From the IMG/VR virus record IMGVR_UViG_3300023179_000057, positions 1 through 64,000 of that record: DNA of 64,000 bases. One strand, 5' to 3'. Positions 1 through 64,000 of this stretch are shown here, piece after piece (position 1 is the first letter of the stretch; the number at the start of each line of letters is the position of its first letter). The translations under genes and the position numbers were made by a program. A model generated the notes under the pieces. It worked only from the letters and a program-made list of their open reading frames with translations, was not told the origin of the DNA and did not search any database. The DNA is from a virus.

Positions 1-5
1 ACTAA

Positions 6-194
6 ATGAATACAATTAACTTTGATAAGTTAAGAGCACAAGTTGCTCAACATGGCGGAGGTCATCTAGTAGATGAATTACGCAAAGTTCAACAAGAACA
101 ATACAAGCGTGAGGATTTGCCTCTGCTTGAGGCTTTAGGATTTGCTAACACTTTCCTAACTGCTCAATACAATTTAGATGAGGAGGTTAAATAA
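6..194 (+). CDS. Hypothetical protein
   Basis: 62-aa ORF, co-directional with the next small ORFs. Confidence 0.6.
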   Translation: MNTINFDKLRAQVAQHGGGHLVDELRKVQQEQYKREDLPLLEALGFANTFLTAQYNLDEEVK

Positions 195-196
195 TT

Positions 197-343
197 ATGG
201 AATTCTACGCAGGATTAGAATACGTTTCTCTATACATTAACAATCTATACCCAAATGGTGTAGCAATAGAAATCCCTACATGGTTGCTAGTTGGTACTAT
301 TGGATTAATTTATTCTATTAAACTAATGAGAAAAGATAAATAG
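197..343 (+). CDS. Small membrane protein (48 aa, not in ORF track)
   Basis: GGAGG RBS at 182-186; MEFYAGLEY...TWLLVGTIGLIYSIKLMRKDK with one hydrophobic segment. Confidence 0.6.
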   Translation: MEFYAGLEYVSLYINNLYPNGVAIEIPTWLLVGTIGLIYSIKLMRKDK

Positions 344-444
344 TGGCTGAGTATTCTGCTGAGCAACTAAGACGCAAAGCCCACCTAGAAAATGGTGGGA
401 CACTTGCTAACTATGATAGGACACACTACACAGAGTCAGAGTAG
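343..444 (+). CDS. Small hypothetical protein (33 aa, GTG start)
   Basis: Start overlaps previous stop (TAGTG); ends at a terminator-like hairpin. Confidence 0.45.
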   Translation: MAEYSAEQLRRKAHLENGGTLANYDRTHYTESE

Positions 445-478
445 TGTGCTCACTATTTTTTTTATTTTTTATTTTTTT
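441..478 (+). terminator. Putative intrinsic terminator
   Basis: TAGTG-tgct-CACTA stem followed by long T tracts, at convergence with speD. Confidence 0.5.
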
Positions 479-535
479 AAATCCATATCGTACATCTCAG
501 AAAAATATTCAGATTTTTGTAAAATGAAAATTTTT

Positions 536-925
536 TCAGATTTTAGGATAATGACCGCTATCTTCTAGAACAAATCCTTTTTCTCTGTCAAATAAATTAT
601 ATTCCATAGAAATGATATTAAAGTTTTCGCCCAATGCCAATAATACTTGTGGAAGATTCAATTCTCCGCAGGTATATAAATCAAACTGCATTAATCCTGG
701 ATCTTCTTCATCCCATATATGAAATGCTATATGGCTAGTCTCAATCATTACAATAGCCGTAAGTCCACGATTGCCTGGTTTGTCAACGTAAGAGGCAAAA
801 GGTCCTTTAATAATCTTCATGTCAATACGATCAACTAATTTTTCTAAGAAAGCCATTGCTTGGCCTTCAGTCTTCATAGGTTTTTCAACTCTGGCGTTGA
901 TTAATAAGTGTTTGTGAAATATCAT
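536..925 (-). CDS. speD: S-adenosylmethionine decarboxylase proenzyme family (pyruvoyl-dependent)
   Basis: HLL N-terminus, GLTAIVMIETSHIAFHIW and DLYTCG motifs; likely start MIFHK at 925 behind a GGGGG RBS. Confidence 0.85.
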   Translation of the reverse strand: MIFHKHLLINARVEKPMKTEGQAMAFLEKLVDRIDMKIIKGPFASYVDKPGNRGLTAIVMIETSHIAFHIWDEEDPGLMQFDLYTCGELNLPQVLLALGENFNIISMEYNLFDREKGFVLEDSGHYPKI

Positions 926-1047
926 ACTACCCCCATCTATATTTATAGTATACACTATTTGATAAAATTCTTCAAGTATGGTAAAATAAATATATGTACG
1001 CATTAGGACTAGAAATTCGCAGGGATCGTAGAGAAAAAAAATACTCT

Positions 1048-1134
1048 ATGAGATCTTGTTATCATTGTGGTAAAGTTATTTGGGTTGAAAAAAATAATCT
1101 AAGAACTGATAACTACTGCTCAGAATGTGAATAG
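1048..1134 (+). CDS. 28-aa CxxC...CxxC zinc-ribbon microprotein
   Basis: MRSCYHCGKVIWVEKNNLRTDNYCSECE. Confidence 0.5.
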   Translation: MRSCYHCGKVIWVEKNNLRTDNYCSECE

Positions 1135-1136
1135 TT

Positions 1137-1274
1137 ATGTCATTCTTAGAAAATTTTGAAGAGTCCCTATTTCCAGAAGAAGCAGGTAACGGAGAAATTA
1201 TCCAAGACGAACTTCCTCTTGAAGTAGAACAACGTTTAAGCCTTGAGCAAATTGAGCGGTATAACGAAAGACTA
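1137..1274 (+). CDS. 45-aa acidic microprotein
   Basis: MSFLENFEESLFPEEAGNGEIIQDELPLEVEQRLSLEQIERYNED; 2 nt after previous stop. Confidence 0.5.
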
Positions 1275-1289
1275 AAATATATGGAGGAA

Positions 1290-1451
1290 TATGGAATCTA
1301 GTTATCCTGAACCATGGCACAGACATACTCCAAAAGGCATGAGTATCGTAACCACAACAACTAAATCTAAAAAATGTTGTGATACCTGTGAATGTGATAC
1401 AACTCCAGATTTTAATAAACTTATGGAGACTCAAATTTCTTTTGAAGAATA
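1290..1451 (+). CDS. 53-aa Cys-cluster microprotein
   Basis: GGAGG RBS; contains CCDTCEC. Confidence 0.55.
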
Positions 1452-1452
1452 A

Positions 1453-2196
1453 CTAAAAACTATAAGGCTCTTCATCAATTAAATTTTTCTTTATTTCTGT
1501 AAGAATTTTTTCTCTTAATCCAGTTTGTTTAAATTTATTATATCTTGAAAAAAGTGATTGTCCTCTTCCAAATAAAGAAGTAGTCCCAATACAAGCATTA
1601 GAATAATTATTTAATATTTTAGAATGATTAAATCTATAAAGATTAATTTTTTTATCAGTTTTAAAATCAACATAGTATAATGGTTCATTTTCTTTTATAT
1701 TAAACTCACCACTATTTGTCCACATTTGAACTTCAAAATTATATGGCCTATACCATTTACCTATATTAAATTCACCTGGAATACAAGAACCGTATTTTAT
1801 ATGTTCTGGTTTATGAAAATATGGTGGTGTAAAAAAAACATCTAAGGGTTCTTCTGAAAATAAAAATATACTATTAAAAAAATGATATATTGGACCAACA
1901 TTAATAGATTTATCTCTTGTTTTAGAAACACCAAGATAATTTTTACTTATAGGAATAATTGTGTTTGAATCATAAGTATAAGAACTTGAAATAGAGTTTT
2001 TAAATATTAAAATTTTTTTAAATTTATTTGATACTGCTGGACAAGTTAAAAAATGATCACTATTTTTTTCTTTTATTTGATTTAATTCTGAAAACAAAGA
2101 TATTGGTTTTTGATATAAAAATGACCAATCGCTTTCCTCGTTATTAAAATTTGCTGACCAGTATACATTAATTGAATTTTTATTTTTTTCTTTCAT
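1453..2196 (-). CDS. Hypothetical protein, DUF6065/dUTPase-fold-like; paralog of 2402-3115
   Basis: TCPAV near N-terminus, PPYFH, PGEFNIGKW, IKENEPL; likely leaderless start 6 nt after TATAAT. Confidence 0.6.
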   Translation of the reverse strand: MKEKNKNSINVYWSANFNNEESDWSFLYQKPISLFSELNQIKEKNSDHFLTCPAVSNKFKKILIFKNSISSSYTYDSNTIIPISKNYLGVSKTRDKSINVGPIYHFFNSIFLFSEEPLDVFFTPPYFHKPEHIKYGSCIPGEFNIGKWYRPYNFEVQMWTNSGEFNIKENEPLYYVDFKTDKKINLYRFNHSKILNNYSNACIGTTSLFGRGQSLFSRYNKFKQTGLREKILTEIKKNLIDEEPYSF

Positions 2197-2211
2197 AAAA
2201 TTCATTATATC

Positions 2212-2409
2212 TCACCACTTACCAATTGGACAATAAGCCTTTTCTAATTGCGTCTTCATACTCATAAAACATCCACATTTTTTACATCGTTGAGTTAATG
2301 GTTTGAACCAAGGACACTCATGACAAATATCTAATCTCTGCCTAACCAACTCCTCTGAAACCCTAGGGGATCCATTTATCATATCCCAAGGTTTAACTTT
2401 TTTAGACAT
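2212..2409 (-). CDS. Small Cys-rich metal-binding protein (DUF6171-like)
   Basis: RLDICHECP...CKKCGCF...K...CPIGKW. Confidence 0.7.
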   Translation of the reverse strand: MSKKVKPWDMINGSPRVSEELVRQRLDICHECPWFKPLTQRCKKCGCFMSMKTQLEKAYCPIGKW

Positions 2410-3115
2410 GGCTATCTCTTTTTCTTTGCATTTTTCTATATGATCTATTTGGTTTAAATTCTCCATCATAAATTAAATTATGTTTTTTAAATATTTTTTC
2501 ATCTTCTTTTGTTTGATATCTAATTTCATTTTTTATTTTATTTGATCTTTTAAATGGAATATATAAAACAAATGGTTCTCCCTTTTTTATAATTACATCT
2601 TTTCCATTTCCATGATATAAAACTTGTTGATTAATTATAGGATGTATATCTGTATCTGTTACACCAGGCAGCACCGACCATTCTTGATTAAAATGATAAA
2701 ACAGTGGTAATTGCAAAACAGACCATCCTGGAGGTGTAATAATTTTCCAAGGAGAGTTTGCTTTAAAAACAAATTGAGATTCTATTCCATTAAAACTTGT
2801 TTTTGTATAATCTAATAATTGAGAAGGTGCATGTATATCCCAAGAAAAATCTTTTAGTGCTGAATTCCAACTCCAAGCACCAATTTCTTTTTCATATTTT
2901 AAAGAAACGTCACACCACATAGGAATAATATATCCTTGAGAAAAGTAGTCTGGAAAAGATGGACAGGCCTTGACACTAAGAGAATTTGTATTTGGTATAT
3001 TTTTAAACCATTCTGGTATAAAATGTTTAGCAGGTCTTGGCAAACACTCTTCAATAGTTTCCAAACCCTCAACAGTACTAATAAACTGTATCTTATCGGA
3101 TTTCTTAAAAATCAT
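2402..3115 (-). CDS. Hypothetical protein, DUF6065/dUTPase-fold-like
   Basis: KACPSF.D...GYIIP, PWKIITPPGWS, PGVTDTD, IKKGEPF..YIPFKR. Confidence 0.65.
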   Translation of the reverse strand: MIFKKSDKIQFISTVEGLETIEECLPRPAKHFIPEWFKNIPNTNSLSVKACPSFPDYFSQGYIIPMWCDVSLKYEKEIGAWSWNSALKDFSWDIHAPSQLLDYTKTSFNGIESQFVFKANSPWKIITPPGWSVLQLPLFYHFNQEWSVLPGVTDTDIHPIINQQVLYHGNGKDVIIKKGEPFVLYIPFKRSNKIKNEIRYQTKEDEKIFKKHNLIYDGEFKPNRSYRKMQRKRDSHV

Positions 3116-3708
3116 AATATCTCCAATTTTGTCGGGGAACCAATAAGCGACTCATTAACACTGGTCCATAATTGTGACGACATACTAGTATTAATTCTAG
3201 CAGACATACCTATAGAATCCATAACGTAGTTATATCCACCAGACTTGGTTTCAACCTTATTCCATACATTGCTATCATATATCAAGGTTTGGGCAGGGAA
3301 CACAAATAAATAATAAACCTTCTTCTCATTTTGCGACGGTACAGAAGACCAATCCTGGTCGCTCTTTGCAAGACACACATACCAATCCGCACTATTATCT
3401 ACAACACTGGCTATCATATTATCCAAACCATCATGCTTGCCTAGCCTAGATCCTGAGAAGGTTAGTGTGTTATTTGCATATACGCCTGATTTGATAGAGA
3501 AACTCTCGCCTGACTCTAAAGACATATCCTTGCTGATACTATGGCTTCTATTGGGCTGCCAATCATTTTTATACCCCGCCTCAGTCAGGACAGTAGATAT
3601 AAGTTCTTCTAGAAATTCACTAGTGCAGGGAAGACGATATACGGAGTGATGTATTTTTAATTTTTCTGTCAAACCTTCAACCAGGACTTGTTTAATGATA
3701 TCTAGCAC
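3112..3708 (-). CDS. Hypothetical protein, possibly PD-(D/E)XK nuclease fold
   Basis: E...D-x8-SIKS arrangement; leaderless GTG 6 nt after TATAAT; function weakly supported. Confidence 0.55.
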   Translation of the reverse strand: MLDIIKQVLVEGLTEKLKIHHSVYRLPCTSEFLEELISTVLTEAGYKNDWQPNRSHSISKDMSLESGESFSIKSGVYANNTLTFSGSRLGKHDGLDNMIASVVDNSADWYVCLAKSDQDWSSVPSQNEKKVYYLFVFPAQTLIYDSNVWNKVETKSGGYNYVMDSIGMSARINTSMSSQLWTSVNESLIGSPTKLEIL

Positions 3709-3850
3709 AATCCATTATAACCTATGTCGGGATATTAAGCAAGTATAGATATTCAACATATTGACATTATTAGACTGCTTGCAGTCGTAGTGTGTCGTAT
3801 AGTGGTTTGGTATTCTATTTTCGGCTTAACTAAGTACCCGCCAAAAAAAA

Positions 3851-3859
3851 TGATATACT
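3851..3859 (+). promoter_or_regulatory. Extended -10 promoter TGATATACT, leaderless start
   Basis: ATG at 3866 lies 6 nt downstream with no SD. Confidence 0.6.
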
Positions 3860-3865
3860 CAATAT

Positions 3866-4144
3866 ATGGCAACAGCGCATTCATTAGTCACACTTAGCAA
3901 TTCTACTGCTACTCGCTTGACGCCACCAGGCGCACACGGAGGAATGGATATCACACTCCAAAATGTTAACGCAACTGGATATATTTATATCGGTGGCGAA
4001 GGAGTCACTTCAGGATCTTACGGATTTAGAATTTTGCCAAACCATTCAATCTCTTTTGAACTAGCCTCAAATGATGCTTTATATGCTATCTCATCTGTTG
4101 ACGCTATGAATGTCGCAATGATTCAAATCAGTTTGGAGCCATAA
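3866..4144 (+). CDS. Hypothetical beta-rich (likely virion) protein
   Basis: 92 aa, LQN...YIYIGG..VT..YG..I pattern. Confidence 0.6.
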   Translation: MATAHSLVTLSNSTATRLTPPGAHGGMDITLQNVNATGYIYIGGEGVTSGSYGFRILPNHSISFELASNDALYAISSVDAMNVAMIQISLEP

Positions 4145-4145
4145 T

Positions 4146-4589
4146 ATGGCAAGATTTACACATCCCGCTTTTGGTGATGTCGGTGGCTTAACTACTGAAA
4201 TTCAATCTTACTCGCCGACTTGGTCTGGAACTGGACTTACTTTTACTGGAACACCAGCAACAGGATCATATATTAAAATTGGAAATTGGGTTATGTTGCA
4301 ACTTGATGTAATTTTTACTACTGTAACTAATTTTGGAACTGGACAATATTCGTTAACGCTTCCATTTGCATCAAAATATCATACAGATGTTTACGGCGGA
4401 TCTGCACATGATACTGCACCAACATTAAGACACTATTCATTAAAAGGACATTTGTCTCCATCAAGTTCTGCTATGACGTTGTGGCAACATGCAGGATCTG
4501 GATATGATGAACCAATGGATTTTAATACTCCATTTAATCTTGGTACAGATGATAAATTTCATATGTCGTTTTCTTATATTTGTGAATAA
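4146..4589 (+). CDS. Putative fibre-tip/receptor-binding-type domain protein
   Basis: YSPTW...GSYIKIG..V...LTLPF...FSY pattern typical of fibre C-terminal domains. Confidence 0.55.
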   Translation: MARFTHPAFGDVGGLTTEIQSYSPTWSGTGLTFTGTPATGSYIKIGNWVMLQLDVIFTTVTNFGTGQYSLTLPFASKYHTDVYGGSAHDTAPTLRHYSLKGHLSPSSSAMTLWQHAGSGYDEPMDFNTPFNLGTDDKFHMSFSYICE

Positions 4590-4617
4590 TCTCAAATAGT
4601 GATATAATTTGTTTATT

Positions 4618-4875
4618 ATGACTCCACAAGACTGGGCAGGATTAATTCTTACATCTCTTACAATTATAACAATTGTTGCAGGTGGAATTCGTTGGCTTGT
4701 AAAACATTATTTAAACGAACTTAAGCCGAATTCTGGCTCAAGTCTCAAAGACTCCGTTAATCGCTTGGAAGAAGATCATAAAAGAGTCGCCGACAAAGTG
4801 GATCATTTATACGAGATATTGATTGATTTTATCGCTAATCAAAATTCTAAGAAATCTAAATCTTCTAAATCTTAA
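4618..4875 (+). CDS. Holin-like/lysis-associated membrane protein
   Basis: N-terminal TM helix, ELKPNSGSSLKD.VNRLE coiled coil, basic C-terminus. Confidence 0.55.
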   Translation: MTPQDWAGLILTSLTIITIVAGGIRWLVKHYLNELKPNSGSSLKDSVNRLEEDHKRVADKVDHLYEILIDFIANQNSKKSKSSKS

Positions 4876-5080
4876 TTACTATATATAATATATATTAAAT
4901 ACTTTACTTGCTAGTTATTCTTTTTCTTTATATCTTTTAAGTATACACTTTTATACCCTGGTTTTTTACAATTTATACAAAATTGAATATAACGATTTTA
5001 TAACAATTAATTTTTATTGTCTGGTTTATAACGTTTTGTTATAATATGTCCGATTTATAATAATACAATGTTATAATTTT
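4876..5080. repeat. AT-rich non-coding region with TTATAAC direct and inverted repeats (candidate origin)
   Basis: TATAAC 4988, TTATAAC 4998 and 5026, inverted GTTATAA 5038 and 5070. Confidence 0.45.
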
Positions 5081-5083
5081 TGT

Positions 5084-5138
5084 GCTGGCACCTAGATACT
5101 ACCCCCACCCCACTGCGTCTAGGTGTCCAGTTTTATTT
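5084..5138 (+). ncRNA. Candidate small hairpin RNA with C-rich loop
   Basis: TGTTATAAT at 5069-5077; stem CTGG-CACCTAGA / TCTAGGTG-t-CCAG (5085-5130); loop ACTACCCCCACCCCACTGC; T-tract; next promoter at 5141. Confidence 0.5.
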
Positions 5139-5157
5139 AATGGTATAATCAATTATC

Positions 5158-5559
5158 ATGTGTGCTCCTACAATAGAAAAATATGGCGCATCGCCAGCAA
5201 ACATTCAATGGACCGTAGTCCGTGGAGACAGCGCAACACTAAAAATAGAGTTTTTTGAAGATGACGAAACCACCTACTGGGATACAGACGGTTGGACATT
5301 TTTATCTACAGCCTATGATCCAGCAGGAGATTTTTTTGACGAACTAACCGTAACTGATGAAGCAGGGTATGTAACAATTTCAGTTGCAGCAGATATTACG
5401 GAAAACTGGGGAAGTCAATATAAAACCGTAGTATCAGAATTGCCTTTTGACTTAAAGGTTACAATTCCTGGAGGTAGTGGAGAAGAAGACACAATTTGGA
5501 CACCAGTAGTTGGAACTATATGTGTTCTTGGAAATGTTACTCCTGGAGGAAGTCTATAA
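5158..5559 (+). CDS. BppU-like Ig-fold virion adaptor (paralog 1)
   Basis: VVRGDSATL...FDL...WT..GTI; similar to 6418 and 10046. Confidence 0.6.
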   Translation: MCAPTIEKYGASPANIQWTVVRGDSATLKIEFFEDDETTYWDTDGWTFLSTAYDPAGDFFDELTVTDEAGYVTISVAADITENWGSQYKTVVSELPFDLKVTIPGGSGEEDTIWTPVVGTICVLGNVTPGGSL

Positions 5560-5648
5560 TGCCAGTTGTAAAAGTTTCTACTTCTACACCCGCACTACCT
5601 CCAATTATAAAAATTGGCAAAAAGGTTTTTAAGACAAAAATAAAGTAG
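5559..5648 (+). CDS. 29-aa basic microprotein
   Basis: TAATG coupling; MPVVKVSTSTPALPPIIKIGKKVFKTKIK. Confidence 0.5.
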   Translation: MPVVKVSTSTPALPPIIKIGKKVFKTKIK

Positions 5649-5661
5649 TTAGGATTTTTGC

Positions 5662-6393
5662 ATGGCTAAGAGCATGGAATTTCCTAGCAAGAAAAAAAAA
5701 TATTCAGAAATAATTGAACCCAATACAGTTACAGAATTTATTGCTGTTCCAGGTATGCAAGGTGAAAAAGGCGAACAAGGAATACCAGGACCAAAGGGTG
5801 ATGTTGGACCTCAAGGACCAAAGGGTGATAAAGGAGATCCAGGCCCACAAGGTCCGCAAGGTCAAAAAGGTGAACGTGGAGAGCCTGGCGGTACAGCAGA
5901 AGCCTATGACAGTCCTTCAAAACAATACCCTGGATGGGCATATTATCAAAGCCTAAATATGGAAAAAATAAGGGTAGGTCCAGATAGAGGCAATGATGAT
6001 GGTTGGGTAGATCTTTTTTTAAAGGTAGATAAATCAAACTCAATTGAAACTTATCTACCTAAAAACTCTGTATCTTTTGTAACTGATTCAGCAAGAAAAA
6101 TAAACTATAAAGCCTTTAATGTTGGGGCAAAGGTTGATATAAGATATGAAATAGAGATAGAGACCTACTCAACCAATACAGAGGTTTGGATAAGAACATT
6201 TTGTATAGATGATAATAGTTCTACCGTCGGATATTTAGGAAATTTAAAGTATCGCTATACCTATGATTTATCTTTTTGCCAAACCATATATATCTTAAAC
6301 AACACTATGAAAACTTTTGGTGGTAAACCAGAGATTAGATCAGATAGTGAATGTTCCGTAATTTTAAAAGGTATATATATAGCAGTATCATAA
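5662..6393 (+). CDS. Collagen triple-helix repeat protein
   Basis: 15 consecutive G-X-Y triplets followed by a globular domain. Confidence 0.85.
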   Translation: MAKSMEFPSKKKKYSEIIEPNTVTEFIAVPGMQGEKGEQGIPGPKGDVGPQGPKGDKGDPGPQGPQGQKGERGEPGGTAEAYDSPSKQYPGWAYYQSLNMEKIRVGPDRGNDDGWVDLFLKVDKSNSIETYLPKNSVSFVTDSARKINYKAFNVGAKVDIRYEIEIETYSTNTEVWIRTFCIDDNSSTVGYLGNLKYRYTYDLSFCQTIYILNNTMKTFGGKPEIRSDSECSVILKGIYIAVS

Positions 6394-6417
6394 TGGTATA
6401 ATGTTATAGGAGGAATA

Positions 6418-6768
6418 ATGGCATTTCCAGGAACATATAATTTTAATTACTACCGTGGTGATAGGTATGAATTTGTAATCCGTCCTAAAACTGCAAATGG
6501 TGATGCTTTTGACTTAACAGGATACAATGCAGATTTTTTTGTTGCTAATGCAAGAGGTGAAGGCAAAACTCAGTATGAAATGCAAGCAGTTGTTGATGGA
6601 TCTGCAGATACTGTAACTTGTACAATTTTGCCAGGCGCAGGAGAAGAACTTGTTGCTGGGACATATGTCTATGACGTTCAAATAGATTCTGGAGCAACAC
6701 TAGTTTATACATTGCTTACTGGAACAATAACAGTAACAGATGATATTACTGGAGCAGATGATTCATAA
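6418..6768 (+). CDS. BppU-like virion adaptor (paralog 2)
   Basis: YRGD...DLTGY...YVYDVQI...LLTGTITV; GGAGG RBS. Confidence 0.7.
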   Translation: MAFPGTYNFNYYRGDRYEFVIRPKTANGDAFDLTGYNADFFVANARGEGKTQYEMQAVVDGSADTVTCTILPGAGEELVAGTYVYDVQIDSGATLVYTLLTGTITVTDDITGADDS

Positions 6769-7343
6769 TGGTTGATGTATTACTTAATACAGATGATGTT
6801 GTTGTTTTAGGACCACCAGACTCAATTGATGTTTTAGTTGATATTGGTCCACAGGGAACTCGTGGAAATAAATTTATTGTTGGTTCTGGAGAGCCAAATG
6901 CTCAAACATCAAGTGGAGTGTTATTAGGAACTACATTAATATTAAATGATATATATATTCAAACTGATCCTGGAGCAGATTACGGGTATATGTATCAATA
7001 TGTTTCAGCCCCTGGCGGGAATACTTGGGAAGAAATTTTAGCAGTAAAGCCAGCAATTTACTCTGCGATAGAAACTGTATCATTCACATCTGGTGCAGGA
7101 TCAATAACTATTCCAATATCAAACATAGTGACAGTTAGTGGTTCACCACTTACCGCTTCAAATTTCAATGTTCAATTTCAAATTGAAGGAGCAAATCCAA
7201 TTGCAGCATCAATGGAGATTCCTGCTTTGGCAGGGGCTGGTACAAATTTAGTAATAAATTTTGATGCAGTCCAATATAGCGGTGGTAGTTGGTCAGCACT
7301 TACTGGAAACAAAACGGTACATTTGTTTATATCTATAGTTTGA
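6768..7343 (+). CDS. Virion structural protein
   Basis: Coupled to previous gene; GPQGTRG mini-collagen. Confidence 0.65.
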   Translation: MVDVLLNTDDVVVLGPPDSIDVLVDIGPQGTRGNKFIVGSGEPNAQTSSGVLLGTTLILNDIYIQTDPGADYGYMYQYVSAPGGNTWEEILAVKPAIYSAIETVSFTSGAGSITIPISNIVTVSGSPLTASNFNVQFQIEGANPIAASMEIPALAGAGTNLVINFDAVQYSGGSWSALTGNKTVHLFISIV

Positions 7344-7378
7344 TATAAAAATGGTATAATCTTTAAAGAGGTGACCAA

Positions 7379-7861
7379 ATGGCTGTAGAAAATATAGGAA
7401 ACTTAGTACCAACTAAAATTCCAGCATTAATTGATGATGCTAATATTCAAGATGCTTTAAAGGCATATCATTATGGATCATATGATTTTGATACCGCTGA
7501 AACTGATCCAGCAGAACTTCTAGTTCCTTCAATGGCACACACAATCAATGATTTACAAGAACAGATAGATGACAATGCTACACTTGAAGAAGCAGCAAGA
7601 GATATTTCAAGAGCATCAACCACAGCGCCAACTGCTGCAGCCTTTACAGCATTTTCAGCAACAATTCCAGACGGATATATTTGGTTAGACAAAGACTCAT
7701 CTGCTGGTGTTGGATATTATGCTGCAACTTCTGTTTATACAGCAAGTGCTCCATCAACAAATTTAGCAAATGGACTTATATGGATTGAAAAAGGGTCAAG
7801 TCCATTAACTATGTATGTTTGGAATGCCGATACTTCTAACTGGGATGAAATAGGTGCATAA
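7379..7861 (+). CDS. Virion structural/fibre protein
   Basis: AP...G.IW.D repeats typical of fibre shafts. Confidence 0.65.
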   Translation: MAVENIGNLVPTKIPALIDDANIQDALKAYHYGSYDFDTAETDPAELLVPSMAHTINDLQEQIDDNATLEEAARDISRASTTAPTAAAFTAFSATIPDGYIWLDKDSSAGVGYYAATSVYTASAPSTNLANGLIWIEKGSSPLTMYVWNADTSNWDEIGA

Positions 7862-8292
7862 TGCCAACATCATTTGATTCCGACGGTAAAGCAGCGTATG
7901 TATATAATTTAGCAGATGATACTTGGTATCAAGTTTCTGGTAAAACAGATATTTCTGGAACATTTGAATGGACTGGTTTACATACACATCTATCAACCTT
8001 AACTACAGCAGATCACTTTAATGCTGAAAAAGGTATGAATAATTTTCTTAATCCCGCAGCCAGAGATGCAGCAATTCCATCACCTACTGCTGGCACAATA
8101 TGTTTAATTAGACAAAATTCTGGGGGAACAACAATAAATGAAATACAGATTTATATTGGAGGTAGTTGGACAACAGTCTTACCATCTCCAGTTGGACAAA
8201 CAGGAAAATTTCTAAAAAGTGATGGTACAATATCTACATGGGAGCAGGCACCAGATGTCTTAACCCAGGTAATGTTAATGATGGGAGCGTAA
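7861..8292 (+). CDS. Fibre connector protein
   Basis: ARDAAIPSPTAG, GQTGKFLKSDG..STW; ends MLMMGA. Confidence 0.65.
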   Translation: MPTSFDSDGKAAYVYNLADDTWYQVSGKTDISGTFEWTGLHTHLSTLTTADHFNAEKGMNNFLNPAARDAAIPSPTAGTICLIRQNSGGTTINEIQIYIGGSWTTVLPSPVGQTGKFLKSDGTISTWEQAPDVLTQVMLMMGA

Positions 8293-8622
8293 GTGCCAAC
8301 AACATACAAAGTTTTAGGACAATCTAAACCAACTGCTGCAACTGCAACATCTTTATATACAGTTCCAAGTGCAACTCAAGCAGTAGTTTCAACCTTAGTT
8401 ATAACAAATACAACTAATGACTATTCAAACATTCGTGTGTCTATTAGACCTGCTGGCGAAGCACAGGCCGATAAACATTATATTTTATATGATACTACAG
8501 TAGGTGGCTATGATTCAAATTTCTTTACAATTGGAATTACATTAGGAGCAACTGATGTTGTTACAATTTATGACTCTAATGGAAAATGTTCATTTAATCT
8601 ATTTGGATCGGAGATATCATAA
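8293..8622 (+). CDS. Small virion protein (MPTTYKVLGQ type)
   Basis: LYTVPS...VVSTL...GITLGATDV...FNLFGSEIS. Confidence 0.7.
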   Translation: MPTTYKVLGQSKPTAATATSLYTVPSATQAVVSTLVITNTTNDYSNIRVSIRPAGEAQADKHYILYDTTVGGYDSNFFTIGITLGATDVVTIYDSNGKCSFNLFGSEIS

Positions 8623-9098
8623 TGGCAATTAATAATATGCAAAGACCACCACTAAGACATTTAGCAACATATGTTTCTAGTGGAAACTTTCAGGTTCCTG
8701 CAGGAGTAAACAGACTATATGCAACTGTTGATGGATCAACTGCTGTTAATACAAGCAGTCCAGCAGGCCCACCAGGTCCAGCAGGAAGAGGCAGTGGATA
8801 TGTAGAGGTGGTTCCAGGAGGCCAAGTTCAAGTTATTGTTGGTGCAGGAGGAACATCAACTACAGGTTCAGGAGGAACAACGTCTTTTGATGGTGGAATT
8901 ATTGTTACTTCTAGTAGCGGTGGTGGATATCAGGGTCACGAAGGAAATTACCACACTGGCGCTGCAGGATCTGTTACTTTTGCATCATCTTTACCAAGTG
9001 GAGCACCTGCTGGTGCAACAGTAAAAGTAACTGGTACTAGTTCAACCACAACTTCTCCTGGTGGTGGATCACCAGGCAGAGTATATATTTACGGATAA
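8622..9098 (+). CDS. Glycine-rich fibre tip protein
   Basis: SSGNFQVPAGV, V.VGAGG..GGTTSF, G.PGRVYI. Confidence 0.7.
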   Translation: MAINNMQRPPLRHLATYVSSGNFQVPAGVNRLYATVDGSTAVNTSSPAGPPGPAGRGSGYVEVVPGGQVQVIVGAGGTSTTGSGGTTSFDGGIIVTSSSGGGYQGHEGNYHTGAAGSVTFASSLPSGAPAGATVKVTGTSSTTTSPGGGSPGRVYIYG

Positions 9099-9109
9099 AG
9101 GGAAAAAAA

Positions 9110-9286
9110 ATGGCAAAATTTGTAGTTTTAAACTCGGAAAATATAGTTGAAAATATAATTATTGCAAGTTCTTTATCAGTAGCAGAAGATGTTACAAAAG
9201 CAACATGCGTATTAATTAATTCAGAAGACAATGTTCAAATTGGATATACTTATAATGCAGGTTCATTTATTGCACCAGTAGAATAA
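9110..9286 (+). CDS. Small fibre-assembly-like protein (58 aa, not in ORF track)
   Basis: MAKFVVLNSENIVENIIIA...IGYTYNAGSFIAPVE, directly after Gly-rich gene. Confidence 0.65.
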   Translation: MAKFVVLNSENIVENIIIASSLSVAEDVTKATCVLINSEDNVQIGYTYNAGSFIAPVE

Positions 9287-9301
9287 CCAATTTAACAGTT
9301 T

Positions 9302-9354
9302 TTATAAATAAAAATACCCCTTAGAATATTTTTAAGGGGTATATTTATTTATAA
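9302..9354. terminator. Bidirectional intrinsic terminator
   Basis: ATACCCCTTA...TAAGGGGTAT inverted repeat with A/T-rich flanks between convergent genes. Confidence 0.8.
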
Positions 9355-9356
9355 TT

Positions 9357-9899
9357 TTATTTACATGGATATTTGTTGTACCATTCTTGATACCTTTTTC
9401 CATTTATGGAACTCCATGCAGACCAATCTTTCCCACCATTAGTCATATGAAGAGCAATCTGAGCATTTAATACTGGATTTAATAATTCAGCATTTGAATC
9501 TAGTTCAAATTTTTCTCTACGATCTAATCCAAGTTCACCAAGCATATTTATTTGAAATACACCATAGGAACTATCTCCAGTTTTTATATTGCCATTAAAG
9601 GCAAGAGGACGACCATTAGACTCTGCTTTAGCAATAGCACAGGCAGACCTTAAAGCCTTTCCTTCAAACCCTACATGACGTAACATATCAACTAATTGCT
9701 CATCAGTTAAACTATGAGCATTTTCATATTTTTCTAATTTTTTGTCTTTAGAAACCAAAAAAGCCACCTGCTGGGTGGCGGTTTTAATAGACTCTTTAAT
9801 TAGTAAGTTATTTTCGTTTGTAGCCTTTGCTGTACCAACAAAAACGGTACTGCAAATAACTAATGTAAATACCCCTAGCCAAGCATTAGATTCTCTCAT
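9357..9899 (-). CDS. Secreted lysozyme-like/lytic transglycosylase
   Basis: N-terminal hydrophobic signal; AIAKAESNG, SYGVFQIN, LLNPVLNA, DWSAWS; GGAGG RBS. Confidence 0.8.
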   Translation of the reverse strand: MRESNAWLGVFTLVICSTVFVGTAKATNENNLLIKESIKTATQQVAFLVSKDKKLEKYENAHSLTDEQLVDMLRHVGFEGKALRSACAIAKAESNGRPLAFNGNIKTGDSSYGVFQINMLGELGLDRREKFELDSNAELLNPVLNAQIALHMTNGGKDWSAWSSINGKRYQEWYNKYPCK

Positions 9900-9923
9900 T
9901 GTAAAATACCTCCTAGAGAACAA

Positions 9924-9980
9924 ATGCTACCAAGTAGGTAGCATACATTAATTATACCATTGTTTGACCTCTTGAGTCAA
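9924..9980 (-). promoter_or_regulatory. Promoter (TTGACT-18-TATAAT with TG extension) and 5' leader hairpin of the lysozyme-like gene
   Basis: -35 at 9975-9980, -10 at 9951-9956; ATGCTACC/GGTAGCAT hairpin 9924-9944. Confidence 0.6.
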
Positions 9981-10045
9981 ATACCCGCATAAAAATAAAA
10001 AATATTTATAATATTATTATTAGTTAATGGTATAATGATTTAGTT

Positions 10046-10456
10046 ATGGCTACATTTAGAGGTCAAGGTGCAAGTTCTTATTCCGTCGGTTTAACACCAC
10101 CAAATGTGGTTTGGACGGTTGTTCGTGGAGATACTGCTTCATTTCGTGTTTATGTAACAGATGATAATAAAGATCCATTAAATATTTCTGACTGGACAAT
10201 TGCAATGGAAATTAAACGTCCAAATACAAAGCCTGGTGATTTTACAGATGATGCAGAATTAATTATTGAACTTGAACCAGTTCAAACAGAATTAGATGAG
10301 GCTGGAGAATTTACAGTTTCTCTTACAGCAAATGAATCTGTATTATTAGAAACTGGTGACATTTTTGATATTGAATTAAGCGATGAATCTAGGGTTTGGA
10401 CAGTAGCCAGGGGAACAATGAAAGTTATTGAAGACGTAACCAATAGCGAGTCATAA
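10046..10456 (+). CDS. BppU-like virion adaptor (paralog 3)
   Basis: WTVVRGDTASF...FDIEL...WTVARG. Confidence 0.65.
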   Translation: MATFRGQGASSYSVGLTPPNVVWTVVRGDTASFRVYVTDDNKDPLNISDWTIAMEIKRPNTKPGDFTDDAELIIELEPVQTELDEAGEFTVSLTANESVLLETGDIFDIELSDESRVWTVARGTMKVIEDVTNSES

Positions 10457-10677
10457 TGGCATCTGCTGTAATTATTGATACAGATAATCATAAAGCAAAA
10501 TTAGTAAAGTCTGTTGGCTATCCAATATCTAAAATAATTTATAAAGCAAGAGCAGTAAAAATTGAAGAGGTTTTACCTTTTAGGGTTAGATTTGCAACAA
10601 TAGGAATTGGTCCAGCATATGCAAACGTGCCTGGTATTGGTTTACAAATAATTGGTGTAAATAACTATATACTTTAA
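10456..10677 (+). CDS. Hypothetical virion protein
   Basis: TAATG coupling. Confidence 0.6.
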   Translation: MASAVIIDTDNHKAKLVKSVGYPISKIIYKARAVKIEEVLPFRVRFATIGIGPAYANVPGIGLQIIGVNNYIL

Positions 10678-10699
10678 CATATAATGATATAATTGCGAT

Positions 10700-11146
10700 A
10701 TGGCAAAGACATCACTCACCACTGTAAAATCATTATTTCAAACTGGCGATAGACCTACGCAAGAAAACTATGAAGATTTAATTGATAGTACTGCTGCTAG
10801 ATCTACAGATCTTGGATCAGATGGCAATAATGAGTTAACAATTAATGGTATTGAAAACTCAACGGTTTTTGATAGTTTTTCTGCCTCTGAGTGGAGATCA
10901 ATGAAGTATATGATTTCCATTAAATATGTAGCGGGTGGAGCAAACAAATACTATGCTACAGAATTAAACATATTAATTGATGGATCAGATGTATCCGTTA
11001 GTGAATATGGAACTATTGACAATGATGGGAATATTGGCACCATCTCTGTTTCAAGGGCTGGAGGAACAGTTTCATTAACTGTTGTCCCAGTAGGGGGAAT
11101 AACACCAATAACTCTACGTTATATGCGTATGGGTTTAAAGGCCTAA
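10700..11146 (+). CDS. Virion protein sharing its domain with the C-terminus of 11162-13570
   Basis: FQTGDRPT..Y.DLIDS; RSMKY...E...DG..V..SEY. Confidence 0.7.
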   Translation: MAKTSLTTVKSLFQTGDRPTQENYEDLIDSTAARSTDLGSDGNNELTINGIENSTVFDSFSASEWRSMKYMISIKYVAGGANKYYATELNILIDGSDVSVSEYGTIDNDGNIGTISVSRAGGTVSLTVVPVGGITPITLRYMRMGLKA

Positions 11147-11161
11147 CCTAGGAGATAAAAG

Positions 11162-13570
11162 ATGGCAACAGTAACAAAAGACTTTAGAGTAAAAGCGGGG
11201 CTGGTAGTTGAGGGATCAACTGCAACAGTAAATGGCCACGATATACTTACAGAAGCATTAGTAGACGCCAAAGGTGATTTATTAGTTGCTTCAGCAGCAG
11301 ATACCGTAACTCGTCTCGCAGCGGGCACAAACGGATATATTCTCACTGCAAATTCCTCAGCCACAAATGGAATTGAATGGGCAGCAGCACCAGCAGTTGG
11401 AACATTTGAATCAAGCATTACATTTGAAGGTTCTTCAGCAGATGATAATGAAACAACACTTCAAGTAACAAACCCAACTGCAGATAGAACAATTACACTT
11501 CCAGATGCAACTGGACAAGTTGTTCTTCGTGATACAACAGATACACTATCAAACAAATCAATTGCCCTTGGCTCAAATACAGTAACAGGAACAATTGCAG
11601 AATTTAATACCGCATTAACTGATGCAGATTTTGCAACATTATCAGGTACAGAAACTCTTGCTAATAAGACTCTTACCTCACCAACTGTTTCTGGACTTTA
11701 TTTGTCAGACTCTTCAATAGTATTTGAAGGTGCTACAAATAATGGAAATGAAACAACAATTCAGGTAACTGACCCAACATCAGATCGTACAATTACATTT
11801 CCAGATGCAACTGGAACTGTAGCATTAACTTCAGATCTAGGTTCATTTATTACTGCATCAAGTAGCGATACATTAACAAATAAAACAATAAGTGTTGATA
11901 ATAATACAGTTTCTGGTATTGCAGCATCTAGTTTTGTTTTATCAGATGCCTCTGGAAATATTGATGGATCTGCTGCTCAAAAAACAATTCCAACTGGAAC
12001 AGTAGTAGGATCATCAGATAGTCAAACATTAACAAATAAAACAATTTCTGGTTCTGATAATACACTTTCAAATATTGGAAATGGATCACTTACAAATAGT
12101 TCTGTAACAATCAATGGAAACTCTGTTTCACTTGGTTCATCAACAACACTTTATACAGACAGTATTTCTGAAGACGGATCACCAGTAAATCTTTGGTTTA
12201 CAGATGAAAGAGCACAAGATGCTGTTGGAAATGCTGTAGGAAATGGTCTTGATTATGATGATGGTACAGGAGCAATTTCTGTAGATCCAACAGAGTTTTC
12301 ATTAAACTCTATTGGTGCCCCAACTGCTAATGTTGATTTAGCAAGTTACAAAATTACAAATCTTGGAGCACCATCAGCAGACACAGATGCAGCAAATAAA
12401 GCATATGTTGATTCTGCAACTGCAGGACTTAACGTTCATGAATCTGTAGAGGCTGCCACAACAGCAAATATTACACTAGCAAGTGATCTTGAAAATGGAG
12501 ATACTCTTGATGGTGTAACACTTGCAACAGGAAATAGAGTTCTTGTTAAAAACCAAACAGATAAAAGTGAAAATGGTATTTATGTAGTTAAAGCATCAGG
12601 TGCCCCAGATCGTGCACCAGATTATAACTCTGTACCAGAAGTAGATGCAGGAGACTTTGTTTTCGTAGAAGGTGGAACTGTAAACGGAAAGACTGGCTGG
12701 GTCCAAACAAATGTTATTGCAACATTAGGATCAGATGAAATTGCGTTTACTCAGTTCTCAGGTGCTGGAACATATTTAGCAGGTAATGGTTTAACACTAA
12801 CTGGAAATTCATTTAGTATTAATACAACAATTACTGCAGATTTGTCTACTTCACAAACATTCACAAACAAATCAATTAGTGGTTCAACAAACACACTTAC
12901 AAACATTCCAAATAATGCTTTAACAAATTCAGCAATTACTATCAATGGTACATCAGTATCACTTGGTGGAAGTCGCACTCTTGGAACTGATGATGTTTCT
13001 GAAGGATCTACAAACAAGTACTTTACTGATGAACGTGCACAGGATGCTATTGGAAATGCCCTAGGAACAGGCCTTTCATATAATGATACAACTGGTGCAA
13101 TTTCTAACTCAGGTGTAACAGGTCTTACTGGAACAGCAAATCAAATATCAGTATCTGCTTCAACTGGATCAGTTACATTATCTACACCACAAGATATTAA
13201 TTCAACTGCAACACCAACATTTAGTGGAGTTAATGTAGGATCTGTAACACTTACAGATGCTTTACTTGGTACTGCTACTGGAACTGCTTCTGATTCAGCA
13301 ACAGTAATTGATACATGGTCTGCAACAACATACTCAAGTGCTAAATACATTGTTCAAATGAAAAAAGATAATGATATTGAAGTAATTGAAGTTCTTGTTG
13401 CTATAGATGGAAATAACAATGTTTACTTAACAGAATATGCAGATGTATTTAGCAACGCTGTTCTTGGAACTACCGACGCAGATTACAATGGTGGCAATGT
13501 TCGTCTAAAAATCACTGGTACTGCAGCAGGTACTTCTGTAAAGGTAAGCAAAACATATATTGAAGCATAA
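11162..13570 (+). CDS. Long fibre protein 1
   Basis: T/S/G-rich; repeated TLTNKT and PTADRTITLPDATG motifs; AKGDLLVA. Confidence 0.8.
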   Translation: MATVTKDFRVKAGLVVEGSTATVNGHDILTEALVDAKGDLLVASAADTVTRLAAGTNGYILTANSSATNGIEWAAAPAVGTFESSITFEGSSADDNETTLQVTNPTADRTITLPDATGQVVLRDTTDTLSNKSIALGSNTVTGTIAEFNTALTDADFATLSGTETLANKTLTSPTVSGLYLSDSSIVFEGATNNGNETTIQVTDPTSDRTITFPDATGTVALTSDLGSFITASSSDTLTNKTISVDNNTVSGIAASSFVLSDASGNIDGSAAQKTIPTGTVVGSSDSQTLTNKTISGSDNTLSNIGNGSLTNSSVTINGNSVSLGSSTTLYTDSISEDGSPVNLWFTDERAQDAVGNAVGNGLDYDDGTGAISVDPTEFSLNSIGAPTANVDLASYKITNLGAPSADTDAANKAYVDSATAGLNVHESVEAATTANITLASDLENGDTLDGVTLATGNRVLVKNQTDKSENGIYVVKASGAPDRAPDYNSVPEVDAGDFVFVEGGTVNGKTGWVQTNVIATLGSDEIAFTQFSGAGTYLAGNGLTLTGNSFSINTTITADLSTSQTFTNKSISGSTNTLTNIPNNALTNSAITINGTSVSLGGSRTLGTDDVSEGSTNKYFTDERAQDAIGNALGTGLSYNDTTGAISNSGVTGLTGTANQISVSASTGSVTLSTPQDINSTATPTFSGVNVGSVTLTDALLGTATGTASDSATVIDTWSATTYSSAKYIVQMKKDNDIEVIEVLVAIDGNNNVYLTEYADVFSNAVLGTTDADYNGGNVRLKITGTAAGTSVKVSKTYIEA

Positions 13571-13589
13571 TTAGAATAGAGGTCGGAAC

Positions 13590-14042
13590 GTGGCAACCGT
13601 AAATAAAGACTTTAGAGTAAAGCATGGCATTAACGTAGCCGAAGGCGGTACTTTTGGATCAACAGTCACAGTTGCCACTCCAACTCAAAATCAACATGCA
13701 GCAACAAAACTTTATGTAGATACTGCTGTTGGTACACCAACTGTTCCAACAACACAGCCAATTTCTCCAGAAGTTGGAGACTTATGGTTTGATACATTAA
13801 CAGAGCGTGTACATATTTATTATGGATCACAGTGGATTGCTATTGCAACACTTGAAGATGCAGAAACACTACAAGACCATATTCATGATACAGCAATTGA
13901 TGGAACTGGATTAATTGTTAGTACATTTATTAGTGGTGGAGCATATAATGAACCTGGAGTTCTTGTAAGTGCAGGGTTTTATAATACATCAGAGTTTGAA
14001 TCAACATTTGATGGCGGGATAGCAATAGATAATTTTAACTAA
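13590..14042 (+). CDS. Short fibre-associated protein
   Basis: N-terminus MATVNKDFRVK like 11162; HAATKLYVD; GDLWFD. Confidence 0.7.
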   Translation: MATVNKDFRVKHGINVAEGGTFGSTVTVATPTQNQHAATKLYVDTAVGTPTVPTTQPISPEVGDLWFDTLTERVHIYYGSQWIAIATLEDAETLQDHIHDTAIDGTGLIVSTFISGGAYNEPGVLVSAGFYNTSEFESTFDGGIAIDNFN

Positions 14043-14080
14043 TTATCTGTTATAATATGACTAGGTATAAGGAGTAATAA

Positions 14081-16513
14081 ATGGCAACCAGAATGCAACA
14101 ACGCAGAGGTACTGCAGCACAATGGACATCAGCAAATCCAATATTAAATGCTGGTGAAATGGGTTGGGAATCAGATACAAATAAATTTAAAATTGGTGAT
14201 GGTACAAATCACTGGGCTGATCTAGACTATTTTGCTGATATTAACTCTACTATTAATCCTGCTTTTGGTACAAGCATTATTTTTGAGGGTGCTACCGCTG
14301 ACTCATATGAAACTACTCTTCAAGTAACAGATCCAACTGCTGATCGCACAATTACTCTTCCAAACGTTAGTGGTACAGTTATTACAACTGGTAATCTTTC
14401 AGATATTACAGATATTGGTGTATTTACTTCAACAATTACAATGGAAGGCTCTACAGCAGATTCTTATGAATTAACACTTTCAGCAGGAGATCCAACTGCT
14501 GACCGTACGATTACTTTTCCAGATGCTACAGGCACAGTTGCTTTAACATCTGATATAGCAGAACTTTCACAAGATGCTATTAACGATGCTTTAACTGCAG
14601 GTACTGGCATAACAAAAACTTATAATGACTCAGCAAATACATTAACTTTAGCAGTAGATACTACAACAATTCAGGCTCGTGTAGCAGATGTATCTGACAC
14701 CGAAATTGGTTATTTAAATGGTGTAACTTCAGCAATTCAAACACAGTTAGATGCTAAGTCAACAGAATCAAAAACAGAAACCCTTACAAATAAGTCAATT
14801 TCTCTTGCTAGCAATACATTAACTGGAACTACATCAGAATTTAATTCTGCTCTTTCAGACTCTAACTTTGTAACTACTGGTGATACTGGAACAGTTACAA
14901 GCACAATGATTGCAGACGGAACCATAGTTAATGGTGATATTAGCGCTTCTGCTGCTATTGATAAGACTAAGATTTCAGGAACTGCTGTTACCGCAGCAGA
15001 TACAGGCACAGTAACATCCACCATGATTGCAGATGGAACAATTGTTGATGGAGATATTAATGCATCAGCAGCAATTGCTCAATCTAAAATTTCTAATTTA
15101 ACAACAGATTTGGGAAGTAAGTTATCTCTATCTGGCGGTACAATGACAGGTGCAATTGCAATGGGTACAAGCAAGATCACTGGTCTTGGAAGCCCAACAG
15201 CAGATGCAGATGCAGCAACAAAGGCATATGTTGATGCAGCAACAGCAGGACTAAATGTTCATGCATCAGTTCAGGCTGCCACTACAGCAAATATTACATT
15301 AGCAAGTGCTGTTGAAAATGGTGACACACTTGATGGAGTAACTCTTGCAACAGGTAATCGCATTCTTGTAAAGAACCAAACAGATAAAACTGAAAACGGT
15401 GTTTACGTAGTTGCAGCATCAGGAGCACCATCTCGTGCAACAGATTATGACTCTACTCCAGAAGTAGATGCTGGCGATTTTATTTTCGTAGAGGCTGGAA
15501 CAGTAAATGGTAAAACAGGTTGGACTCAAACCAACGTTATTACAGCAATTGGATCAGACAATATTGAGTTTACTCAATTCTCTGGTGCTGGCACATATTC
15601 AGCGGGTACAGGATTAACCCTAACTGGTACAACATTTAGCATTAATACTGGAACTACAGTAGATTTAAATACTGCTCAAACACTCACAAATAAAACAGTT
15701 AATCTTACAAGTAATACACTTAGTGGTACTACGGCTCAGTTTAATACTGCATTAAGCGATGGAGATTTTGCTACCCTTGCAGGTTCAGAAACTCTAACTA
15801 ATAAAACTATTAATGGTTCAAATAATACAATTACAAATGTTTCTTTAACAAGTGGAGTTACTGGCACTCTTCCAGTTGCTAATGGTGGTACAGGAATTAC
15901 ATCACTTGGTACTGGAATAGCAACATTTTTAGGAACTCCATCATCTGCAAATCTTGCCTCTGCAATTACAGATGAAACTGGCTCTGGCGCTCTAGTATTT
16001 GCTAATACGCCTACTTTAGTAACACCAAATATTGGTGCTGCAACTGGCACATCTTTAACAACTACTGGTGGTGGAGTGCTTGCTAGAGCAGCATCTACAC
16101 AAGATGGTGTTGAAATTCGTGGTCGTGCTGGAGGTACTGGAAACTGGGAAGTAATATTAACACCAACAACTTTAACTGCAGATAGAACATTAACACTTCC
16201 AGATGCAACTGGCACAGTTTCACTTCTTGATAATACTGAAACATTATCTAATAAAACATTAGCAAGTGCAGTAGCCACAACAGCATTTACTCTTAATGCT
16301 ACAGCAGAACTTAGATTAGCAGATACAGACTCAAGTCACTATGTTGGTTTTAAGGCACCAGGAACTGTTTCAACAAACAGAATTTGGACACTTCCAAGCG
16401 CAGATGGAACAAGTGGTCAGGTGTTGTCAACAAATGGATCTGGAACACTTTCTTGGTCAACTGCTGGTGGCGGTGGAGCATCCTTTAGCGAATTAATGCT
16501 AATTGGTGCATAG
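14081..16513 (+). CDS. Long fibre protein 2 with Mtd-like N-terminal domain
   Basis: QQRRGTAAQW..ANPIL..GE.G.E.DT.KFKIGDG; shares a ~160-aa module with fibre 1; ends LMLIGA. Confidence 0.85.
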   Translation: MATRMQQRRGTAAQWTSANPILNAGEMGWESDTNKFKIGDGTNHWADLDYFADINSTINPAFGTSIIFEGATADSYETTLQVTDPTADRTITLPNVSGTVITTGNLSDITDIGVFTSTITMEGSTADSYELTLSAGDPTADRTITFPDATGTVALTSDIAELSQDAINDALTAGTGITKTYNDSANTLTLAVDTTTIQARVADVSDTEIGYLNGVTSAIQTQLDAKSTESKTETLTNKSISLASNTLTGTTSEFNSALSDSNFVTTGDTGTVTSTMIADGTIVNGDISASAAIDKTKISGTAVTAADTGTVTSTMIADGTIVDGDINASAAIAQSKISNLTTDLGSKLSLSGGTMTGAIAMGTSKITGLGSPTADADAATKAYVDAATAGLNVHASVQAATTANITLASAVENGDTLDGVTLATGNRILVKNQTDKTENGVYVVAASGAPSRATDYDSTPEVDAGDFIFVEAGTVNGKTGWTQTNVITAIGSDNIEFTQFSGAGTYSAGTGLTLTGTTFSINTGTTVDLNTAQTLTNKTVNLTSNTLSGTTAQFNTALSDGDFATLAGSETLTNKTINGSNNTITNVSLTSGVTGTLPVANGGTGITSLGTGIATFLGTPSSANLASAITDETGSGALVFANTPTLVTPNIGAATGTSLTTTGGGVLARAASTQDGVEIRGRAGGTGNWEVILTPTTLTADRTLTLPDATGTVSLLDNTETLSNKTLASAVATTAFTLNATAELRLADTDSSHYVGFKAPGTVSTNRIWTLPSADGTSGQVLSTNGSGTLSWSTAGGGGASFSELMLIGA

Positions 16514-16695
16514 TACTTAATTAAAATAAAAGTAATCATTTAATTTTTAATTAGTACTTTTAAAAAAGTAAAGCACTAACTATTAACTATATCTTTATAG
16601 TTAATAATTTACGTTTAAAAATATTTTTTTTGTTTTAAATTTTGTGCTACAATATGAGAGTGCTTGTTAAATCTTAAAGCACTTCATTTTTTTTA
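16512..16695 (+). promoter_or_regulatory. Inverted-repeat-rich leader, promoter TGCTACAAT and terminator-like hairpin upstream of nrdJ
   Basis: IRs 16512-16558 and 16581-16606; promoter 16645-16653; AGTGCTT/AAGCACT stem then T8. Confidence 0.5.
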
Positions 16696-16716
16696 TGCAA
16701 GAGAGGCAAAAAATTC

Positions 16717-18747
16717 ATGTCAGATACATTTTCTTTCCGTTTATTAGACGACTTTGTAGCAAAATATAAAGACGTTCCTGCACCATTTGGATTTTCAGAC
16801 GCAGGATCTAACTCTTTAGGAGAGATAACTTTTATAAGAACCTACTCTCGCATGAAAGAGGACGGTACAAAAGAAAGATGGTATGAAGTTTGTAAGCGTG
16901 TAATTGAGGGTATGTATTCAGTTCAAAAAAATCATGCCAAAGAAAATCGTTTGCCCTGGAATGACAATAAGGCTCAAAAGTCTGCCCAAGAGGCATTTCA
17001 AAGAATGTTTGAGTTAAAATGGACTCCACCAGGACGTGGCCTATGGGCTTTTGGAACTTCAATGACTATGGACAAACGTAACTCTGCTGCCCTGCAAAAT
17101 TGTGCAATGGTATCTACTCGTGATATTGATCGTAATGATCCAGGAGCCTTATTTGCTTGGGTAATGGATGCATTAATGTTAGGCATAGGTGTAGGGTTTG
17201 ATACTCTTGGACAAGAAAAAGAAATGTTAATTTATGCTCCAACAGAACCACCTTCAGTATATGAAATTCCTGATACTAGAGAAGGATGGGTTGAGTCTAT
17301 AAGATTATTAATAAACTCATACCTTCGTCCAAACCAACCCATACAACACTTCACATACGACCTTATTAGACCTTTAGGAGCGCCTATCAAAGGTTTTGGC
17401 GGAGTAGCCAGTGGTCCAGGACCATTAATAGATTTACATAACCGTATTACAAAAGTTGTAGGATCTAGAGCAGGAGAAAAGTTTGATTCTCGTGCAATAG
17501 TAGATATTGTTAACCTTATTGGTACCTGCGTTGTTTCTGGAAATGTTCGTCGTTCTGCTACTCTTGCTTTAGGAAATGCAGAAGACAAAGATTTTAGTAA
17601 TTTAAAAAATGCAAGTGTTTTTCCAGAACGTAACTCATATGATCCAGAAAATCCAGGATGGGCATGGATGTCTAATAACTCTATTGCTGCAGAAGTTGGA
17701 ACAAACTATGAAGATTATGTTGATTTAATTGCAGACAATGGAGAGCCAGGATTTATTTGGCTTGATGTTGCTCGTAATTATGGAAGACTTGCAGATGCAC
17801 CAGATGGAAAAGATTATCGTGTAATGGGTTTTAATCCATGTGCAGAACAACCATTAGAATCATACGAACTATGTACATTAGTAGAGGTTCACTTAAATCG
17901 TCATGAAGATAAAGAAGATTTTCTTCGTACACTAAAGTTTGCATATCTATATGGAAAGACTGTAACTTTGATGCCAACACATTGGCAAAATACAAATGGT
18001 ATTATGCAACGTAATCGTCGTATTGGAACATCTTTAACTGGTATTGCATCTTTTGCAGATACAAAAGGTATGCCAGCAGTTCGTGAATGGATGGACGAAG
18101 GATATAAAAAAATTAAAGCATACGATCATTCATACTCTGAATGGCTATGTGTACGTGAATCAATTCGTGTAACTACCGTCAAACCTTCAGGATCCGTTTC
18201 ACTACTTTCTGGTGCAACACCAGGAGTTCACTGGGGTCCAGGAGGAGCATTTTATCTACGTGCTATAAGGTTTGGAAATACAGATCCAATGCTTCATTTA
18301 TTCAAAGCAGCAGGGTATAAAGTTGAAGCAGATTTAGTTTCTGCCAACACTTCAGTAGTATATTTCCCAGTAGCATCTGGACATTCCCGTTCTGAAAAAG
18401 ATGTAAGTCTTTTTGAAAAGATTGGTTTGGCAGCAACTGCTCAAAAGTATTGGTCTGATAATGGAGTTTCTGTAACTCTATCTTTTGATAAAGAAACAGA
18501 GAAAAAACATGTTGCTCCAGCATTGCATCTTTATGAAGGTGAACTAAAGGCTGTTTCGTTTTTACCAATGGGCAATGAAACATTTCCTCAACAACCATAT
18601 AATAATATTACAAGAGAAGAATATAACTCTTATGTAGGTAAAATTGCCAAAATTGATTGGTCTGCAATTTATGATGGTGTAGAAAATCTAGAAGCACAAG
18701 GTGAAGCCTATTGCAGTACAGACGCTTGTGAGATAAAATTATACTAA
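16717..18747 (+). CDS. nrdJ: Class II adenosylcobalamin-dependent ribonucleotide reductase (monomeric RTPR type)
   Basis: PPGRGLW, LQNC, GNVRRSA, NPCAEQ, TTVKPSG, C-terminal CSTDAC. Confidence 0.93.
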   Translation: MSDTFSFRLLDDFVAKYKDVPAPFGFSDAGSNSLGEITFIRTYSRMKEDGTKERWYEVCKRVIEGMYSVQKNHAKENRLPWNDNKAQKSAQEAFQRMFELKWTPPGRGLWAFGTSMTMDKRNSAALQNCAMVSTRDIDRNDPGALFAWVMDALMLGIGVGFDTLGQEKEMLIYAPTEPPSVYEIPDTREGWVESIRLLINSYLRPNQPIQHFTYDLIRPLGAPIKGFGGVASGPGPLIDLHNRITKVVGSRAGEKFDSRAIVDIVNLIGTCVVSGNVRRSATLALGNAEDKDFSNLKNASVFPERNSYDPENPGWAWMSNNSIAAEVGTNYEDYVDLIADNGEPGFIWLDVARNYGRLADAPDGKDYRVMGFNPCAEQPLESYELCTLVEVHLNRHEDKEDFLRTLKFAYLYGKTVTLMPTHWQNTNGIMQRNRRIGTSLTGIASFADTKGMPAVREWMDEGYKKIKAYDHSYSEWLCVRESIRVTTVKPSGSVSLLSGATPGVHWGPGGAFYLRAIRFGNTDPMLHLFKAAGYKVEADLVSANTSVVYFPVASGHSRSEKDVSLFEKIGLAATAQKYWSDNGVSVTLSFDKETEKKHVAPALHLYEGELKAVSFLPMGNETFPQQPYNNITREEYNSYVGKIAKIDWSAIYDGVENLEAQGEAYCSTDACEIKLY

Positions 18748-18757
18748 GGGGGAATAA

Positions 18758-19210
18758 ATGAAAAGAACATTAATATCATTAGCAATTATTGTGTTAGCCT
18801 TTGTTGGATTGCAAGGCATAAATAAAACAGATAGCAGTTGTATAAATTTATATGTTGATTATGGCTCATTAGAAAATAAAACAAAATTAACTAAATGCAT
18901 AGAATCATCTAATAAAATTATTGCTTTAGATGTTTTAAGAAAAGCAAATTTAGAAATAGAGGGTACCAAGAAGTATGGCTTAGGAGTTGTTTGTAGAGTA
19001 AATGGTTTGCCAAATTCAAAAGTAGAGTCTTGTGAAGAAATGCCACCTGCAAATGCCTATTGGGCAATAATTGTAAAAGAAAAACAAGTTATTCCGTTTC
19101 CTAGAAAAGAATGGGGATGGGGACAACTTGCAATAGATCAACAATATTTAAACCCAGGAGATTCAATCGGTCTAGTCTGGGCTGACAATGGAAAGGTTGT
19201 GTTTCCATGA
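18758..19210 (+). CDS. Membrane-anchored/secreted transcobalamin-like (DUF4430-like) protein, putative cobalamin binder
   Basis: N-terminal hydrophobic helix; VDYG...ALDVL...EGT..YG..VCRVNGLP...C..PP..AYWA...W...PGD. Confidence 0.6.
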   Translation: MKRTLISLAIIVLAFVGLQGINKTDSSCINLYVDYGSLENKTKLTKCIESSNKIIALDVLRKANLEIEGTKKYGLGVVCRVNGLPNSKVESCEEMPPANAYWAIIVKEKQVIPFPRKEWGWGQLAIDQQYLNPGDSIGLVWADNGKVVFP

Positions 19211-19371
19211 AATTAAAACATAAAGTTTTAGATAATGTTATTTTTCTTCCACAAGAAAAAAAGAAATCAAACACTTTTCAAAACATTATTCAATTAGTAA
19301 CTATGCTTGTATTTTTAAATATAGCAAATAAAATAACTGTTGATATTTGGCGTTCTTTGACAGGGCACTAA
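19207..19371 (+). CDS. 54-aa small membrane protein (not in ORF track)
   Basis: ATGA overlap upstream and TAATG overlap downstream; hydrophobic IIQLVTMLVFLNIA. Confidence 0.6.
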   Translation: MKLKHKVLDNVIFLPQEKKKSNTFQNIIQLVTMLVFLNIANKITVDIWRSLTGH

Positions 19372-19865
19372 TGGTTCATTTAACTCGCATATACACAAAA
19401 ACTGGAGATGATGGAAAAACCTCTACTGCTACAAATGAAAGAATAGACAAAAGCAGTTCTTTAATTGAGGCAATTGGCGCAGTAGATGAGGCCAACTCTG
19501 CAATCGGAATGGCCACGGAATATCATAATGACATCATAGATAGAATCCAAAGCGATCTATTTGATCTTGGTGCAGAGTTATCTGGTGCCCCAACAATAAC
19601 AATATCAGAAGATAGAATTGTTTATCTAGAAAACATAATTGATGATTACAATGAATACTTAGAGCCACTTCACTCTTTTGTTTTGCCTACAGGTCCTCTT
19701 CATAATGCAAGGACTATTGTGAGAAGAGCAGAACGAGAGGTCTGGAAGGTAGAAGGCATAAATATAAACATTGCAAAATATTTAAATAGGCTATCAGATT
19801 TACTTTTCGTAATGGCAAGGTATCATAACAAGGGTAATGAAAAGTTGTGGATTCCTAGAAATTAA
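19371..19865 (+). CDS. pduO: PduO-type ATP:cob(I)alamin adenosyltransferase
   Basis: IYTKTGDDG.T, G.VDEANS.IG, Q..LFDLGAEL, FVLP, RTIVRRAER, YLNRLSDLLFV.AR. Confidence 0.93.
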   Translation: MVHLTRIYTKTGDDGKTSTATNERIDKSSSLIEAIGAVDEANSAIGMATEYHNDIIDRIQSDLFDLGAELSGAPTITISEDRIVYLENIIDDYNEYLEPLHSFVLPTGPLHNARTIVRRAEREVWKVEGININIAKYLNRLSDLLFVMARYHNKGNEKLWIPRN

Positions 19866-19900
19866 TCTCTACCCTGCTATAATAAGGGTATAGGAGAAAA

Positions 19901-22900
19901 ATGTCTAACCCATCAAATTTATATGCAGAAAAAATATATTCTGAGCACCCGCTAGTTTTATGGGCATTAGATGACAAACTAGATTATCTTAGCCTTATTT
20001 CTGAATCAGAACGTCAAATATATGATTCTTGGACTGTAAATGATGCAACAGCAACTTTAGAATCTAGTTCACTTGATGAGCCATTTCCTGACAGTGCAAT
20101 GACGTTAGTTGAGGTAGATGTCCCAATATCAGAAAATCTTGAGTCTTCATTTATAAGTCCAAACCTACTTAATTTTAATGAATTAGCAGAACTTGGAAGT
20201 TTTACTGTTGGATCTTATTTTTATTCTAATAGTGTTTTTTTACAAAGTGTTTCTATAGGATATGAATATACAGATCCAAGTACATCAGCAGTTATTCAAA
20301 ATTTAAAAACTTTTACAACTACACTTTATCAAAGATGGGGTTTTATTTCTGAGACATTTGAAATACCAAATGTTTCTGCACAACTTAGAATTGTTATTAA
20401 GGTTAAAGTTTTTGAAGGATCTGCAGGCCCAGAAGACAATCAATTTTATTTTAATGGCATTACTCTTGGCCAATGGAATGAAGAATTTAATACATATTCT
20501 TTAAATGGAACTACTACAACAACTATTCCTTCTTCAGTTAGTGTTTATGGTGGATCAACTGCAGTAGAAGCACAAGCATACGGAATTGCCGAAGATTCTG
20601 GATATTATCTTGCAGATAGTCGTTTAATTTGTCAAAATATTGGAATTCCATTAGTTTATGGAGCAAGTGGTGTAACAAGAATACAGCCAACAGGAGGTGC
20701 ATCTTTAATAATTCCAGGCAAAGGATTTTTAAATAAAAAGGGACAATATAACGAATATACCGTTGAATTTTGGATGAGAGTTTTGGCAAATACTTCTATA
20801 CCATTTAAAATATTTGGACCTATTGCGTCAGATGATGGATTATATGTTGAAGATGGATTTTTAACTTTAGTTATTGGAGATCAGTTTGCTTCACATTTTA
20901 TTGGTGAATGGTTTAGACCAATGCTTATTCATATTCGTATTATTAGAAATTTAGCATCATTATTGGTTAATGGAGAAGAGGTTTTATCTTTATCTCTAGA
21001 TACAGATAATTTAAATTTACCAGATGAACTTGATAATGTTGGAGATAGTCAAGACTGGTTAGGTTTTTATGCAAGCACAGATGTATATCCTTTTGAAATT
21101 GATTGTGTTGCAATTTATTCTTATCAAGTTCCAATTACCGTGGCAAAACGTAGATGGGTTTATGGACAAGGAGTTATATCACCAGAAGGAATTAACTCTG
21201 CATACGGAGGAACAACCGCTTTTATAGATTATCCATTTGCTAATTACACAGCAAATTATAATTATCCAGATTTTGCTGGATGGGATCAAGGTACTTTTGA
21301 TAACTTAACAACAACTCAAACAACTTTAAGAACTCCAACATACTCATTACCTGAAATATTTATAGGAACAAAAACATTACAAGAACTATATAGTGATAAT
21401 CAAGATATTCAAGATAATGAGTCTGGCCCAGTTATTTCTGATAAATTTTTATCATTTAGACCAAATAACACTTGGAACGCTATAGACTCCTATATAAATT
21501 TTGATAGATTTAATCCACTAGCAAATGAGGCAAACAGTTTCTACGGTGTTTTTAGTTCACATAACTTATCTTCTGAAGAAATATTATTTAAAATATATAA
21601 TCCTTTAAATACTAATAATTATTTTTTAATAACAAAAGACGCAGATGAAATTAAATACTCTTTGTCTTATAATGATGAAATAGAGTTATTATTTACATCA
21701 GATCCTATTAGTGCTAATCAACTTTTTGCGGTAGGAATAAACATTGAAACACTTTCTAACGGCAATAGCAATGTAAATGCATTTTTTGGAAATCAAAGTT
21801 CATTAAAGATGTATGTGGCTGGAGACGATTCTGGAGAGTATGCGTTTACAGGCAGGATTTATTCTATTGGAATATCTACAGTTTTAAATTCTAATAAGAT
21901 TTCTGATAACTTTGATGAAAATGGATTTATTGTTTTAGAAGATGGACAAACACTGATTGATCATACTGCCAGTTATACTCTTTTGCCATCAGAAGCATAT
22001 CAAAAATATTTCTTAGATATTGGAGTTTCTGGGTATTGGCAAGACTATTTACCTCTTTCTTATTTTGGTCAATTTGTAGAAAATAGCAATGGTCAAAAGT
22101 TTTATGATTTAGACTTTATTCAATTTAACTTAGGATATCCAACCACTACTACGTTGGTTGAAGAGTCTGGTGCCACTGGATATTATTATGATACAACTGG
22201 AGCACAAATAAAAAGTTATGCTACTTTTCAATATGTTGAAGATGGGGCAAACATTCCAACTTCTTTTGCTAATGAGCAAAAACTAAATGAATATAAAATT
22301 CTTGATATGGCAAATTATGAAGACTGGGAAACAACAAGATTTGAAATTTTAAATAATACATTAATTTATCCTATAAAGACTGAAGACTTTAATACTCTTG
22401 CAATTGTATATAGTCTTGAGTTTGATAGTCGTGGTATTTTAACAAAACCAATATTATTAAATAGGTTACAGTTTGCCTCTCAAGCATTAAACGATAACTC
22501 TTCTAATCCAGTAGGTACCAGGTTTGGAGTAGACCTTATACCTTATAAAAAGAACGGTATTTATTATAACTATAAGTCTAAAAATCCATTTAGTATATAT
22601 AAAGAAAGTATGCCATATTTATATTTAACAAAAACTTCTGGAATTGAGGTTCGTGGAGAATTAAATATTCTTGAAAATCGTGGGCTATCTCTTCCTATTA
22701 ATAAAGAGTTAGCAACAAATTATAAAGTTAGCGCTATGCAATTATGGATGAATTACAATAAAGAAGAATTTCCAACAACGGCTACTGAGATTTTTGAAAT
22801 TAATCATAAAGACGGAACTCTTAAATTTTACCTACAGGCTAATAGTACAGACTTAAACAGGGGTAGGGTATTTGTTTTAAATGAAAATGGAGTTCCATAT

Positions 22901-23365
22901 AATGGAGTTGCATTTTATTTAAATGGTAGTTTAGTTAGAGAGCCAGTTTTATCATTAAAAGACTGGTCTGCAATAGGAATTTCATTTTTAACTTCCCTTG
23001 TTTTTAGTTCATATCTTGGAAATATAAATCTTACAGGCCCAGCCCTGTTTAATAATATTGCTTATTACCAGGCAAGTAGCATACAAGAAATTCAAAGTAC
23101 TACCTTAAATCCATGGTTTAAGGTATTAACAGACGGAACTACTGTTTTTGATTGGCAATATTGGTTGAATAACTATACTTGGGAAGGAATGTTAGTCCTT
23201 GGATCATCAGAATTTTATAATATTAATCCATCTGACATTTACAAAACATATATAGGAACAAATAAAATTATTGTTGATGATGAAGAGGGTTTAATATACC
23301 AGGCTGAAAAAATGAAGGTATATAAAGACGTAGAATGGTCAACCACTGTATCAACACCAGTATAG
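19901..23365 (+). CDS. Large virion protein with LamG/concanavalin-like domains
   Basis: P.VLWALDD, YTVEFW, LLVNGE, IDCVAIY; 1154 aa. Confidence 0.65.
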   Translation: MSNPSNLYAEKIYSEHPLVLWALDDKLDYLSLISESERQIYDSWTVNDATATLESSSLDEPFPDSAMTLVEVDVPISENLESSFISPNLLNFNELAELGSFTVGSYFYSNSVFLQSVSIGYEYTDPSTSAVIQNLKTFTTTLYQRWGFISETFEIPNVSAQLRIVIKVKVFEGSAGPEDNQFYFNGITLGQWNEEFNTYSLNGTTTTTIPSSVSVYGGSTAVEAQAYGIAEDSGYYLADSRLICQNIGIPLVYGASGVTRIQPTGGASLIIPGKGFLNKKGQYNEYTVEFWMRVLANTSIPFKIFGPIASDDGLYVEDGFLTLVIGDQFASHFIGEWFRPMLIHIRIIRNLASLLVNGEEVLSLSLDTDNLNLPDELDNVGDSQDWLGFYASTDVYPFEIDCVAIYSYQVPITVAKRRWVYGQGVISPEGINSAYGGTTAFIDYPFANYTANYNYPDFAGWDQGTFDNLTTTQTTLRTPTYSLPEIFIGTKTLQELYSDNQDIQDNESGPVISDKFLSFRPNNTWNAIDSYINFDRFNPLANEANSFYGVFSSHNLSSEEILFKIYNPLNTNNYFLITKDADEIKYSLSYNDEIELLFTSDPISANQLFAVGINIETLSNGNSNVNAFFGNQSSLKMYVAGDDSGEYAFTGRIYSIGISTVLNSNKISDNFDENGFIVLEDGQTLIDHTASYTLLPSEAYQKYFLDIGVSGYWQDYLPLSYFGQFVENSNGQKFYDLDFIQFNLGYPTTTTLVEESGATGYYYDTTGAQIKSYATFQYVEDGANIPTSFANEQKLNEYKILDMANYEDWETTRFEILNNTLIYPIKTEDFNTLAIVYSLEFDSRGILTKPILLNRLQFASQALNDNSSNPVGTRFGVDLIPYKKNGIYYNYKSKNPFSIYKESMPYLYLTKTSGIEVRGELNILENRGLSLPINKELATNYKVSAMQLWMNYNKEEFPTTATEIFEINHKDGTLKFYLQANSTDLNRGRVFVLNENGVPYNGVAFYLNGSLVREPVLSLKDWSAIGISFLTSLVFSSYLGNINLTGPALFNNIAYYQASSIQEIQSTTLNPWFKVLTDGTTVFDWQYWLNNYTWEGMLVLGSSEFYNINPSDIYKTYIGTNKIIVDDEEGLIYQAEKMKVYKDVEWSTTVSTPV

Positions 23366-23383
23366 TCTGCTATACTTATGGTT

Positions 23384-23779
23384 ATGGAATCGTTAATTAA
23401 TCCAAAAACTGGTCAACCTTATGTAAAAAATGTTCGTCGTAAGGTCATAGATAAACATTATGACTGGGGCCTTTATGTATACAAAAAGTCTAATGGTAAA
23501 TGGTTTACAGACGATAGTGGTTCAATTTTAAATATTCCTGCAGATCGTGGAGATTTATCTAAGATTGCAGAGTTACGAAAAGTTGCTATGCACTATGGAG
23601 ACGATGGTGAGGGCAAGGCTGTGTTTGTTCCTGGACTTACTAGAATTAGCGAAGAAGAGTATTCAGAACAAAAAGAGAGAATGAGAGAAGGATTAATTCC
23701 TTCAATGAATGACTTGGGTGCTTGGCATGCAGCACAACAAACATTAGATAAATATGGAAAGGACGCTGTAAATGAGTGA
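23384..23779 (+). CDS. Hypothetical protein upstream of portal
   Basis: Promoter TGCTATACT 23368-23376; overlaps portal start. Confidence 0.7.
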   Translation: MESLINPKTGQPYVKNVRRKVIDKHYDWGLYVYKKSNGKWFTDDSGSILNIPADRGDLSKIAELRKVAMHYGDDGEGKAVFVPGLTRISEEEYSEQKERMREGLIPSMNDLGAWHAAQQTLDKYGKDAVNE

Positions 23780-25379
23780 CCAAGAAGAATACATTCGTGC
23801 AGGTCTTAATACCCAAACTAAAGAAGAAAGTCCTTTTAAGCATCAAGATCCATTTAATAAAAGTTGGGATGACTTAAAAGATTATTCTGGCTTAGATCAA
23901 AATTTTCGTCGCAGAACAACTCGTAATCTTTCAAAATACATTAGCCCAGAAACAAATCAGGCATATTTAAATGCAGCAAACGTTACACCTTCAGGAGTAG
24001 ATGCAAGTTCAAAACAGATTAATCCTGGCACGGTATATAGAAATGGCTACGGACTATTTGATGTAATTACTCCACCATATAACATGTACGAACTGGCAAA
24101 CTTCTATGACACATCATTTGCTAACCATGCTGCTATTGATGCTAAGGTAGAAAATGTTGTAGGTCTTGGATACCGCTTTGATATTTCAGATAGAACGATG
24201 TTAAGGTTTGAAATGAATGAAGATCAAGCAGCCGTAGATCGTGCTCGTAATCGTATTGAAAGAGCCAAGATTCAATTACGTGATTGGCTAGAAAGTTTAA
24301 ATGATGATGATAGTTTTACAAAGACTATGGAAAAGGTATATACAGATCTTCAAGCAACTGGTAATGGATTTATTGAAGTAGGTAGAACTGTTGCTGGAGA
24401 TATTGGATATGTTGGACATATTCCAGCAACGACTGTTCGTGTACGTCGTTTACGTGATGGTTTTATTCAAATTATTGGTCAAAAGGTAGTTTATTTTAGA
24501 AACTTTGGTGCAAAGAATGCAAATCCTATGGGCACAGACCCAAGGCCAAATGAGATTATTCATCTTAAAGAATATTCTCCTTTAAACACATTTTATGGTA
24601 TTCCAGATATTGTTGCAGCAATGCCATCTTTAATTGGAGATCAACTAGCATCTCAATACAACATTGATTATTTTGAAAACAAGGCAGTCCCAAGATACGT
24701 AGTAACCTTAAAGGGTGCAAAACTATCAGGCGACGCTGAAGACAAAATGTTTAGATTCTTACAGACTGGACTTAAGGCTCAATCACACAGAACTCTGTAT
24801 ATTCCACTTCCTGGAGATAGTGATGGTAATAAGGTTGAATTTAAGATGGAGCCAATTGAAAATGGCATCCAAGAGGGATCATTTAAAGAGTATCGTAAAC
24901 AAAATCGTGATGATATTTTAATTGCCCATCAGGTTCCTATTTCAAAACTTGGTGGTGCAGATTCTGCAGGTATTGCAGCAGCATTATCTCAAGATCGTAC
25001 ATTTAAAGAGCAAGTGTCTCGTCCAGCACAAAGACATTTAGAAAAAATTGTCAATAAGATTATAAAAGAAAAAACAGATATTCTTGAACTTAAGTTTAAT
25101 GAATTAACCCTAACTGATGAAATTGCACAATCTCAAATTCTTGAAAGATATGTAAAGACTCAGGTTATGACTCCAAATGAGGCTCGTGAAAAGTTAGACT
25201 TGCCACAAAGGTCAGATGGGGATAATCCATTTATTATGTCTCCAAGACAAGCAACTGATGCTAGAGCAAATTTGGCAGGGACTCGTCAAAGAGATTCTGA
25301 AAGAACAAATAATAATTCTGACTCATCTACAACTATCTCTGGAAGAAATCCACAAGGTGAAGGTAGATCGTCTCAATAG
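23772..25379 (+). CDS. Portal protein
   Basis: TGNGFIEV.R, EIIHLK.YSP...YGIP, YFEN.A.P, MTPNEARE.L.LP. Confidence 0.9.
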   Translation: MSDQEEYIRAGLNTQTKEESPFKHQDPFNKSWDDLKDYSGLDQNFRRRTTRNLSKYISPETNQAYLNAANVTPSGVDASSKQINPGTVYRNGYGLFDVITPPYNMYELANFYDTSFANHAAIDAKVENVVGLGYRFDISDRTMLRFEMNEDQAAVDRARNRIERAKIQLRDWLESLNDDDSFTKTMEKVYTDLQATGNGFIEVGRTVAGDIGYVGHIPATTVRVRRLRDGFIQIIGQKVVYFRNFGAKNANPMGTDPRPNEIIHLKEYSPLNTFYGIPDIVAAMPSLIGDQLASQYNIDYFENKAVPRYVVTLKGAKLSGDAEDKMFRFLQTGLKAQSHRTLYIPLPGDSDGNKVEFKMEPIENGIQEGSFKEYRKQNRDDILIAHQVPISKLGGADSAGIAAALSQDRTFKEQVSRPAQRHLEKIVNKIIKEKTDILELKFNELTLTDEIAQSQILERYVKTQVMTPNEAREKLDLPQRSDGDNPFIMSPRQATDARANLAGTRQRDSERTNNNSDSSTTISGRNPQGEGRSSQ

Positions 25380-25419
25380 TTGAGAAAACGCTATAAAGCG
25401 GTGCTATAATTATAACGTT

Positions 25420-26769
25420 ATGTTAACAAACAAGGCTCATTGGGAAACTAAAGGCAACAATGTTCGCCTTTCAATGCCCATCGGAAAAGTAGACGTTGAA
25501 CGCCGTATGGTGTCTGGCTTTGCTACGCTTGATAATGTTGATCGTCAAGGTGACATTGTTACGACAGAGTCTAGTATAGAGGCTTTTAAAAATTTCCGTG
25601 GTAATCTTCGTGAAATGCATCAGCCAAGTGCTGTAGGAAAAATTGTTTCATTTAAAGAAGATAAGTACTTTGATCCTAACGATAAGAAGTTTTATAGCGG
25701 AGTTTATGTGTCTGCCTATGTTTCTAAAGGTGCACAAGATGCTTGGGAAAAAGTATTAGACGGAACATATACTGGTTTTTCAATTGGCGGTAACATTAAA
25801 ACTTGGGATGATGCTTATGATGAGAAGATTGATAAAACAATTCGTGTAATTAAAACTTATGAACTACATGAACTATCTCTTGTAGATAATCCAGCAAATC
25901 AATTTGCAAATATTCTGTCTATTGAAAAAGTAAATGGTCAAAATGTTGTTGAAGGTTACCTATCAAAGACAGAAATTGAAAACGTATTTTGGGATTCAGA
26001 AAACGGTATTGTTATGGTATCGGAGTCTGACTCAGTAACAAGTCCAGTAACTGGAAACAAAATGCAAAATATTGGTTTTATAGAAAAGAATGATAAAGAT
26101 AACGCAGAAATGATAAAATTCTTAGTTGATAGTGCTAAAGGCATTAATACAATTAAGATTACTAAGGAGGTAAATCCAATGACAGAATCAACAGAAGCAG
26201 TTGTAGAAACTGCAGTTGAAAATGCAGAGGTTGCTCCAGAGGCACAGCCAGCAGAGGTAAATGCAGAAGCAGCAGTTGTTGCAGAAGCAGAAGCAATCGT
26301 TGCAGAAGCAACAGAAACCCCTGCAGTCGCTGAGGAAGCACCAGCAGTTGAAGAACTTGCTGTTGCTAAATCAGATGGCGCTAGTGCAGACTCTACTGTT
26401 GTAAAAGCAGCAGTTGAGGTAGAGAATGCAGTGGAAAAGTCTATTGCAGATGTTAAAGAAGAAGTTGCTAAGGCAGTTTCAGAAATTAATACTTCTCTTA
26501 CTAATGCCTTTGGCGATCTTGCTGCAACTATCAAATCTCTTAATGAGAAGGTAACAGCAGTAACAAAATCTCTTGATGCAGTAACAGCAGATGTTAACGG
26601 TATTAAGAGCAACTTTAACGAGTTTGGCAAGCGAGTAGATCTTGTAGAACAAGACACTGCTTTCCGCAAGTCTGGCGATCTAGGCGAGATCGTGCAGGAA
26701 TCACCACAAGTGGTTCAAAAATCCCTATGGGGCGGTCGTTTCCTCACAAATGCCGACCTATTTAACTAA
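25420..26769 (+). CDS. Prohead protease fused to scaffold domain
   Basis: VSGFAT..VD..GD, REMH, GFSIGG, ELSLVD.PAN; Ala/Glu-rich coiled-coil C-terminus. Confidence 0.88.
   Translation: MLTNKAHWETKGNNVRLSMPIGKVDVERRMVSGFATLDNVDRQGDIVTTESSIEAFKNFRGNLREMHQPSAVGKIVSFKEDKYFDPNDKKFYSGVYVSAYVSKGAQDAWEKVLDGTYTGFSIGGNIKTWDDAYDEKIDKTIRVIKTYELHELSLVDNPANQFANILSIEKVNGQNVVEGYLSKTEIENVFWDSENGIVMVSESDSVTSPVTGNKMQNIGFIEKNDKDNAEMIKFLVDSAKGINTIKITKEVNPMTESTEAVVETAVENAEVAPEAQPAEVNAEAAVVAEAEAIVAEATETPAVAEEAPAVEELAVAKSDGASADSTVVKAAVEVENAVEKSIADVKEEVAKAVSEINTSLTNAFGDLAATIKSLNEKVTAVTKSLDAVTADVNGIKSNFNEFGKRVDLVEQDTAFRKSGDLGEIVQESPQVVQKSLWGGRFLTNADLFN
26179..26769 (+). CDS. Nested in-frame scaffold protein (internal start)
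   Basis: AAGGAGG at 26164-26170, 8 nt before an in-frame ATG at the domain boundary. Confidence 0.65.
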   Translation: MTESTEAVVETAVENAEVAPEAQPAEVNAEAAVVAEAEAIVAEATETPAVAEEAPAVEELAVAKSDGASADSTVVKAAVEVENAVEKSIADVKEEVAKAVSEINTSLTNAFGDLAATIKSLNEKVTAVTKSLDAVTADVNGIKSNFNEFGKRVDLVEQDTAFRKSGDLGEIVQESPQVVQKSLWGGRFLTNADLFN

Positions 26770-26797
26770 GGTAAAAATCACTAGGAGGTGAAAAATA

Positions 26798-27946
26798 ATG
26801 TCGGAACAAAACACAAATCTAGAAAAAAATTATCCAGGTGCTAGTGCAGGCGCTGAAATCAACTCAGCAGGCTCATTAGTATCAGGTGGTGTTGGTAGTG
26901 CAACAGGTTTAAACTCTGCAGGTTCTTCTGTAGGATCACAACTTGGTAATACTGCTACTGCAGGCTTTGGTGTAACAACTGGAGCAAACGCAGTAAACCC
27001 AACTGGTTCTGCAGGCGGTATATTAGCCCCAGAGCAAGCACGTCGTTTTATTGACTACGTATGGGATGCAACAGTTCTCGCTAAGGATGGCCGTCGTGTC
27101 ACCATGAGAGCAAACACCATGGAAATTGAGAAAGTAAACGTTGGAGAGCGTGTAATTCGTGCTGCTGCACAAGGAGCACCTGATTATACAAACACTGGCG
27201 CAACCTTTACAAAAGTTGAATTAACCACCAAAAAGATTCGTCTTGATTGGGAAGTATCAACTGAAGCACTTGAAGACAATATTGAAGGTGGTGCACTTGA
27301 AGATCATCTAGTACGCTTGATGACAAATGCATTCGCAAACGATATTGAAGATCTTGCTATCAACGGTCTTGGAACAGGTGCAGACGCATTCCTTTCAATT
27401 ATGGCAGGATTCGTAAAGCAAACTCGTGGAACAGTAGGAAATGCTGCTCACGAATATGCTGCAACAGTTTCAGACAATAACTACACTACATCAGTAATGC
27501 AAGGTTTGCTATTAGCAATGCCTCGCAAGTATCGTGCACTTAAGAGCAATCTAAAGTTCTACGCAGGTACTGATGCATTTGCTGGTATCGTTCGTAACAA
27601 CGGTACACTTGCAGACGCCATTTCATCAGCATTTGCTGATCGTATTGGTAGCACACAAGCAAATCGTCAAGAATTCCTTGATGGTGGAGCACAGACACTA
27701 GGTAACTCACGTACAACTCGTGTACTTGGTGTAGATGTTCTTGAGGTTCCTTACTATCCTGCAGGTTATGTTGATTTAACATTCCCTCAGAACCGTGTAT
27801 GGGGCTTCCAGAGAGACATCACTGTAAACCGTGAATACAAGCCAAAGAAAGACACAATTGAATACACAGTATTCGTACGCTTTGGTATTCAATGGGAAGA
27901 ACTAGATGCAGTCGCATATGTTGACTCAGATAGCGCTGATTCCTAA
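26798..27946 (+). CDS. Major capsid protein (HK97 fold)
   Basis: GGIL.PEQA..FID, E.LEDNIEG, DIEDLAING; GGAGGTG RBS; followed by terminator. Confidence 0.9.
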   Translation: MSEQNTNLEKNYPGASAGAEINSAGSLVSGGVGSATGLNSAGSSVGSQLGNTATAGFGVTTGANAVNPTGSAGGILAPEQARRFIDYVWDATVLAKDGRRVTMRANTMEIEKVNVGERVIRAAAQGAPDYTNTGATFTKVELTTKKIRLDWEVSTEALEDNIEGGALEDHLVRLMTNAFANDIEDLAINGLGTGADAFLSIMAGFVKQTRGTVGNAAHEYAATVSDNNYTTSVMQGLLLAMPRKYRALKSNLKFYAGTDAFAGIVRNNGTLADAISSAFADRIGSTQANRQEFLDGGAQTLGNSRTTRVLGVDVLEVPYYPAGYVDLTFPQNRVWGFQRDITVNREYKPKKDTIEYTVFVRFGIQWEELDAVAYVDSDSADS

Positions 27947-27965
27947 AATATAACAATCACGTACT

Positions 27966-28000
27966 AGGGAGGGCGGTATAAAAACCGTCCTCCTTATTGT
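27966..28000 (+). terminator. Intrinsic terminator after capsid gene
   Basis: GGGAGGGCGGT/ACCGTCCTCCT stem and T-rich tail. Confidence 0.8.
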
Positions 28001-28021
28001 TATTCTGATGGTATAATTACA

Positions 28022-28396
28022 ATGGAGTACAGGAGAATTATGAATACAACAATGGAAGAATTATCAACTAAAAGTGTATTAGCATTAAAATCATATGCTA
28101 AAAAAAATAATATAGAGTTATTTGACGCAAGTACTAAACTTGAAATTTTGGAAATTATTGCTAGTTGGTTTCCACCAGAAAATAAAGAAGAGCGTGTAGA
28201 AGAAGCAGACAAGGCTGAAAACCTAATAAATAAGGTAGCCTTATACTCAGACAAAAACCTTCACATGGATAACCTAGGCGCATTAAAAGTGGGGTATAAC
28301 ATAGTGTCAAAGGAGGCATCGGAAAAGTGGCTAACTCACAGGCTGGTACGAATAGCATCACCTGAAGAATTAGCATCTTATTACCGTAAAGATTAA
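28022..28396 (+). CDS. Hypothetical protein with Rho-N/HeH-like motif
   Basis: L..KSV..LKSYAK.NNI....TK.EIL. Confidence 0.65.
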   Translation: MEYRRIMNTTMEELSTKSVLALKSYAKKNNIELFDASTKLEILEIIASWFPPENKEERVEEADKAENLINKVALYSDKNLHMDNLGALKVGYNIVSKEASEKWLTHRLVRIASPEELASYYRKD

Positions 28397-29397
28397 TGTC
28401 AACAATACTCCGTTTACCACCATACCCGCTTTCTGTAACTTACAAAGTGCCAGATGAGACAGCAGACTATATTCTTGTTGTTGAAGATGTACCAGAACAA
28501 ACAGAAATTGAAGAATTTATTAGCGGAGAATCTGGCTTAACATCATCATCAGAAGGAACAATAACATTTGAACTAAGCGGAGACTTTATTAAATATGATA
28601 AGTCCTATGCAGTAACTATATACGAAGATATTAATGGAGAGCGTGGCGACATTGTAGTTGAAGATAACCTACAAATTGAACGACCATATGTAGATCCAAC
28701 AGCGCTAGCAATTGCAAATGGTGAAACATCTGCAACAGATATTGCTAAATATAAAGAGTATGAGTCTTTGGCAAGAGCAATTATTGATACAATAGTTGAT
28801 GGTTTTTATTACAAGCGCAAATATCTTGAAGTAGTTGGACAAGAAACGGATTATATTCCGCTTTGGGATAGAACACATAAAATATTAAAAGCATATGAAA
28901 ATGCAGAACTAGTCTATGACATTGATGATGCAGATGGTCCAGCATTGGGAGACTATAATTATTTAATTACTAAAGATAAGACTGCAATTACAAAAGACCC
29001 AGTACAGACAACAGACTCTCTTAATAGAGCAGAGAGACGTCCTTCAAGAATTCCTGTAGCGTCATCAGATTCATTTGCAATATTTGATACAGAAGATAGC
29101 GGAAATGTTCAAACTATCACTGCTGGTGTTGGATTTCCACAAGGCACAGATTATATTTTCTTAGTAGAAACAGGGTATAAAGTAGTTCCTATTGACATTC
29201 AAGATGCAACAAAGTTATTAATTAATGATATTAAATGTGGCAAACTAGACTATTATAAGAGATATGTCAAAAACTACAGCACTGATCAATTTAAAATTGA
29301 GTACGACAAGAGAATGATTGAGGGTACTGGAAATATTATTGTAGACAAGATTTTGTCTAAATATGTTGATAATATTGTTCGTCCTGGAGTTTTATAA
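28396..29397 (+). CDS. Head-tail adaptor
   Basis: Position; ARAIID, GY..VP.DI..AT..L, VDKIL.KY. Confidence 0.7.
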   Translation: MSTILRLPPYPLSVTYKVPDETADYILVVEDVPEQTEIEEFISGESGLTSSSEGTITFELSGDFIKYDKSYAVTIYEDINGERGDIVVEDNLQIERPYVDPTALAIANGETSATDIAKYKEYESLARAIIDTIVDGFYYKRKYLEVVGQETDYIPLWDRTHKILKAYENAELVYDIDDADGPALGDYNYLITKDKTAITKDPVQTTDSLNRAERRPSRIPVASSDSFAIFDTEDSGNVQTITAGVGFPQGTDYIFLVETGYKVVPIDIQDATKLLINDIKCGKLDYYKRYVKNYSTDQFKIEYDKRMIEGTGNIIVDKILSKYVDNIVRPGVL

Positions 29398-29846
29398 TGA
29401 ACTCATGTGAAGTTACAGACTTTATGTATCCAATGAAGGCTGATGTATACTTTCCAATTCTTACACAAGGTGATTATGGTCAACCTAAAAAAGACTGGGT
29501 TTACGATAGAACAATAATCTGCAATGCAACACCAGTAGGTGGATTAGGAACAGAAGATATTAAGCCTGAAGCATTTTTACAATACGAAAATAAACTTATT
29601 GCAAGAACTCAAAATGATCCTAGACTATCTTCAAATAATGCAAATAATGCAACAACAAATATACTTGTTACAAACGTAAGAGATGCAAGCGATAATATAA
29701 TTTATAAAGAAACTGCTGGGCCAAGATCTGGCAGGGGAACAATTTATGAAATAGCAACAGTTGAGCCATTTACTGGCCCATTTGGATCTACGGAATATTA
29801 TAAAATGTTGTGGCGTAGAACTGAAAATCAGACTGTAGGTGACTAA
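29397..29846 (+). CDS. Head closure/stopper protein
   Basis: Synteny and size. Confidence 0.6.
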   Translation: MNSCEVTDFMYPMKADVYFPILTQGDYGQPKKDWVYDRTIICNATPVGGLGTEDIKPEAFLQYENKLIARTQNDPRLSSNNANNATTNILVTNVRDASDNIIYKETAGPRSGRGTIYEIATVEPFTGPFGSTEYYKMLWRRTENQTVGD

Positions 29847-30523
29847 TGATTGTCAATACAAATACCCTTTCTTTTACTAAACAAATGAATAATATTGTAA
29901 ATTATTCTCTTGGATTTTTAGAAGGTGTAAATCGTGGTAAAAAAATATTTCTTGATAAATTAGGTCTAGGCGTTATTCAATCTTTATCACAATATATAGA
30001 TGTACAAGCAAGAGCAAATCCAAGCGCCTTACACCATGTTTATGAATGGAACCAAACTGGAAGTCCAAGTGCAAGATTGTTTGATTTAAGATACACAGTT
30101 AGTAATCTTGGATTATCTGTTGGATCTACCTTTAGACAATCAAGAAGTGTATCTGAAAATATGACAGCACCATTTTATGACAAAGCAAGAATTATGGAAA
30201 ATGGTATTCCAGTTACAATTGCACCAACTAAATCAAAAGTATTAAAATTTAACGGTCCTAATGGAGAAGTATTTACAAGTAAACCAATTAAAGTAGAAAA
30301 TCCAGGAGGAGATGCTGTATATAAAGGCTTTGAGTCTACCTTTGATGAATTTATGACAAGATATTTTAAACAATCATTTTTAAGAGCATCTGGCTTGTAT
30401 GACTATATTAAAAAACCAACACTATACAAAAAGAATCTTAAGGCTGGATCAAAAATGGGAAGAAACAAAGGTATTGATACAGGATTTAAGTGGATTACTA
30501 ATGCAACAATTGGGGTAGAATAG
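29846..30523 (+). CDS. Neck/tail completion protein
   Basis: Synteny; MENG, V.NPGG. Confidence 0.6.
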   Translation: MIVNTNTLSFTKQMNNIVNYSLGFLEGVNRGKKIFLDKLGLGVIQSLSQYIDVQARANPSALHHVYEWNQTGSPSARLFDLRYTVSNLGLSVGSTFRQSRSVSENMTAPFYDKARIMENGIPVTIAPTKSKVLKFNGPNGEVFTSKPIKVENPGGDAVYKGFESTFDEFMTRYFKQSFLRASGLYDYIKKPTLYKKNLKAGSKMGRNKGIDTGFKWITNATIGVE

Positions 30524-30527
30524 AGTC

Positions 30528-31121
30528 ATGAGTTTATTAACAGATACTGGTTTTCCACCAACATTTTTAAATAGGTACGTTTTATCTGAATTAGCATTTT
30601 ATGGGCTTGTTGCAGAATCAGACCTCGTTAATCCAACTCCTATGGTTCCAGCACAATTTCCAACCAATATTGAAGACTTATATAATGACAGTATTCAAAT
30701 AAGACAAACCGAAAGTCCAGTTCTTATTGTTTACGATAGACTTATGAGATTTAGGCCTACTCCATTTTATGCTCATAAAAGAGAGCAACTTATATACTTT
30801 ATATATTCTACAGATGTAGGTAAATTGATAGACTCTGTACGTGTTATTTCAAATGCCCTTGATCGTGAAGATGCTTCAGCCCAAGAAGTAAATTCTTATA
30901 ATATTTCAAATCCAATATTAAATTCTGCTGGAGAGGTATCTATTCCATATAATATTTATTTTCATAATACCAGGGTATACCAAGCAGATGAAAGCAGAGA
31001 CGTAGCAGAACTAGCCTCAGCCAGAACCCTTTTTGTAAATAAATTAATTGTTGAGTATGATTATCACATAAGCAGCCCAATGACAATTAATGGGGTTTCC
31101 GTAAAGTCTAGATATACATAA
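30528..31121 (+). CDS. Tail terminator-like protein
   Basis: Directly before the major tail gene. Confidence 0.55.
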   Translation: MSLLTDTGFPPTFLNRYVLSELAFYGLVAESDLVNPTPMVPAQFPTNIEDLYNDSIQIRQTESPVLIVYDRLMRFRPTPFYAHKREQLIYFIYSTDVGKLIDSVRVISNALDREDASAQEVNSYNISNPILNSAGEVSIPYNIYFHNTRVYQADESRDVAELASARTLFVNKLIVEYDYHISSPMTINGVSVKSRYT

Positions 31122-31192
31122 AAGGCGGTATAATTAAGTTTGAGGAAACACGCCAAACAACTTAATATACTTTATGAAAGAGGTGAAAGAAT

Positions 31193-31825
31193 ATGCCATA
31201 TAGCCGTGGTACGTCAAACAACATTATCGTTGGTGCAGCAGCATTATTTATTGCTGATACAACTTTAACTCCAGGAACACTGGAGGCTTTTGATGCAAGC
31301 GAGTCTTTTAAAGACACACTTACAGACGAAGCAGATTACACTAACATAGGTTATACCATGAATGGTTTGGAATTACAATTCCAACCAGACTTCGGTGAAG
31401 TTCAGGTAGACCAAATCCTTGACGTTGCAAAACTATATAAGCAAGGTATGCAGGTTAATCTTGCAACCGCTTTTGCTGAAGCAACCCTAGAAAACTTGCT
31501 TCTTGCATTAGCATTTTCTGACGCACAACTTACAGGAAATAAAAACGCATCTACAGGTCAAGCATTAAACTTGTCTGCAGGTGAACTTGGAGAATGTCCA
31601 GTAGAACGAGGAATCGTTGCAATTGGACCAGGAACTGGCGATTGCGATGCCTCTGATTCCGTTGAGCGTGTTTACACAGCATACCGTGCTCTATCAATTG
31701 AGAACGTAACTGTATCCGCAAAGCGTGACGAAGCGTCAATGTTTGAAGTTTCATTCCGTTTACTTCCAGAAGATGCTTCAGGATCCTATGGTAAGATCGT
31801 AGATCGTACTTGGGGACAATCATAA
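31193..31825 (+). CDS. Major tail tube protein
   Basis: NIIVGAA.LF, GYT.NG.E, VDQ, EATLENL; followed by terminator. Confidence 0.85.
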   Translation: MPYSRGTSNNIIVGAAALFIADTTLTPGTLEAFDASESFKDTLTDEADYTNIGYTMNGLELQFQPDFGEVQVDQILDVAKLYKQGMQVNLATAFAEATLENLLLALAFSDAQLTGNKNASTGQALNLSAGELGECPVERGIVAIGPGTGDCDASDSVERVYTAYRALSIENVTVSAKRDEASMFEVSFRLLPEDASGSYGKIVDRTWGQS

Positions 31826-31839
31826 TCTAGTTTTAGATT

Positions 31840-31879
31840 AAACAAAGACCCACCTTTAATTAGGTGGGTTTTTTGTTTT
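31840..31879 (+). terminator. Intrinsic terminator after tail tube gene
   Basis: GACCCACCT-ttaatt-AGGTGGGTT followed by T run. Confidence 0.85.
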
Positions 31880-31902
31880 GCCTATGATAGAATAGATAAA
31901 TT

Positions 31903-32598
31903 ATGGCAACAACCGTTTATCAAAATAAAATAATAAAACTTATTGATGGTACAGAGTTAGAAATTATGCCATTAAAAATAAAATATTTGCGTGAATTTAT
32001 GGAAGAATTTGAAAATGTTAAAAAGGCCAAAAATGATGATGAAGCAATAGAGTATTTAGTAACTTGTGTAAAAGTTGCTATGAAACAATATTATCCAGAA
32101 ATATCAGTAGAAAAGTCTGATGTAGAAGATGCTTTTGATATGCCAACCATATATAAAATATTAGACGTTGCAGCAGGTATAAAAATAAATGATAAGTCAG
32201 AAGAAACTGTAAAAAATCAAGCCGAAGATAGTGGTTCCACATGGTCTGATTTAGACTTAGCAAAAATAGAAGCAGAAGTATTTTTGCTGGGAATATGGAA
32301 AGATTACAAAGAATTAGAAGAGTCTTTATCTATGCCAGAATTAATGGCTACTCTTTCTAGCCGTAGAGAACTTGATTACGAAGAAAAAAAGTTTCTTGCT
32401 GCAATTCAGGGGGTAGATTTAGATAAACAATCTGGATCTTCACGAGGGCAGAAAGAATGGGAAGACATGAAGGCTAGAGTATTTAGTAAAGGAAAAACTA
32501 GTGATAGTAAAGACATCTTAGCACTTCAAGGACAAAATGCCAAGAAAGCAGGGTTTGGCATTGGCATGGGCCTAGAGTACGAAGATTTAACAAAATAA
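31903..32598 (+). CDS. Tail assembly chaperone, long (GT-like) form
   Basis: Between tail tube and tape measure; N-half paralogous to 32657-32986. Confidence 0.7.
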   Translation: MATTVYQNKIIKLIDGTELEIMPLKIKYLREFMEEFENVKKAKNDDEAIEYLVTCVKVAMKQYYPEISVEKSDVEDAFDMPTIYKILDVAAGIKINDKSEETVKNQAEDSGSTWSDLDLAKIEAEVFLLGIWKDYKELEESLSMPELMATLSSRRELDYEEKKFLAAIQGVDLDKQSGSSRGQKEWEDMKARVFSKGKTSDSKDILALQGQNAKKAGFGIGMGLEYEDLTK

Positions 32599-32656
32599 AA
32601 TAATAAAAAATTAAGCATCACCGTGCTATAATTGACATAACCTATAGGAGGAAATA

Positions 32657-32986
32657 ATGACAACAACTACGTATGAGGAAAGTACCCTCACACTAATTGA
32701 TGGCACAAAAATTACAGTACGTCCTCTAAAAATCTCTCTACTTCGTCCATTTATGAAGAAGTTTGAGGGAGTGGGAGCAGTGGCGGAAGACAATGCAAAG
32801 TCTATGGATATTCTTATGGAATGTGTGCAGATTGCAATGAAACAATATAAGCCAGAACTCTCTGAAGACGTAAAAAAACTAGAGGAGAATATTGATCTCC
32901 CAACTGTTTACAAGATCGTAGAAGCAGCATCAGGTATCAAACTTGCCGAAGTTTCAGACGTTCTTGGCGTAACTATGGCCGAATAA
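32657..32986 (+). CDS. Tail assembly chaperone, short (G-like) form
   Basis: LIDGT...PLKI..LR.FM..FE...AMKQY.PE...D.PT.YKI...A.GIK shared with upstream gene; own promoter and GGAGG RBS. Confidence 0.7.
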   Translation: MTTTTYEESTLTLIDGTKITVRPLKISLLRPFMKKFEGVGAVAEDNAKSMDILMECVQIAMKQYKPELSEDVKKLEENIDLPTVYKIVEAASGIKLAEVSDVLGVTMAE

Positions 32987-33008
32987 TTTAAAAGAGGTGT
33001 GAAACTAA

Positions 33009-36000
33009 ATGGCTGATGTTAATGCTAATATTGACATTAATATTGATTCGTCTAATGCATTAGCACAACTAAAAGCGTTACAACGTCAGATATCTCAGTT
33101 TCACACCTCAATAGCCAGATCAAGTGAAGCAGCAGCCCTTGCTCAAAAGGGATTACAAAAAAATCTTTTAAATAGCATTAACGCCATCGGTGCATTTACT
33201 GCCGAGATGCGTACAGTTAGAACATCTGCAGAATCATTTACTGACTCATTAGAAAAAAATAAATTTTCAATGCGTGAGTACTTCCGCTATGCGGGAGCAT
33301 CTACAAAAACTTTTGGAAGACTATTTAAATCTGAATTTGACACAATTGGCAAGGTAGCCGAAGAACGTGTAAAGAGATTACAAACTCAATATATTAAGAT
33401 GGGCCGTGATACAAACGGTGCAATGAGAGCAATTGCTGTTATGCCAACACAATTGAACATGAATGATTATACAACTCAAGTTCAGATGGCAGCACAGAAA
33501 CAAGCATTGTTCAATCAATTAATGAAACAAGGCTCTACCAATCTTTTAAATTTTGGTAAGAATACACAATGGGCTGGTCGTCAGTTAATGGTTGGTTTTA
33601 CCTTGCCATTAATGGCAGTAGGTACAGCAGCCACTAAAACCTTTATGGACATGGAAGCACAGGCTCTTAGGTTTAGAAAAGTTTATGGAGATTTATTTAC
33701 ACCACAAGAAGAAACAAAACAAGTATTAGATAATATTACAGAATTAGGAAAGCAGTTTACTAAATATGGTGTAGCAGTTTCTACTACTGTCGGTTTGGCA
33801 GCAGAGGCTGCAGCAGCAGGCTTCCAAGGATTAGATTTACAACGTCAAACCACAGAAGCAACACGTCTTTCTATCCTTGGTCAAATTGATAGTCAAAAGG
33901 CACTTGAAACAACAATTTCTTTACAAAATGCTTTTGGCATGTCATCTGAAAAATTAGCAGATGCGATTAACTTCTTAAACGCAGTAGAAAACCAAACCGT
34001 TGTATCTCTTGACGACATCACTACGGCTATTCCAAAAGTAGCCCCAGTTATTCAACAATTAGGTGGCGATGTAAGAGATTTAACATTCTTTATGGCAGCC
34101 ATGAAGGAAGGTGGTATTAATGCATCAGAAGGTGCTAACGCTTTAAAGTCTGGTCTTGCAGCATTGATCAATCCAACTAAAAAAGCATCTGAAATGCTTG
34201 CAGGATTTGGAATTAATGCAACCGCAATTGTTGAAAAAAATAAAGGAAATCTTAAGGCAACAGTAGTTGAATTTGCAAATGCACTTAATGCTTTAGATCC
34301 TCTATCAAGAGCAAGAGCAATTGAGCAGATGTTTGGAAAGTTCCAGTTTGCTCGTCTATCAACATTATTTGCTAACGTTGCAAAGGATGGCAATCAGGCT
34401 GCTCGTGTTCTTGATCTAGCAAATTCTTCAGTAGAAGAACTTTCTGCATTATCTGAACAAGAATTAGGAATGACTGCAGACTCTGCAATGAACAAGTTTA
34501 AGAAAACAGTTGAAGATCTTAAGGTTGCACTTGTTCCAGTTGGTCAAGCATTTTTAGAGGCTGTTACTCCAATTATTGATTTTGTTGGAAATGTTCTTGA
34601 AAGGTTTGCTAACCTATCTTCTGGAACAAAAAGATTAATTACCTTACTAACGGTTGGCATTGGTGCCGTTGGTCCAGTATTACTTATGACATTTGGTTTG
34701 CTTGCAAACGGTATAGCCAATATTATTAAACTATTTTTAACCCTTCGTGGAGGATATCAAAGACTAACTGGACAAACACAAATATTGGGAGAGCAAACTC
34801 AATATATGACAAGCGAACAACTAGATGCAGCATCAGCAGCACATTCGCTTGATCAAACACACGCCAAACTAACACAAACATTTACAGCAGAAGCAACTGC
34901 TATTAATCAACTAATTCAAGCATACACATCAGCAGCAGGAGCAGCAAGAAATTTCGCAATGAATAATCCTGGAATGATGTTGCCAGGAAGAGGTGCTAAA
35001 AGACTAGCAAGCGGTATTGTTTCAGTTCCTGGACCAAAAGGAGCAGGGGATGTAGTTCCAGCAATGCTATCTCCAGGAGAAGCAGTTATTCCTACAGATA
35101 TGGCAAAGAAGTATGCACCATTAATTAATGGAATGATTGCAGATAAAATTCCTGGATTCCAAGTTGGTAAAGGATTTAAGAATGCCACAATGTTCTTACC
35201 AGAAGGAATCAATACAGCAATGGGAGATCCTAGAGGTAGAGGTGTTTCAGCATCTGCAGTATCACAATATTTAGGTAGTGCTGGTGGTGGAGTTATGGGG
35301 CCATTGCTTGCAGTTATTGGAAGAGAAATTAAAGTTGGAATTAATAATCCTAAGTTTAAATCAGAATTTATTGAAGTAGCAAATCTTTTTACAAAAACAG
35401 CAACAGATGCTTTAAATCAATCTGGAAGAGAATTTATTAAAGATGCAGATCTAGAAGAAATAGTTGTTCCAGCACTTCGTGATGCAGCAAAAGGAATTAA
35501 AATTGCTGGAAAAGATATTGATGTTGCACTTGAAAATGCAATTAATCAAATTAGAACAGTAGGACCAGTTGGCGTTGGATCAGGATCTATGGGCGGAATT
35601 GGAAGAACTGCGCTTCCAGGATCTTACAGGGGAGCAAGAAAAGCAGCACAACAATTTGCATTGTCACAAAATCCAGAAATGTTTCGTCAAACAGAACGTT
35701 TTTCACAAAGCAAAGGAAAAACATTAAAATCTTTTCAAACTTTAGACCCTATGCTAAATCAGTGGCAAGTTGCAACAATGTCACATATTACGACATCTAT
35801 TACTGCAAGTGCAGAAGAATTAACAAGACAAATGACGCCATACCTTGGAGATGTTGGTGCAAAAGTAACAGAAGCAATTACAAAAAATGTTACAAGTGGA
35901 GCAATTAAACAAGCAAAAGTTGCATCTCCTTCAAGAGAAACAGAAATGGTTGGAGCAAGCATAGGTCAAGGATTTATAGTTGGCGGAAAACAATATATTG

Positions 36001-39000
36001 ATGATGCAAAGGTAGTAGGTCAACAACTTGGCGCAGGCATGGTTCAAACAGCATCTGGATTATTTGTTCCAGGTGGAGCAGTAGGACAGCCACCAAGAAC
36101 AACTGGTGCGGGAGTTCCTTTATCAGTAATAACAGAAAATGCAAGACGTAATAGAGAACAACTTCTTGCAACACAACAACAAAGACGAACAGCAGCAATG
36201 AATGCAAGGATGAACTCACTCAATAAGGCATTTATGAGTGGCACTTTTGCTTTATCTGCACTATCTGGTGTTGCTTCAATGGCTGGTGGAAATTTAGGAA
36301 AATTTTCTGAAATATTATTTCAAATAAGTGGACCATTGTTTGCTTTGTCATCAGTAATACAACTATTGACTGGAGAAAAAATAGTTGGTTTAATATCTAG
36401 ATTTAAGGTTGCATTTGGATTAACATCTGTAGCGCTTCTTGCAGGAGTTGGAATAATTAAACTTATTAACAGTGCAAGAGAAAAAGAATTAGAATATATT
36501 TATGGTCTTTCAAATGCAATGAAGACCACAACAGATCAGGTAAAAACTCTTGGAGACTTCTTTGGAGTAGTTCCAACGAAACTTCCTTTTGAGGGAAGAA
36601 ATAGAGAAATTGTTAGAAAAGATGTAAGAACTGCAAGAGATAGACTAAGGGCAGATGAATCATTTCAAAAACAATTTGCTTTACAAATTAATACACTTTC
36701 TAAGGCAACTGCTCAACAAGCACAACTAGCATTTACATCTTTAGCACTTAATTTAAGAGCACAAGGTTTTGCTGAAGAACAGGTACAGACAATTATTGAT
36801 GCTCTTCGTGAAGAGGCTGGAAAAACTGATGTAAAACTAGATGTTAAATCTATTAATTTTTCTCCAGAATCAATAAAAAATATTCAGGCTCAAATAAAAC
36901 CACTTACAGATAATCTTGCAGAGCAAGTTGAAAAAGGTTTAACAAAAACAGTAGTTGTGAGTGCTGGTAAGGCTGGTGCTAGAACATATACAACACAAAC
37001 AAAAGAAGCAACAAAGGCTTTGTCAGAATTTAGTACATTTTCTTCAGAAGTTGCAAAATCTGCTGCTGGAATGTTTAGATTGGGAATTATTGATGGAAAA
37101 CAATTTGAAGAAGGCATTTATGGAATATTAGGTGCAGTAGAAGGGCTTGATGAAATATCAAGAAGGACTGCGCTTTTAGAACTATTTAAAAAACTTGATA
37201 TGGATGCAAAGCCATTTTTATCTACATTATATACTGTAAAACAAGAAATGATGTTAGTTGCTTTATTAAGTGCTGGAGTTCTTGGAAAAGATAGTCCAAT
37301 TATTAAAGCATTGTCTTCATCAGATTTAAAAACAAGAACTAGAGGAATTAATGGATTAACAAAGGCATTTGAAAATCTTTTTGGTGCTATTACAGATGTT
37401 AATAATGCGGATAAAGACACGGATGGTGGTCCAGGTGGTGCAGGTAAGTTAAATGCACTACAAGAAAGAATTAAAGCAATCCAACAACAAACACAGGCTT
37501 TCATAATATTACGTAATGCAAAAATTGATGAAAAAACTGCTACAGAACTTTCTAATGATGCAGAAATAGCATCTTTGGTTATTGCTAATAGCAAGGGTAA
37601 ATCATTAAAACAAATTATTGCTTTAGTAAAAGAATATAAAAAAGCATTAGCAGATCAAACTAAGGCAGAGTTCCAATATATGTCTGGACCAAATCTATTT
37701 AAAGCACAGTTAGAAAGAGCACAGGCTCAGGCAAATCTTCGTGAAAAATTAATTGATATGCAATTTGCACCACAAATTAAAAAAGAAAACGATGCATTGG
37801 CTGTTCAAGAAAAAAGACTAGCAGACGTAAATAAGCAAATTGAAAATGTTACAAGATCACAGATTGAGCCTATACAAGCAGTTATTGATAGCAATAATTT
37901 AGCCCTTGAAAAAATTGCATTACAAGAAGATGCAATTAATGAAAAATACAATAAACAAATAGAGGCACTTGATAAAATTGCAACAATTAATCAAGATATT
38001 GCAAACATTCAAAAACAAAGACTTTCAATTGCAGATGCCCTTACTCGTGGTGATATTTCTACTGCTGCACAGTTAGCACAAGAAGCAAGAGTAGAACAAG
38101 CACAGTCCTCAGTAACTGGACAAAAAGAAGCATTAACTGTTACTCGTGACGCACAAATTGCTGCACTTGGAAGAAATGCTCTTGAAAAACAAAATAAAGA
38201 ACTTCAACTTCAAATCAATATTATTGAGGCAACTCAACTAAAAACTTTAGAGTCACAAAAACAAACAATTGAAAGCACTATTGAGTCAATCAATTTAAAT
38301 ATTACGGCATTAAATGAACAAGTCAGGGTTACAAAAGAAGGCTATGTATATGCCAAGGGAACAAAAGAAGAAATGGATAACCTTGACACACTAATACAAT
38401 TGGCAACTGCTGCAGGTATTCCATTTACAGCGCAATTATTAGAACAGTCAAAAAATGCACAATCTCTGGCAGCAGCATTGGGTGCAGCACTTGCAGCACA
38501 AAAGGCACTTGGCTCAGGAGCAACAACTCTTCCAGAAATTATGGCAGGCGCTAAGGCTGGAACAATTACATCACAAACAATTACGCCAGAACAAAAGGCT
38601 GTAGTTTTACAGGGCATAAAACAAACAATTGCAAAAGTAAATACAACAGTAGCAAAACTAAAAAAGACTATAGGTAAAAACTATGGTGGAATAGTTCCTA
38701 AATATATGACAAACGGTGGAAGGGCTATGGGATCTGATACCGTGCCAGCAATGCTTACACCTGGAGAGTTTGTAGTAAATAAAGCAGCAACAAAAGCATA
38801 CAGGCCACTACTTGAAAGAATTAATGAATCTAAGTATCCTGGAATGCTTGGTCGTGGTGGTATGACTCAAATTCCAGTAAGTAACATTTCAACATCTGTA
38901 AGCGATAACTCAACGGCAGTGTATAATTATAATTTAGGATTCAGCATTAATGGTGCTAGTTCAAATGCCAACGATATTGCTAGAGCCGTAATGAGAGAGA

Positions 39001-39044
39001 TTAAAAATGTTGACTCACAAAGAGTTAGAGGGCAGAGACGATAA
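33009..39044 (+). CDS. Tape measure protein
   Basis: 2011 aa helical; TP901-type core; two D.VPAML.PGE.V motifs. Confidence 0.92.
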   Translation: MADVNANIDINIDSSNALAQLKALQRQISQFHTSIARSSEAAALAQKGLQKNLLNSINAIGAFTAEMRTVRTSAESFTDSLEKNKFSMREYFRYAGASTKTFGRLFKSEFDTIGKVAEERVKRLQTQYIKMGRDTNGAMRAIAVMPTQLNMNDYTTQVQMAAQKQALFNQLMKQGSTNLLNFGKNTQWAGRQLMVGFTLPLMAVGTAATKTFMDMEAQALRFRKVYGDLFTPQEETKQVLDNITELGKQFTKYGVAVSTTVGLAAEAAAAGFQGLDLQRQTTEATRLSILGQIDSQKALETTISLQNAFGMSSEKLADAINFLNAVENQTVVSLDDITTAIPKVAPVIQQLGGDVRDLTFFMAAMKEGGINASEGANALKSGLAALINPTKKASEMLAGFGINATAIVEKNKGNLKATVVEFANALNALDPLSRARAIEQMFGKFQFARLSTLFANVAKDGNQAARVLDLANSSVEELSALSEQELGMTADSAMNKFKKTVEDLKVALVPVGQAFLEAVTPIIDFVGNVLERFANLSSGTKRLITLLTVGIGAVGPVLLMTFGLLANGIANIIKLFLTLRGGYQRLTGQTQILGEQTQYMTSEQLDAASAAHSLDQTHAKLTQTFTAEATAINQLIQAYTSAAGAARNFAMNNPGMMLPGRGAKRLASGIVSVPGPKGAGDVVPAMLSPGEAVIPTDMAKKYAPLINGMIADKIPGFQVGKGFKNATMFLPEGINTAMGDPRGRGVSASAVSQYLGSAGGGVMGPLLAVIGREIKVGINNPKFKSEFIEVANLFTKTATDALNQSGREFIKDADLEEIVVPALRDAAKGIKIAGKDIDVALENAINQIRTVGPVGVGSGSMGGIGRTALPGSYRGARKAAQQFALSQNPEMFRQTERFSQSKGKTLKSFQTLDPMLNQWQVATMSHITTSITASAEELTRQMTPYLGDVGAKVTEAITKNVTSGAIKQAKVASPSRETEMVGASIGQGFIVGGKQYIDDAKVVGQQLGAGMVQTASGLFVPGGAVGQPPRTTGAGVPLSVITENARRNREQLLATQQQRRTAAMNARMNSLNKAFMSGTFALSALSGVASMAGGNLGKFSEILFQISGPLFALSSVIQLLTGEKIVGLISRFKVAFGLTSVALLAGVGIIKLINSAREKELEYIYGLSNAMKTTTDQVKTLGDFFGVVPTKLPFEGRNREIVRKDVRTARDRLRADESFQKQFALQINTLSKATAQQAQLAFTSLALNLRAQGFAEEQVQTIIDALREEAGKTDVKLDVKSINFSPESIKNIQAQIKPLTDNLAEQVEKGLTKTVVVSAGKAGARTYTTQTKEATKALSEFSTFSSEVAKSAAGMFRLGIIDGKQFEEGIYGILGAVEGLDEISRRTALLELFKKLDMDAKPFLSTLYTVKQEMMLVALLSAGVLGKDSPIIKALSSSDLKTRTRGINGLTKAFENLFGAITDVNNADKDTDGGPGGAGKLNALQERIKAIQQQTQAFIILRNAKIDEKTATELSNDAEIASLVIANSKGKSLKQIIALVKEYKKALADQTKAEFQYMSGPNLFKAQLERAQAQANLREKLIDMQFAPQIKKENDALAVQEKRLADVNKQIENVTRSQIEPIQAVIDSNNLALEKIALQEDAINEKYNKQIEALDKIATINQDIANIQKQRLSIADALTRGDISTAAQLAQEARVEQAQSSVTGQKEALTVTRDAQIAALGRNALEKQNKELQLQINIIEATQLKTLESQKQTIESTIESINLNITALNEQVRVTKEGYVYAKGTKEEMDNLDTLIQLATAAGIPFTAQLLEQSKNAQSLAAALGAALAAQKALGSGATTLPEIMAGAKAGTITSQTITPEQKAVVLQGIKQTIAKVNTTVAKLKKTIGKNYGGIVPKYMTNGGRAMGSDTVPAMLTPGEFVVNKAATKAYRPLLERINESKYPGMLGRGGMTQIPVSNISTSVSDNSTAVYNYNLGFSINGASSNANDIARAVMREIKNVDSQRVRGQRR

Positions 39045-39679
39045 TGGCTACTAGTGCTTATTTAACAGGTAGACGCAGGTATACAAGACCGCAGGGTATC
39101 CTATGGGCAAATAACGCTGGAACCCTCTCTAATGGCTTATACGTGCCCAATGGCATAGAGGTGGGGGCAGACACAGAAGAGACAGATCCAAACCTACTAG
39201 ATCAATTCATTATTTTATCTGATCATAATAGAGGGGACATGCAATTTAATACCCAAAGAATTGAGCAACGTCAAAGAACCATTAATGGCCGTATGCGTTC
39301 ATACCACATTGCAGATAAACTGACTATGTCTGTATCTTGGAATATGTTGCCTTCACGAGGGTATTCAGGATTGGCTAACTTTAATACAACAACAGGAGTA
39401 TCACCAAGCGAAGGATCTACAACAGAGTACACAGCAGATGGCGGTGCAGGTGGAGTAGAACTTCTTGACTGGTATGAGACACATCAGGGTCCTTTTTGGA
39501 TGTACCTTGCCTATGATAAATATACAAACTTAGAAGGTCAGGGTTATCAATATACTGGTTTGAACAGATATAATCAAATTATTCAAGTTTATTTTGCAGA
39601 CTTTAATTATTCCGTCGTAAAACGTGGAGCAACAAATCATGATCTTTGGAACATATCGGTAACACTGGAAGAAGTTTAA
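39044..39679 (+). CDS. Distal tail protein-like
   Basis: Follows tape measure; RTINGRMR, WNISVTLEEV. Confidence 0.65.
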   Translation: MATSAYLTGRRRYTRPQGILWANNAGTLSNGLYVPNGIEVGADTEETDPNLLDQFIILSDHNRGDMQFNTQRIEQRQRTINGRMRSYHIADKLTMSVSWNMLPSRGYSGLANFNTTTGVSPSEGSTTEYTADGGAGGVELLDWYETHQGPFWMYLAYDKYTNLEGQGYQYTGLNRYNQIIQVYFADFNYSVVKRGATNHDLWNISVTLEEV

Positions 39680-42600
39680 ATGTTTGAAAGTACTGAATTA
39701 AAAAATCACTTTGAAACATCTGCAACAATACAGACAGAGTCATTAGTTCTGGCTGAGTGGAATATGAATATGCCAGATAATATATTTAAACTTGGCAACT
39801 ACAGATACAGATCTCAAGAACAAAATTCTCAGTTTTTAACATTACCAAATACATTTGATAGCGCAGATACTGGAGAATATTACACTGGTGCAACAGATGC
39901 TGATGTTGTTATTGATGGGGGGCTTGAAAATAATAATACTCCACAAATTTTTACATCTACAAAAGAAAAACTAAAACTACTATACTCTTTAGAAGATTGC
40001 GTAAAACCATTTAGACCAAGATCTGGTATTAATAAAGCAACAGCATTTAAAGGAAAGTATTTAGCAAACTCTGGTAGCGACTTGGCAAGAAGACCAAGAT
40101 ATTATATGGCGTCACGCTATGATCAATTTAAATACTGGACTTCTTTTAGAACCGAAGAAGGAATTGAGCGAGGTATTGCTAAAACATTAAATAATGGAAC
40201 TTACTATATAGACGATACAGTTCCTTTTGTTGTTTATAAAAATAATGTACCAACAAATAGAATTATTGTTAAAATGCAAACACATGTTGGAGATATAGAC
40301 CTTGGAGATTTTACAGACATATCAAAAACATTTGCAGATCCATTTTATGGAAATTCTAATAAATCAACTCCAACAAGATGGAAAATTCAATATCTTAATG
40401 GAAACAATTGGATAGATGCTTATGTATTTAATGATGGTGATACTCGTGATGATGGCTCTGCGATAATTAAACATGATGGATATGTTGAATTACAATACGC
40501 ATTAAAAAATATTCCAGATGCTTTTAAAGAAACATTTATTCATTCAAATATATACTCTTCAGATACACTGTTACCAACAGAATCAACAAATGGTTATGCC
40601 TACTTAGTTATTGAAAATGAAGGAGATGTTGGAACATACCATATTTGGAACGGTACAACAGAAGAATATGACACATTTGAACCAGTATATGGATGGGTAT
40701 TAGGCAATGAACAAATAGACAATAAAACAACATTTGTTACTGATTTAACAAACCCATCATCATTTGAAGAGCCTACAAATGGAGAAACCACATATAGAGA
40801 GTTTCAAAATATACGTGGTTTGAGAGTTGTTATAGAAAGAATGAATAAGGCTGACTCTACATTTGATCTAATTGAAATGTCTCCAAGATTGGTTGTGAAT
40901 ATATCTGATAAAACAATAGAATATAGCATTAAAAAAATTCTTTCAGACCTTGGCAATTCTGCACTACCAGTAGGACAATTATTAGCATCAACTGGAACAA
41001 TATCTTTGTTTGATGATGATCAAGCATTTAATGATAATAATACAACTAGTATTGTAAAAGATTATATTCGTAAGAATATTAAATTTAATTTTTATGAAAA
41101 AATATTAAATGTAAGTGGATATGACTATTGGGTTCCAATTAAAACTTTATACTCTGATGGCTTTCCACAAGCAGACGTTACTGGCGGAACATTAGAAATA
41201 TCACTAAGAGATTTTTATTTCTTTTTAGAATCAATGCCCGCACCAAGAATGCTTGTAACAGAAGTATCTCTTAGTTATGCAATTAGTTTAATTCTTGATT
41301 ATATTGGTTTTAGTAATTATGCTTTTTATAGAACAACAAATGAACCAGATCCAATAATTCCATATTTTTTTATTGCACCAGATCAAACAGTAGCGGAAGT
41401 ATTAAATCAGTTAGCAGTATCAACACAAACTGCAATGTTCTTTGATGAATACAATAACTTTATAGTAATGAGCAAAAACTATATATTGCCAGATGAAGAT
41501 GATAGAGAGTTTAATATAATCTTGTCTGGCTCAACAAATCAATCAGTAAGTGGTATTATTGAAAATCAAACATCTGGAACATTGCCTAATATTATTTCAA
41601 TTGCTTCAGAAGATAAAAAAGTTTATAATAATGGAAAAATAAATTATACAACCAGATATATTCAAAGATCTTATGGCTCAGTTCGTCAAGCAAGCATGAT
41701 AGATAGAGATAAGACATGGATATATAAGCCAGCATTGTTATGGGAAGTATCTGGAAGCGATTCTACTAAAACAATAAATGAAGTTGCATCTAAGCAGGGT
41801 AAGTATGTTCTTGGTGCAATGCCATTAAATTCTGATTTATCAAGCGCAGTTCCAACAGTAGTTAATCGTAAAATGCAAAACAACGTTTTAGATCTTGGCG
41901 AAAATGTTTATTGGCTTACAAGATATCAAGGATATTTTTATTCTAATGGAGAAATTATTAGATATGATGCTGCTCAATTTAACGTTACCCTTGCAATTTG
42001 GTACCCAATTCTATCTGACGGAATTAACTTAGATGAAACTAAGCCACAAATAGTTTTGCCTGGTAGATTAGCACCAAATAGTATTATTGATAATTTAGAT
42101 AAACAAGTTGCTAATGGAGAGATTACAGAAGCACAAAAGGGTGAAGCAATACAGGCTTGGAGGGTTTCACATAGACAAGGAACTAGCAATGTTTGGATTA
42201 CAAGCAACCAAGAGTATCAGAATTATTTTAAATCACTACCATTTAATGGAAAAATTTATCCAACTGGCTTGGTTAGAATTTATTCTATTCCTTACTATGA
42301 AACAATTGAAGGAGTAACTCGTTTACAAAATGGAGCAGTCGTTGAGCATGGTCGTGGTCAATTTGGAACTCCTATAACAAGTCATTCTGCAGGAATAAGT
42401 TCTTATTGGTCAAATAATGATTATGTTAAAGGTTGTGAAATGAAAACTAATTATTTATTTACAACAACTTTGCTTGAAGATATATCTTTACCAGCAACAA
42501 CAACTGGAGCAGCAGGAGTTAATAATACAAAAGCAAGACAAACATCAAGAGGCGGAACAATTAAAAACTTTATGTCTTCTAGTTATGGAACAGAAACTTC

Positions 42601-44188
42601 TGTTAATAGTTCTTTATCAACTCAAACTGGAACAATTCAATCTTCTGCTTTGGTAATGAATGGTCCATCATTTGAAACAACAGAAACTCCTATTAATTTG
42701 GTTTCTTATGTATATAAAGAATTAGATAATGCTTATAGACATTTTGGAGCAAGAGTTAGAATTATTGGAAAAATAGAAAATAATGAAAATCGTTCACAAA
42801 CTCCAACAGGAAGCGCAACGTATTATCAAGTTGCTGGAGTTCAACCAGATCAAAATGTGAGCATTGGTGGTGGCTCTGGTGGAATTGCGGTATTATTAAA
42901 TCCAACAACAAATAATGGATATTACTTTGAAATAGTTGCGTTAACTGAAAATAACGTAGAGTCATATTTAAAATTAGATAAAAATAATCAATCTGATATA
43001 TCTATAAACAATGTTGTTTTTTATAAAATTAAAAAAGATTTATCAAACAATGATGCAATACCAATTAAATTATGGGGTGGGCTATCAAAGATTACAGTTG
43101 ATGATGGTAGATTTACTGGACAATACAGAATGGTTGGTGAGGAAAATCCAACGGTGTATGATTTAGCAGTAGAATATCAAGACATAGGAAAAATCAGAAG
43201 ATTCTTTTTATATATTAACAATCAATTAATTAAAGTAATAGATGATCCAGATCCACTTCCTATTTATAATAATATGGCTCCCTTTGTTCGTGGATCTTCT
43301 AGACTTATGTTTGAAAATATTTATGCACTATCGGAAAATTATTCTCAAAATACCGTCTTTACAGTTGGAGAAACTTTGTCATCTGCCTTTGGTGATAAAG
43401 AAATAACTGCTAATGAATCAATTAGAAAATATGCAATGAATGGAATTATTCAATCAACTTATTTGTCTGGAATTAGTGCTCAACAACCACCAAAATATAA
43501 TATGTATTTTGAAGAATTTGGTTCAATCATGAGAGAATGTTCTTATTTTGACATTAAATATGATCGTGCCTATCCAGCACTTTATGCTCAACTATCACCA
43601 ACATTTAATGAAATAAAAAATTATGTAACATCTGGATTTTATGCTGACTCATATGGCGCAGAATTTTTAATATTTAATGCTACAGATACAGCCTTAAACC
43701 TTGATGAAACTACTGGAAATTATTTAAGAATTCAAGGTATTACATTTACCCAAGATACAACACATGAATTAACTGTTGACGAATATTTTAAAAAACGAAG
43801 TAACTTTGCTGATCCAGAATTAACTGCATCTTCTCAGATTATTTCTCCACTTATTGAAAAAGAAAAATATGACAATATTAAAAGAAGCAGAATGATATAT
43901 GGAAATAATGAATTTACATTAGATACTCCATATATACAAACTCAAGATGATGCAGAAAGCCTAATGGGTTGGCTAATTAACAAATTAATGGTTCCTAAAA
44001 AATCAATAGGAATTAAAGTTTTTGCAACACCAACAATTCAACTTGGAGATATTGTAAAAGTTAATTATAAAAACTCTAACAATTTAGATTTAGTTACATC
44101 AGATACTAAAAGATTTGTAGTATATAATATTGAATATGCTAGAAGACTTACTGGACCAGACATGATACTTTATTTGGCAGAGGTGTAA
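39680..44188 (+). CDS. Large tail tip/hub protein
   Basis: 1502 aa; MFFDEYNNF, PYIQT, P.IQLGDIV. Confidence 0.7.
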   Translation: MFESTELKNHFETSATIQTESLVLAEWNMNMPDNIFKLGNYRYRSQEQNSQFLTLPNTFDSADTGEYYTGATDADVVIDGGLENNNTPQIFTSTKEKLKLLYSLEDCVKPFRPRSGINKATAFKGKYLANSGSDLARRPRYYMASRYDQFKYWTSFRTEEGIERGIAKTLNNGTYYIDDTVPFVVYKNNVPTNRIIVKMQTHVGDIDLGDFTDISKTFADPFYGNSNKSTPTRWKIQYLNGNNWIDAYVFNDGDTRDDGSAIIKHDGYVELQYALKNIPDAFKETFIHSNIYSSDTLLPTESTNGYAYLVIENEGDVGTYHIWNGTTEEYDTFEPVYGWVLGNEQIDNKTTFVTDLTNPSSFEEPTNGETTYREFQNIRGLRVVIERMNKADSTFDLIEMSPRLVVNISDKTIEYSIKKILSDLGNSALPVGQLLASTGTISLFDDDQAFNDNNTTSIVKDYIRKNIKFNFYEKILNVSGYDYWVPIKTLYSDGFPQADVTGGTLEISLRDFYFFLESMPAPRMLVTEVSLSYAISLILDYIGFSNYAFYRTTNEPDPIIPYFFIAPDQTVAEVLNQLAVSTQTAMFFDEYNNFIVMSKNYILPDEDDREFNIILSGSTNQSVSGIIENQTSGTLPNIISIASEDKKVYNNGKINYTTRYIQRSYGSVRQASMIDRDKTWIYKPALLWEVSGSDSTKTINEVASKQGKYVLGAMPLNSDLSSAVPTVVNRKMQNNVLDLGENVYWLTRYQGYFYSNGEIIRYDAAQFNVTLAIWYPILSDGINLDETKPQIVLPGRLAPNSIIDNLDKQVANGEITEAQKGEAIQAWRVSHRQGTSNVWITSNQEYQNYFKSLPFNGKIYPTGLVRIYSIPYYETIEGVTRLQNGAVVEHGRGQFGTPITSHSAGISSYWSNNDYVKGCEMKTNYLFTTTLLEDISLPATTTGAAGVNNTKARQTSRGGTIKNFMSSSYGTETSVNSSLSTQTGTIQSSALVMNGPSFETTETPINLVSYVYKELDNAYRHFGARVRIIGKIENNENRSQTPTGSATYYQVAGVQPDQNVSIGGGSGGIAVLLNPTTNNGYYFEIVALTENNVESYLKLDKNNQSDISINNVVFYKIKKDLSNNDAIPIKLWGGLSKITVDDGRFTGQYRMVGEENPTVYDLAVEYQDIGKIRRFFLYINNQLIKVIDDPDPLPIYNNMAPFVRGSSRLMFENIYALSENYSQNTVFTVGETLSSAFGDKEITANESIRKYAMNGIIQSTYLSGISAQQPPKYNMYFEEFGSIMRECSYFDIKYDRAYPALYAQLSPTFNEIKNYVTSGFYADSYGAEFLIFNATDTALNLDETTGNYLRIQGITFTQDTTHELTVDEYFKKRSNFADPELTASSQIISPLIEKEKYDNIKRSRMIYGNNEFTLDTPYIQTQDDAESLMGWLINKLMVPKKSIGIKVFATPTIQLGDIVKVNYKNSNNLDLVTSDTKRFVVYNIEYARRLTGPDMILYLAEV

Positions 44189-44189
44189 C

Positions 44190-45023
44190 ATGGGTGCTTT
44201 TGATAGTTTATATATGCCTAAAGCAAGTTCTGGAGATGTTGTTAGTAATGAAATAGATGCTGCTAAAACGGCAGAAGCAATTTCAATAGTTGGAGCAGCA
44301 GAGGTAGAACGTAGAGGCGGAGTAAATGCTCAAGGATATTTTAACGATGTTCCTGCATATCAACAATTAACAGCAAACGAAAGAGCAAAAGTAACGCTAG
44401 AAAATGGCCACATAAATACTATGGCAATGCTTGCAATGTTAGAAGACAAAGAAAGAAAACATTTTGGAAGATCTTTAGACTCTGGAGTTATAAAGGCAGA
44501 AGCCCCACCATCTGTAAACATTACAGCAACGCCTATGGCGCCAGAACCAGAATCATTTGCTTTAAGAAGTTTTGCTGCACCAGAACCAGTAAAAACAGCA
44601 ACCCTTGATATTATTTTATTTGATGATGAGTCCGTTCCTGTAGATGGAATGTTTGATTTAATATTTGAAAATATAGGTGGACAAGAATTAATTAATATTA
44701 CAAGATCTGATATTGTTAATGGTCAAAAAATATCTTATCAACCAATTAAAAATTTATCTATAATTCAGCAACGGTATAATCCAAATAATATTCTAAGCCT
44801 TCAGCAAACCGCAGATAAATACTTTGCTGGATTTTCTATTAAACTAGAAGACAAGATCCCATACGAAGGAAATGGAACAAATGGAGAAAACCTTTATTTT
44901 GATGAAGATACTGGTGATTTAATTATTGAGTTTGTTAATATAAACAATGATGAACAAATTGAGACACAAATTACCCTAGGTGGTACAATATATAATATAG
45001 ATCTTGGAGAAAATATTTCATGA
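44190..45023 (+). CDS. Minor tail protein
   Basis: Synteny. Confidence 0.6.
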   Translation: MGAFDSLYMPKASSGDVVSNEIDAAKTAEAISIVGAAEVERRGGVNAQGYFNDVPAYQQLTANERAKVTLENGHINTMAMLAMLEDKERKHFGRSLDSGVIKAEAPPSVNITATPMAPEPESFALRSFAAPEPVKTATLDIILFDDESVPVDGMFDLIFENIGGQELINITRSDIVNGQKISYQPIKNLSIIQQRYNPNNILSLQQTADKYFAGFSIKLEDKIPYEGNGTNGENLYFDEDTGDLIIEFVNINNDEQIETQITLGGTIYNIDLGENIS

Positions 45024-46180
45024 TTACTAATACTGGTAAATCTATTATTGCTAAATACCTGCTTGGACAAGCGCCAGCCTATGCCTCATATATTGCTGTT
45101 GGTTGTGGTGCTACCCCGCTTACAACTGGAGATCCAATAGGAGATTACTCTGCAAAAATAAACTTAGATTTTGAAATGTTTCGTGTTCCAATTTCATCAA
45201 GAGGCTTTGTAAATGAAAATGGTTTAGATAAAATAGTTTTAACAGCAGAATTACCAACGGAAGAAAGATATGAAATATCAGAAGTTGGAATATATTCTGC
45301 AGGATCAAATCCATCTGCTGGCGCATATGATAGTAAAACTGTTTTTGCATTTACGCAAACAGAAAATTGGCAACATCATACAGCAGAAGCAGCAGTAGCC
45401 ATTGATACATTTTCTGCTGCATTAGATGAACCGTTATATGATAATGTTATTGCAATTACAGATCCAGTATTTCAAACAAATGCGGATAATCCAATATTTT
45501 TTAAATCTCCAAGACCTGAAAGATATGAAAGACCAAGATTTTTAAATAACATAATATTAATTCAAGGTGATGACGCTGACATAACAATTAATGAAGAAAG
45601 TGGTGCAGCACAAGATCATTTTGTAATAGAGGCTGGATCAAATCATATTCACTTAACTGGTGCCAGCGTTGATTTTACAAGAAACTCTCCAACAGATGAA
45701 TTACGTTTAGCATTTTCGTTAATAAACAAAGATGGAAACGCTGGAGCAACACCAGAAAATGTTAGAATAATGGTAGAGTTTGCATCAACAGAAACAGAAA
45801 CCGCAGAATACGCAAGATTTGAAGCAGAAGTTATTGATGATAGTAGTGGAGGAGCCTACGATTTTTCTACTGAAAGATATTTTGTTGTAACAAAACAACT
45901 TCAAGAATTATATACTAGTGCAAACTTTACATGGAATGCTGTTACAGTAGTTAAAATATACGCTTGCGTTATTGATGCTGGAGTTCCATCTAGCAATTAT
46001 TATGTAGCACTAGATGCAATGAGATTAGAAAATGTTTCTACACTAAATCCACTCTATGGATTAACAGGATATTCAGTTATTCAAACTCAAGATGCATCAA
46101 CAATTGTAAAGAGTTCTAATACTAGTAATTATATTGAGTTTAGATTTTCAGTAGATGTTTCTGGCGGAGTAATATCATAA
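45020..46180 (+). CDS. Minor tail/baseplate protein
   Basis: MITNTGK..IAKYL, YIAVG.G, L.FE.FRVP, ISEVGIY. Confidence 0.65.
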   Translation: MITNTGKSIIAKYLLGQAPAYASYIAVGCGATPLTTGDPIGDYSAKINLDFEMFRVPISSRGFVNENGLDKIVLTAELPTEERYEISEVGIYSAGSNPSAGAYDSKTVFAFTQTENWQHHTAEAAVAIDTFSAALDEPLYDNVIAITDPVFQTNADNPIFFKSPRPERYERPRFLNNIILIQGDDADITINEESGAAQDHFVIEAGSNHIHLTGASVDFTRNSPTDELRLAFSLINKDGNAGATPENVRIMVEFASTETETAEYARFEAEVIDDSSGGAYDFSTERYFVVTKQLQELYTSANFTWNAVTVVKIYACVIDAGVPSSNYYVALDAMRLENVSTLNPLYGLTGYSVIQTQDASTIVKSSNTSNYIEFRFSVDVSGGVIS

Positions 46181-46680
46181 TGCCAGACCAAGGAATAAAA
46201 AAAATAAGAATAAAACAACAAGACCTTCCTTCTATAGATATAAATGAAGAAGGTTATATATTAAGATATAGAGTTGTTTCAGAAGATAAAAACCGTACAT
46301 CACAGTGGTCTCCAATATCTATTATTCAACCAAATTATACTTATGTTCCTGGTTCAATAGCGTTTAACAAGGCTGGAGATGTTGCTTCGCTTGCTTGGGA
46401 CTCAGTTTCAATACAAATAGATGGTAATGAAATAAGAAAAGCCCATGAGTTTGATATATGGCTTAAGTGGCATAGAAGTGATAATGGAGATTGGATATAT
46501 AAGCAAAGAATTGATGGTGGAAATATTTCTTTCCCAATTCCCAACACATATACAATAAATGGAACTGTACAAGGTTCACCACCAAATAGACTTAATGCAG
46601 AAATATACTTAAAGGGTATTCCAATCACAAGAGACTCTGAATTTTTATTAGTTTATGAAGATGGTCCACATACCGTTTAA
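46180..46680 (+). CDS. Minor tail protein (FN3-like)
   Basis: RYRVVSED.NR.S.WSP. Confidence 0.6.
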   Translation: MPDQGIKKIRIKQQDLPSIDINEEGYILRYRVVSEDKNRTSQWSPISIIQPNYTYVPGSIAFNKAGDVASLAWDSVSIQIDGNEIRKAHEFDIWLKWHRSDNGDWIYKQRIDGGNISFPIPNTYTINGTVQGSPPNRLNAEIYLKGIPITRDSEFLLVYEDGPHTV

Positions 46681-46705
46681 TGATATACTTTAATAGGAGG
46701 AAATA

Positions 46706-47146
46706 ATGGCAAAAGTACCACTACCAGAACGAGGTCAACCACTTGATGTCACATATTTATATCAATTAGTTGAAGCAGTTAATGATCTTTCTACTAATGT
46801 TGCTTCAAAGCAAACTAGTAAAACTATAATTGATACCGCCTCTGCAGGTAAAGTTCCAGTTCAAACCTCTAACACCAGAGTTATAGGTGGCTTGGTTGAA
46901 GTAGCAAATAACTCAACAGTTTCGGCGGGTAACGAAAAAACATTTACTTATGATTTTCAAGACTTTAAATACCCACCAATAGTATCAGCAACTCCAGTTA
47001 ATACTGGACAAACTCCAGCAGGACAAAACGTAAATGTTATTTTAAAGAGCGTTACAGAAACAAGGGTTGAAGGTATTGTAAGGTTTGGTACTTCTGGTGA
47101 CTTATCTTTAGCAGTACATTTAATAATTATTGGTATTCCAAACTAG
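46706..47146 (+). CDS. Minor tail/fibre protein
   Basis: F..PPIV.AT C-terminal fibre-like domain; GGAGG RBS. Confidence 0.6.
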   Translation: MAKVPLPERGQPLDVTYLYQLVEAVNDLSTNVASKQTSKTIIDTASAGKVPVQTSNTRVIGGLVEVANNSTVSAGNEKTFTYDFQDFKYPPIVSATPVNTGQTPAGQNVNVILKSVTETRVEGIVRFGTSGDLSLAVHLIIIGIPN

Positions 47147-47158
47147 AGGTAAAAATTA

Positions 47159-47350
47159 ATGATTTCTTGCAAAAAATGCAAGGGTAGAGTATTTGTTGAC
47201 AGACAATACAGTAGTACCCAACATTTAGAGACGTACTGCTTAGTATGTGGAGAAAGGCAGTTTTATCATCCGCCAACAGAAAGCGAAGAAGGAAAATGGT
47301 TACTAGCAAAGGAATTATTCAGGGCGAAATTTACAATAACGAAACTGTAA
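47159..47350 (+). CDS. Zinc-ribbon protein
   Basis: CKKC...CLVCG. Confidence 0.7.
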   Translation: MISCKKCKGRVFVDRQYSSTQHLETYCLVCGERQFYHPPTESEEGKWLLAKELFRAKFTITKL

Positions 47351-47838
47351 TAAAGGGTAATAAAAAGATATGGTTTCTTAATGGAGATTTGGTAAGGCTA
47401 CACCATAGTTCAAGATCTACTGGAATGGTTTCTGTTTATAATATTACTAAAGATAGAATTGAAACTTGTTTACGTTCTGATTTTAGAAAAAATAGAGAAC
47501 GTGCATACACTGTTGCAGAGACTGCTAAATTAATTAATCGTCATAGAAAATATATGCCAAAGTTAATTAAAAATGGAATGATTCCGCCACCAATTGGAGC
47601 AAGATTAAATGGACAAAGAGGTTGGCAAATAAGATCTTATTATTCAGAAAGCATGGTTAGGGAGATTCGTGCTATACTGGCTACTATACACATAGGACAA
47701 CCAAGAAAAGACGGATTAATAACAAATAATATGACACCTACAAGCCAAGAATTGACAAGACGAATGGGTGACGGTATACTTACATATACAAAGACCGAAG
47801 ATGGTAGATTTATTCCTGTGTGGGCAGAGAATATTTAA
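47296..47838 (+). CDS. MerR-like HTH DNA-binding protein
   Basis: YTVAETAKLINRH....G.IP.P...RSYYSE; likely start MVTSK. Confidence 0.65.
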   Translation: MVTSKGIIQGEIYNNETVIKGNKKIWFLNGDLVRLHHSSRSTGMVSVYNITKDRIETCLRSDFRKNRERAYTVAETAKLINRHRKYMPKLIKNGMIPPPIGARLNGQRGWQIRSYYSESMVREIRAILATIHIGQPRKDGLITNNMTPTSQELTRRMGDGILTYTKTEDGRFIPVWAENI

Positions 47839-47856
47839 AGTTAGAAAAGGTGGGGT

Positions 47857-48069
47857 ATGGAAGAAAATAACACAACAAAGGTATCAGCAACACTTGGATA
47901 TACATTAAATCTAGGTAATTTTGAATCATTAAGAGTTGATCTTGGCATTACAGATTATGTTCGTCAAGGTGAAAATATTAAACAGGCACAAGATCGTGTT
48001 TATAAAACTGTTGAAACTCAATTGATTGAAAAGGTAAACGAAGCAAAGGTTCAGTTGGCTTCAAAATAA
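47857..48069 (+). CDS. Hypothetical protein
   Basis: GYTLNLGNFESLRVD. Confidence 0.7.
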   Translation: MEENNTTKVSATLGYTLNLGNFESLRVDLGITDYVRQGENIKQAQDRVYKTVETQLIEKVNEAKVQLASK

Positions 48070-48070
48070 T

Positions 48071-48379
48071 ATGGCTGATCGCAAAGAACGTATGGCTTTG
48101 CTTAGTCGTTATAATAAACTTCATTTGCAAAGATATGAAAAAAGGTCTTTAATGAATCTTAATGTTGAGCAATGGGCAGCAGATGGGGTTATTGATTCTT
48201 ATGGTTTGTCACAGTGCTATGATTTATTAGATTATTATTTTAATGTTGCTACTGTTCCTAGTTGGAGTTACTTTGCGTACAACGCAGAAAAAATATTGGA
48301 AGCAAAGATAGAAAAAGAGCAGGATAAAAAAGAAAGAGAAGAGCGTAGGCAATTAGGAAAAAAGTGGTTAAATGAATAA
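48071..48379 (+). CDS. Hypothetical protein (possible helicase loader/initiator)
   Basis: Overlaps helicase start. Confidence 0.6.
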   Translation: MADRKERMALLSRYNKLHLQRYEKRSLMNLNVEQWAADGVIDSYGLSQCYDLLDYYFNVATVPSWSYFAYNAEKILEAKIEKEQDKKEREERRQLGKKWLNE

Positions 48380-49595
48380 TACAGAAGCAAAACTAATTAG
48401 TGCAGTATTAAGTGATAAACAAATACATGTTTTGCTACAAGCCAACGTAGATAATCTTTTAAGAACTCATAATGATGTCTGGAATTTTATCAGGTTATAT
48501 TCAGAAAATAATCAATCAGTTCCGCCAGCATCTTTGGTCGTAGAAAAATTTAGAGATTTTGCTCCAGTAGAAAATGTTGGATCAACCAAACACCACTTAG
48601 AAGAATTACAAACAGAGTATTTAAATGATAGCCTTAAAGATATATTACGTAATGCAGCATCTGAAGTTCAGGTAGGAAATGGTTCAAATGCCCTTGAGCA
48701 ATTAATTACAAAAACATCTGAGTTAAAAAAGAATACCGCTGCTATTAGGGATATTGAAGTTACAGATTTAGATTCAGCGGTTGCATATTTTGAAAATGTA
48801 AAAAAAATGCAGGATCTTGGACACATTGGAATTAAAACAGGACTACCAGGATTTGATAATTATTTACCTTCAGGAATTATGCCAGGGCAATTAGGAGTAT
48901 TTTTAGCCTATCCAGGAATAGGTAAATCTTGGCTGGCATTGTATTTTGCTGTACAGGCTTGGAAGCAAGGTCGTAGTCCACTTATTATCAGTCTTGAAAT
49001 GTCTGAAACAGAAGTTCGTAATCGTGTATTTGCAATTATGGGTGAAGGACTTTGGTCTCATCGTAAACTTAGTAATGGTGAAGTAGAAATTGATATGCTT
49101 AAAAAATGGCATGCTGAAAAATTAGCAGGTAAGCCAGAGTTTCATATTATTTCTAATGATAATGGTGGAGATTTAACTCCATCAGTTATACGTGGAAAGA
49201 TTGATCAATATAAACCAGACTTTGTTATTGTAGATTATTTACAACTTATGTCACCAAATCAAAAAGCAGACAACGAGACGGTACGTATGAAAAATCTATC
49301 TCGTGAACTTAAACTTATGTCTATTAGTGAAGAAGTTCCTATTATTGCTATATCTTCTGCTACTCCAGATGACGTTAAAGATCTTTCTACACCGCCAACT
49401 TTAGGGCAGACTGCATGGTCTAGACAAATTGCTTATGATGCTGACTGGGTAATGGCATTAGGTCGTGCTACGAATAGTGATATTATTGAATGCGTATTTA
49501 GAAAAAATAGAAATGGTTTTATGGGAGACTTTTTAGTTCAAGTAGACTTTGATAGAGGCTACTATCGTTATAAGGATTTTGAAGATGATAAATAG
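48372..49595 (+). CDS. dnaB: DnaB-like replicative helicase
   Basis: AYPGIGKS Walker A, SLEMS, IVDYLQLM, KNRNG. Confidence 0.92.
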   Translation: MNNTEAKLISAVLSDKQIHVLLQANVDNLLRTHNDVWNFIRLYSENNQSVPPASLVVEKFRDFAPVENVGSTKHHLEELQTEYLNDSLKDILRNAASEVQVGNGSNALEQLITKTSELKKNTAAIRDIEVTDLDSAVAYFENVKKMQDLGHIGIKTGLPGFDNYLPSGIMPGQLGVFLAYPGIGKSWLALYFAVQAWKQGRSPLIISLEMSETEVRNRVFAIMGEGLWSHRKLSNGEVEIDMLKKWHAEKLAGKPEFHIISNDNGGDLTPSVIRGKIDQYKPDFVIVDYLQLMSPNQKADNETVRMKNLSRELKLMSISEEVPIIAISSATPDDVKDLSTPPTLGQTAWSRQIAYDADWVMALGRATNSDIIECVFRKNRNGFMGDFLVQVDFDRGYYRYKDFEDDK

Positions 49596-50511
49596 AGATT
49601 CATATACAGCAGAACAAGTTAAGCGTGTACTAACTGGCGCTGGTATTGATATTGAAGCAGAGTATGGAACTGATTATATTGTTTTTTGTCCATATCATAA
49701 CAATAATAGAACTCCCGCTGGAGAAGTGTCAAAAGAGCATGGAATGTTTTTTTGTTTTGGATGTCAAACCACAAAAACTCTTATTGAGTTTGTAATGTAT
49801 ACATCTAATAGAACTTATTTTGAGGCTGTAAGATATATTAAAAGTAAAGAGCAAGAAACAAATATTGAGGATTCTGTTAATAAAGCATTGATCAGCAAAC
49901 CTGAGTTTGTCCAATATGACGAGTTATTAATTAAAAGATTAAATAATCAAGCATTAGAATCTCCAAGAGCAATTAGATATTTTGAAGGTAGAAAAATTAC
50001 AAAAGAGTCAATAGATAAGTTTAGTCTTGGATACTCTGAAAAACAAGATTCAGTTACTATACCAATACATTCTCCAGATGGAATGTGTATAGGTTTTGTT
50101 GCAAGAACTATTGAAGGCAAAGAATTTAAAAATACACCAGGATTACCAAAAGGAAAAGTTTTATTTAATTTGCACAGGATAAAAACATCTAGCACAGTTT
50201 ATGTTGTAGAGTCATCCTTTGATGCAATTAGATTAGATCAAGTAGGATTCCCTGCCGTTGCTACGTTAGGGGCTAATGTTTCTGCAGCACAGATAAGGTT
50301 GTTAGAAAAATATTTTAACAGCATTGTTTTGATTGCAGACAACGATGATGCAGGAATAATAATGAGAGATAAGTTAATTGAAAAACTTGGACCTGTTGTT
50401 ACTTCTGTATATATAGATAAAAAGTATAAAGATATAGGTGACATGGATGATCAAGCAATTAAAAAGTTAGAATTCCAGTTTGACAACTCTATAATTAATA
50501 TGCTACAATAA
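49585..50511 (+). CDS. dnaG: DNA primase (CHC2 zinc finger + TOPRIM)
   Basis: CPYH...CFGC, VVES.FD, DND.AG, KDIGD. Confidence 0.9.
   Translation: MINRDSYTAEQVKRVLTGAGIDIEAEYGTDYIVFCPYHNNNRTPAGEVSKEHGMFFCFGCQTTKTLIEFVMYTSNRTYFEAVRYIKSKEQETNIEDSVNKALISKPEFVQYDELLIKRLNNQALESPRAIRYFEGRKITKESIDKFSLGYSEKQDSVTIPIHSPDGMCIGFVARTIEGKEFKNTPGLPKGKVLFNLHRIKTSSTVYVVESSFDAIRLDQVGFPAVATLGANVSAAQIRLLEKYFNSIVLIADNDDAGIIMRDKLIEKLGPVVTSVYIDKKYKDIGDMDDQAIKKLEFQFDNSIINMLQ
50480..50509 (+). promoter_or_regulatory. Sigma70-type promoter TTGACA-18-TACAAT with TG extension
   Basis: Near-consensus elements at the end of the primase gene. Confidence 0.65.
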
Positions 50512-50528
50512 AAAAAAGGAAAAATAAA

Positions 50529-51062
50529 ATGAGTGAAAAAATATTTGACTCTTTAAAAGAAACTTCAACAATTGTTGATGTTTTTATGCAAAGACCATCA
50601 AAATATATGATGTTATTATCTTTTGCACAAGAAATATTAAGAGAAGATTCTTTTTTGTCAAAACAAGATAGAGAATTAATTGCAACTTTTACTTCAAATT
50701 TAAATAATTGTAAATTTTGTACTGGATCACACAAAGTTTTTGCATTGTCTGTAGGTGCATCTGAAGAAGAAGTTAATATTGCACTATCTGATAATTATTC
50801 TGGACATAGGCTTGAAAGTATTTTAGACTATGTTAAAAAATTAACTGTTGCTCCATCATCAATTACAAAAAAGGATGCACAAAAGGTATTTGATGTTGGA
50901 TTTTCAGAAGATGAACTAAAGGATGCTATTGCTGTTTGTGCTGCCTTTAATCTATTTAATAGAATTGTTGAAGGGCACGGAATACAAGAAAATGCTGATA
51001 CTTGGTTGCCCTCAGCAGAACAAATAAATAAATCAGGATATGATAAAAGATATGAAAAATAA
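50529..51062 (+). CDS. AhpD/carboxymuconolactone decarboxylase family peroxidase-like protein
   Basis: RELIA...S.LN.CKFC.GSH; A.FN..NR. Confidence 0.82.
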   Translation: MSEKIFDSLKETSTIVDVFMQRPSKYMMLLSFAQEILREDSFLSKQDRELIATFTSNLNNCKFCTGSHKVFALSVGASEEEVNIALSDNYSGHRLESILDYVKKLTVAPSSITKKDAQKVFDVGFSEDELKDAIAVCAAFNLFNRIVEGHGIQENADTWLPSAEQINKSGYDKRYEK

Positions 51063-51360
51063 AAAAGTAAAAAGACATATGGAGTGGGTCATTGCTTTAA
51101 AAACAATGAGTCATAAAAAATATTGGAATAGACCAAACACAGTAGAATTTTTTGCGTTTGTTGCTAAAGCCTGTATAATTTTTCCAGGATTACTTTTTGG
51201 AAAAGAAATTTGGTGGCTATATATCTTTGCACTTGTTTCAAGTCTTGGATTAATCTGGTCATCAACAATAAAAACTATACCAACCCTTATATGGTTTAAT
51301 ATATTGTGGAGCATTCTTGCTATTGCATATATGTTAAAATATTTTGGGTTAATATTATAA
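51052..51360 (+). CDS. Small multi-pass membrane protein
   Basis: Three hydrophobic segments. Confidence 0.7.
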   Translation: MKNKKVKRHMEWVIALKTMSHKKYWNRPNTVEFFAFVAKACIIFPGLLFGKEIWWLYIFALVSSLGLIWSSTIKTIPTLIWFNILWSILAIAYMLKYFGLIL

Positions 51361-51381
51361 AAATAGGAGAAAAATAAAAAT

Positions 51382-52038
51382 ATGACTATAGTAAAGGGAC
51401 TAAAAAACATTAACGCCCTAGTTGACAAACCAAAATATGATGAAAACTCTCCAAAGGTAAGATGGCTAAAACTTGCCGATGGACAATCTGCAAAAATTAG
51501 ATTCGTTGAAGAACTTGACGAAGATTCTGCAAACTATAATCCTGAAAGAGGATTAGCACTTGTTGTAAAAGAACACGTAAATCCAAAAGACTACAAGCGC
51601 AAGGCTGTAGACACAATGGAAACAGAAGGTCGTGACTGGGCAGAAGAAATGCACAGAAAAGATCCAAAGGCTGGCTGGAGAGCACGTCTTCGTTTTTACT
51701 GCAACGTTTTAGTAGACGACGGCATTGAAGCACCATATACCGCAATTTGGTCAATGGGTGTTAGCAAGCAATCAGCATTTAATACAATTCGTGAGTATGC
51801 TCTTGAAACAGGAAGCATCTCAAACGTAAACTGGAAATTAAAGCGTAATGGCCAAGGTACAGAAACAAGTTATACACTAATTCCATCTGCACCAGATAAA
51901 GAGCCATACGACTGGTCAGCAGTTAAGCCATATCCACTTGAGTTAGCATTAAAGAAAATTCCTTATGCTGAACAAGAGGCTTTCTATTTGGGGTTTGATA
52001 CCCCATCTGTAACTTCATCAACCAATACAGATTGGTAA
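51382..52038 (+). CDS. Single-stranded DNA-binding protein (gp32-like)
   Basis: WLKL.DG.S.KIRF, KRNG.GTETSY; between primase and polymerase. Confidence 0.7.
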   Translation: MTIVKGLKNINALVDKPKYDENSPKVRWLKLADGQSAKIRFVEELDEDSANYNPERGLALVVKEHVNPKDYKRKAVDTMETEGRDWAEEMHRKDPKAGWRARLRFYCNVLVDDGIEAPYTAIWSMGVSKQSAFNTIREYALETGSISNVNWKLKRNGQGTETSYTLIPSAPDKEPYDWSAVKPYPLELALKKIPYAEQEAFYLGFDTPSVTSSTNTDW

Positions 52039-52039
52039 A

Positions 52040-55000
52040 ATGAGTTACGTAGGCTTACACGTACACACTCATTACTCACTGTTTGACGGTGTTGCTACTC
52101 CAGAAGAATATATAAACCGAGCAGTTGAACTTGGTATGCCAGCACTGGCTATCACAGATCACGGAACCTTATCTGGGCATCGGGAACTGTACCGAATTGC
52201 AAAAGCAAAAGGTGTAAAGCCAATTCTAGGTCTAGAAGGATATATGTGTGCAGACATATCTGATAGAAGAGATAAGTCTGAAAGATCAGGTCAACAAGAT
52301 CTTGTATATAATCATATTATCCTTCTAGCCAAGAATCAAAAAGGTTTAGAAAATCTTAATAAAATTAGTGAAATTTCATGGACAGATGGATTTTTTAAAA
52401 AGCCAAGATTTGATTTTGCCATATTAGAAAAATATAAAGAAGGTATTATTGTTACTTCTGCATGTCCAAGTAGCGTTCTTGTTAAAGCATTAGAAGAACA
52501 AGAGTTTGCACTTGCTAAAAAACATATTGCTTGGTTTAAAAATAATTTTGGCAATGATTACTACATTGAAGTTATGCCACACAATGCACCAGAAATAAAT
52601 AAATATTTATTAGAACTTGCGGATGAATTTAACATAAAGGCTATTGTTACACCAGACTGTCACCATTCAGATACATCTCAAAGAGAAGTACAAGAATTTA
52701 AATTATTATTAAATACTCACGCAAAAGTAAATAAAGAAGCATCCTATGAAAAATCTAAAAAGAAAACAGATATGATGGAAAGATTAGATTATCTTTATGG
52801 TGCTGATCGTGATATTACATTTAACAAATTCAATATTCATTTGCTTTCTTATGAAGAAATAAAAGCAGATATGCAAAAGCAGGGTATTTATAGAGAAGAC
52901 ATATATTCCAATACATTGTTATTAGCAGATACAGTAGAAGATTATAACATTCAAGATGGGCTAAACCTTCTTCCAGTTCAATATAAAAATCCAGATCAAG
53001 AGTTAGCAAACTTAGCATTTGCAGGCCTTGAAGAAAAAAGACTTAATTCTAATTGGCTTGGTAATGATATATATGAGGAAAGACTTGATGAAGAGTTATT
53101 AATTATTAGAGATAAAAAGTTTGCACCATACTTTCTTGTAGTAAGCAATATGATTAACTGGGCAAAAAAAGAAAACATTTTAGTTGGTCCAGGACGTGGA
53201 TCTTCTGCTGGATCTTTAGTTTGTTACTTACTTGGCATAACCGATATTGATCCAATTGAACATAATCTTTTGTTTTTCCGCTTTATTAATCCAGAAAGAA
53301 ATGATTTTCCAGATATTGACACAGATATTCAAGATTCAAGACGTGATGAAGTAAAAGATTATTTAGTTAAACAATATAGACATGTTGCATCTATTGCTAC
53401 CTTTTTACAATTTAAAGATAAAGGTGTTGTTAGAGATGTTGCACGAGTTTTAGATATTCCATTAACTGATGTAAATAAAGTTTTAAAGTTAGTTGATACA
53501 TGGGATGAATTTTGTACTTCAAAAAATACCCAATGGTTTAGAGACAAATATCCAGAAATAGAAAAATATGGAGAACAACTTCGTGGTCGTATTCGTGGAA
53601 CTGGCATTCATGCTGCTGGAGTTGTTACTAGTAAAAACCCTATATTTAGATATGCACCACTAGAGACTCGCTCTTCTCCTGGATCACAAGAAAGAATTCC
53701 TGTAGTTGGTATTGATATGCAAGAGGCTGAAAGAATAGGTCTTATTAAAATTGATGCATTAGGATTAAAAACTTTAAGTGTAATTAAAGATACAATTGAT
53801 ATTATAAAACAAAATCATTATAAAGATATTGACCTACTTTCTCTTGATATGCAAGATCCAAAAATATATGAAATGTTATCTGATGGGTATACAAAAGGTG
53901 TATTCCAATGTGAAGCAACTCCTTATACAAATTTACTTGTAAAAATGGGTGTAAAAAACTTTGATGAACTTGCAGCATCAAATGCCCTTGTTCGTCCAGG
54001 AGCAATGAATACTATTGGAAAAGATTATATTGCTCGTAAACATGGTCGTCAAAATATTGATTATCTGCATCAGGTTTTAAAGCCTATAACTCAAGAAACA
54101 TATGGGTGTATTCTATATCAGGAACAAGTTATGCAGGCTTGCGTTGAACTTGGTGGTATGACAATGGCAGAGGCAGACAAAGTAAGAAAGATTATTGGTA
54201 AAAAGAAAGATGCAAAAGAGTTCGGTGTTTTTCAAGATAGGTTTGTTTCTGGGGCGAGTAAGTTCATATCTCCTAATCAAGCCCTTGATTTATGGCATGA
54301 CTTTGAGGCACATGCGGGGTATTCGTTCAACAAAAGTCATGCGGTTGCTTACTCTACGCTCTCGTATTGGACGGCGTGGTTAAAATATTATTATCCATTA
54401 GAGTTTATGTTTGCTCTTCTTAAAAATGAAAAAGATAAAGATGGTCGTACAGAATATCTAATTGAAGCAAAGCGTATGGGAATTCCAGTAAAACTTCCAC
54501 ACATAAATGACTCTGATTTAGATTTTAAGATTGAAGGTAAAGGCATTAGATTTGGTCTTACTGGAATTAAATTTATTTCAGATAACATTGCTCAAAAATA
54601 TATTAATGCTAGACCATTTAATACATATAAAGAATTAGAGGAGTTTACTTTTACAAAAGGTAATGGCGTTAATAGTAGAGCGCTAAATGCTTTAAAGTTA
54701 ACAGGTGCAGCAACATTTTCTGATAATCCCAGAAATGATGAAGAGATAAAAGAAAATCTTTATGAGTATTTAAATCTTCCAGAGTTTAATATTACTATTC
54801 CTTCTCATTATCATGCCTTTATTAATGAGGTTTGTGATTTTGAAGAAAAAGGATCTTTTATTTTAATGGGAATGATAAAATCAATTAAACGAAGAAAAGG
54901 GTGGTCAAGAGTTGAAATTTTGGACAAAACTGGGTCTGTCGGTATATTTGATGATGAAAATACCACGATTGAGACTGGTCGTACTTATATTATTGTTGCT

Positions 55001-55327
55001 AATGATAATAGGATTGTTACTACAGTTCCTATTGATGAAATAAAAGGATCGTCAAATGCATTAATTAAGTTTTTAAGTTATAAACAATTGCCATACAAAG
55101 AAGATGAAATGTTTGTAGTTTCTTTTAAACCAAGAGTAACTAAAGCAGGTAAAAAAATGGCTTCATTAACTTTAGCAGATACAGCAAGAGAATTACATTC
55201 AGTTACTGTATTTCCAACTGCATTTCCAAAAGCATATATGCATGTTCAAGAAGGAAGCGCTTATAAATTTAGTTTTGGCAAAACAAAAGACGGTACAGTA
55301 ATAATGGAGGATGTAAATGTCAGTTAG
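52040..55327 (+). CDS. dnaE: DNA polymerase III alpha subunit
   Basis: HVHT.YS..DG, TDHG, GPGRGS, PDID.D, HAAG, FNKSH. Confidence 0.95.
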   Translation: MSYVGLHVHTHYSLFDGVATPEEYINRAVELGMPALAITDHGTLSGHRELYRIAKAKGVKPILGLEGYMCADISDRRDKSERSGQQDLVYNHIILLAKNQKGLENLNKISEISWTDGFFKKPRFDFAILEKYKEGIIVTSACPSSVLVKALEEQEFALAKKHIAWFKNNFGNDYYIEVMPHNAPEINKYLLELADEFNIKAIVTPDCHHSDTSQREVQEFKLLLNTHAKVNKEASYEKSKKKTDMMERLDYLYGADRDITFNKFNIHLLSYEEIKADMQKQGIYREDIYSNTLLLADTVEDYNIQDGLNLLPVQYKNPDQELANLAFAGLEEKRLNSNWLGNDIYEERLDEELLIIRDKKFAPYFLVVSNMINWAKKENILVGPGRGSSAGSLVCYLLGITDIDPIEHNLLFFRFINPERNDFPDIDTDIQDSRRDEVKDYLVKQYRHVASIATFLQFKDKGVVRDVARVLDIPLTDVNKVLKLVDTWDEFCTSKNTQWFRDKYPEIEKYGEQLRGRIRGTGIHAAGVVTSKNPIFRYAPLETRSSPGSQERIPVVGIDMQEAERIGLIKIDALGLKTLSVIKDTIDIIKQNHYKDIDLLSLDMQDPKIYEMLSDGYTKGVFQCEATPYTNLLVKMGVKNFDELAASNALVRPGAMNTIGKDYIARKHGRQNIDYLHQVLKPITQETYGCILYQEQVMQACVELGGMTMAEADKVRKIIGKKKDAKEFGVFQDRFVSGASKFISPNQALDLWHDFEAHAGYSFNKSHAVAYSTLSYWTAWLKYYYPLEFMFALLKNEKDKDGRTEYLIEAKRMGIPVKLPHINDSDLDFKIEGKGIRFGLTGIKFISDNIAQKYINARPFNTYKELEEFTFTKGNGVNSRALNALKLTGAATFSDNPRNDEEIKENLYEYLNLPEFNITIPSHYHAFINEVCDFEEKGSFILMGMIKSIKRRKGWSRVEILDKTGSVGIFDDENTTIETGRTYIIVANDNRIVTTVPIDEIKGSSNALIKFLSYKQLPYKEDEMFVVSFKPRVTKAGKKMASLTLADTARELHSVTVFPTAFPKAYMHVQEGSAYKFSFGKTKDGTVIMEDVNVS

Positions 55328-56330
55328 TGTAGAAGATGTATTATCGCAGTTAGACCCAAGAATACGTAAACGTTTGGGAACAGGAGAGGGCGTTACATTT
55401 GAATATCAGCCAACTCCAAGTTTTGGACTTAATCGTGCATTAAATGGTGGTTTACCATATGGCCGTCAAGTTTTAATTTGGGGTAGTAAGTCTTCTGCTA
55501 AATCATCTATGTGTTTGCAAATGATTGCTTTAGCACAAAAAGAAGGCAAGGTTTGTGCATGGATTGACTCTGAGATGTCATACTCTGAAGATTGGGCGAA
55601 AAAACTTGGGGTAGATCCAACAAAACTTATTTATTCACAAGCAAGAACTATCAGTGATATGGTAGAGATTGGTGTCAGCCTTATGAATGCTGGCGTTGAT
55701 TTAATTGTGGTTGATTCAATTACTTCTTTGTTGCCTGCAATCTATTTTGAAAAAGATTCAGACGAAATGAAGGCTCTTGAAAACACTAAACAAATTGGAG
55801 CAGAGTCTAGAGACTTTAGCAATGCATGGAAAATGCTTAACTATGCTAATAACAAAGTAAAACCTACTTTGCTTGTTCTTATTTCACAATCAAGAAATAA
55901 TATTAATGCAATGTATACAAGTCAACAGCCATCTGGTGGACAAGCAACAAAGTTTTATTCATCCTGTGTTATAAAATTATTTTCTTCTGAATCAGATAAT
56001 CAAGCAATTAAAGGAAAAATTAAAGTAGGAGATAAATTAATTGAAGAAAAAATTGGCAGAAAAGTTAGATGGGAATTACAGTTTTCAAAAACTTCTCCAG
56101 GTTTCCAATCTGGTGAGTATGATTTTTATTTTAGAGGTGATGATCTTGGTGTTGATGCAATAGGTGATTTAGTTGATACTGCAGAATCAGTTGGTCTACT
56201 TAATAGAACTGGTGCTTGGTATCAGTTAGATGATGGAACCAAAGTGCAGGGTCGTGATGGCTTAATAAATCGTGTTAAAGAAGATTTAAATTTACAAGAA
56301 CAACTTAGGACAAAAATAGTTAATGGCTGA
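55317..56330 (+). CDS. recA: RecA/UvsX-like recombinase
   Basis: GGLP.GR, G..SS.KS, IDSE, VVDSI, GG.A.KFY. Confidence 0.9.
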   Translation: MSVSVEDVLSQLDPRIRKRLGTGEGVTFEYQPTPSFGLNRALNGGLPYGRQVLIWGSKSSAKSSMCLQMIALAQKEGKVCAWIDSEMSYSEDWAKKLGVDPTKLIYSQARTISDMVEIGVSLMNAGVDLIVVDSITSLLPAIYFEKDSDEMKALENTKQIGAESRDFSNAWKMLNYANNKVKPTLLVLISQSRNNINAMYTSQQPSGGQATKFYSSCVIKLFSSESDNQAIKGKIKVGDKLIEEKIGRKVRWELQFSKTSPGFQSGEYDFYFRGDDLGVDAIGDLVDTAESVGLLNRTGAWYQLDDGTKVQGRDGLINRVKEDLNLQEQLRTKIVNG

Positions 56331-56508
56331 ACAAAATTTTTCTACCTATGAAGGTAAATGGCCGTGCAAAGTTTGTCAAGAAATTGTAAAAATATTAAGA
56401 TATTGGAGAGAGACTGGAGATGCTACTTGGATGTGTTCACAAAAACATATTTCAAAAGTTAATTTAATTCCTCCTAAAAAAAGAAAAAAGGATTTTGCTG
56501 ATGAGTGA
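56323..56508 (+). CDS. Small zinc-binding protein
   Basis: CKVC...CSQKH. Confidence 0.6.
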   Translation: MAEQNFSTYEGKWPCKVCQEIVKILRYWRETGDATWMCSQKHISKVNLIPPKKRKKDFADE

Positions 56509-56791
56509 AAAAAATGAATCAAAGAGGATAGGTGCAAAACAACATAAAAATTCTGGTCGCAACACTAAAAAAGGTGATGCAACTTGGAAAAATTTTATTG
56601 TTGATTTCAAAGAATCTTCTAAATCATTTACCCTTAATCAAGATATTTGGGCTAAGGCAGTTACTGACTCTTTAAAGGCGGGTAAAGATAAATCACCAGC
56701 AATAATTGTTATCTTTGGAGAAGGCAATAAAAAAACTCGTCTTGCTATAATAGAATTTGATTTATTAGATCAACTTACGGGGGAAAAATAA
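56501..56791 (+). CDS. Hjc-like PD-(D/E)XK nuclease/resolvase
   Basis: E...SG...GD...VDFK. Confidence 0.6.
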   Translation: MSEKNESKRIGAKQHKNSGRNTKKGDATWKNFIVDFKESSKSFTLNQDIWAKAVTDSLKAGKDKSPAIIVIFGEGNKKTRLAIIEFDLLDQLTGEK

Positions 56792-57102
56792 TGGAGCAAG
56801 CATCAAATAAAACAACCCTTGAAATGGTTAATGGTTTGACAGAAATTGCAGAGTATATGCAAGATGAAGAACTTACAACTGCTTTAACAATGATTGCAAA
56901 GATCATTATTAAGCCAGACATTCCACTTCAGGTAGCAAGTTTAGAGATTGTAAGGCTTCAGGCTATTGCTGCAAAAATGTCATTTAAAGCAACTTGGATG
57001 GCAAATGTTGATAAAACTGACAGGGCAAAGAAAAACATATACTTTACAGCAGCAGAAGCAATTAATGACTTAGTATCAGCACTCAAGTACATAATGCGTT
57101 AA
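56791..57102 (+). CDS. Hypothetical helical protein
   Basis: Translationally coupled ORF. Confidence 0.7.
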   Translation: MEQASNKTTLEMVNGLTEIAEYMQDEELTTALTMIAKIIIKPDIPLQVASLEIVRLQAIAAKMSFKATWMANVDKTDRAKKNIYFTAAEAINDLVSALKYIMR

Positions 57103-57134
57103 TTTGGTATACTTAATATAAACAAGGGATAAAA

Positions 57135-57995
57135 ATGACTAAAAACTTGCTAGAACAGATTATGGTTAAAAAAATTAACCAAAGTAAGAGTATTAATCAA
57201 GGAGATGAATCATTCGTTGATGGTTTGGCAGATGCAATTAATTCTGGATACCTTGCAAAAACAAAGCCAAAGTTTACAAAGAAAAATAATTTTTCTGCAT
57301 CTGGATTAACTTATGGTGCTGGAGAATGTCCAAGGTATTGGCATTTAGCATTTGATGGACAAATACATTATGATAATGCAGATGCTTGGGGTGTGGCAAA
57401 TAGAACACAGGGAACACAGGGTCATGAAAGAATTCAAGAAGCAATACAGGCTTCTGGATTACTTGATGAAGAAATGGAAATGGATCCACTTCCAAGAAAA
57501 TATAATAAACAAACTCATCCAGCAATGGAGTTTAGAGTTAAAGTTGATGATCCACCATTTGATGGTTATGGCGATGTAATGCTTAAATACAAAGGTGAAA
57601 GACTTATCGGTGAAATTAAAACAATGCCAAATGATGGATTTCAATATAAAAAAATTAGCAGACGTCCTAAGATGGCACACCTAATGCAATTATTAATGTA
57701 TATGAAGGTTTGGAAAATTCGTAAAGGCGTAATTATTTATGAAAATAAAAATAGTCATGAATTACTTACTTTGCCTGTAGTGGTAAATGATCATTATCGT
57801 AATTGGGTTGATCAAGCCTTTGATTGGATGAGAGAAGTTTATAAAACTTGGCAAAATAAAGAATTAGCACAAAAACCATACCGCTCTAATTCAAAAATTT
57901 GCAAGGTTTGTCCTATTCAAAAAGCATGTGCTGAAGCAGAGGTTGGAACAATAAAAATCAAACCTTTGGAATTATTAAAGGATGATATGGATTAA
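57135..57995 (+). CDS. Cas4-like/RecB-family exonuclease with 4-Cys cluster
   Basis: CPRYW, GT..HE, D...EIKT, Q...Y, CKVCP...C. Confidence 0.8.
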   Translation: MTKNLLEQIMVKKINQSKSINQGDESFVDGLADAINSGYLAKTKPKFTKKNNFSASGLTYGAGECPRYWHLAFDGQIHYDNADAWGVANRTQGTQGHERIQEAIQASGLLDEEMEMDPLPRKYNKQTHPAMEFRVKVDDPPFDGYGDVMLKYKGERLIGEIKTMPNDGFQYKKISRRPKMAHLMQLLMYMKVWKIRKGVIIYENKNSHELLTLPVVVNDHYRNWVDQAFDWMREVYKTWQNKELAQKPYRSNSKICKVCPIQKACAEAEVGTIKIKPLELLKDDMD

Positions 57996-58000
57996 TTGAT

Positions 58001-58294
58001 GTGAGACTTTGTGAAAGGTGCGATAAAAGTTTTAAACCAAAAGTAAGTTATCAAATTTACTGTGGAGATGAATGCAGAGAAATCGCAACAAAAAATAAAA
58101 TAGCAGAAAGATATCAAATAACCCGAAGACAAAGAAGAAAGGGAAAGAAAAGGCTCTGTCTTGGTGGTTGTGGTAAGCAGTTGTCAATATATAATGATTC
58201 TGGTTTTTGTTCTGATTGTAATGTAAATAAAAAAGAAGTAGATAAAATGTTAAAACAAATAAAGGGGTTTATTGATTATGAACAACAATGGTAA
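58001..58294 (+). CDS. Multi-Cys zinc-finger protein
   Basis: CERC..YC...C; C...C; CSDC. Confidence 0.7.
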   Translation: MRLCERCDKSFKPKVSYQIYCGDECREIATKNKIAERYQITRRQRRKGKKRLCLGGCGKQLSIYNDSGFCSDCNVNKKEVDKMLKQIKGFIDYEQQW

Positions 58295-58856
58295 CCCTAA
58301 AACTATTTGTGCAATTGATGCTAGTACTAATAGTCTTGCTTTTGCAATTTTTAATAATAATAATTTAGGAAATATTGGAAAGATTAAATTTGAAGGAAAT
58401 ACTAACTATGAAAAAGTTATGGATGCGTGTAAAAAAACAAAAGCGTTTTTTGAATATTATAATGGTTTTGAAGCAATTGTAATTGAGCATACTGTTTTTA
58501 TGAATAGCCCTAAAACTGCTGCAGATTTAGCATTAGTTCAGGGTGCACTGTTAGGAGCAGCAGGATTGACTGGAACAAAGACGATAGGAACTGTAGCACC
58601 AATTACTTGGCAAAACTATTTAGGAAATAAAAAACTAACTAAAGAAGAACAGGTTATAATTAGATCAAAGAATCCTGGTAAGTCAGATTCTTGGTACAAG
58701 ACATATGAAAGACAGATTAGAAAAGAAAGGACCATAAAGTTAATTGAAATCAACTATTGTAAAACTATTAGCGACAATGATGTTGCTGACGCTTGTGGTA
58801 TCGGTCATTGGGCTATTAATAATTGGAATAAAGCAATAAGGGAAAATATAAAATGA
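58278..58856 (+). CDS. ruvC: RuvC-like Holliday junction resolvase
   Basis: AIDAS, IVIE, D.ADA.GI. Confidence 0.75.
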   Translation: MNNNGNPKTICAIDASTNSLAFAIFNNNNLGNIGKIKFEGNTNYEKVMDACKKTKAFFEYYNGFEAIVIEHTVFMNSPKTAADLALVQGALLGAAGLTGTKTIGTVAPITWQNYLGNKKLTKEEQVIIRSKNPGKSDSWYKTYERQIRKERTIKLIEINYCKTISDNDVADACGIGHWAINNWNKAIRENIK

Positions 58857-60316
58857 AACAAGTAAAAAGTTTAACTGTTGTTGGTGGTGGAACATCTGGA
58901 TTAATTGCTGCATTAATTTTAAAATCAAGAAGTGATATAGATGTAAAATTAATTTATTCATCAAAAATTGAAATTTTAGGAGTTGGAGAAGGAACAACAG
59001 AACATTTTGGACAATTTATGTCTTTTGTTGGAATTAAACATAGTGAAATAATTAAAGAATGTGGTGCTACCTTTAAATTGGCGGTAGTTTTTGAAGATTG
59101 GGTTCCAAATAAAAAAACATATATTCATAGTGTAAATCATGGATTTTCTCATGAACTTGGACAATATTGTTCTGTTTATGCAAAACAAATATCTGAAAAT
59201 TCAGACTACATATATAGAAAAAATATAGAAAAAAATTTAGTACAAATAAATTCAACTAATATAGATAACTATTCACCAGTAAATCAATATCATTTTGATA
59301 ATTTTAAATTAAATAAATTTTTAAGAAAAAAAGCAATTGATAAAAATATAACAATTATTGATGATGACATTATTGATGTTGAATTAAATAATGAAGGATA
59401 TATAGATAATTTAATTGGATTAAAATCAAGATATAGTTCTGATTTCTATTTAGATGCAACTGGATTTAAAAGAATATTAATGAATAAATTAAATGCTAAA
59501 TGGATTTCATATAATAAATTTTTAAAAGTAAATTCTGCTATTGTATTTCCAACTGGGGATGAAGAAAATTATAATTATTTTTCATTATCAAAAGCAATGA
59601 ATTCAGGCTGGAGATTTAAAATACCAACTTGGGGTAGACATGGAAATGGGTATATTTTTGATAATAATTTTATTACGGCTGATGAAGCAAAAATAGAAAT
59701 AGAAAAAGATTTGGGTTACGAGGTTGAAATTGCAAAAACATTCAAATTTGATGCTGGAGCATTAGAAAATGTATGGATAAAAAATTGTGTTGGAATAGGG
59801 GTTTGTGGAAATTTCTTTGAACCACTTGAAGCAACATCTATTGGACTAACCATTCAACAAAGTTTTTTATTAATGCATAGAATGCAAAATTATGATGAAA
59901 TAGTTATAAAAGAATATAATAAATCATTTACCAACATGGTTGAAAATATTAGAGATTTTATTTGTTTACATTATATAACTAAAAAAAATAATACTGAATT
60001 TTGGAAAAATAATTTAAAAACGGATATTCCAGATTCTTTAAAATATAATTTAGAAAAATGGAAAAATAAACTTCCAATAAGAGAAGATTTTGTTGGAAAT
60101 TCAAACTACACAATGTTTGGACCAAATAATTTTATAACAGTTATGGCAGGACTTGATTTATTTAACAAATCTGCAATTTTAGATGAATATAATTTTTTAT
60201 CTAAGAATTTAAAAAACATAACTGAGTATATTTTATTTAAAATTACAGAAAGTGAAAACAGTGAAAATTATTTAACTCATAAACAAATTTTAAAAATAAT
60301 AAGAAATGAAGAATAA
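58853..60316 (+). CDS. Flavin-dependent (tryptophan halogenase family) enzyme
   Basis: VGGGTSG, GVGEGT, ATFK, DATGF, GWRFKIP, FEPLEATSI. Confidence 0.85.
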   Translation: MKQVKSLTVVGGGTSGLIAALILKSRSDIDVKLIYSSKIEILGVGEGTTEHFGQFMSFVGIKHSEIIKECGATFKLAVVFEDWVPNKKTYIHSVNHGFSHELGQYCSVYAKQISENSDYIYRKNIEKNLVQINSTNIDNYSPVNQYHFDNFKLNKFLRKKAIDKNITIIDDDIIDVELNNEGYIDNLIGLKSRYSSDFYLDATGFKRILMNKLNAKWISYNKFLKVNSAIVFPTGDEENYNYFSLSKAMNSGWRFKIPTWGRHGNGYIFDNNFITADEAKIEIEKDLGYEVEIAKTFKFDAGALENVWIKNCVGIGVCGNFFEPLEATSIGLTIQQSFLLMHRMQNYDEIVIKEYNKSFTNMVENIRDFICLHYITKKNNTEFWKNNLKTDIPDSLKYNLEKWKNKLPIREDFVGNSNYTMFGPNNFITVMAGLDLFNKSAILDEYNFLSKNLKNITEYILFKITESENSENYLTHKQILKIIRNEE

Positions 60317-60951
60317 TGCCAGAATTAAACGCCAACATACCACCAATTGAGTGTTACGTTCGTGGTAACTATTTAAGAAATCAAAAAGATAGCCACGACA
60401 AATATTTTCCATGCGTTATTTTTGGAGTTGCAAGTATAAAAAGCAGAAGTCCTTTATTCCATTTAATGATGGAAGATGGCGGTTTATGGTGGAGAATGCC
60501 AATTAATGCATTTTGTGCAAAACCTGAAGTTCCAGAAGAAGATTTGCATAATTTAGTTTTATGGAATTCCTTTAGTCATCACGTATCTGTAACAAAATTT
60601 GAAAATTTAACAAATCTTAAAATGTCATACATTGATAGAACAAAAACTATGCATAAAGGAACATATTTATTTACCCTTGATTGGCATAATCCAGACTCTA
60701 ATGTTTTAGATGATGGTTATTCAGAAAATCCAGCGGAACATAAATGTGGACATGTTATACAAAGAGATGATGGAAATTTTGCCATACAGCCAAATAATAG
60801 AGTTCGTATATATGAGCCATCATTTACTTTAAAGAAAGATTTTGTTATTGATAGAATAATTAATGAAAGAAAATGGGATGTAGAAAATCAAGATAAATGG
60901 ACTTTAGAAGATTCTGATAGATTTAATTATGATATTAATGAGAAAAGTTGA
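60316..60951 (+). CDS. Hypothetical protein
   Basis: PELNANIPP, YLFTLDW, EHKCGH, QPNNR. Confidence 0.75.
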   Translation: MPELNANIPPIECYVRGNYLRNQKDSHDKYFPCVIFGVASIKSRSPLFHLMMEDGGLWWRMPINAFCAKPEVPEEDLHNLVLWNSFSHHVSVTKFENLTNLKMSYIDRTKTMHKGTYLFTLDWHNPDSNVLDDGYSENPAEHKCGHVIQRDDGNFAIQPNNRVRIYEPSFTLKKDFVIDRIINERKWDVENQDKWTLEDSDRFNYDINEKS

Positions 60952-60962
60952 CAAATAATTTT

Positions 60963-61118
60963 ATGACTGCTAAACTATATACAAGCGAGGCTTGGCTCCG
61001 TAAAAGGTTTGTTATGGACAAAAAGTCTCCACAGGATATTGCCAAGGAGTGTGGAACTAGTGTTGAAACTGTTTATGTATACCTTGCAAAATTTGGACTA
61101 AGGAAATCAAAACGATGA
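60963..61118 (+). CDS. 51-aa HTH protein (not in ORF track)
   Basis: KSPQDIAKECGTSVETVYVYLAKFGL; ATGA overlap with next gene. Confidence 0.7.
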   Translation: MTAKLYTSEAWLRKRFVMDKKSPQDIAKECGTSVETVYVYLAKFGLRKSKR

Positions 61119-61450
61119 AGTTACAGCCAGTTTTTGAAGATGCAAAAGATTTTTCTTGTGGAGATCTGTATTTTCATTCTATTTCTGCACCTTCTGGAAA
61201 AAAAATTTGGTCAACATGTCATGAAATTGCACAAATGCTTATTAATAAAAATATTGCATATGGAGATTCTGCTTTAGAACCTGTTAGAATTTTTAGTAAA
61301 TCAGATGCAGTTGAACAACTTAGAGTTAGAATTGATGATAAATTAAGTAGACTTATGAAAGGTACAGACTATATTGGAGATAATGATATAGATGATCTTA
61401 TTGGATATTTAGTATTGCTTAAAATAGCAAAGGAAAAAAATGTCAACTGA
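61115..61450 (+). CDS. Nucleotide-modification-associated domain (Nmad1/DUF1599-like) protein
   Basis: KN.AYGDS, RI.DKL.R, DLIGY. Confidence 0.7.
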   Translation: MKLQPVFEDAKDFSCGDLYFHSISAPSGKKIWSTCHEIAQMLINKNIAYGDSALEPVRIFSKSDAVEQLRVRIDDKLSRLMKGTDYIGDNDIDDLIGYLVLLKIAKEKNVN

Positions 61451-61976
61451 AACAGAATTAATTGAACATCTTGATGAAGTTAATAAAGTTGTTGCAGAAT
61501 ATTTAAAAGGTCAAGATCCAACAAAAATATCTAAAGAATTAAACATACCACGAACTCGTGTTGTTGCATTAATTAATGAGTGGAAGGTTATGGCATCTGC
61601 TAATGATGCTATTCGTGCTCGTGCTAAAGAGGCTCTTGCTGCTGCAGATACACACTACAGTAAACTTATTTCAAAATCTTATGAAGTTATTGATGAAGCA
61701 TCAATGACTAATAATCTTAGCGCAAAAACTCAAGCAATCAAACTAGTTATGGATATTGAAAAATCTAGAATTGAAATGCTACAAAAGGCAGGCTTATTAG
61801 AAAATAAAGAACTTGCAGAAGAAATGGTAGAAATAGAAAAACGTCAAGATGTTTTAGTTGAAATTCTTAGAGAAATTGCTTCAAGTCATCCAGAAGTTCG
61901 TGACTTAATCATGCAAAGACTTTCTCAGATTGCTAAAGAAGGGGAGGTAATTACAATTGTCCACGATGTTCAATGA
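61440..61976 (+). CDS. Terminase small subunit (putative)
   Basis: N-terminal HTH then helices; overlaps large subunit start. Confidence 0.65.
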   Translation: MSTETELIEHLDEVNKVVAEYLKGQDPTKISKELNIPRTRVVALINEWKVMASANDAIRARAKEALAAADTHYSKLISKSYEVIDEASMTNNLSAKTQAIKLVMDIEKSRIEMLQKAGLLENKELAEEMVEIEKRQDVLVEILREIASSHPEVRDLIMQRLSQIAKEGEVITIVHDVQ

Positions 61977-63741
61977 TTTTCTTGAAGTATTAAAAGAAAA
62001 CCATTTTGAAACATTACCAGTAGACGTAAAGACGTTTGTTGAGTCTGCTGATTATTTAGGTCAACCGCCCCTGTCTCCAATTCAATATGACATTGTTGAG
62101 GCTATGAGTCAAATATACAAAAAAGAAGATTTACAAGAACTTTACGGTAGTGCTGAAGGTTCAAGGTATTATGATAAATATACTAAAAATGAAATTATTT
62201 TGCAATTAGGCAAGGGATCTGGAAAAGACTTTACATCTACCGTAGCATGTGCATATATTGTATACAAACTTTTATGTCTTAAAGATCCAGCAAGATATTT
62301 TGGAAAACCATCTGGAGATGCAATAGATTTAATTAACGTTGCTATTAACGCACAACAGGCTAAAAATGTTTTTTTTAAAGGTTTTAAAACAAAGATAGAA
62401 AAATCACCATGGTTTGCGGGTAAGTATAATGCAAAAGTAGACTCAATTGAATTTGATAAATCTATTACAGTTTACTCTGGACATTCAGAAAGAGAGTCAC
62501 ATGAAGGTTTAAATATTATGCTTGCAGTCCTTGATGAAATTTCTGGTTTTGCAACTGAAGTAGGAACTGGTAATGAACAAGGTAAAACAGCAGACAATAT
62601 TTATAAAGCATTTCGTGGCACAGTAGATTCTCGTTTTCCAGATTTAGGTAAAGTTGTTTTACTTTCTTTTCCTCGTTTTCAAGGAGATTTTATTTCAAAA
62701 CGTTACGAAGAAGTAATTGCAGAAAAAGAAATAGTTGAAAAAAAACATACATTTATAATTAATGAAGAATTGCCACACGATAACCCTGGCAATCAATTTG
62801 AAATAACATGGGAAGAAGATAATATTATTTCTTATAAAATTCCTAGAGTGCTTGCATTAAAAAGACCTACATGGGAAGTTAATCCTACTCGTAAAATAGA
62901 TGATTTTAAAATAGCATTTTTAACTGACCTTGGAGATGCAATGATGCGTTTTGTTTGTGTGCCGACATTTGCCTCAGATGCATTTTTTAAACAAAAAGAT
63001 AAATTAGAAAAATGTATGAATACAAGAAATCCATTAGATTCATTTAGAAGATTTGATGAAACATTTAAACCAAATCCAGATAAAGTTTATTATATTCACG
63101 CTGACCTTGCACAAAAACACGATAAATGTGCCGTAGCAATTGCACATGTTGATAAATGGGTTAACATTCAAGTTATTAAAGATTATGAACAAGTAGCACC
63201 AATTGTAGTTGTTGACGCTGTTGCTTGGTGGGAACCAAAAGCAGAAGGACCAGTAAATTTATCTGAAGTAAAACAATGGATTATTAATTTACGTAGAGAA
63301 GGTTTTAATATTGGCATGGTTTCTTTTGACCGATGGCAATCATTTGATATTCAAAACGAATTACAGGCTGTTGGAATTAAAACAGAAACAGTTTCTGTTG
63401 CTAAAAAACATTATGAAGACTTGGCAATGATGATTTATGAAGAACGTGTTGCCATTCCTATGATCCCATTATTATTAGAAGAAATGTCAGAATTAAAAAT
63501 TATGAAAGGAAATAGAGTTGATCATCCACGTAAAAAATCTAAAGACCTTGCAGATGCAGTTTGCGGAGCGGTATTTGGAGCAATATCTCATACTCAAAGA
63601 AATATGAATCTTGAGATTGATATTCATACGTGGTCTACTTCTACACGACTTGCAGAAAAACAAAGGTCTATGGTAGAATTGGATAACAGGAAAATGCCTG
63701 AAGACGTTAGGGATTTTCTTGATCAATTAAATATAATATAG
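61957..63741 (+). CDS. terL: Terminase large subunit
   Basis: GKGSGKD Walker A, VLDEI Walker B, H.DLA nuclease, VDHP...KD.ADA. Confidence 0.92.
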   Translation: MSTMFNDFLEVLKENHFETLPVDVKTFVESADYLGQPPLSPIQYDIVEAMSQIYKKEDLQELYGSAEGSRYYDKYTKNEIILQLGKGSGKDFTSTVACAYIVYKLLCLKDPARYFGKPSGDAIDLINVAINAQQAKNVFFKGFKTKIEKSPWFAGKYNAKVDSIEFDKSITVYSGHSERESHEGLNIMLAVLDEISGFATEVGTGNEQGKTADNIYKAFRGTVDSRFPDLGKVVLLSFPRFQGDFISKRYEEVIAEKEIVEKKHTFIINEELPHDNPGNQFEITWEEDNIISYKIPRVLALKRPTWEVNPTRKIDDFKIAFLTDLGDAMMRFVCVPTFASDAFFKQKDKLEKCMNTRNPLDSFRRFDETFKPNPDKVYYIHADLAQKHDKCAVAIAHVDKWVNIQVIKDYEQVAPIVVVDAVAWWEPKAEGPVNLSEVKQWIINLRREGFNIGMVSFDRWQSFDIQNELQAVGIKTETVSVAKKHYEDLAMMIYEERVAIPMIPLLLEEMSELKIMKGNRVDHPRKKSKDLADAVCGAVFGAISHTQRNMNLEIDIHTWSTSTRLAEKQRSMVELDNRKMPEDVRDFLDQLNII

Positions 63742-63760
63742 AACAACAACAAGGAGAAAA

Positions 63761-64000
63761 ATGAATTCATTTAAGAGAATCGCACTTGTTACGGCTGCAG
63801 CAGTAGCAAGCACATTCTTTGTTGCAGTTCCACAGGCTCAAGCAGCAGTAACTAACGGATATGTACTATCCGATTCGTTGGCTGCAGGTGCTCGTGGAGT
63901 AACAGTATTAGCAGACACAACCAAGGCAGAGGCTGGAGTTAATGCAGTAGTTGTATTAACTACAAGCGATACCTTGGCTTCTACAGCAGATGACAACGTT
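63761..64000 (+). CDS. Secreted/surface protein, truncated by window end
   Basis: AAGGAG RBS; signal peptide MNSFKRIALVTAAAVASTFFVAVPQAQA. Confidence 0.75.
   Translation, partial: MNSFKRIALVTAAAVASTFFVAVPQAQAAVTNGYVLSDSLAAGARGVTVLADTTKAEAGVNAVVVLTTSDTLASTADDNV

Follow-up and report, generated by a model that had tools for sequence, protein, structure and literature searches.

The 6C small RNA of Actinobacteria represses panD and dnaB by means of C-rich loops that pair, free of any chaperone, with G-rich ribosome-binding sites (PMC6486639). Among the Firmicutes, RsaE/RoxS and the UCCC-motif Rsa RNAs likewise have C-rich loop motifs that occlude Shine-Dalgarno sequences, and their stand-alone genes each have a promoter and end in an intrinsic terminator (PMC4152353). 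Short base-pairing RNAs with a private promoter and terminator are known from phages and include lambda OOP, PreS/LPR1 (bioRxiv 10.1101/2024.10.31.621285) and the c4 RNA of P1/P7, whose loop is complementary to the ribosome-binding sites of distant genes in its own phage. These three come from phages of enterobacteria and none of them has a C-run loop; OOP is moreover a cis-antisense RNA, PreS targets and activates the host dnaN, and c4 arises by processing of an operon transcript. To our knowledge the phage trans-acting small RNAs that are understood are few, nearly all of them from phages of enterobacteria and Vibrio, and we know of no published case from phages that infect the abundant Actinobacteria of fresh water; a literature search for C-loop sRNAs of actinophages found no description.

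The locus reported here lies in a window of 64,000 nt, the first part of the 91,654-bp record IMGVR_UViG_3300023179_000057 (33.6% G+C). This is an uncultured freshwater phage with an actinobacterial host, because it encodes a WhiB protein and because its portal protein is 45% identical to the portals of Streptomyces BE-cluster phages (Stanwilliamsviridae). Parts of the region occur in 20 public runs, most of them lake or other freshwater metagenome DNA libraries. The window also contains a tryptophan-halogenase-like gene (58853-60316; phrog_2928, E 1e-94).

Immediately ahead of a virion-module gene that starts at 5158 there is a hairpin with a C-rich loop, and we consider it reasonably probable that it represents a self-contained small RNA gene of ~48-55 nt, the loop of which would pair with G-rich ribosome-binding sites, that of gene 47857 being the conserved target. 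With 6C (B11, RF01066) this RNA would share the host phylum and, as predicted here, an exposed C-rich hairpin loop directed against G-rich ribosome-binding sites; short G-C-rich helices suffice in 6C without Hfq or ProQ, and dnaB is a validated 6C target while the predicted target of the phage RNA heads a helicase/primase run. However, 6C consists of several hairpins and has two conserved C loops (L2 and L3), whereas the phage RNA is a single hairpin of ~50 nt in which two or three C runs are interrupted by A; the latter is also phage-encoded and AT-rich, and its predicted target is a phage gene. The 6C covariance model RF01066 (gathering score 47 bits) had no match in the window at gathering; searches of 5000-5200 at E <= 10 and of the entire 91.6-kb record likewise gave no match. 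Membership in 6C was thus rejected, given the lack of a model match, one hairpin instead of two C loops, and a phage record as opposed to an actinobacterial chromosome. By analogy, the mechanism would most likely be akin to that of the actinobacterial 6C-type C-loop sRNAs, without the RNA belonging to 6C. The Rsa-type RNAs of Firmicutes differ in being chromosomal, longer and multi-hairpin, they have no sequence relation to the phage RNA, and none was matched by Rfam here.

Anatomy and conservation of the hairpin element

The features of the element, together with its predicted and candidate partners, are given in Table 1. The stem begins 7 nt past the -10 box, and transcription of the small RNA is predicted to start near G5084. 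The hairpin folds at -20.5 kcal/mol, compared with -9.4 +/- 2.3 for shuffled sequences (z -4.94), and none of 200 shuffles was as stable. The original prediction had described the element as having its own extended -10, a GC-rich 12-bp stem, a C-rich loop of ~19 nt, a U-tract and no ORF, and as being followed by a gene with a promoter of its own. This description agrees with our findings, since TGTTATAAT is present with conserved spacing in relatives, the stem has both the fold stability given above and 12 covarying pairs, the U tract is seen in most relatives, and TGGTATAAT precedes the next ATG; only the length of the loop, which is indeed C-rich, had to be corrected to 19-21 nt. A GTG frame that overlaps the element (5082-5258) was ruled out as a coding gene, the C runs of the loop differing by 1-3 bases among relatives and thereby breaking the frame.

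Table 1. Coordinates of the hairpin element, its predicted target and its candidate partners (window positions unless a record is named)
Feature	Position	Strand	Remarks
Second upstream extended -10-like box, TGTTATAAT	5037..5045	+	kept in many relatives, not all; absent in L020
Extended -10 promoter of the small RNA, TGTTATAAT	5069..5077	+	TAnAnT box 6-8 nt before the stem in 54/54 aligned relatives
Hairpin body	5084..5131	+	arms 5085-5096 / 5118-5130, bulged U5126
Loop segment AUACUACCCCCA	5096..5107	+	complement of the speD ribosome-binding site and start
Apical loop UACUACCCCCACCCCACUGCG	5097..5117	+	conserved C-rich element, predicted to serve in recognition
Loop segment CCCCACC	5103..5109	+	complement of the gene 47857 ribosome-binding site
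U tract, intrinsic terminator tail (UUUUAUUU; DNA TTTTATTT)	5131..5138	+	in most relatives; weak in a few, e.g. L038
Promoter TGGTATAAT and ATG of the next (virion-module) gene	5141..5160	+	box 5141-5149, ATG 5158
speD, S-adenosylmethionine decarboxylase family (AdoMet_dc)	536..925	-	
speD ribosome-binding site and AU of AUG, UGGGGGUAGUAU	924..935	-	candidate lineage-specific second target
GGUGGGG, predicted conserved target site	47849..47855	+	1 nt before ATG 47857; unstructured in the local fold
70-aa gene, phrog_5189	47857..48069	+	heads the run 47857 / 48071 / DnaB-like helicase 48372 / DnaG primase 49549
Ribosome-binding sites with a G5-6 run	18748, 56779; G000 75900, 81345, 77416(-), 934(-)		

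The second upstream box could possibly be a tandem promoter. In the same spacer (5018-5060) the sequence TGTC(T/C)G(G/A)TTTATAA occurs twice, 29 nt apart, each copy overlapping a TGTTATAAT-type box, and the pair may be operator-like, ahead of the small RNA promoter. An Rfam/Infernal search matched no known family, with nothing in the whole window at gathering score and only chance-level rows at E <= 10 around the element in 5000-5200 (mir-3912, sbrA and PCA3_2). A tRNA/tmRNA scan found neither, and a nucleotide search of the phage collection returned a single match of 81 nt, to an unannotated record.

The TGGTATAAT box stands only 8 nt before ATG 5158, an arrangement kept in nearly all of the ~80 loci, and the message of this gene is therefore probably leaderless. 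Genes of the virion block (5141-5160, 4600-4621, 6394-6420 and 7352-7381) have TG(N)TATAAT upstream and a start codon 8-18 nt after the box, the distance being 8 nt at gene 5158 and 10 nt at gene 4619, which suggests that the virion-block mRNAs are leaderless or nearly so and are transcribed by the host RNA polymerase. The window has 17 copies of the sequence TGNTATAAT versus 7.4 expected, and most of them precede + strand genes. Extended -10 promoters and leaderless starts are compatible with Actinobacteria.

To follow the element across relatives, the protein encoded at 5158-5559 was used as an anchor; at least 104 relatives are present in IMG/VR, and 80 loci were fetched. The hairpin lies directly upstream of the gene 5158 homologue in 77 of these. 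In two of the remaining three (L020 and L021) it is found ~800 nt further up, an inserted gene with its own promoter standing in between, and the RNA cassette retains its -10 box and its tail despite the insertion; in L020 the upstream flank has been replaced as well, the cassette again being retained. Using 32 variants to build a covariance model, we collected 54 non-identical copies from related IMG/VR phage contigs, and each of the five full relatives has exactly one copy. Among the 54 copies, all 12 stem pairs have changed on both sides, and 95.8% of the stem cells are paired, versus 79.5% in shuffles (0 of 500 reach the observed value) and 20-45% with slid partners. About 35 stem cells are G-U wobbles, which would appear as A-C mismatches on the opposite strand, so that the + strand RNA is the conserved molecule. 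While the stem sequence turns over completely, the loop retains C3-7 A C3-6 (A C3) A Y U G as its pattern; its C runs range from 4 to 7 with single-base differences, and a more distant RNA class has the loop GUCUCU(U/C)CAUACCCACC. The hairpin is a member of an RNA family that has no match in Rfam. Its private promoter, covarying stem, conserved C-rich loop and terminator support its reading as a stand-alone small RNA gene, and it looks, at the level of sequence, like an independent transcription unit with the covarying structure and the conserved single-stranded seed of a C-rich-seed base-pairing sRNA.

The RNA model R1 had no match in Streptomyces phage Jay2Jay, which is cultured and carries the target gene, and gave nothing significant in G014, G015, G018, G022, G024, G031, G032, G034 and G035; the G022 contig ends at the expected RNA site and is therefore uninformative as to absence. 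In the near-complete G014 (L234/L235), a genome without the hairpin RNA, AAAGUCCCCCCCUCCCCCC followed by AAAGUCCCCACAAACCC lies ~150-200 nt upstream of the gene 5158 homologue, and this stretch may be a separate C-rich element, or else a remnant.

An element situated at the exact border before the virion module, and having the anatomy of a terminator, could also act in cis, either as a terminator or an insulator that separates the virion genes from the small-gene block upstream, or as a terminated leader resembling lambda PR'-tR', with a protein-bound loop that controls late read-through. The slot before gene 5158 can hold a simple terminator, since the hairpin found at the same place in G018 (L318) is plain, with an A/U loop and a U tract but no -10 box and no C-rich loop. 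In addition, a 1468-nt RNA-library contig covers 4690-5647 of a relative without interruption, and so runs through the element, although it gives no start, end or strand information; the three RNA libraries among the public runs consist of contigs only. A terminator, however, needs neither a promoter 7 nt upstream nor a conserved loop of 19-21 nt, and here the next gene has its own promoter past the U tract and a leaderless start. The cassette also stays intact where a gene has been inserted between the RNA and the virion gene, and a cis-acting role would leave unexplained why the loop co-varies with a ribosome-binding site 43 kb away, as described below. We thus regard such a role as unlikely. 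The more specific candidate of a plain intrinsic terminator with a loop of 3-8 nt was rejected, as the stem and U tract are present but the loop of 19-21 nt is conserved and a promoter lies directly upstream; a consensus terminator scan did not list the hairpin site.

As an alternative, the original prediction had proposed a primer RNA for adjacent origin-like repeats. The upstream spacer of 200 nt is AT-rich and has short direct and inverted repeats, which would suit a DNA-level element or the primer RNA of a nearby replication origin. These repeats are nonetheless weak, amounting to two 14-nt copies and AT-rich palindromes, and in L020 the spacer is replaced while the cassette persists. Furthermore, the G-U pairs indicate a + strand RNA, the replication genes are 43 kb off, and the GC skew turns at ~3800-4000, away from the hairpin element, so that an origin function appears extremely improbable.

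The ribosome-binding site of gene 47857

The complementarity of the loop segment CCCCACC to GGTGGGG before gene 47857, which the original prediction had mentioned beside its main proposal, is exact. An unbiased target scan covered six full genomes (this phage and five relatives), in which every open frame of 45 codons or more was taken from a simple, untrained open-frame list. The score of a frame was that of the best ungapped helix its start region (-22 to +6, up to six starts) could form with the loop of its own genome. Frames were then ranked genome by genome, and Fisher's method served to combine the ranks across 185 orthologue families. The 47857 family obtained a combined P of 6.7e-8 over the 185 families and six genomes, a value that is overstated because the six genomes share descent, the independent pairing classes numbering ~5-6; the next best family was that of speD, at 3e-3. 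Sliding duplex energies were noisy owing to large interior loops and were dropped in favour of the ungapped helix scores; by duplex energy the 47857 family ranks 8/344, 5/326, 1/427, 2/310, 6/450 and 10/500 in the six genomes.

In all 12 genomes that hold both partners (beyond the full genomes, seven further records, G033 among them, have both), the loop and the gene 47857 site can form a short helix of 7-10 bp, by about six different pairing solutions. Written as loop / site, these are CCCCACC / GGUGGGG in this phage, G006 and G007; UACCCCACC / GGUGGGGUA in G001; ACCCCACCCA / UGGGUGGGGU in G003; CCACUGCC / GGCAGUGG in G002; UUCAUACCC / GGGUAUGAA in G004 and G012, with 8 bp in G005 and G028; ACCCCUCUG / UGGAGGGGU in G020; and GUCUCUC / GGGAGAC in G033. 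When loops and sites were exchanged, C-run loops scored 13 on GGGUAUGAA sites versus 20-22 for the cognate loop, while CAUACCCACC-type loops on non-cognate GGUGGGG sites scored 17-22 versus 20-27; the specificity is one-directional only, because the CCCACC core is common to all loops. In G014 (99% complete) and G032 (87% complete), where the RNA is not detectable, the 47857 homologue has ordinary GGAGG or AGGAG sites. Complementarity to orthologous start regions, which is expected of the functional class, is conserved in the 47857 family, and on these comparisons the ribosome-binding site of gene 47857 is most likely the conserved, co-varying target of the RNA.

The 70-aa gene has orthologues of 58-68% identity in six of the six full genomes, as well as homologues with the same synteny in Streptomyces BE-cluster phages (e.g. 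Jay2Jay); more than 585 contigs encode it. It is followed by a 102-aa gene, the DnaB-like helicase and the DnaG primase, stops and starts abutting or overlapping, with an SSB further on. Both in the lake phages and in the Streptomyces BE-cluster phages, the 70-aa and 102-aa (phrog_11101) proteins always precede the DnaB-like helicase, and they may be helicase partners or loaders. The structure model of the 70-aa protein (pLDDT 84) consists of a beta hairpin and a long helix; it had no match in a PDB search at E <= 0.001, and Pfam, run on the target gene and its neighbours, gave nothing for the three small genes.

The speD match and other candidate partners

The original prediction had taken speD as the defining target of a trans-acting phage sRNA for G-rich ribosome-binding sites. 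The match itself is exact: ATACTACCCCCA occurs exactly twice in the window, in the loop (5096-5107) and at 924-935, so that the RNA is complementary over 12 nt to the minus-strand speD mRNA, covering GGGGG and the AU of the speD AUG. The first base of the 12-mer, A5096, belongs to the closing pair of the stem. This is the longest loop complement in the 91.6-kb genome, it falls on a start region, and a 12-nt complement anywhere was reached in 5 of 200 Markov-simulated genomes (P ~0.025). The RNA could therefore be thought to exist chiefly for the repression of speD, by 12-nt pairing with its ribosome-binding site and start codon, and a number of observations agree with this: the site is unstructured, a match of 11-12 nt is kept in the nearest relatives L083 and L087, a G4-5 run is found at the speD site in 16 of 16 relatives with a C5-6 loop, and the L115-L118 group has another match of 8 nt (AGAGAGCA / UGCUCUCU). 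However, this phage has G runs among its ordinary ribosome-binding sites, and in other relatives the match has decayed to a 6-nt G run. The extension beyond that run is not co-conserved, the 5' part of the loop (AUACUA, AUUCUA, UUCUAA) drifting independently of the speD spacer (UAGUAU, AAGUAU, AAAUAU, AAACAU, AGCUAU). Three of the five other full genomes (G001-G003) yielded no speD orthologue and keep the loop unchanged; the site ranks only 29/450 in G004 and 134/500 in G005, and many speD-carrying phages lack an RNA of this kind within 7 kb. It is thus unlikely that speD is the main reason for this RNA. The broader part of the original prediction, pairing of the loop with G-rich ribosome-binding sites, stands, while speD as its main target does not; speD may instead be a recently acquired, lineage-specific extra target for this phage and those closest to it.

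The genome-wide number of loop matches, which the original prediction had proposed to count, is at chance level, with 27 complements of at least 8 nt in the genome versus 26.5 in shuffles. About eight genes have a G5-6 run as their ribosome-binding site, which is unusual at 34% G+C, and they could possibly form a wider regulon of the C-rich loop with many weak partners. Outside the window, the whiB gene (G000 77054-77227) contains AGUGGGGUG at 77205-77213, a 9-nt complement of the loop segment CACCCCACU, within the stretch that codes for the WGVWGG motif of the phage WhiB. This G-rich WGVWGG-coding stretch is common to WhiB-family genes, those of hosts included, and WhiB-family genes are possible extra partners of the loop.

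The last observation bears on a further explanation, namely that the RNA is directed at the host, mimicking host 6C-type C-rich loops and reprogramming host mRNAs with G-rich sites (e.g. those of replication or division), the phage matches being secondary. Besides the 9-nt complement in whiB, the actinobacterial host indicated by WhiB and the portal is in line with it, and precedents come from 6C, whose overexpression arrests growth via pairing of C loops with G-rich sites including that of dnaB (PMC6486639), and from a lambda-encoded sRNA that regulates the host dnaN (bioRxiv 10.1101/2024.10.31.621285). Against it, the RNA has no similarity to the 6C model, and the loop changes by phage lineage together with the phage site, where a fixed host target would predict otherwise; we give a chiefly host-directed role little credence.

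Proposed mode of action and its meaning for actinophages

The small RNA is, on this sequence evidence, probably a translation regulator. Under our preferred reading as a base-pairing RNA that acts on gene 47857, the host RNA polymerase would start at the extended -10 ~7 nt before the stem and end at the hairpin and U tract. The stem would only display the loop, whose 19-21 C-rich nucleotides are the predicted working part; by pairing with G-rich phage ribosome-binding sites, chaperone-free by analogy with 6C, the loop would block 30S binding, with translational repression as the presumed direction of the effect. The primary target would be the ribosome-binding site of the 70-aa gene 47857, and because stops and starts in the replication run abut or overlap, repression could spread downstream and reach the helicase genes by translational coupling. 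The speD start region, with its 11-12 nt in this phage and the closest relatives, would perhaps be a newly gained second target.

A more speculative extension, which we put forward tentatively and think rather unlikely, is a 6C analogue with two jobs, one being to tune the phage replication-leader gene (and the helicase by coupling) and the other to bind host mRNAs with G-rich sites, including those of replication and of the WhiB family. If this were true, uncultured lake actinophages would possess an RNA-level switch over both genomes, in which loop and target co-evolve per lineage and new targets, e.g. speD, are gained by short seed extensions.

The RNA is small and widespread (54 variants), its stem covariation is clear, and its loop co-varies with the predicted target, so that the two form a pair open to compensatory mutation. 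It would also provide annotators with a new RNA family model. If the pairing were confirmed, the speD match would illustrate how such RNAs capture targets, the chaperone-free mechanism by which C loops of 6C meet G-rich sites would be extended to viruses, and the replication module of lytic actinophages would be found to be under RNA control.

Follow-up and report, generated by a model that had tools for sequence, protein, structure and literature searches.

The DNA analyzed here, a 64,000-nucleotide window from an uncultured freshwater phage of actinobacteria whose WhiB gene marks an actinobacterial host, contains four co-oriented genes: nrdJ, p150, p54, and pduO. Read directly in the window sequence, their reading frames are open on the plus strand at the following coordinates, with a possible promoter element listed ahead of them.

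16645 to 16653, + strand: possible extended −10 promoter element, TGCTACAAT, as read from the sequence
16717 to 18747, + strand: nrdJ, predicted monomeric class II (adenosylcobalamin-dependent) ribonucleoside-triphosphate reductase (RTPR), 676 aa (NCBIfam, Pfam, PHROG, 1L1L)
18758 to 19210, + strand: p150, predicted exported stand-alone protein of transcobalamin-beta-domain/DUF4430 fold, 150 aa, putative corrinoid binder (hydropathy, AF2, Foldseek, VIA-align)
19207 to 19371, + strand: p54, conserved peptide of 44 to 54 aa with a moderately hydrophobic helix, probable single-pass membrane peptide (conservation, hydropathy)
19371 to 19865, + strand: pduO, predicted PduO-type ATP:cob(I)alamin adenosyltransferase, 164 aa, shortened form (Pfam, NCBIfam, 2G2D/6WGS)

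Direct reading of the junctions confirmed the tight linkage reported in the initial annotation. The nrdJ stop codon (TAA, 18745 to 18747) is followed by a 10-nt Shine-Dalgarno-like gap, GGGGGAATAA, and then by the p150 ATG at 18758; p150 and p54 share an ATGA stop-start overlap (19207 to 19210), and p54 and pduO share a TAATG one (19369 to 19373). We took the pduO start to be the ATG at 19371 rather than the TTG at 19347 given in a mechanical list of open reading frames, because the ATG fits both the TAATG overlap and a Pfam match that begins at model position 1. A promoter/terminator consensus scan detected no terminator-like sites within the four-gene block, and the number of sites it returned was not above that in shuffled sequence. 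A 203-nt AT-rich spacer lies 5′ of nrdJ; TGCTACAAT is absent from the list of scan sites because it has no −35 hexamer. The sequence TGCTATAAT lies 5′ of the gene after pduO. The placement of the block between virion genes, also noted previously, holds in outline: the region from 14081 to 16513 upstream of nrdJ matches tail-fiber/decoration PHROGs, and downstream are genes for the portal, protease, and major head protein, but these follow an adjacent 1154-aa open reading frame with zero PHROG matches. We also found a 769-nt contig in a freshwater metatranscriptome that is identical to the end of nrdJ, p150, p54, and the start of pduO, which is a weak hint of expression because DNA carry-over is possible. 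Contig joints at 18692>19885, 19210>19342, and 19161>19343 were considered as deletions and rejected; they probably represent divergent relatives that failed a 90% likeness filter. On balance, we favor the view that the four genes form one translationally coupled operon, a judgment made jointly for the whole of the explanation preferred below.

The nrdJ product is, by sequence family, a monomeric class II RTPR with predicted adenosylcobalamin-dependent reduction of NTPs. It scored 355.9 bits over its full length against the NCBIfam RTPR model TIGR02505, above the curated equivalog cutoff of 340.05, and matched Pfam RNR_Alpha and RNR-II_ins_dom and PHROG 367 (2.4e-142). Its closest solved relative is the L. 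leichmannii RTPR (1L1L; E = 9e-97), with which the active-site sequence FNPCAEQ aligns in register at NPCGE, in keeping with the motif NPC(A/G)E, and with which the C-terminal CSTDAC, containing the redox cysteine pair, aligns in register at CEGGAC. Likewise, PduO is an intact adenosyltransferase by family, with predicted activity. It matched Pfam PF01923 at 1e-46 and 159.5 bits (cutoff, 24) across model positions 1 to 170 of 171 and TIGR00636 at 150 bits (cutoff, 108.45). Among solved structures, the M. tuberculosis enzyme (2G2D/6WGS; E = 1e-33) is its closest relative. PduO has four short deletions relative to a phage form of canonical length. The TKTGDDGKT block (ATP-binding motif T(K/R)xGDxGxT), RRAER, and LNRLSD are retained, are invariant across seven phage forms, and align with the M. 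tuberculosis enzyme.

Searches of p54 against Pfam, PHROGs, and NCBIfam yielded no usable match. Its family comprises 153 protein clusters, every one 44 to 54 aa, all from metagenomic contigs of up to 115 kb. The best 19-residue hydropathy is 1.2 to 1.9 (median, 1.54), a borderline range for a membrane helix; basic residues lie N terminal of the hydrophobic helix, and the C-terminal WRS..GH (DIWRSLTGH) is invariant. These features suggest that p54 is probably a single-pass membrane peptide. The DIWRSLTGH tail is predicted to face outward.

Predicted fold and cellular homologs of p150

Residues 4 to 22 of p150 are hydrophobic (Kyte-Doolittle [KD], 2.04), forming an N-terminal leader or anchor, and four cysteines (C28, C47, C79, and C92) are invariant or nearly so in the family alignment, as are Y101, W102, W119, and W121, which are invariant. 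Sequence models were uninformative: p150 matched no Pfam, PHROG, or NCBIfam model, including NCBIfam SCO2322 (NF040672; cutoff, 85 bits), and PDB sequence searches with two profiles gave chance-level matches only. Nor did tblastn find relatives of p150 in 50,697 deposited phage genomes. An AlphaFold (AF2) model of p150 reached a pLDDT of 88.6; an earlier model from a shallow alignment (62 to 82% identical; pLDDT, 55.7) was set aside as poor.

With the AF2 model, the best Foldseek matches were the DUF4430 structure 3U7Z (E = 2.6e-4) and transcobalamin beta domains. By VIA-align, the model scored Z = 10.0 to 10.8 against beta domains and 3U7Z over approximately 95 aa at approximately 3.0 Å, with the next fold at 7.1. 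Only 5 of 48,161 representative solved chains scored Z ≥ 8, namely transcobalamin, its isolated beta domain, haptocorrin, intrinsic factor, and 3U7Z. p150 had been proposed as a B12 binder, and in the fold comparison its predicted structure strongly matched only cobalamin-binding beta domains and DUF4430, as that proposal would have it. The suggested DUF4430 membership is borne out by predicted fold (3U7Z; Z = 10.2, 95 to 96 aa, root mean square deviation of 3.0 Å) but not by the Pfam model (PF14478), which at E values up to 10 matched neither p150 nor 21 family members nor the six-frame-translated genome. Alignment of p150 by hhalign with a four-sequence profile of true DUF4430 domains gave a probability of 72.5% and E = 3.2e-5, with the AYW and GD..F.W motifs in register.

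Profile searches with p150 reached actinobacterial lipoproteins of energy-coupling factor (ECF) operons with E values down to 1e-20; these cellular relatives themselves scored only 17 to 45 bits against NF040672 (cutoff, 85). In approximately 75 of 80 bacterial loci, the homolog lies directly 5′ of an ECF T+A+A′ fusion and a five-transmembrane protein, and in 56 of the 80 a full-length B12-dependent MetH is encoded just beyond the ECF operon. The adjoining metH genes are convergent with the ECF operon rather than co-operonic with it, and the adjacency may partly be inherited synteny because it occurs mostly within one family, the Microbacteriaceae. Some actinobacterial homologs are fused or adjacent to an alpha/alpha-toroid (SCO2321-like) domain, the layout of transcobalamin alpha and beta domains, and one genome holds a p150-like gene, EcfT, an ECF S component, and a true DUF4430 protein in a single 7-kb locus. 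A search with Rfam for cobalamin riboswitches found none at ten bacterial loci or in five whole genomes that carry homologs.

On these findings, p150 is probably a distant DUF4430 relative and lies nearest to the SCO2322-type ECF lipoproteins. The ECF and metH context of the homologs and the genome-level pairing of p150 with PduO support a corrinoid link independently of the fold. Based on the structural model, p150 probably binds corrinoids, with the proviso that a common fold does not prove a common ligand.

Distribution of the cassette in other viruses

Nearly all of 80 related viral loci show the order nrdJ-p150-p54-pduO, with identities of 55 to 87% for p150, 40 to 63% for p54, and 48 to 99% for PduO, so the arrangement is not due to chance. 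Since most of these loci belong to one phage group, their synteny is one history counted many times. In essentially all of these close cassettes p54 is present, as either a 54-aa or a 44-aa form. The cassette also accompanies a second class II reductase lineage, only 27% identical to the first, in a different genome context that is not close to virion genes. More divergent phages have the permuted order nrdJ-pduO-p150, with the permuted cassettes lacking p54, or have p150 and/or pduO separated from nrdJ or from each other. Linkage of the accessory genes to nrdJ holds for nearly all of the 80 close loci and is not obligatory, as the divergent phages demonstrate.

Of the divergent viral loci, 17, mostly small fragments, had p150 without adjacent nrdJ or pduO. 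When the genes were unlinked, PduO was still encoded on eight of nine p150-bearing contigs longer than 25 kb. We did not find RTPR in several 57 to 67%-complete contigs with p150 and PduO, but the viral contigs are 6 to 67% complete, and a missing RTPR or PduO is not readable as a real absence. A search with PF02867 says little because this model, which gives only 25 bits on the nrdJ of the window itself, is too insensitive for RTPR-type reductases. Searching for loci by PduO yielded only four alternative contexts because the best 80 were nearly all from the same phage group.

Proposed cofactor route and competing explanations

We consider it reasonably likely that, through this operon, the phage has a route of its own to the cofactor that its ribonucleotide reductase needs. 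Exported p150 would reside on, or be released from, the external side of the single membrane of an actinobacterial host, where its transcobalamin-beta-like domain would bind complete corrinoids in very dilute lake water. A host importer would receive them from p150, most likely one of the ECF type encoded with the cellular homologs. As the least certain part of this route, p54 may be a membrane accessory of capture, for example by tethering or docking p150 at the transporter. PduO, assigned by family, would then use ATP to turn imported cobalamin into adenosylcobalamin, with which RTPR would reduce NTPs straight to the dNTPs that phage DNA synthesis requires.

The module had been proposed to be self-contained, but it is not: the phage genome, at 84% completeness, encodes no ECF T, A, or S component, and a host importer is therefore needed. 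Among 401 sampled genomes of the actinobacterial class, a host search found only distant matches, the best at 75.8 bits. Nanopelagicales import rather than synthesize B12 (PMC12817590). A host that probably does not synthesize B12, and that perhaps has no PduO-type enzyme, could leave the phage reductase limited by both the capture and the activation of the vitamin. A more specific reading, which we regard as unlikely, is that p150 and p54 constitute a minimal viral add-on that re-programs the host ECF transporter, with p150 capturing the corrinoid and p54 either docking p150 on the S or T component or supplying a cobalt-capping histidine, which would mimic the alpha-domain histidine of transcobalamin.

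There is some small chance that p150, together with p54, captures another ECF substrate, likeliest heme or another tetrapyrrole, and belongs to a general micronutrient module whose link to nrdJ and pduO is only loose. The absence of B12 riboswitches at the cellular loci and the phages in which p150 stands apart from nrdJ and pduO would suit this explanation. So would two precedents, the L. sakei Lsa1836-1840 operon, in which an ECF transporter accompanied by separate transcobalamin-like alpha and beta proteins is experimentally tied to heme uptake (bioRxiv 10.1101/864751), and the heme auxotrophy of abundant freshwater acI actinobacteria (bioRxiv 10.1101/2021.01.11.426183). However, zero heme-related genes lie beside the phage p150, which is instead translationally coupled between two B12 enzymes and keeps company with PduO across rearrangements and at the genome level, and the cellular ECF operon adjoins the gene for a B12 enzyme, metH. 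Furthermore, the beta domain in solved complexes touches the nucleotide side of cobalamin, which is absent from heme.

Two other explanations appear improbable to us. Phage receptors are often nutrient-uptake proteins, which some phage lipoproteins block, as T5 Llp does FhuA; p150 and p54 might be a surface exclusion or competition device that masks or replaces a receptor by mimicking a host lipoprotein or that sequesters B12 from neighboring cells. Export of p150, its homology to a host surface lipoprotein, and the adjacency of its gene to tail-fiber genes in the present genome are consistent with such a role, but the cassette of the second reductase lineage is located away from virion genes, the steady partner of p150 is PduO and not fiber genes, and such a role would not account for the translational coupling of these genes with nrdJ and pduO. 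Alternatively, the adjacency may reflect inherited gene order without functional coupling, with p150 and p54 being envelope proteins of unrelated function, a prospect that we would likewise discount. The dominance of one phage group among the 80 close loci and the lack of p54 in permuted cassettes are in line with this idea, but the trio is kept with a 27%-identical reductase in a different genomic context, further lineages permute the order and yet retain the set, and fold and cellular context independently indicate cobalamin. We continue to prefer a cofactor-supply operon, with which the virus apparently provides for its own vitamin needs.

Significance and comparison with known systems

Plankton viruses that carry a B12-dependent RTPR are widespread. 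A possible viral enhancement of B12 uptake during infection has been raised, without evidence (Wu et al. 2023; PMC10547690). Our literature search found no paper describing the cassette, which offers a concrete genetic candidate for such an uptake boost by joining a putative extracellular binder with cofactor activation and use. Should p150 prove to bind corrinoids, it would rank, within the literature searched, as the first vitamin-capture protein known from a phage; viral control of lake B12 flow could then be tested with a single small soluble protein, and the uncharacterized SCO2322-type actinobacterial ECF systems would gain a first functional handle. If host ECF transporters are indeed re-programmed, infected cells would be stronger B12 sinks than uninfected cells, and lysis by the virus would redistribute lake B12.

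By predicted structure, p150 has the same whole-domain fold as the beta domains of transcobalamin, intrinsic factor, and haptocorrin (2BB6, 5NO0/5NP4, 2PMV, and 4KKI) and 3U7Z, which are also extracellular, at an identity of only 13 to 20%. Transcobalamin and intrinsic factor enclose cobalamin between an alpha (alpha/alpha-toroid) and a beta domain, whereas p150 is a beta domain only and the phage has no toroid partner; p150 also differs by an extra loop at approximately residues 84 to 99, flanked by C79 and C92. Closer to p150 are the SCO2322-type lipoproteins, which have in common with it the cysteine pattern, the CRVNG.P and AYW motifs, and export, and which in Microbacteriaceae likewise consist of the beta domain without an alpha domain. 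Unlike these lipoproteins, the phage p150 lacks a lipobox, and its gene has no transporter genes next to it; its neighbors nrdJ, p54, and pduO were not found at the SCO2322-type bacterial loci.

The L. sakei Lsa1836-1840 system, annotated as cobalamin transport, also combines a secreted beta-domain-like protein with an ECF importer, but it belongs to a Firmicute, is tied by experiment to heme and not B12, and includes an alpha partner and a whole transporter (bioRxiv 10.1101/864751). A functional analogy can be drawn to BtuG and BtuH of Bacteroides, which capture cobamides extracellularly and hand them over to a membrane transporter. These are cellular proteins from an outer-membrane, TonB-dependent system of a diderm and are likened to p150 by function only (PMC8941943, PMC13616437).

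Organization and setting of the cassette

Four co-oriented genes form the cassette. They lie within the window, the first 64 kb of a viral contig from IMG/VR that spans 91.6 kb and has a CheckV completeness of 84%:

16717-18747, co-oriented with the other three: nrdJ, 676-aa ORF
18758-19210, co-oriented with the other three: p150, 150-aa ORF
19207-19371, co-oriented with the other three: p54, 54-aa ORF
19371 (ATG)-19865, co-oriented with the other three: pduO, 164-aa ORF

These ORFs and their junctions match the tightly linked block described in the initial annotation. The TAA of nrdJ is followed by GGGGGAATAA and then the ATG of p150, and the remaining junctions are an ATGA overlap (p150/p54) and a TAATG overlap (p54/pduO). 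An AT-rich spacer of 203 nt containing TGCTACAAT lies 5' of the cassette, TGCTATAAT lies 5' of the next gene after it, and G+C content nearby is 31-38%. We found no terminator-like hairpin within the four-gene block. An identical 769-nt contig from one freshwater metatranscriptome covers the 3' end of nrdJ, p150, p54, and the start of pduO, which is compatible with a single transcript but no proof of one because DNA carry-over is possible. Near-identical sequence was present in lake, freshwater, and pond metagenomes from 13 studies.

The proposed location between virion genes was borne out by PHROG matches to tail-fibre and decoration proteins 5' of the cassette and by portal, protease, and major head protein genes on the 3' side, beyond a 1154-aa ORF without a PHROG match. 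This ORF (19901-23365) adjoins the cassette in most related loci (40-79% identity) and, because its position precedes the portal gene, could encode a fast-evolving virion or host-recognition protein. Two ~800-aa proteins (11162-13570 and 14081-16513) match the same head-decoration/tail-fibre PHROGs (2647, 27782, and 30390) and, judged by these matches, resemble paralogues of a fibre or decoration type.

Both enzyme assignments were upheld at the sequence level. NrdJ scored 355.9 bits on the TIGR02505 RTPR model (cut-off, 340.05), carries the RNR-II insertion domain, and matched Lactobacillus leichmannii RTPR (1L1L; E = 9e-97) with the catalytic NPC(A/G)E motif and C-terminal cysteine pair in alignment, identifying it as a predicted monomeric class II reductase. 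The pduO product covered the whole PF01923 model (1e-46), scored 150 bits on TIGR00636, had the M. tuberculosis enzyme as its closest solved relative (E = 1e-33), and kept the TKTGDDGxT, RRAER, and LNRLSD blocks intact, as predicted for a PduO-type adenosyltransferase. Compared with the canonical-length form of a sister phage lineage (L024:4418-4972), it is shortened by four deletions, each of 5-7 residues, that leave every known motif in place.

WhiB genes are characteristic of actinobacteria and of the phages that infect them. One such gene, the only host clue found, lies beyond the window on the same contig (G000:C1:77054-77227, locus L163; 44.2 bits, above the Pfam cut-off); therefore, the host is probably an actinobacterium. 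A second, weak WhiB match lies inside the window at 57873-57938.

Predicted fold of p150 and features of p54

The call of p150 as a DUF4430/transcobalamin-like protein stood at the level of fold, although neither p150 nor 21 family members matched Pfam (including its DUF4430 model), PHROG, or NCBIfam models, even at E = 10. The protein has a hydrophobic N-terminus (residues 4-22) without a lipobox, and its four cysteines are (nearly) invariant over phage and bacterial relatives, the pattern expected for a domain that is exported and held by disulfide bonds. A first AlphaFold run with close relatives alone in the alignment gave a poor model; an exhaustive profile search yielded 272 relatives, and a re-run on an 80-sequence alignment reached a pLDDT of 88.6 (core, >95). 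In a Foldseek search with this model, the top match was the crystal structure of a DUF4430 protein, 3U7Z, with transcobalamin, its isolated beta domain, haptocorrin, and intrinsic factor ranking behind it. VIA-align superposed the model on these entries with Z scores of 10.0-10.8 over ~95 residues at ~3.0 Å, and when 48,161 representative chains were scanned independently, only these five reached a Z score of at least 8 (next, a Wza-type domain at 7.1). An hhalign comparison with bona fide DUF4430 domains from four actinobacterial proteins had a probability of 72.5% and placed the AYW and GD..F.W motifs of both in register. On this evidence, we regard the modeled transcobalamin-beta/DUF4430 fold as real and p150 as a candidate rather than a formal member of DUF4430.

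The p54 peptide occurs in essentially all close cassettes in two forms (54 and 44 aa), with a variable N-terminus, a moderately hydrophobic central helix (median 19-residue hydropathy, 1.54), and an almost invariant C-terminal DIWRSLTGH. Its family comprises 153 protein clusters, all of 44-54 aa and all from contigs of ≤115 kb, and this conservation identifies p54 as a genuine gene. It was absent from permuted phage cassettes, and no homologue was found at bacterial p150-homologue loci.

Linkage across phages

The expected co-occurrence of the accessory genes with nrdJ held in part. The order nrdJ-p150-p54-pduO is conserved in almost all of the 80 related viral loci, including a lineage with a different downstream context (PduO ~50% and reductase ~62% identical) and two loci whose reductase is only 27% identical and still class II; pduO is missing in three. 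More divergent loci showed nrdJ-pduO-p150 (n = 6), pduO-p150 (n = 3), p150-p54-pduO without adjacent nrdJ (n = 5, two lacking detectable p54), or p150 alone within 5 kb (n = 17, mostly small fragments). Across whole records, PduO was present in 8 of 9 p150-bearing contigs >25 kb, at up to ~19 kb from p150; three long contigs had RTPR-sized reductase-like ORFs far from the cassette and five partial p150-bearing contigs had no RTPR that we could find. Thus, p150 tracks the adenosyltransferase more faithfully than the reductase, and adjacency to nrdJ is a trait of the window's lineage, not a rule. In four loci (L230, L234, L235, and L236), pduO sits amid genes for DNA polymerase III alpha, RecA, RuvC, and a PD-(D/E)XK nuclease, with no nrdJ, p150, or p54 found within 5 kb; these PduO proteins (e.g., L234:5001-5498) are 82-89% identical to that of the window, indicating that the adenosyltransferase has apparently moved between modules in close relatives.

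Bacterial relatives and a proposed route to adenosylcobalamin

Among 80 bacterial loci (Aurantimicrobium, Aquiluna, Pontimonas, Cryobacterium, Agromyces, Microbacterium, Nocardioides, and others), ~75 place a p150 homologue immediately 5' of genes for an ECF-type T+A+A' fusion and for a membrane protein with five helices that is probably the S component. A full-length, B12-dependent metH is the next gene after the ECF operon, in convergent orientation, at 56 of the 80 (e.g., L087:10679-14278 (-), among L083-L162), which is nearly every Microbacteriaceae locus with enough flank plus some neighbouring groups. This conserved neighbourhood may point to a B12 importer of actinobacteria that is so far uncharacterised. 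In a 7.1-Mb actinomycete (L254, G184:C1:3649000-3663000), one 7-kb locus encodes EcfT (CbiQ) and an ECF S component together with a p150-like 347-aa protein and, as a distinct gene product, a true member of DUF4430; therefore, two paralogous beta-domain proteins appear to serve one transporter.

The best-supported reading is that the cassette captures, activates, and uses a cobalamin cofactor. Our analysis establishes the two enzyme assignments and the p150 fold; what p150 binds, its delivery of that ligand to a transporter, and any part played by p54 are inferences. Exported p150 would bind corrinoid outside the single-membrane actinobacterial host and feed a host importer, there being no ECF gene in the phage genome (84% complete); PduO would adenosylate the imported cobalamin, and RTPR would use the product to make dNTPs. 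The small whole genomes of Aurantimicrobium minutum (G006) and an Aquiluna (G007) contain MetH and lack a PduO-type enzyme and a cobalamin riboswitch, which suggests that a phage infecting such hosts could benefit from bringing its own adenosyltransferase. A. minutum also encodes a class II-like reductase slightly below the NrdJ_Z cut-off (384.4 versus 399.95 bits).

Two observations count against a simple B12 reading: no cobalamin riboswitch was found at the bacterial loci scanned or in five whole genomes, and a comparable ECF system of L. sakei is tied to haem (bioRxiv 10.1101/864751). The p150 ligand might then be haem or another molecule. Alternatively, p150 and p54 might act in surface exclusion or competition, or the adjacency of the genes might be mere inherited synteny. 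Each of these explains the lasting partnership with PduO less well than capture, activation, and use of cobalamin.

In the literature that we searched, no cassette of this kind had been described; a study of RTPR-encoding viruses raised, as speculation only, that viruses might enhance B12 uptake (PMC10547690). The distant relatives of p150 are lipoproteins of actinobacteria that carry an LxGC lipobox, and some are fused to an alpha/alpha-toroid domain (NCBIfam SCO2321/SCO2322 matches below cut-off), an arrangement that corresponds to the alpha-plus-beta layout of transcobalamin.
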